A stretch of 64,000 bases of DNA, taken from UHGV virus genome UHGV-1376965; one strand, 5' to 3'. The DNA comes from a virus. A program made the translations under genes and the position numbers. Position 1 is the first letter of the stretch, and the number at the start of each line of letters is the position of its first letter. The notes beneath the pieces are model-generated. The model did no database searches. It was not told the origin of the DNA and saw only the letters and a program-made list of their open reading frames with translations. Positions 1 to 64,000 of this stretch are shown here, piece after piece.

Positions 1-31126: not shown

Positions 31127-31130
31127 ATTA

Positions 31131-31310
31131 ATGGCACGCAAATACAACAAATTGTCCCGTGAAGCGTTAAAGATGCTTCTTGATGGCGTGAGTCGCCGCA
31201 AGGTAAAGCAATACCTGGTTGGTAAGCAAATTGGAGTCAGGACCGCTATTGCTGTGTTATGCCGTCAGGAAATGGTTGTGCTTAAACAGAGAATGCCGGG
31301 CAGCAGATAA
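31131..31310 (+). CDS. small basic protein downstream of doc (P1 pdcA position)
   Basis: ATG with GGAG SD; 59 aa. Confidence 0.3.
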   Translation: MARKYNKLSREALKMLLDGVSRRKVKQYLVGKQIGVRTAIAVLCRQEMVVLKQRMPGSR

Positions 31311-31337
31311 AGCCCAATCAGTGATTAAAGGTGTGAT

Positions 31338-32381
31338 GTGAAAGCCGTAATTACTCCCTTTGTACAGAAAGAGCTTGGCCTCGCCACGTTCAAAGTGGAT
31401 CAGGAGGTCAGAAAGCTGGTGGAGGCTGGCCGTAAATTTATTATGGAGCCGGTGCCGCGTGAGTTAATCGAGCACATGGAAGACGGCCTCGTTGTTACCG
31501 AGCAAACCATGGCAACAAATGAGGCGTTGCAGCCGTTTTTTAACAGCGATGAACTGTTTCGCCGTATTGGTGGAATTGACGCGCTGGTGGCGTGGTTGCG
31601 TAGGAAAGAGGGTCAATGCCAGGCCGCAGATCGTAGTTGGTGTGACAACCATATTGTCCACGCTGAACGAGACAATAGCGCGGTGTTGTTGTGCTGGCAT
31701 CACGATAACCATTACCGGATGCGTGGTTTTAATGAGCTGAAAGAAACGCTGCACAATAATCGCGTTAACTGGATACTGGATGTCGCCCGTCAGGAAATGG
31801 GCCTTTCAAATAGCCATGATTTAAGTATTCAGGAGCTGTGCTGGTGGGCTTTCATGCGCAACATGATGCACCTGATGCCGGAAGAAGTCTGCCGCATATC
31901 AATAAATAAGATGAAGGCTACTCCGCAGGATAGCGGACCTCTGAAAGAGGCGGATATTCGCCCGTATGACGATCGCGCTACAGCATATGTTCAGATGATG
32001 GAAGAACGCGCCGCGCCGATGCGTGCAAAAGTATGCCCTGTGGATGTTGACGCCGACCCTGGCATGGCGCATTTCAAAATACCAAAACTTCAATCGCTAA
32101 AATTGCCCGAGTACATGGATTTTGTGGCTTCCCGTCCATGCTGTGGCTGTGGAGCTGCGGGAGCTGGCGCTCACATTACGCCTTATATCGTTCGTCATAG
32201 TCGATTATGCGCGCATGACATTTATGCTGTTCCTCTGTGCCAGTCATGCCAGCGTGATATTGAGCGTGACCGCGATAATTGGGAGAAGACGCACGGTAGG
32301 CTGGCGATGCATCAACGATTGTTCTTTGATTACGCGCTTGGAGTCGGCGCTATCACAAGTCATTCGTCGAGCGTTAGATAA
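31338..32381 (+). CDS. hypothetical protein with C-terminal Cys-rich cluster (P1 pdcB position)
   Basis: 347 aa; [14 protein letters not shown] ... CAHD ... CQSCQ. Confidence 0.4.
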
Positions 32382-32382
32382 A

Positions 32383-32399
32383 ATTGCTCTAATGTATTG
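32383..32399 (+). promoter_or_regulatory. C1 operator-like site upstream of lpa
   Basis: attgctctaatgtattg, 14/17. Confidence 0.5.
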
Positions 32400-32499
32400 C
32401 TATTTCTTTAATCGAGGGTATTATATTCGACGTTGATTAGTTGACATGGGCTAATCAGTAGGTGACAGGATGTTACTTAACTGGCAGGGACGCCACTTC

Positions 32500-32922
32500 A
32501 TGGAAATAAATCACTCACGAATAACATCGTACGAGATTGCGGATTACATGATCCGCACTAAATCTCTTCTATCAGCGAAAGATCTCGCAGCAATTCTTGA
32601 AAAGGAATACCCGCATCTGGATGTCGATAAGCGCGATGTTTATCTGCGCTTAAAGGCTATCGCTGTGTCTAAGTATTCGTCTGTTTTGATTGATGACAGT
32701 ACACGCCCACGTAGATTTCAGATCCACTCTCTGAATCCTGAATTCTTTCGCCGCAGCCGCGCTCCGCGCCGGTTTGATGAAAAACTCCAGAACGAACTCT
32801 ATATGACGCAGGACGAAAAGGAACGCCGGGAGCACCAGCCTTGGGTGATGGCGCGTCAACTTTTCAATAAGGTGGTCCGTCAGCACCGTCATTACGGTAA
32901 TGCCACATCCGCACGTATCTGA
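32500..32922 (+). CDS. lpa: late promoter activator (positional assignment)
   Basis: About 140-aa basic protein just upstream of pacA, preceded by a C1 operator as expected for P1 lpa. Confidence 0.5.
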   Translation: MEINHSRITSYEIADYMIRTKSLLSAKDLAAILEKEYPHLDVDKRDVYLRLKAIAVSKYSSVLIDDSTRPRRFQIHSLNPEFFRRSRAPRRFDEKLQNELYMTQDEKERREHQPWVMARQLFNKVVRQHRHYGNATSARI

Positions 32923-33008
32923 TTGATTGCTTGCCCGTTCCGGGCCTTTTGACATGTGACTTTCGTTACCCTCGCGTCAAAAAGAGTTTTATACGAAAGG
33001 AAGCATAA

Positions 33009-34202
33009 GTGACCTGGGACGATCACAAGAAGAATTTTGCTCGCCTGGCGCGAGATGGTGGTTACACCATCGCACAATATGCCGCCGAGTTTAATCTCAA
33101 CCCAAACACCGCACGTCGTTATCTCCGTGCATTCAAAGAAGACACCGGAACAGCGGACAGCCGTAAGCCAAATAAGCCTGTCAGAAAACCACTAAAAAGC
33201 ATGATCATTGATCACGCTAATGATCAACGTGCAGGTGATCACATTGTGGCTGAAATGGCTGAAAAACAAAGAGTTAATGCTGTTGTCAGTGCCGCAGTCG
33301 AGAACGCGAAGCGCCAGAATAAGCGCATAAATGATCGTTCTGATGATCATGACGTGATCACCCGCGCCCACCGGACCTTACGTGATCGCCTGGAACGCGA
33401 CACCCTGGATGATGATGGTGAACGCTTTGAATTCGAAGCTGGCGATTACCTGATAGATAACGTTGAAGCGCGGAAGGCCGCGCGCGCTATGTTGCGTCGG
33501 TCCGGGGCCGATGTTCTGGAAACCACTCTTCTGGAAAAGTCTCTTTCTCATCTCCTTATGCTGGAGAACGCCAGGGATACGTGTATTCGCCTGGTGCAGG
33601 AAATGCGCGATCAGCAAAAAGACGATGATGAAGGTACTCCGCCTGAATACCGTATCGCGAGCATGCTAAACAGCTGTTCCGCGCAGATAAGCAGCCTGAT
33701 CAACACCATTTACAGCATCCGGAATAACTATCGAAAAGAAAGCCGGGAGGCGGAAAAGCACGCTTTGTCTATGGGGCAAGCTGGCATTGTTAAGCTGGCA
33801 TACGAACGAAAGCGTGAAAATAACTGGTCAGTGCTGGAAGCAGCTGAATTCATCGAGGCGCATGGCGGGAAAGTGCCGCCCCTGATGCTGGAGCAAATCA
33901 AAGCCGATCTGCGTGCTCCTAAGACCAATACCGATGATGAGGAAAGGCAAACAGCCGTCGGTGGCCCTTCTCTTGAAGATCTGGACAAAGTTGCGCGAGA
34001 ACGGGCCGCCAACCGCCGCGCCGATGCCGCATTGTGGATTGAGCAGCGTAGGGAAGAAATCGCCGATATCGTTGATACAGGCGGTTATGGAGATGTTGAT
34101 ACTGAAGGTGTATCAAACGACCCATGGCTGGAACAAGACCTGGACGAAGACGAGGAGGAAGACGAAGAAGTTACCCGCAAGCTATACGGGGATGATGATT
34201 AA
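33009..34202 (+). CDS. pacA: terminase small subunit
   Basis: 397 aa; contains the pac hexamer cluster; N-terminal HTH-like ARRYL; acidic C-terminus; precedes large terminase. Confidence 0.8.
33202..33361. repeat. pac packaging site: two clusters of TGATCA/G hexamers carrying Dam GATC sites
   Basis: Four TGATCA hexamers at 33202-33241 and three at 33331-33361, separated by about 90 bp, matching the P1 pac layout. Confidence 0.8.
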
Positions 34203-35686
34203 TGGCCAGAAGTTGCGTAACGGATCCACGTTGGCGCGAGCTGGTGGCGCTATATCGTTATGACTGGATTGCGGCCGCTGATGTTTTGTTCGGCAAAACA
34301 CCTACCTGGCAGCAGGATCTGATTATTGAGTCTGTGCAGGAACAGGGTAGCAAGACATCTGTTTCGTCTGGTCACGGTACCGGGAAATCAGACATGACTT
34401 CTATCATGATCATGTTGTTCATAATCATGTATCCAGGTGCCCGTGCCATTATCGTTGCGAACAAAATTCAGCAGGTAATGACCGGTATATTCAAGTACAT
34501 CAAGATAAACTGGGCTACTGCCACCAGCCGTTTCCCATGGCTTGCTGATTATTTTGTTCTGACAGAAACCGCTTTCTATGAGATTACTGGTAAAGGTGTA
34601 TGGACTGTAGTACCGAAGGGCTTTCGTCTGGGAAGTGAAGAAGCTCTCGCCGGTGAACACGCAGATCATCTTCTGTATATTATCGATGAAGCCTCCGGTG
34701 TCAGTGATAGAGCTTTCGGTATCATCACCGGTGCTCTTACCGGACAGGATAACCGCATCTTATTGCTGTCACAGCCTACACGCCCAAGCGGCTATTTCTA
34801 CGATACACACCATAAACTGGCCAAGCGTCCTGGTAACCCTGATGGCGTTTATACGGCGATCACGCTTAACAGTGAGGAATCACCGTTGGTAACGCCAGCA
34901 TTTATCAAAATGAAGCTGGCGGAGTACGGCGGGCGTGATAACCCTATGTACATGATTAAGGTACGCGGCCTATTCCCTAAATCACAGGATGGCTTCCTTC
35001 TTGGACGTGATGAGGTTGAACGTGCAACGCGGCGGAAAGTCAAGATTGCAAAAGGATGGGGCTGGCTTGCATGTGTGGACGTTGCTGGTGGTACGGGACG
35101 GGATAAGTCCGTTATCAATATCATGATGGTGTCCGGCCAGCGAAATAAACGCCGTGTAATCAACTATCGAATGCTGGAATACACAGACGTTACAGAAACG
35201 CAGCTTGCCGCCAAAATTTTCGCAGAATGTAATCCTGAGCGATTCCCAAATATCACCATAGCGATAGACGGCGATGGCCTGGGTAAAGCAACGGCGGATC
35301 TGATGTACGAGTATTATGGTATTACCGTACAGCGTATACGCTGGGGTAAAAAGATGCATAGCCGTGAAGATAAGAGCCTGTACTTTGATAAACGTGCTTA
35401 TGCCAACGTTCAAGCCGCAGAGGCCGTAAAATCTGGTCGTATGAGACTGGATAAGGGTAATGAAACTATTGAGGAAGCGTCGAAAATCCCTGTAGGGATT
35501 AACTCCGCAGGTCAATGGAAGGTGATGAGTAAGGAGGATATGAAGAAAAAACTCAACCTGCACTCACCAGACCATTGGGATACATATTGTTTCGCTATGC
35601 TGGCTGATTATGTTCCCCAGGATGAAGTGCTTAGCGTCGAAGACGAAGCGCAGGTTGATGAAGCTCTGGCATGGCTTAATGAATAA
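34202..35686 (+). CDS. pacB: terminase large subunit
   Basis: 494 aa; Walker A-like SGHGTGKS; start overlaps pacA stop. Confidence 0.8.
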
Positions 35687-35710
35687 CTCATTGACCATGC
35701 CGGATAGAAA

Positions 35711-36562
35711 CTATTGCGCGCTTTCGGGGTTGTCGTTTACTGGCTGCCCCTTCTTAGTTTTACGGCTGCGCGTAACTGATGCGGCTGATTTGACCTTTTT
35801 CTCTTCGCGAGTGATGGCAATTTGTTTTTTTACATTTTCAATATCTGCCAGGCGATATATTTTTGCCTGCGGCCAGCGGTCGCAGATGATCGGTTCTATA
35901 GAGTCATAAAGGCTAAATTTTGCTTTCTCGAATTCACCGTTGATGATGATTCCATCACGGAGAGTTTCATCGCAGATAAACACACCACACAGCGGCACAT
36001 GGTAACTAACTGATTTACCATCATTGTAGTTAGGGCTACTGGAAATGTAGTGGACGCGCAGCATTGTTTCGCTAAAGCCGTGTACACGCATACGGAATTT
36101 TTCATCCTCCGGGTACTGCTTCATTAGCTCTTTTGTTGCTTCCAGGTTCTCTATGTATTTCGCACTGTGCTCATTGATCCCCGCGCTTTTCTGGATGCGA
36201 ATGTCCTTATCAATCAGATGAATAATGCGGCCAGCGGTCATGTTGACGCTGTTCACAGCTTCTGTCTGATAAGTCGTAACCTTACGCACACCGCGAAGGA
36301 TGTTAGGCACAGGATATAAAATAGTCTTTGGGATATTGAGGTCTGGGTACTGTTCCAGTTCCCGCGCCATTAAAGTCCATTTATCAATTTCAGCCTGAAT
36401 GCTGTCCGTTTCTTTGAACGGCAGAACGACAACCGGGCGTACAGGACGACCGTCGCTGGCGGCATCAACGTGTTGGGCGCGTGCAACAGCTTTTTTTAGA
36501 AAGAGATCCCTGAAGCTGACGAACTCCTGGTACAGTTGTTCGCCGTAGACATAATTTATCAT
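35711..36562 (-). CDS. c1: C1 repressor of lysogeny
   Basis: 283 aa beginning MINYVYGEQLYQEF, matching P1 C1 as recalled; convergent with pacB; operator upstream. Confidence 0.9.
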   Translation of the reverse strand: MINYVYGEQLYQEFVSFRDLFLKKAVARAQHVDAASDGRPVRPVVVLPFKETDSIQAEIDKWTLMARELEQYPDLNIPKTILYPVPNILRGVRKVTTYQTEAVNSVNMTAGRIIHLIDKDIRIQKSAGINEHSAKYIENLEATKELMKQYPEDEKFRMRVHGFSETMLRVHYISSSPNYNDGKSVSYHVPLCGVFICDETLRDGIIINGEFEKAKFSLYDSIEPIICDRWPQAKIYRLADIENVKKQIAITREEKKVKSAASVTRSRKTKKGQPVNDNPESAQ

Positions 36563-36656
36563 TGATCCTCCTCCAGAATTGACATGGCCAACAACTCACA
36601 GCGGATTACACTGGGAGTTGTTGGCCACCATTATAGAAGGATCCAACGAAAATAAT

Positions 36657-36673
36657 AGATTTATTAGTGCATT
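36657..36673 (-). promoter_or_regulatory. C1 operator-like site upstream of c1 (autoregulation)
   Basis: agatttattagtgcatt, about 14/17 to reverse-complement consensus. Confidence 0.5.
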
Positions 36674-36882
36674 TATTGTGAGTCTGGCTGGTTAGTGGCC
36701 ATGAGATATTCGATTGTGTCAGTGAGATCATCCAGGTCGTCTTGGGTGATGCGGTACTCCTGATTGGATATCTTTGAGTAGTGTTCAGCAATGGCGCGGG
36801 CAGCGTCGGTTTCGGCGGGGTCTACAGATAAAGCGTTAGAGCAATGTCTAACGTCGTCGATGGTTGGTGGAATGAAAGCCAT
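36673..36882 (-). CDS. coi: C1 inactivator
   Basis: 69-aa acidic protein immediately upstream of c1 on the same strand. Confidence 0.65.
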   Translation of the reverse strand: MAFIPPTIDDVRHCSNALSVDPAETDAARAIAEHYSKISNQEYRITQDDLDDLTDTIEYLMATNQPDSQ

Positions 36883-37120
36883 AATTATGCCTCACTGTAT
36901 TGACAACACAGAGCCTGAAGCTCTGACCTACTGTTTCACCCATGATCCATGCTGGGGTAATCTAACAACATTGCGCTGTGTGTAAGATGAGCAATGCATA
37001 GCTGTAATGCCGTTGTATAAGGTTTCCCTGTTTGCTCATTTCCTTCTGAGCCGCTCTACAACGCTGAAGACACATTAAATAGTGAATCCAAAGTCGTATT
37101 ACGAAACGGCGGCAAAACTA

Positions 37121-37137
37121 TAATTTATTAGAGCAAT
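37121..37137 (-). promoter_or_regulatory. C1 operator (taatttattagagcaat)
   Basis: 16/17 to reverse-complement consensus. Confidence 0.6.
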
Positions 37138-37203
37138 TGTCAAACAACTATGAAAAACAATCCAGTTTTTGGCTGGTGGAGTGGGATTTTTCTCTCAAAA
37201 TTT

Positions 37204-37220
37204 ATTGCTCTAATAATTCT
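37204..37220 (+). promoter_or_regulatory. C1 operator-like site
   Basis: attgctctaataattct, 15/17. Confidence 0.55.
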
Positions 37221-37263
37221 TGATTTTTATGCGCAGCTGGACGTAAACTCCTCTTCAGACCTA

Positions 37264-37297
37264 ATAACTTCGTATAGCATACATTATACGAAGTTAT
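37264..37297. other. loxP recombination site
   Basis: Exact ATAACTTCGTATA-GCATACAT-TATACGAAGTTAT. Confidence 0.98.
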
Positions 37298-37316
37298 CTT
37301 AAGGGTTATTGAACAT

Positions 37317-37389
37317 GATCAATTTACCTGTAAATCCATACAGTTCAATACCTTATCAGGTCAAATAGTGATCACTTGATCATTTGATC
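37317..37389. promoter_or_regulatory. GATC (Dam site) cluster in the cre upstream region
   Basis: GATC at 37317, 37370, 37378, 37386; three within 20 bp inside overlapping palindromes. Confidence 0.5.
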
Positions 37390-37486
37390 AAGGTTGCGCT
37401 ACGTAAAATCTGCGAAATGTTGGCAGTGTTAGTGCTCCAGATTTCGCGTAGCGCACTTAGCACCACCAATCAATCAGAGGTGAAAA

Positions 37487-37708
37487 ATGGGATATTCAGC
37501 TGCTAAAGTGTCCACTCATCTTGAGCTTGAGAAAAACCGTGGTTACTGGCGGGCAAAAGGGTTTGATCGTGATAGTTGTCAACTGTCATTATCGCGCGGT
37601 GAAGAGAAAATAGAACGCACGCGCGGTCGCTGGCGTTTCTATGACGAGAACCATAAACAGGTAAAGGCAGAGCCGATCCTGTACACTTTACTTAAAACCA
37701 TTATCTGA
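37487..37708 (+). CDS. small ORF in cre leader (uncertain)
   Basis: 73 aa; GAGGTG SD 5 nt before ATG; ends 8 nt before cre. Confidence 0.25.
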   Translation: MGYSAAKVSTHLELEKNRGYWRAKGFDRDSCQLSLSRGEEKIERTRGRWRFYDENHKQVKAEPILYTLLKTII

Positions 37709-37715
37709 GTGTTAA

Positions 37716-38747
37716 ATGTCCAATTTACTGACCGTACACCAAAATTTGCCTGCATTACCGGTCGATGCAACGAGTGATGAGGTTCGCAAGAACCTGATGG
37801 ACATGTTCAGGGATCGCCAGGCGTTTTCTGAGCATACCTGGAAAATGCTTCTGTCCGTTTGCCGGTCGTGGGCGGCATGGTGCAAGTTGAATAACCGGAA
37901 ATGGTTTCCCGCAGAACCTGAAGATGTTCGCGATTATCTTCTATATCTTCAGGCGCGCGGTCTGGCTGTAAAAACTATCCAGCAACATTTGGGCCAGCTA
38001 AACATGCTTCATCGTCGGTCCGGGCTGCCACGACCAAGTGACAGTAATGCTGTTTCACTGGTCATGCGACGGATCCGAAAAGAAAACGTTGATGCCGGTG
38101 AACGTGCAAAACAGGCACTGGCGTTCGAACGCACTGATTTCGACCAGGTTCGTTCACTCATGGAAAATAGCGATCGCTGCCAGGATATACGTAATCTGGC
38201 ATTTCTGGGGATTGCTTATAACACCCTATTACGTATAGCCGAAATTGCCAGGATCAGGGTTAAAGATATCTCACGTACTGACGGTGGGAGAATGTTAATC
38301 CATATTGGCAGAACGAAAACGCTGGTTAGCACCGCAGGTGTAGAGAAGGCACTTAGCCTGGGGGTAACTAAACTGGTCGAGCGATGGATTTCTGTCTCTG
38401 GTGTGGCTGATGATCCGAATAACTACTTGTTTTGCCGTGTCAGAAAAAATGGTGTTGCCGCGCCATCTGCCACCAGCCAGCTATCAACTCGCGCCCTGGA
38501 AGGGATTTTTGAAGCAACTCATCGATTGATTTACGGCGCTAAGGATGACTCTGGTCAGAGATACCTGGCCTGGTCTGGACACAGTGCCCGTGTCGGAGCC
38601 GCGCGAGATATGGCCCGCGCCGGAGTTTCAATACCGGAGATCATGCAAGCTGGTGGCTGGACCAACGTAAATATTGTCATGAACTATATCCGTAACCTGG
38701 ATAGTGAAACGGGGGCAATGGTGCGCCTGCTGGAAGATGGCGATTAG
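37716..38747 (+). CDS. cre: Cre tyrosine recombinase
   Basis: 343 aa beginning MSNLLTVHQNLPALPVDATSDEVRKNLMDMF; matches canonical Cre as recalled; loxP about 420 bp upstream. Confidence 0.98.
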   Translation: MSNLLTVHQNLPALPVDATSDEVRKNLMDMFRDRQAFSEHTWKMLLSVCRSWAAWCKLNNRKWFPAEPEDVRDYLLYLQARGLAVKTIQQHLGQLNMLHRRSGLPRPSDSNAVSLVMRRIRKENVDAGERAKQALAFERTDFDQVRSLMENSDRCQDIRNLAFLGIAYNTLLRIAEIARIRVKDISRTDGGRMLIHIGRTKTLVSTAGVEKALSLGVTKLVERWISVSGVADDPNNYLFCRVRKNGVAAPSATSQLSTRALEGIFEATHRLIYGAKDDSGQRYLAWSGHSARVGAARDMARAGVSIPEIMQAGGWTNVNIVMNYIRNLDSETGAMVRLLEDGD

Positions 38748-38764
38748 CCGTTCATTTGCGTTTG

Positions 38765-38781
38765 ATTGCTCTAATCATTTG
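38765..38781 (+). promoter_or_regulatory. C1 operator-like site
   Basis: attgctctaatcatttg. Confidence 0.5.
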
Positions 38782-38797
38782 ATATTTATGGTGACAC

Positions 38798-39109
38798 ATG
38801 CGGAAGGATTTCAAAATAGACGGAAAATATGTGGTGCTGTCTGTAAGCTCTCAAATTCAGTCACCATCTGTCATTGTCACCGTAAAGTTGAGCGATAGGA
38901 TGCCTGATATCGACTCGATATCTGTTGCGTTCCCCGTTAAAAGTATGCGGAGTGCTGAACATTTTGTGATGAATGCAACGGAGGAGGAAGCGCGGCGCGG
39001 GCTTACTAGAGTGATGGCGGAATTTGGCGAACTCCTGGGTAAGGTAAACAATGCCCTTTCAATCAGTTCAGCAAGATCCAAAGCGTTAACAGCTTCCATG
39101 ATGAAATAA
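38798..39109 (+). CDS. cra: small protein downstream of cre (positional)
   Basis: 103-aa ORF at the P1 cra position; no motif recognised. Confidence 0.45.
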   Translation: MRKDFKIDGKYVVLSVSSQIQSPSVIVTVKLSDRMPDIDSISVAFPVKSMRSAEHFVMNATEEEARRGLTRVMAEFGELLGKVNNALSISSARSKALTASMMK

Positions 39110-39137
39110 AAAAAGCCTGGCAAGGAGCCAGGCTGCA
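39108..39137 (-). terminator. intrinsic terminator oriented for leftward transcription
   Basis: Hairpin gcctggc-aagga-gccaggc preceded on the + strand by an A run (a U run on the minus-strand transcript). Confidence 0.4.
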
Positions 39138-39240
39138 CAAAAGAGCGGGTTTGTATTCCGCATCCAATCAATCAAGAAGGAGTATAGCACACAGGTACTG
39201 AAGTGAAAAAATGTGATTCGCGATTAACAAAATATCTACC

Positions 39241-39257
39241 ATTGCTCTAATTGATTG
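39241..39257 (+). promoter_or_regulatory. C1 operator-like site upstream of ref
   Basis: attgctctaattgattg followed by a partial second copy attgctataatt. Confidence 0.55.
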
Positions 39258-39355
39258 CTATAATTAAGCCGCAGTTTTTGTCAACTACGAAGACGTTGCC
39301 ATTACTTAACTCCTTGACATCATTGGCGGCCATTAGGCCGCCTTTTTTTTGCCAT

Positions 39356-39916
39356 ATGAAAACAATCGAACAAAAACTTGAACAGCGCCGCGAGTGGCAG
39401 AAGGCAGCCAGAGAACGAGCGATCGCTCGGCAACGGGAAAAGTTGGCTGACCCCGCCTGGCGAGAATCGCAATATCAGAAAATGCGGGATTCTATCGACC
39501 GCCGTATCGCTAAACAGAAAGAGCGCCCACCAGCCAGCAAAACGCGGAAAAGTGCGGTAAAGATAAAATCTCGTGGCTTGAAGGGGCGAACATCGACAGC
39601 GGAGGAACGGAGCATCGCCAATGCTCTTGGCGCTCTCCCCTGCATTGCCTGCTACATGCATGGAGTAATATCTGAAGAGGTATCTCTGCACCATATCTCC
39701 GGTCGTACCGCGCCGGGTTGTCACAAAAAGCAATTGCCCCTTTGTAGATGGCACCACCAGCATGCAGCACCGGCTGAAGTAAGAGAAAAATACCCCTGGC
39801 TGGTCCCTGTTCATGCCGATGGTGTGGTTGGAGGCAAGAAAGAATTCACCTTGCTGAACAAGTCAGAGATGGAGTTGCTGGCTGACGCCTATGAGATGGC
39901 AAACATCATGCACTAA
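39356..39916 (+). CDS. ref: Ref, RecA-dependent HNH endonuclease
   Basis: 186 aa; basic N-terminus; Cys/His HNH core CIACYMHG ... HHISG ... CHKKQLPLCRWHHQ. Confidence 0.8.
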   Translation: MKTIEQKLEQRREWQKAARERAIARQREKLADPAWRESQYQKMRDSIDRRIAKQKERPPASKTRKSAVKIKSRGLKGRTSTAEERSIANALGALPCIACYMHGVISEEVSLHHISGRTAPGCHKKQLPLCRWHHQHAAPAEVREKYPWLVPVHADGVVGGKKEFTLLNKSEMELLADAYEMANIMH

Positions 39917-40105
39917 TAAATATATTATTTTTAATCTGAAATAATTGACAACTGACAAGTGACTTCAGTCAGAATCATCACATGCCCGGTACGGATGGAT
40001 CCCTTTTCAAATATTCCATGGACGGCACAGTCTGAGTACCGGGCGCTACCTTCAGTTGTATTGCTAAGCCGCCGCTGGTGGCTTTTCTTTTTTGTAGGGG
40101 GCGCT

Positions 40106-40747
40106 ATGGATAAGAAAATATGCGTTGTTTCAATGAGCGTCGGCAAACCGGCGTCAATGACTGCTGCATGGATCAACAATGAGCTGATAATGGCTGAGCG
40201 GACCAGCTACCCTGAACGCCGCCGCGATATGGAACTCCAGCTGCTGCGCGAATTGCGAGAAAAAGAGGAAAAGGGTTTTATCGTGCTGGTGGAAGAGGAA
40301 AACAGCTTTATTACTGGTCGAGTTGGCCAGCGTGTAAGGTTGCGCGATCCCTTCATGAACGGCAGGCCGGTACTGATTGAAGCAATGCAGATTTACAAGG
40401 AGCTGGAACGCCAGAAAGCGATCAAGTTACCGCGCAAGGAATCCGGCAAATACATCCTCCACCAAAGCATCTTCGATTCCGAACACGATAAAAAAGGCGA
40501 TGAATTTTTCAACATCAACTGGAGTGAAATAACGACAGAGCATGTTCTGACGTTACTATGTTGCTTTGCGACGGAATACAACAACGTTGCCAGCGCCGAC
40601 TACATCAGGGCAATGGCTGGAGAAGTTGAGGCCCGCCAGGAACCATCGTTACTAAGCCCTCTGATTAACATAATTCGCGGAACCCAAACACTGGCGCAAA
40701 AACAAGTACCACGAGGGGAATTGACGGGTAAAGGTAATTATCTCTGA
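40106..40747 (+). CDS. hypothetical protein (P1 mat position)
   Basis: ATG with AGGGGG SD; 213 aa; no recognisable domain. Confidence 0.4.
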   Translation: MDKKICVVSMSVGKPASMTAAWINNELIMAERTSYPERRRDMELQLLRELREKEEKGFIVLVEEENSFITGRVGQRVRLRDPFMNGRPVLIEAMQIYKELERQKAIKLPRKESGKYILHQSIFDSEHDKKGDEFFNINWSEITTEHVLTLLCCFATEYNNVASADYIRAMAGEVEARQEPSLLSPLINIIRGTQTLAQKQVPRGELTGKGNYL

Positions 40748-40786
40748 AAGATGCCCGGCGACAGACCGGGCAAAAGGGCGGAAAGT

Positions 40787-41035
40787 TTAATCAGCATTCA
40801 GGAGCAATGCGTTATCTATGATGATCTGCTCCCATTCTTCGAATGCCCGATCGCGGACGCCCTGGGGAACACTGTTAGTTTTGAAATCGACCACCGTCCG
40901 CCATTTCCCGTCCGGGCGGTACATGCGCAGAGCTTTACTTCCCCCTTCCCTGCGCACCTCAACGTTATGCTTATCAGCAAACTCTTGTAATGCTCGTAGC
41001 GTCCCATGCTTTACTGTGTAGTATCGCTTTTTCAA
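40787..41035 (-). CDS. small protein (P1 lxc position)
   Basis: 82 aa; last gene of the leftward darB-ulx-lxc unit. Confidence 0.4.
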   Translation of the reverse strand: MKKRYYTVKHGTLRALQEFADKHNVEVRREGGSKALRMYRPDGKWRTVVDFKTNSVPQGVRDRAFEEWEQIIIDNALLLNAD

Positions 41036-41472
41036 GTTTTCTCTCCAGCCTGTGCCAAGGCTTCAACTTCCAAATCGTAAGACTCAAACTCATAGTCCTG
41101 GTCGTCAACTTCTTCAGGCACTGGCAGTAAATGCCAGGCTGAGTATATCTGACCATTATCAAAACGCTCCTGGCTGTAGAGCGTCGCGGCTATGAGTGTT
41201 AGCGCCGGGCGGTCATAACGGTAAATTTTGCGAACGTCACGGTCAACGAGACGACCGAAATTACCATAACCGCGCTCCAGTAATAATTTTTTAATTTCCG
41301 GCCAGTATGGGCCATAGCTGCGGTACAGGCGGGGATTTTTCAGTAATCGCCCGCGTAGCCCTGACAGGAAGAAATCAACGTATTCGTCTTCTGTCTTTCC
41401 TAACAATGCCGTACGCAGTACCGCCTCAAGATATGTTTTATTCGGTTTTATTGTATCAGATAGTGTGGCCAT
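41032..41472 (-). CDS. ulx: small protein immediately downstream of darB (P1 ulx position)
   Basis: 146 aa; coupled to darB (34 nt gap) and overlapping the next gene. Confidence 0.45.
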   Translation of the reverse strand: MATLSDTIKPNKTYLEAVLRTALLGKTEDEYVDFFLSGLRGRLLKNPRLYRSYGPYWPEIKKLLLERGYGNFGRLVDRDVRKIYRYDRPALTLIAATLYSQERFDNGQIYSAWHLLPVPEEVDDQDYEFESYDLEVEALAQAGEKT

Positions 41473-41505
41473 ATTATGCGACGCCCGGCGAACCGGGCGC
41501 TCCTG

Positions 41506-44500
41506 TTATGCGTATTGTTGGATGACGGCCAGAACGTCCGCCACGTTGTGTTTTGTCTCGATAATCCACCAGTTACCCGGGAAATCGCTGTTCTTCGCCT
41601 TCGCTGGCAGCCAGCGAGCGCCGAATTTCGCCTTGATTGCGTCTTTCGCACGGAAAAGAACGCCTTTCATGCCTGAGGCTTCCTGAAGCCCAAATACCTC
41701 GCCAGCGGCGAATTTTGGTGCGTACATCATCTTCAGGTCGGCGGTGGATACGCGATAATTCAGACCAAGAGACTGAGCTATGCTGGTGGCATCACCCTGT
41801 ATTGATGATAACTCTTCTTGTTTCTCGTTTCTGGCGGCAATTTCTTCCTCCGTGATGTTGCCAAGGGCCAGGTTTATCCGATCAGCGTCGGCCTGTTTCT
41901 CTTCATCGGTGCGTCCGGCAAGAACCGTGTTAACTCTCTGCAATATCTCCACATGATTCTTGCGCATGCTGAGCAATTCCGGCGTAACCTCGTTAAGATC
42001 CACCAGCCCAAGGATGGCAAGGTCGGAAAACATTGATACCAGGTTGTAGGTCATGCGATAGCTGAGTTGACCATAGGCTGATGGCAACTTCACCGCATCC
42101 ATTTGATAGGCATCCATAAATTTAGAGCCGTCGTTTACGACATCCGCAATTGCCGGTGTGATTTTTCCTGTGGTGGCGGCCTCCCTGATTGCTGTTACCC
42201 ACGATTGAGTCAGCGCGGCGACTGCATGATTCAGATTGGCTTTCCGTTCTGCTGCAATGCGCGCACTTGCTGCGTCCATTGCCTGCTTGATCTCGTCTTT
42301 ATTGCTGTAAATGCCAATGGTGCCAAACTGTGCTGTGGTGATCTCATAATCTGACGCCCGGAACTCATTGGTACCGAAAATGGCATTGGTGACTTCAAGT
42401 TCAGAATCCCCGTTACGAGTAGACCCCTGGCTTGTTTTTTCCGGCATTCTGGCGATCGCATCCGCTATTTTCTCCTGAATTGCTTCAGGGGATAGCGTAT
42501 CTCCGTATGACGCGATTACATCGCCATAATTGGAGCCAAACAATTCAACCAGGAATGTTTCTGCCGAACGGATCTGGCGGTTATTCCCTTCCGACATCAT
42601 ACCAAGCACCCATTTTGCAATTGACGACTTCAGCGCGCCGTCACGGCGATCCGGGTAAACCGCATGCTTCAGTGGGTCCGTATAGGTGCCAACAAAATCA
42701 ATGCTATAGCCTGACTCTGTAGTCTGAACGCCGTATGAGTCAGTGATTTTGATCATGCCGCGCTGCTGGAAACGGTAGAAATCGTCACAGGAAATGATGT
42801 CGTTAATCCCGGCGATGGAGACGCCACCACTGATTTTCTGCATAACAGCATCTTCATCGGGAGTTACATCCACCTGTTTATCCAGCGTCTTCACATCCCA
42901 GTTACCCGATTTGGTGCCTTTGAAGGTAAAGATGATCTCCACGTCTGCGCGCTGGCTGTCGAAGTCCAGCGACTTAATGCGAACGATATCACCGGCACAA
43001 TCATAGTATTGGCCTACACGCCATGAGCGATCGCCGATAACAAGGAACTCATTCGCATGGTTAACCAGATCAGGATCAACATCCAGAATGCCTTTATTTA
43101 TTGCATCCTCCACCAGCGGGCGCAGGCGTTTGATATCCGTCGCGGCCTTCTGAGTACGGTTCAATAATTTCTCATAGCGGGAGATGGCCTGAGAGATATT
43201 AGCCTTGCGCTGAATGGCGCTTTTCAACGACGCGCGATACTGTGCTAACAACATACGGTCTGTGTGATGGACGCTACCCCAGCGGGCTTTCCAGTCTGCG
43301 TTATCAGCTGCTTTGGCCATTACCGCCTGTTTGAATTTGGCGACGTCGGCGGTGGTCTTTTCAAGTTCCGCTTTGCTTCGCTCCAATTCAGCGGTAAGTA
43401 CCTCCACATCCTCACCAGCTGCGTGCTGCGCCTTGATGTAGTTCTGAAGGTCGATAGTAGCCTGTTCTTTCTGGCGAGCGCGTTTCGCAGCTTTCGCCTT
43501 ATCCATTTGAACCTGCATCATTACCAGACGTTCGCCGTCATCCTTCGCGGTATACATCTGCATTTCGATCATGTCATTGGCGTCGGCGTTCTCCATTTCT
43601 GACTTATCTGAACGGAGGATATCGGAGATCCAGCCTGCTTTACGCTTCAGCGTCTTCAGTCGGTATTCATCGAAAGACCCCTTGCCGCAGTAGTAGTGAA
43701 CGCGAACGCTTGCACGGTTGGAGCCAACTCGTGCACCGCGACCGTTACGTTGTGCGATACTGGCTGGTGTCCACGGCAACGTCAGGTGGTGGATATCCGT
43801 CGTTCCTCGATGCAGGTTGATACCCACCTCTGCCTTTTTGTTGCAGATGATGATCGGAGTCCGGCCCTCCTGGAAGTCGGCTGCAATCTTTTCCAGACCG
43901 CCCAACGACATTTCATTTTGCTGCGCGATATAGGCGTCATACAGAGCCATTTGCTCGTTGTATTTCGCTATCTGTGCATCTGTTGGTTCATCCGGTAGCT
44001 CTTTCGGCGGTTTAACCGCTTTCAGTTTCTTACCGGTTTTACCTGCCTCGGCAACCGTCTGAGCATTCAGGATCCCCACCTTTGAAGGTTCAAGGTTTAG
44101 AGCATTGCAGATAATGCGCTTGAGCTTCTGGTGCTGCGTTTTTTCATCGGTGAAGATGATTTGCTTACCTTCCGGGAAAAACTCCTTCAGCGTGGCGATC
44201 AGCTTCGCGTATTTCGGCGTAACGGGGTGAGTTACGGTCTGTTCGTCAATGCCAAACCTGGCCAGGCGATTATTCACTTCCTGCTCAAATGCTTCCGGTA
44301 CCTGCAACTGAATAAACTCGCCCTTATCTATCAGGGAGTATTGCGATTGCTGCGTGATCGAATCATCACTGTCGTCGTCTTCGCTGGTGGCTTGTTTAGG
44401 CAAACTGTCCGCCAGCTGCTGCACCGCATCGGCGTACTCCGGCAGGAAACGATAGGTGATCCTGCGATAGTACAGGTCCATGTCAGTACATACGCGGTCC

Positions 44501-47500
44501 ATATCCCTGATTATTGAGAAGATCGGACGGGCTTTCTCGTGCTCAATCACGCCGTCTTCATTGACCGAGGTCGTTACGCCATTGTTGGCTTTGGCTGCCG
44601 CTTCCGCCTGCTGACGCAATTCTTCATACGCCGCCAGTTGTTCTTCCGTAAGTGGTGCATCCTGCTGGTGTTCGTCCAGTTCCGGGATCTCCACGGTATC
44701 CTTAACGTCTTCCGCCGTTTTAAGCGTTGTCCAGCGATGGAATATGCCGCGCAGCGCATCAAGGTTTTCAAAGCCCACCAGCGCCATTTTTTCTTCAACT
44801 TCACCGCTGATTTTCTGTACCGTTTCCAGCCTGGTCTTGCCGAAGAATTTAACGAAGTCATCAGGACCGTAGATCCCCATCTTCTGCCAGTATTCCTTCG
44901 GCAGCACATGAGAAAGCATGTTGTATGCATCGATCGGGGTGTTAACGACTGGCGTTGCAGTCAGGAGAACCGGTCCGCGCCCACCATTCTTTTTCATCAG
45001 GTACGCGTTTTTAATTGCCATATCCCGCGCCGATTGCGCCACCGCGCTGGTGGGCAGATAGGCCAGTTGTGACGCTTCGCGACCATTTTTATAGCTATTG
45101 CGGTAGTTGTGACCTTCGTCAGCGATCACACTATCGAAGCCCATATCCTCAAAGTACGGATACTTCTCTGCTTTTTCGGTGCCGGTATCTGAATACTCCG
45201 ACAATACCCGGCGACGCGCGGCCTCTTTGCGGTGGGAGTCGGAGTCCATTGCGCTGGCTACGCGCCCGGCGGCAACGAAGTCATAAAGCATATCCTGTGC
45301 ATGCTCATCTACGGTGTCATCACGTAGCGGAATGCGGGCGTATTGTTCTTTGGTAAACACGACTGCACGGTAATTTGAGTGCGGGATCGCGTTCATCCGC
45401 GCCGTGATAGTGGCTTCATCTGCCAGTTTTAGGGCATCGCGCATAACTGGAGTGCCATCAGTACCAAGAACAGGTTTACCGTTCTCATCGAGCACCGGCA
45501 CCTGGCGAATCTGATCGCCATCCATCAGCACATCAAGACCGACGAACAGGTAGTTACTGAATGCCTCTTCACTCAGGAATTCTTTTGCTTCGTAATACCA
45601 GTTTTCCAGCACTGATTTAGGCACTACATACGCAGTACGGGTGGAGCGACCGTTCTCATAGTTGAACGCCTCAAGCGCCAGCGCGGTCGTAGTTTTACCC
45701 AGCCCGGTGCCGAAGCCCAGGATGCCGCGCCCATCTTCGGACAGTCGGCGCACTTCGCTATTCTGGTAATCAAATGGCTGGCGCTTACCGCTTAATCCCT
45801 TCAACCCAAGCGGATCGCCAGAGTGTTCATACGGGATATTGCTATTGAACACATCGTTGTATTTGGCAACCAGTTCATCGTAGCGATCGTGCGTCTTGAT
45901 CCACTTATTGAACTGGTCCTCAAGCAGTGCCATCTGCTCGCGGTAGCCGTTCGCCGTCGCGCTATCTTTGCCACCGATACGCGCACCATTGAGATACTTT
46001 TCCAGCTGTGCCGGGAACCCGGTCGCGTTTTCACCTGATTTACGGTCCCACTCGTAGCGGATCTCGCCTGTTTCTTTATCCTTGCGCTGGACGACACCGT
46101 ATCGGTGCCCGACGAACAGACCATCACCACCGTGATAGGTGTCAGAAACCATTTCGTCGCCTTCCAGCTGCACTGACTGCACATAGCGAAGATCCGGATA
46201 GCCGTTTTCCTGCAAAAATTCCAGAATGACGGAACGGTCGAACCAACGGCTATTGAGCTTAAAGCGGATATTCTCTGCTGGCGTCTTGATGCGCTTCTCT
46301 TCGATCGCTGCCAGCTGATTAAGGACGTTGTTCTTTACTGGACCGTCGGGGAGTGTGGCAAGGAATTCCTGTTTTGGTGCCACTATCTCGTTAATGTCGC
46401 CGCTGGTGGCGCGGGCGAACGGAACAATCCCGCCATACGGTGAAACCGCAATGCCAGGGGTGCTGGCCAATAAATTAAGCAACTCGTCATCACTGGCTGG
46501 CAGTTCGCCGGTAAACGCAAGGCGGAAATCATCGAGCTGGATTGGATCGCGAGTGAGATCACTGTAGAGATAACGCAGGGTGTCCTGATAGCTGGTGGAG
46601 TCATAACTGGCGCTGGAATCATGCGTAACCAGTTTTCCTGTCAGCTCGTCAGAAATAGTGCCATCCAGCTTAATTGCACCACGGAAAGCAAACCAGGCGC
46701 GCGCACCGCTCCCCGATAATTTCGCTATCGGACCGCGACCGGGGTTACCAAAACGGTCAATCTCTGCCTGCAAACGGGATACCAGAGAAAGGCGCTGCTG
46801 TTCGATTTGTTCAGCACTATGCCCGGCGGCCTTCATGTCCTGATATTCAATTAACATCCGGCCAATCATCGCCCCGCGATACAAGCGTTCACGGTATTTT
46901 TCAGGCTGGCTGTTAATCCAGTCCACCAGCTGCACCATATCGTCGCTGATTGATGTGGTGTACTTATCGCGGACATTTGCCATCTGGGTAAATGTCATAC
47001 CGAGACGGCCTTCTGTTGTAGTCAGGTTACGCTGAAGAGCCTCCCAGCTGTCCGCGCCATAACTGGCAACATCAATCTTCAGCTCCTTCCCTGCATCAGA
47101 TTCAATCCAGCGACCACCAGCATATTTTTGCCATACGCCATTAATCAGGCGCATTTCCCCTTCATCAACAACGTCTGCGGTCGGTGACGGTTCAGCCATA
47201 TTGAGCAAAGACCAGTCGATACGACTTTCGAAACGATGAATCAGCTTCGCTTTAAGAGCCTGGTTATCAATCTGCCCGTCGGCACGAACCTCAATACGCC
47301 CCTGGAATCCCTTCTCCTGGGTGCCATGAACAAACCGGCGACCGTCCTTTTCAAACCACTTGCCAGAAATAAACGTTGGCCAAAGCACATTTGCCGATTC
47401 AAGAGTGCTTTCATCCACCAGGGGGATTTTCTCAGCCATCTCTGCCGGATGTTTGCGCATCAGCACCACATCAACGACTGTACTGGTCCCGTTTGCGTCA

Positions 47501-48273
47501 AAAGTACCGGTAGGCAAGCGGTGAGCACCAAGAAATTCAGCTTTCCGTGATAGGCGCAGGCGTAACCGCTTCATGTTTGAACCTGAAACAATGGACGGCG
47601 GCACAATCACGCACATGAATCCGCCTGGCTTTATCTTGTCCAGCATGCGGAGCATGAAGTAAGAACCCATGTCCGTTTCTTCTGCGTAAGGCTTATCGAT
47701 GTTGCGTGTGTTATCACGACCACCGAACGGAACGTTACCCACAACATGGTCGAATGAATCGTTAGGCGTGCTTACAGCCAGCTGTTCGAACGGGGAAATC
47801 TGTACGCTGTCTTCCGGGTGTAACAGCTGGTTTATACGACCGGAAACACTGCTGATCTCAGTCGCAGTCATCACCGTACCAACCGGTTTTGTCTCATTAA
47901 AAACGCCGGTGCCCGCCGATGGTTCCAGAGTGTTACCTACGTCCGCGCCGTAGAGCTTCATGATCTCCCAGACACCTTCAGCGATCGGCTTTGGTGTGTA
48001 ATATTCGGAGACGGACCCGCCAATGCCGCCTTCACCGGTGTACCCAGCCAGGATCTGGCGCTGTTCATCTGTCAGTGTCGCGCCGTCCACCAGCGAATTA
48101 AGCAAATCTATCGCCTTCTGATTCGCCTCCCGGCGCAGTCGGTCATAGCTTTTGCCTTCCACCTTTTCCACGCCGTATTTAATCGGCGCTCGGTGAGATG
48201 TTATTGCCCTAATGTATTTCAATATTTCGCTGACACTTGAACAGCGAAACACCCCAATAGATAGCTTGTTCAT
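41506..48273 (-). CDS. darB: DarB antirestriction protein (N6-adenine methyltransferase plus helicase domains)
   Basis: 2255 aa; MTase-like VVGNVPFGG; helicase Walker A GFGTGLGKTTT and DEGHNYRN; size matches P1 DarB. Confidence 0.9.
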   Translation of the reverse strand: MNKLSIGVFRCSSVSEILKYIRAITSHRAPIKYGVEKVEGKSYDRLRREANQKAIDLLNSLVDGATLTDEQRQILAGYTGEGGIGGSVSEYYTPKPIAEGVWEIMKLYGADVGNTLEPSAGTGVFNETKPVGTVMTATEISSVSGRINQLLHPEDSVQISPFEQLAVSTPNDSFDHVVGNVPFGGRDNTRNIDKPYAEETDMGSYFMLRMLDKIKPGGFMCVIVPPSIVSGSNMKRLRLRLSRKAEFLGAHRLPTGTFDANGTSTVVDVVLMRKHPAEMAEKIPLVDESTLESANVLWPTFISGKWFEKDGRRFVHGTQEKGFQGRIEVRADGQIDNQALKAKLIHRFESRIDWSLLNMAEPSPTADVVDEGEMRLINGVWQKYAGGRWIESDAGKELKIDVASYGADSWEALQRNLTTTEGRLGMTFTQMANVRDKYTTSISDDMVQLVDWINSQPEKYRERLYRGAMIGRMLIEYQDMKAAGHSAEQIEQQRLSLVSRLQAEIDRFGNPGRGPIAKLSGSGARAWFAFRGAIKLDGTISDELTGKLVTHDSSASYDSTSYQDTLRYLYSDLTRDPIQLDDFRLAFTGELPASDDELLNLLASTPGIAVSPYGGIVPFARATSGDINEIVAPKQEFLATLPDGPVKNNVLNQLAAIEEKRIKTPAENIRFKLNSRWFDRSVILEFLQENGYPDLRYVQSVQLEGDEMVSDTYHGGDGLFVGHRYGVVQRKDKETGEIRYEWDRKSGENATGFPAQLEKYLNGARIGGKDSATANGYREQMALLEDQFNKWIKTHDRYDELVAKYNDVFNSNIPYEHSGDPLGLKGLSGKRQPFDYQNSEVRRLSEDGRGILGFGTGLGKTTTALALEAFNYENGRSTRTAYVVPKSVLENWYYEAKEFLSEEAFSNYLFVGLDVLMDGDQIRQVPVLDENGKPVLGTDGTPVMRDALKLADEATITARMNAIPHSNYRAVVFTKEQYARIPLRDDTVDEHAQDMLYDFVAAGRVASAMDSDSHRKEAARRRVLSEYSDTGTEKAEKYPYFEDMGFDSVIADEGHNYRNSYKNGREASQLAYLPTSAVAQSARDMAIKNAYLMKKNGGRGPVLLTATPVVNTPIDAYNMLSHVLPKEYWQKMGIYGPDDFVKFFGKTRLETVQKISGEVEEKMALVGFENLDALRGIFHRWTTLKTAEDVKDTVEIPELDEHQQDAPLTEEQLAAYEELRQQAEAAAKANNGVTTSVNEDGVIEHEKARPIFSIIRDMDRVCTDMDLYYRRITYRFLPEYADAVQQLADSLPKQATSEDDDSDDSITQQSQYSLIDKGEFIQLQVPEAFEQEVNNRLARFGIDEQTVTHPVTPKYAKLIATLKEFFPEGKQIIFTDEKTQHQKLKRIICNALNLEPSKVGILNAQTVAEAGKTGKKLKAVKPPKELPDEPTDAQIAKYNEQMALYDAYIAQQNEMSLGGLEKIAADFQEGRTPIIICNKKAEVGINLHRGTTDIHHLTLPWTPASIAQRNGRGARVGSNRASVRVHYYCGKGSFDEYRLKTLKRKAGWISDILRSDKSEMENADANDMIEMQMYTAKDDGERLVMMQVQMDKAKAAKRARQKEQATIDLQNYIKAQHAAGEDVEVLTAELERSKAELEKTTADVAKFKQAVMAKAADNADWKARWGSVHHTDRMLLAQYRASLKSAIQRKANISQAISRYEKLLNRTQKAATDIKRLRPLVEDAINKGILDVDPDLVNHANEFLVIGDRSWRVGQYYDCAGDIVRIKSLDFDSQRADVEIIFTFKGTKSGNWDVKTLDKQVDVTPDEDAVMQKISGGVSIAGINDIISCDDFYRFQQRGMIKITDSYGVQTTESGYSIDFVGTYTDPLKHAVYPDRRDGALKSSIAKWVLGMMSEGNNRQIRSAETFLVELFGSNYGDVIASYGDTLSPEAIQEKIADAIARMPEKTSQGSTRNGDSELEVTNAIFGTNEFRASDYEITTAQFGTIGIYSNKDEIKQAMDAASARIAAERKANLNHAVAALTQSWVTAIREAATTGKITPAIADVVNDGSKFMDAYQMDAVKLPSAYGQLSYRMTYNLVSMFSDLAILGLVDLNEVTPELLSMRKNHVEILQRVNTVLAGRTDEEKQADADRINLALGNITEEEIAARNEKQEELSSIQGDATSIAQSLGLNYRVSTADLKMMYAPKFAAGEVFGLQEASGMKGVLFRAKDAIKAKFGARWLPAKAKNSDFPGNWWIIETKHNVADVLAVIQQYA

Positions 48274-48339
48274 TGGTAATCCTTAACAAGTGACTAGTGT
48301 TAAATTCCGTTCAAACACGATGTGAATTATTCTAATTAA

Positions 48340-51070
<2,731 letters not shown>

Positions 51071-51083
51071 CCATCAAAAATAA

Positions 51084-51108
51084 CCCCGGCGGCTGCCGGG
51101 GTTCTCGT
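51084..51108 (+). terminator. rho-independent terminator
   Basis: ccccggc-ggct-gccgggg followed by ttctcgtt. Confidence 0.6.
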
Positions 51109-51114
51109 TAACTA

Positions 51115-51369
51115 TTATCGCCTTCGTCTGCGTGCCATATATTTGCGCACCGCGCGGCGTGGACAATCTGAAGCGGTTTCTTTCTGCTGCATCAATCTTG
51201 CAGCCATGCTCAAAAATGTCAGGCACAGCCGAAGCCCAGCATACAATAGCGGTTCCAGTGGCCACGTCTCATTGAGCACATATACCGCCATGAAAATCGA
51301 GTCGAAAACTATCGCCGCCAGCGATAACTTCATTGTCGAAAGTCGGCGGAGCTGCCGGAGTTTATTCAT
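51115..51369 (-). CDS. small membrane protein translationally coupled to lyz
   Basis: 84 aa, two hydrophobic segments and Arg-rich C-terminus; ATG overlaps lyz stop (ATGAATAA). Confidence 0.4.
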   Translation of the reverse strand: MNKLRQLRRLSTMKLSLAAIVFDSIFMAVYVLNETWPLEPLLYAGLRLCLTFLSMAARLMQQKETASDCPRRAVRKYMARRRRR

Positions 51370-51919
51370 TGACCAGTCCCGTCAGGCAAAGCTGGCGTTC
51401 TTTTTCACGGCGAATCTTTAAACCTCGCAGGGGCACGCCGTTACTGTTCACGAAATCAGGGAGATGGTTACACATATTCACCCATTCCCCTTTCTGCGCC
51501 CACTTGTGGATGGACGTTTCTACTCGCATGCCTCGCGCTTTGCTGTAGTAGGTCCGTAAGCTATTACATCCCATATTGAATGCCGCGCTTGTCATTGCGC
51601 TGAAGGCATTATCGGGCATGTCTTTGCCCCGGAAGTGCTGGTTAATACAGCGTTCAGCGATCAGGATATTCTTTTCCCAATCAGCGGCGATTTGCTGGTC
51701 GGTTTTTCGCACGCCAGGCATTACCCCGTGTGTATTACCAATCCCGTCAGTCCATACACCCGCCGGGCACTTGTATGGATCACGTCGGCAACCTTCAGCG
51801 TTTCCGATAAGCTCAAGCCCCGCCTGGTTGGTTCGCACATTGCCATTACCCATCACGATGGTAATCATCACCGCGATAGCGCAAATTGCACCGCCTCCTG
51901 CGGCTGTTTTTCCCTTCAT
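51362..51919 (-). CDS. lyz: SAR endolysin (lysozyme)
   Basis: Start MKGKTAAGGGAICAIAVMITIVMG (signal-arrest-release N-terminus) with GAGGT SD; lysozyme catalytic region. Confidence 0.85.
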   Translation of the reverse strand: MKGKTAAGGGAICAIAVMITIVMGNGNVRTNQAGLELIGNAEGCRRDPYKCPAGVWTDGIGNTHGVMPGVRKTDQQIAADWEKNILIAERCINQHFRGKDMPDNAFSAMTSAAFNMGCNSLRTYYSKARGMRVETSIHKWAQKGEWVNMCNHLPDFVNSNGVPLRGLKIRREKERQLCLTGLVNE

Positions 51920-52052
51920 AAAGACCTCATAAGCGAATTTTTTACGCTCCAGGACAAACACCCATTCACAGCCAATACCGACTGACTCGATCCCTTTAGA
52001 AGGCACAGGATAATGCAAATCACTTGTTAGCTACGTTTCAAAGATATACATT

Positions 52053-52069
52053 ATTGCTCTAATTAATTT
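52053..52069 (+). promoter_or_regulatory. C1 operator (attgctctaattaattt)
   Basis: 16/17 match, about 20 bp upstream of ssb. Confidence 0.6.
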
Positions 52070-52088
52070 ATTTTATTAGGTAAGATAA

Positions 52089-52577
52089 GTGGCACAACGC
52101 GGTGTAAACAAAGTCATCCTGATTGGTACCCTGGGGCAAGACCCGGAGATCAGGTATATACCAAATGGCGGAGCGGTCGGAAGACTCAGCATCGCAACGA
52201 ATGAATCATGGCGCGACAAGCAAACGGGCCAACAGAAAGAGCAAACAGAATGGCACAAAGTCGTTTTGTTCGGAAAACTTGCTGAAATTGCGAGTGAATA
52301 TTTACGAAAAGGTTCTCAGGTCTACATCGAAGGGAAACTTAAAACCCGTAAGTGGACAGATGACGCCGGTGTAGAACGTTACACGACAGAAATTATCGTC
52401 AGCCAGGGCGGCACCATGCAAATGATCGGCGCTCGCCGTGACGATTCACAGTCCTCAAATGGCTGGGGGCAATCAAACCAACCTCAAAACCACCAGCAAT
52501 ACAGCGGTGGCGGTAAACCTCAGAGCAACGCCAATAACGAACCTCCAATGGACTTTGACGACGATATTCCGTTTTGA
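52089..52577 (+). CDS. ssb: single-stranded DNA-binding protein
   Basis: OB-fold N-terminus [16 protein letters not shown], Gly/Gln-rich linker, acidic tail DFDDDIPF. Confidence 0.95.
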
Positions 52578-52774
52578 ATGTGTAAAAAACGACTGAAAGA
52601 AAAGCGGTGGTCCAAACGCCAACAAAAGCACGAACTCGCTAAAAAACGCCAAAGTTGGCAATGGCACGCGCTTTTCACGAAAAGAACACCCCGAGATATT
52701 GCTTTCGCTGGTGGGAAAACATTCCTGACCCACCTGAAGGCGCAATACATCAGGTTTTAAGCAGAGGAAAGACT

Positions 52775-53452
52775 ATGAATAACATGACAACGAAAGAGCT
52801 TTTGACGGCACTTCCAAAATACAAAAGCCATAAAACAGTTCGCGCCTCAAAAATCAAAGATATCGAAATTATCGCCCTAATGGATGTGGTCCTTTTTTGC
52901 AACATCGAAGTCGTTGAGCCAGAAGGGGTAAAAGTCCATGTTGATAAAATATTTTTGCAAAAACACCGACCAGAAATTGGCGGATATCTGGTCGCTTATG
53001 AGGACGGATCTCTGTCCTATTCACCAGAAAAAACATTTGAAGAAGGCTTTAGTCGGACTAACGACTTCTTCGAAAATGGGGTATCGCTCAGCATTGAAGG
53101 TCACAATGGGGTGACATTCATTACAGCCAGGGACGTAACTATTTCTGCTGGCGGTATCGCTACTCTACAAGAAGAAATCGACCTTGAAGCAGCCGACTTT
53201 TCTGACGCGCTGATGTGGCTGAAGGATGGCAAGAAAGTTGCCCGACGCGGGTGGAACGGCGAAAACCAATTCTGCTGGCTGGTTCCTGAAGGACAGTACC
53301 CGGCACGAATGGAAGCCATTAAGGGATATTTCCCCGGCGACCTCGTTCCGTATGGTGCTTATTTCGCCTTAAAAAATGCACAAGGTGTAGTTGTTCCGTG
53401 GGTTCCTTCTGTAGGCGACTTACTGGCATGTGACTGGTTTGTAGTGGAGTGA
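52775..53452 (+). CDS. hypothetical protein with conserved Trp-rich C-terminal module
   Basis: Start ATG with GAGGAA SD; C-terminal ALMWLKDGKKVARRGWNG ... WVPSVGDLLACDWFVVE. Confidence 0.4.
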   Translation: MNNMTTKELLTALPKYKSHKTVRASKIKDIEIIALMDVVLFCNIEVVEPEGVKVHVDKIFLQKHRPEIGGYLVAYEDGSLSYSPEKTFEEGFSRTNDFFENGVSLSIEGHNGVTFITARDVTISAGGIATLQEEIDLEAADFSDALMWLKDGKKVARRGWNGENQFCWLVPEGQYPARMEAIKGYFPGDLVPYGAYFALKNAQGVVVPWVPSVGDLLACDWFVVE

Positions 53453-53458
53453 TTTAAC

Positions 53459-54247
53459 GTGGAAAATACTAAAGCAATTCAATACCGCCTGCGTAATGGT
53501 CAGAGTGTCGAAGTGACCATCAATCATGATGGTGTGCCTGGCGAAAAGGTTTCGATCTCTGCTCTGGCTATCGAAAAAACCATCATGTGCCACCTTGGCT
53601 TTACTGAAGAAGTGAGCAAAAAGCATGGTGTAGCAATCTGGAGCGCAATGGATACTGGTATGCGCAGATTCATTACTGCTCGTACCCCAGGGATGACCAT
53701 GATGGACCTCATGCAGATTGCGCCGCTGTTTGAATGTGAGCCTTTAGATGTATTCAGCAATCCAGCTATCTGCCAGCAGCTATATGGTGAGATGAAACTC
53801 GCGGTTACCCCCATTGTGCTGCATGAAGGATCGCTTGCTGGCGTATGGAAAGTAGAGAGAATTTCAAGCTACATGCCCTTCCACTTCCATGTCAACGGCA
53901 TAATCACTGGTGAAAACCAACCTGTTTCCGTTACAAAGTCAGACCTCAAGCGCGCAATTCTTGAAGCAAGTTGTCGAGTTATCGGCCTGGGCAAACAGTC
54001 TTATGTTTCCTTCCCGGCTGGCCCTGAAGGCCCGGCAGAAATTCTGATTATGGATGCCGATCTGCTCTGGCAAATACAGTTTCTGATTGGCAAAAGCATC
54101 ATCCGCGCTGAAGAACTCGATCAGTACATTACCTGCACGATGACGGATGAAGTCAAAAGTGTGGCTATAGCCAATGCCCGGAACCTATGTCGTGCTGCAT
54201 TAACAGAACTGCAAGAAAACACCACGGAAGAAGTGGAAAGCGATTAA
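53459..54247 (+). CDS. hypothetical protein
   Basis: 262 aa; GTG start with GGAG SD. Confidence 0.4.
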   Translation: MENTKAIQYRLRNGQSVEVTINHDGVPGEKVSISALAIEKTIMCHLGFTEEVSKKHGVAIWSAMDTGMRRFITARTPGMTMMDLMQIAPLFECEPLDVFSNPAICQQLYGEMKLAVTPIVLHEGSLAGVWKVERISSYMPFHFHVNGIITGENQPVSVTKSDLKRAILEASCRVIGLGKQSYVSFPAGPEGPAEILIMDADLLWQIQFLIGKSIIRAEELDQYITCTMTDEVKSVAIANARNLCRAALTELQENTTEEVESD

Positions 54248-54276
54248 AAAAAATCCCGCCGATTGGCGGGATTTCT

Positions 54277-54585
54277 TCAATATACGATCTGGTCTACATG
54301 ATCACCAAAATCATCGTCGTCGTCCTCATCGCCACCATCTACTGCTGGCCAATCAACAAACCAGCCAGCGTAAAGATGCAGCGTTCGGAGAACATCACTT
54401 GCGGGGGCATCAAGGGTGTTAACGAATCCCATATAGCTATTGGGATTTGCTCCAGCTATGGCTTCAGCGATCATGTCCTCGGTAATGTCACCGGAGATAA
54501 TGCTTAAACGCCCGGAAACTTCTTCATTATCATCAAATTCGATAATGGCATCTCCGCCTAATGGCGCTGCGATTTTAATCTGCAT
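54277..54585 (-). CDS. small acidic protein at the distal end of the dar operon
   Basis: 102 aa, poly-Asp C-terminal tract; overlaps ddrB stop. Confidence 0.4.
   Translation of the reverse strand: MQIKIAAPLGGDAIIEFDDNEEVSGRLSIISGDITEDMIAEAIAGANPNSYMGFVNTLDAPASDVLRTLHLYAGWFVDWPAVDGGDEDDDDDFGDHVDQIVY

Positions 54586-64000: not shown

Follow-up and report, generated by a model that had tools for sequence, protein, structure and literature searches.

The 39 bp at positions 40748-40786 of the window, the whole 64-kb stretch of DNA analysed here, are highly likely to represent the unoccupied allele of a known cargo slot of P1-like phage-plasmids (RD-1, or region 1), reduced to a spacer that holds only a hairpin and forming part of a locus at which cassettes would be exchanged by homologous recombination. 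The slot itself is published. RD-1 was delimited as positions 3,469-9,749 of P1, the res-mod region (Venturini et al. 2019, PMC6906374), the same hot spot appears under this name in a later study (Lai & Cooper 2024, PMC10865808), and res-mod constitutes variable region 1 among 54 P1-like elements (PMC9603915). The position, the synteny cre-c8-ref-mat / lxc-ulx-darB and the hot-spot concept are identical in these studies and here; while the published RD-1 elements carry other ORFs in place of res-mod, nothing replaces res-mod in the window. The empty mat-lxc slot is, as such, already known, a rare but well-sampled allele of a published variable (defence) slot. To the RD-1 literature are added frequencies, boundary positions and the hairpin, with the concept unchanged.

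Anatomy of the mat-lxc locus

The element is a P1-like (Punavirus, IncY-type) phage-plasmid, the window being collinear with P1 from lox/cre through the dar operon (blastn) and 99.6% identical across 7 kb to the IncY plasmid pA17EC0026-3 (CP088832.1). Convergent mat and lxc-ulx-darB flank the slot with the synteny and collinearity of P1, and the locus is composed of the following features:

39959-40747, + strand: mat (maturation control), longest ORF, 262 aa, 96% identity to P1 Mat
40615-40747, + strand: 3' end of mat, graded left edge of the variable slot, from homology end points and C-terminal alleles
40748-40786, no strand: spacer between the convergent stop codons, the unoccupied RD-1, 39 bp, from the ORF list and the sequence
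40753-40771, no strand: hairpin GCCCGG-CGACAGA-CCGGGC, from position and folding
40787-41035, - strand: lxc (bof), modulator of C1 repressor action, 82-aa ORF, 82/82 residues identical to P1 Lxc (BLASTP)
41032-41472, - strand: ulx (Ulx-like anti-restriction, part of the Dar system), 146-aa ORF, from synteny, blastn to P1 9743-21740 and the annotation of P1 and relatives
41483-41498, no strand: second hairpin GCCCGG-CGAA-CCGGGC in the darB/ulx interval, kept in all relatives examined
41506-48273, - strand: darB (methyltransferase-helicase, defence against restriction), 2255-aa ORF, 2231/2255 residues (99%) identical to P1 DarB (BLASTP)

The ends of the mat-position ORF at 40747 and of the convergent lxc-position ORF at 40787, on which a sequence-only reading of this DNA had based a gap of about 40 bp, agree with the ORF list, which gives a gap of exactly 39 bp. 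Mat shares 241/250 amino acids with the protein of P1 (NC_005856; BLASTP), and the divergence is located mostly in the last ~60 residues, with 6/9 substitutions within the last 15. The mat start annotated in P1 corresponds to position ~39995 of the window, the PGAP version in relatives comprises 213 aa, and the counterpart in CP088832.1 and in phage RCS47 is annotated as maturation control protein.

In P1 (NC_005856), mat (2716-3468) is followed by res (3544-6456, - strand), mod and lxc (9750-9998, - strand), and the order mat, res, mod, lxc is the same in P7, so that the placement of res-mod between mat and lxc in P1 is correct. The EcoP1I and EcoP7I type III restriction-modification (R-M) systems occupy in P1 and P7 the same genomic slot as this spacer, but the window is without either of their Res and Mod genes. 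IS1 and isaA, which had been assigned to the same slot, lie elsewhere in P1, with isaA-IS1-isaB at 21,569-24,132 (~21.5 kb), after ssb; the insertion sequence in the slot is an IS5, which interrupts mod of the P1 reference at 7652-8846 and corresponds to the laboratory allele mod749::IS5.

With the P7 proteins as queries, tblastn detected neither a Res nor a Mod homologue in the 64-kb window (best E=3.6 for Res and E=0.95 for Mod). The closest complete relative, CP088832.1 (97 kb), likewise gave no Res/Mod match better than E=0.95 (tblastn), and for the ~33 kb of the element beyond the window the absence of R-M rests on this one close relative. The only methyltransferases found in the window are Dmt (2383-4401, with orphan-MTase matches) and DarB. 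No recognised defence system was detected by PADLOC in the window among the ~30 of ~65 ORFs scanned; weak matches were to an SspD/PAPS-reductase-like ORF and to LmuB (E~1e-4), marginal matches being at E~1e-4 or weaker.

Occupants of the slot and their frequency

Among the sampled relatives, elements otherwise >95% identical, the mat-lxc slot shows at least 10 alternative contents:

Type III R-M, two variants: P1, P7, CP095126, CP027443
RelA/SpoT (CapRel toxSAS), variant a: CP010173
RelA/SpoT (CapRel toxSAS), variant b: CP065023, phage SJ46
SIR2, two variants: CP069885, CP024817
DUF2971: AP025210
YaaC-family gene plus hypothetical gene: CP047005, CP057430
EAL plus AraC-type HTH, with IS3: AP028839
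Hypothetical gene plus Icd plus KilAC antirepressor (Icd/Ant; ANT match): CP099043
133-aa hypothetical protein: E. albertii CP099881

By PADLOC and Pfam, these occupants include REase_III/MTase_III, RelA/SpoT as PDC-S33 (CapRel-like), SIR2 as PDC-S25/ThsA-like and DUF2971 as PDC-S31, while the EAL, AraC-HTH, YaaC and 133-aa cargoes had no PADLOC match. In phage SJ46, it is the phage's own RelA/SpoT gene that occupies the mat-lxc slot, and CapRelSJ46 is a fused toxin-antitoxin with experimentally demonstrated anti-phage activity (PMC9712102). As the occupants in relatives include known or candidate defence families and the SJ46 CapRel is situated in the slot, the slot behaves as a defence hot spot. 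In relatives, RD-1 is occupied by any of numerous alternative cassettes of one to three genes, the majority being known or candidate anti-phage defences (type III R-M, CapRel, SIR2, DUF2971/PDC-S31). Hot spots for defence genes in temperate phages and satellites (for example P2/P4; CapRelSJ46, PMC9712102) likewise have a fixed position, conserved neighbours and interchangeable anti-phage genes; unlike those, the slot is empty in the window, which leaves it without an assignable defence function. For this element, the mat-lxc locus should confer no CapRel- or SIR2-type phage defence, and a lysogen would be expected to show no EcoP1I-type restriction or modification. The practical value is small, in that an annotator learns that the element has nothing in its mat-lxc cargo slot.

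According to a recent survey, no more than 28% of the P1-like elements of E. coli carry complete defence systems, mainly type III RM, dGTPase, PrrC and CapRel (bioRxiv 10.1101/2025.09.12.675607). A relative of the YaaC class, NZ_CP047005.1, carries an annotated anti-phage dGTPase at 8299-9654, just after ssb (RD-2); defence cargo of P1-like elements is therefore not limited to the mat-lxc slot.

The frequency of the empty state was assessed with a 631-bp query across the junction, a contiguous match being counted as empty. Among PLSDB plasmids 701 records match, 31 of them contiguously (4.4%); in complete E. coli genomes the locus is present in 701/5,426 and contiguous in 35; and among 19 matching phage records only RCS47 is contiguous (two records, one genome). 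The window is an uncommon empty version of the locus, found in ~5% of P1-like phage-plasmids. Its spacer length of 39 bp recurs in CP088832.1, phage RCS47, pO111_2 and CP089136, and a 39-nt hairpin-and-flank segment, taken without the first and last base of the spacer, is unchanged in the first three of these and has 2 substitutions in CP089136.

The elements most similar in this respect are Escherichia phage RCS47 (FO818745.1) and the plasmids pO111_2 and pA17EC0026-3, which share the 39-bp mat-lxc gap with an identical hairpin and flank. Identity to the window is 99.2-99.6% along 7 kb for RCS47 and pA17EC0026-3; for pO111_2 and RCS47, the 631-bp query across the junction gave 99.4%. Elsewhere, all three are unlike the window, with for example the Tad2-like and TnpB inserts (see below) missing from CP088832.1. 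That the cargo has merely disappeared through a collapsed or mis-joined assembly, or that the empty state is an artefact of sampling, is practically inconceivable, as the same contiguous junction is present in dozens of independent complete plasmids and in RCS47 at 97-99% identity.

Class junctions were counted in PLSDB with 601-nt queries (300 nt of cargo and 300 nt of lxc) at >=80% coverage, by which close variants may merge or split, and amount to 140 for AraC-HTH, 87 for DUF2971, 83 for YaaC, 67 for res-mod, 59 for SIR2-b and 52 for CapRel-a. Together with the 31 empty junctions, these six classes account for 519 of ~700 records, the remainder including SIR2-a, CapRel-b, Icd/Ant and others; the shares of SIR2-a, CapRel-b and Icd/Ant were estimated from an evenly spaced sample (5, 2 and 1 of 60 rows, respectively). 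Of the earlier statement that no type III R-M module is present at the canonical slot of this element, the absence holds, with no Res or Mod match, but not the word canonical, with res-mod in ~67 of ~700 PLSDB relatives: res-mod is itself a minority occupant (~10%), and AraC-HTH, DUF2971 and YaaC are commoner. The survey provides a useful summary of the defence hot spot, with res-mod in the minority, at least 10 cassette types, and edges at the 3' end of mat and the lxc stop.

Slot boundaries, hairpin and proposed cassette exchange

On the left side, the other classes cease to be homologous to the window at 40615, 40629, 40702, 40732, 40741 or 40743, all within the 3' end of mat and spread over ~130 bp. 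On the right side, the boundary is sharp, with homology ends at 40766-40791, a few bases from the lxc stop codon. Towards its end mat becomes divergent, 90-100% nucleotide identity to the window giving way to 43-80% in the final 60 nt, a range that excludes the EAL+HTH class, in which an indel breaks the ungapped comparison, while in lxc no class drops below 77% in the first bin of 30 nt or below 90% in any later bin up to 240 nt (lxc ends at ~250 nt). In most cargo classes the final 15-45 residues of Mat form an allele peculiar to the class, in which length and the motif VPxGxLTGKxN(Y/I)(F/L) are conserved; the P1-type C-terminal allele is common to three cargoes, res-mod, res-mod-v2 and Icd/Ant.

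The sequence-only reading had described the empty junction as an insertion hot spot and proposed a search for a conserved core across elements with different cargo. Variation of cargo at the junction is borne out by the at least 10 occupants; the signature of an insertion site is not. When the two cargo ends were aligned with the empty junction for 10 loci that cover 8 distinct cargo types, no conserved core or att site common to all emerged, and the left boundaries are scattered in mat. Candidate target-site duplications were dismissed as well, as comparison of 120 nt per cargo end showed no direct repeats >8 nt around the cargo, only chance words of 7-8 nt, inconsistent in sequence, or none. 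No recombinase is annotated in the cassettes, except for the IS3 copy inside the EAL+IS3+HTH cargo.

A dedicated insertion site, with an att-like core that takes in varied cargoes, could account for many cargoes being situated at exactly one intergenic position and for a right edge that is always a few bases from the lxc stop. Selection against disruption of mat or lxc alone, though, would give boundaries at the stop codons, no spacer sequence is common to all classes, as only Icd/Ant retains the right half, and the ~130-bp range of left boundaries within mat, the absence of direct repeats or target duplications and, with the exception of IS3, of an annotated integrase or transposase in the cassettes leave this explanation very improbable. 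The graded left and sharp right boundaries, the Mat alleles and the lack of core, repeats and recombinase fit homologous recombination in conserved flanks rather than insertion at a dedicated core.

Judged from the boundary patterns at ~20 sampled loci, exchange of cassettes via homologous recombination in the flanks is the most likely mechanism. Cassettes would be swapped, gained or lost during co-residence or co-infection, with the body of mat as the recombining flank on the left and lxc-ulx-darB on the right, and with selection presumably keeping mat and lxc intact through the exchange. 

The spacer consists of AAGAT, the 19-nt hairpin GCCCGG-CGACAGA-CCGGGC at 40753-40771 and AAAAGGGCGGAAAGT. 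Folding gives the hairpin a minimum free energy of -16.8 kcal/mol when read on the lxc strand, against -17.4 kcal/mol on that of mat, with z-scores between about -2.1 and -2.4. As folded, it presents a GC-rich stem of 7-8 bp, as in a Rho-independent terminator. The stem is followed 3' by AUCUUUC on the lxc (-) strand and AAAAGGG on the mat strand; the tracts examined for uridines, AUCUUUCA on the lxc strand (4 U of 8) and AAAAGGGC on the mat strand, do not include a canonical U-tract. A scan for strict consensus terminators did not call the spacer hairpin, the fold of which is stable but the U-tract weak. Rather than a canonical intrinsic terminator, the hairpin is probably just a weak one for lxc, or else marks the transcript ends of both convergent genes; in the cell it would most likely act as a weak stop for lxc transcription and possibly as a barrier to read-through from mat.

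The same stem, with other loops, is found beside the lxc stop codon of three cargo classes, Icd/Ant, CapRel-a and YaaC, and it equals the stem of the darB/ulx hairpin (41483-41498; -17.1 kcal/mol), present in every relative examined. The recurring stem may reflect shared ancestry or may simply be a terminator stem of a common kind. CP099043.1 carries two icd-antirepressor modules, at 3458-4794 and 10649-11979, one in the pacB/c1 interval and one in the mat-lxc slot, and both end in the hairpin GCCCGG-TTGATG-CCGGGC. In its Icd/Ant cargo, the hairpin and the sequence upstream of it are a copy of the icd-ant module from the pacB/c1 interval, and beyond the stem follows empty-type spacer. This joint within the hairpin suggests that the Icd/Ant cassette entered an empty-type site.

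The reverse polarity, in which the empty junction is the scar of a deletion and an ancestral cargo (SIR2 or Icd/Ant, for example) was excised, perhaps via terminator-like hairpins of which one was left, is the foremost alternative, although an unlikely one. It draws on the C-terminal Mat allele that goes with the empty class (…TLAQKQVPRGELTGKGNYL), which is nearest to the SIR2 and CapRel-b alleles, on the identical hairpin stem in several cassettes, and on the homology of the 39-bp spacer, from its right two-thirds to nearly its whole length, to the last ~42 bp of the CP099043 Icd/Ant cargo (...AAGAATGCCCGG-loop-CCGGGCAAAAGGGCGGGAAGTTTA). The CP099043 joint is nevertheless more simply read as an insertion into an empty-type site than as a deletion from one, and the empty allele forms an established lineage, marked by a Mat allele of its own and a nearly invariant spacer and recovered from 31 plasmids, 35 genomes and RCS47 on several continents and in several hosts. 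An unoccupied allele of RD-1 within a system of homologous cassette exchange is retained as the preferred explanation. Going beyond it, the combined proposition that the cargo-linked Mat C-terminal alleles signify a functional coupling of Mat with the adjoining cassette, and not mere hitch-hiking, and that the lxc-side hairpin is a recombination joint that captures cassettes seems improbable.

Counter-defence genes and other variable regions

EcoP1I is a defence and addiction function given to the host by the prophage, while Dar and Dmt are counter-defences by which the phage guards its own DNA on entering a new cell. As R-M and Dar/Dmt serve different functions, losing one creates no reliance on the other. 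The view that the element relies on Dar/Dmt antirestriction alone thus mixed up defence and anti-defence, and it overlooked a Tad2-like gene. The counter-defence set kept in the window comprises darB/ulx, darA, hdf, ddrA and ddrB (collinear with P1 24246-31836), dmt and the Tad2-like ORF:

52655-53452, + strand: Tad2-like (Thoeris anti-defence 2) ORF, 265 aa, Pfam domain at aa 181-264 (E=2.3e-22)

The Tad2-like ORF is found within a 685-bp segment after ssb (52778-53463), which is missing from P1 and CP088832.1. By this location, the ORF belongs to RD-2, the isaA area, which is the second variable region known. A Tad2-like feature has been reported for 56% of P1-like elements (bioRxiv 10.1101/2025.09.12.675607).

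Further differences are distributed over the window. A 1.3-kb insertion at 57579-58913, between ddrB (54575-57562, - strand) and ddrA (58910-59275, - strand), is missing from P1 and CP088832.1 and codes, in the orientation opposed to that of the dar operon, for a 402-aa TnpB (OrfB_IS605 and Cas12f1-like TNB domain); by polarity, the insertion may lower ddrB expression. Positions 21221-26540 are mosaic with respect to CP088832.1, with several segments of no or low (89%) identity, and code for a PAPS-reductase/SspD-like protein (21369-22247), two Ead/Ea22-like proteins and a DUF551 protein; this stretch looks like another variable region of the backbone. Finally, the cin-like invertase region at 63370-63897 has ~70% identity to P1 cin and the opposite orientation, and the tail-fibre/C-segment region is therefore of another type than in P1.
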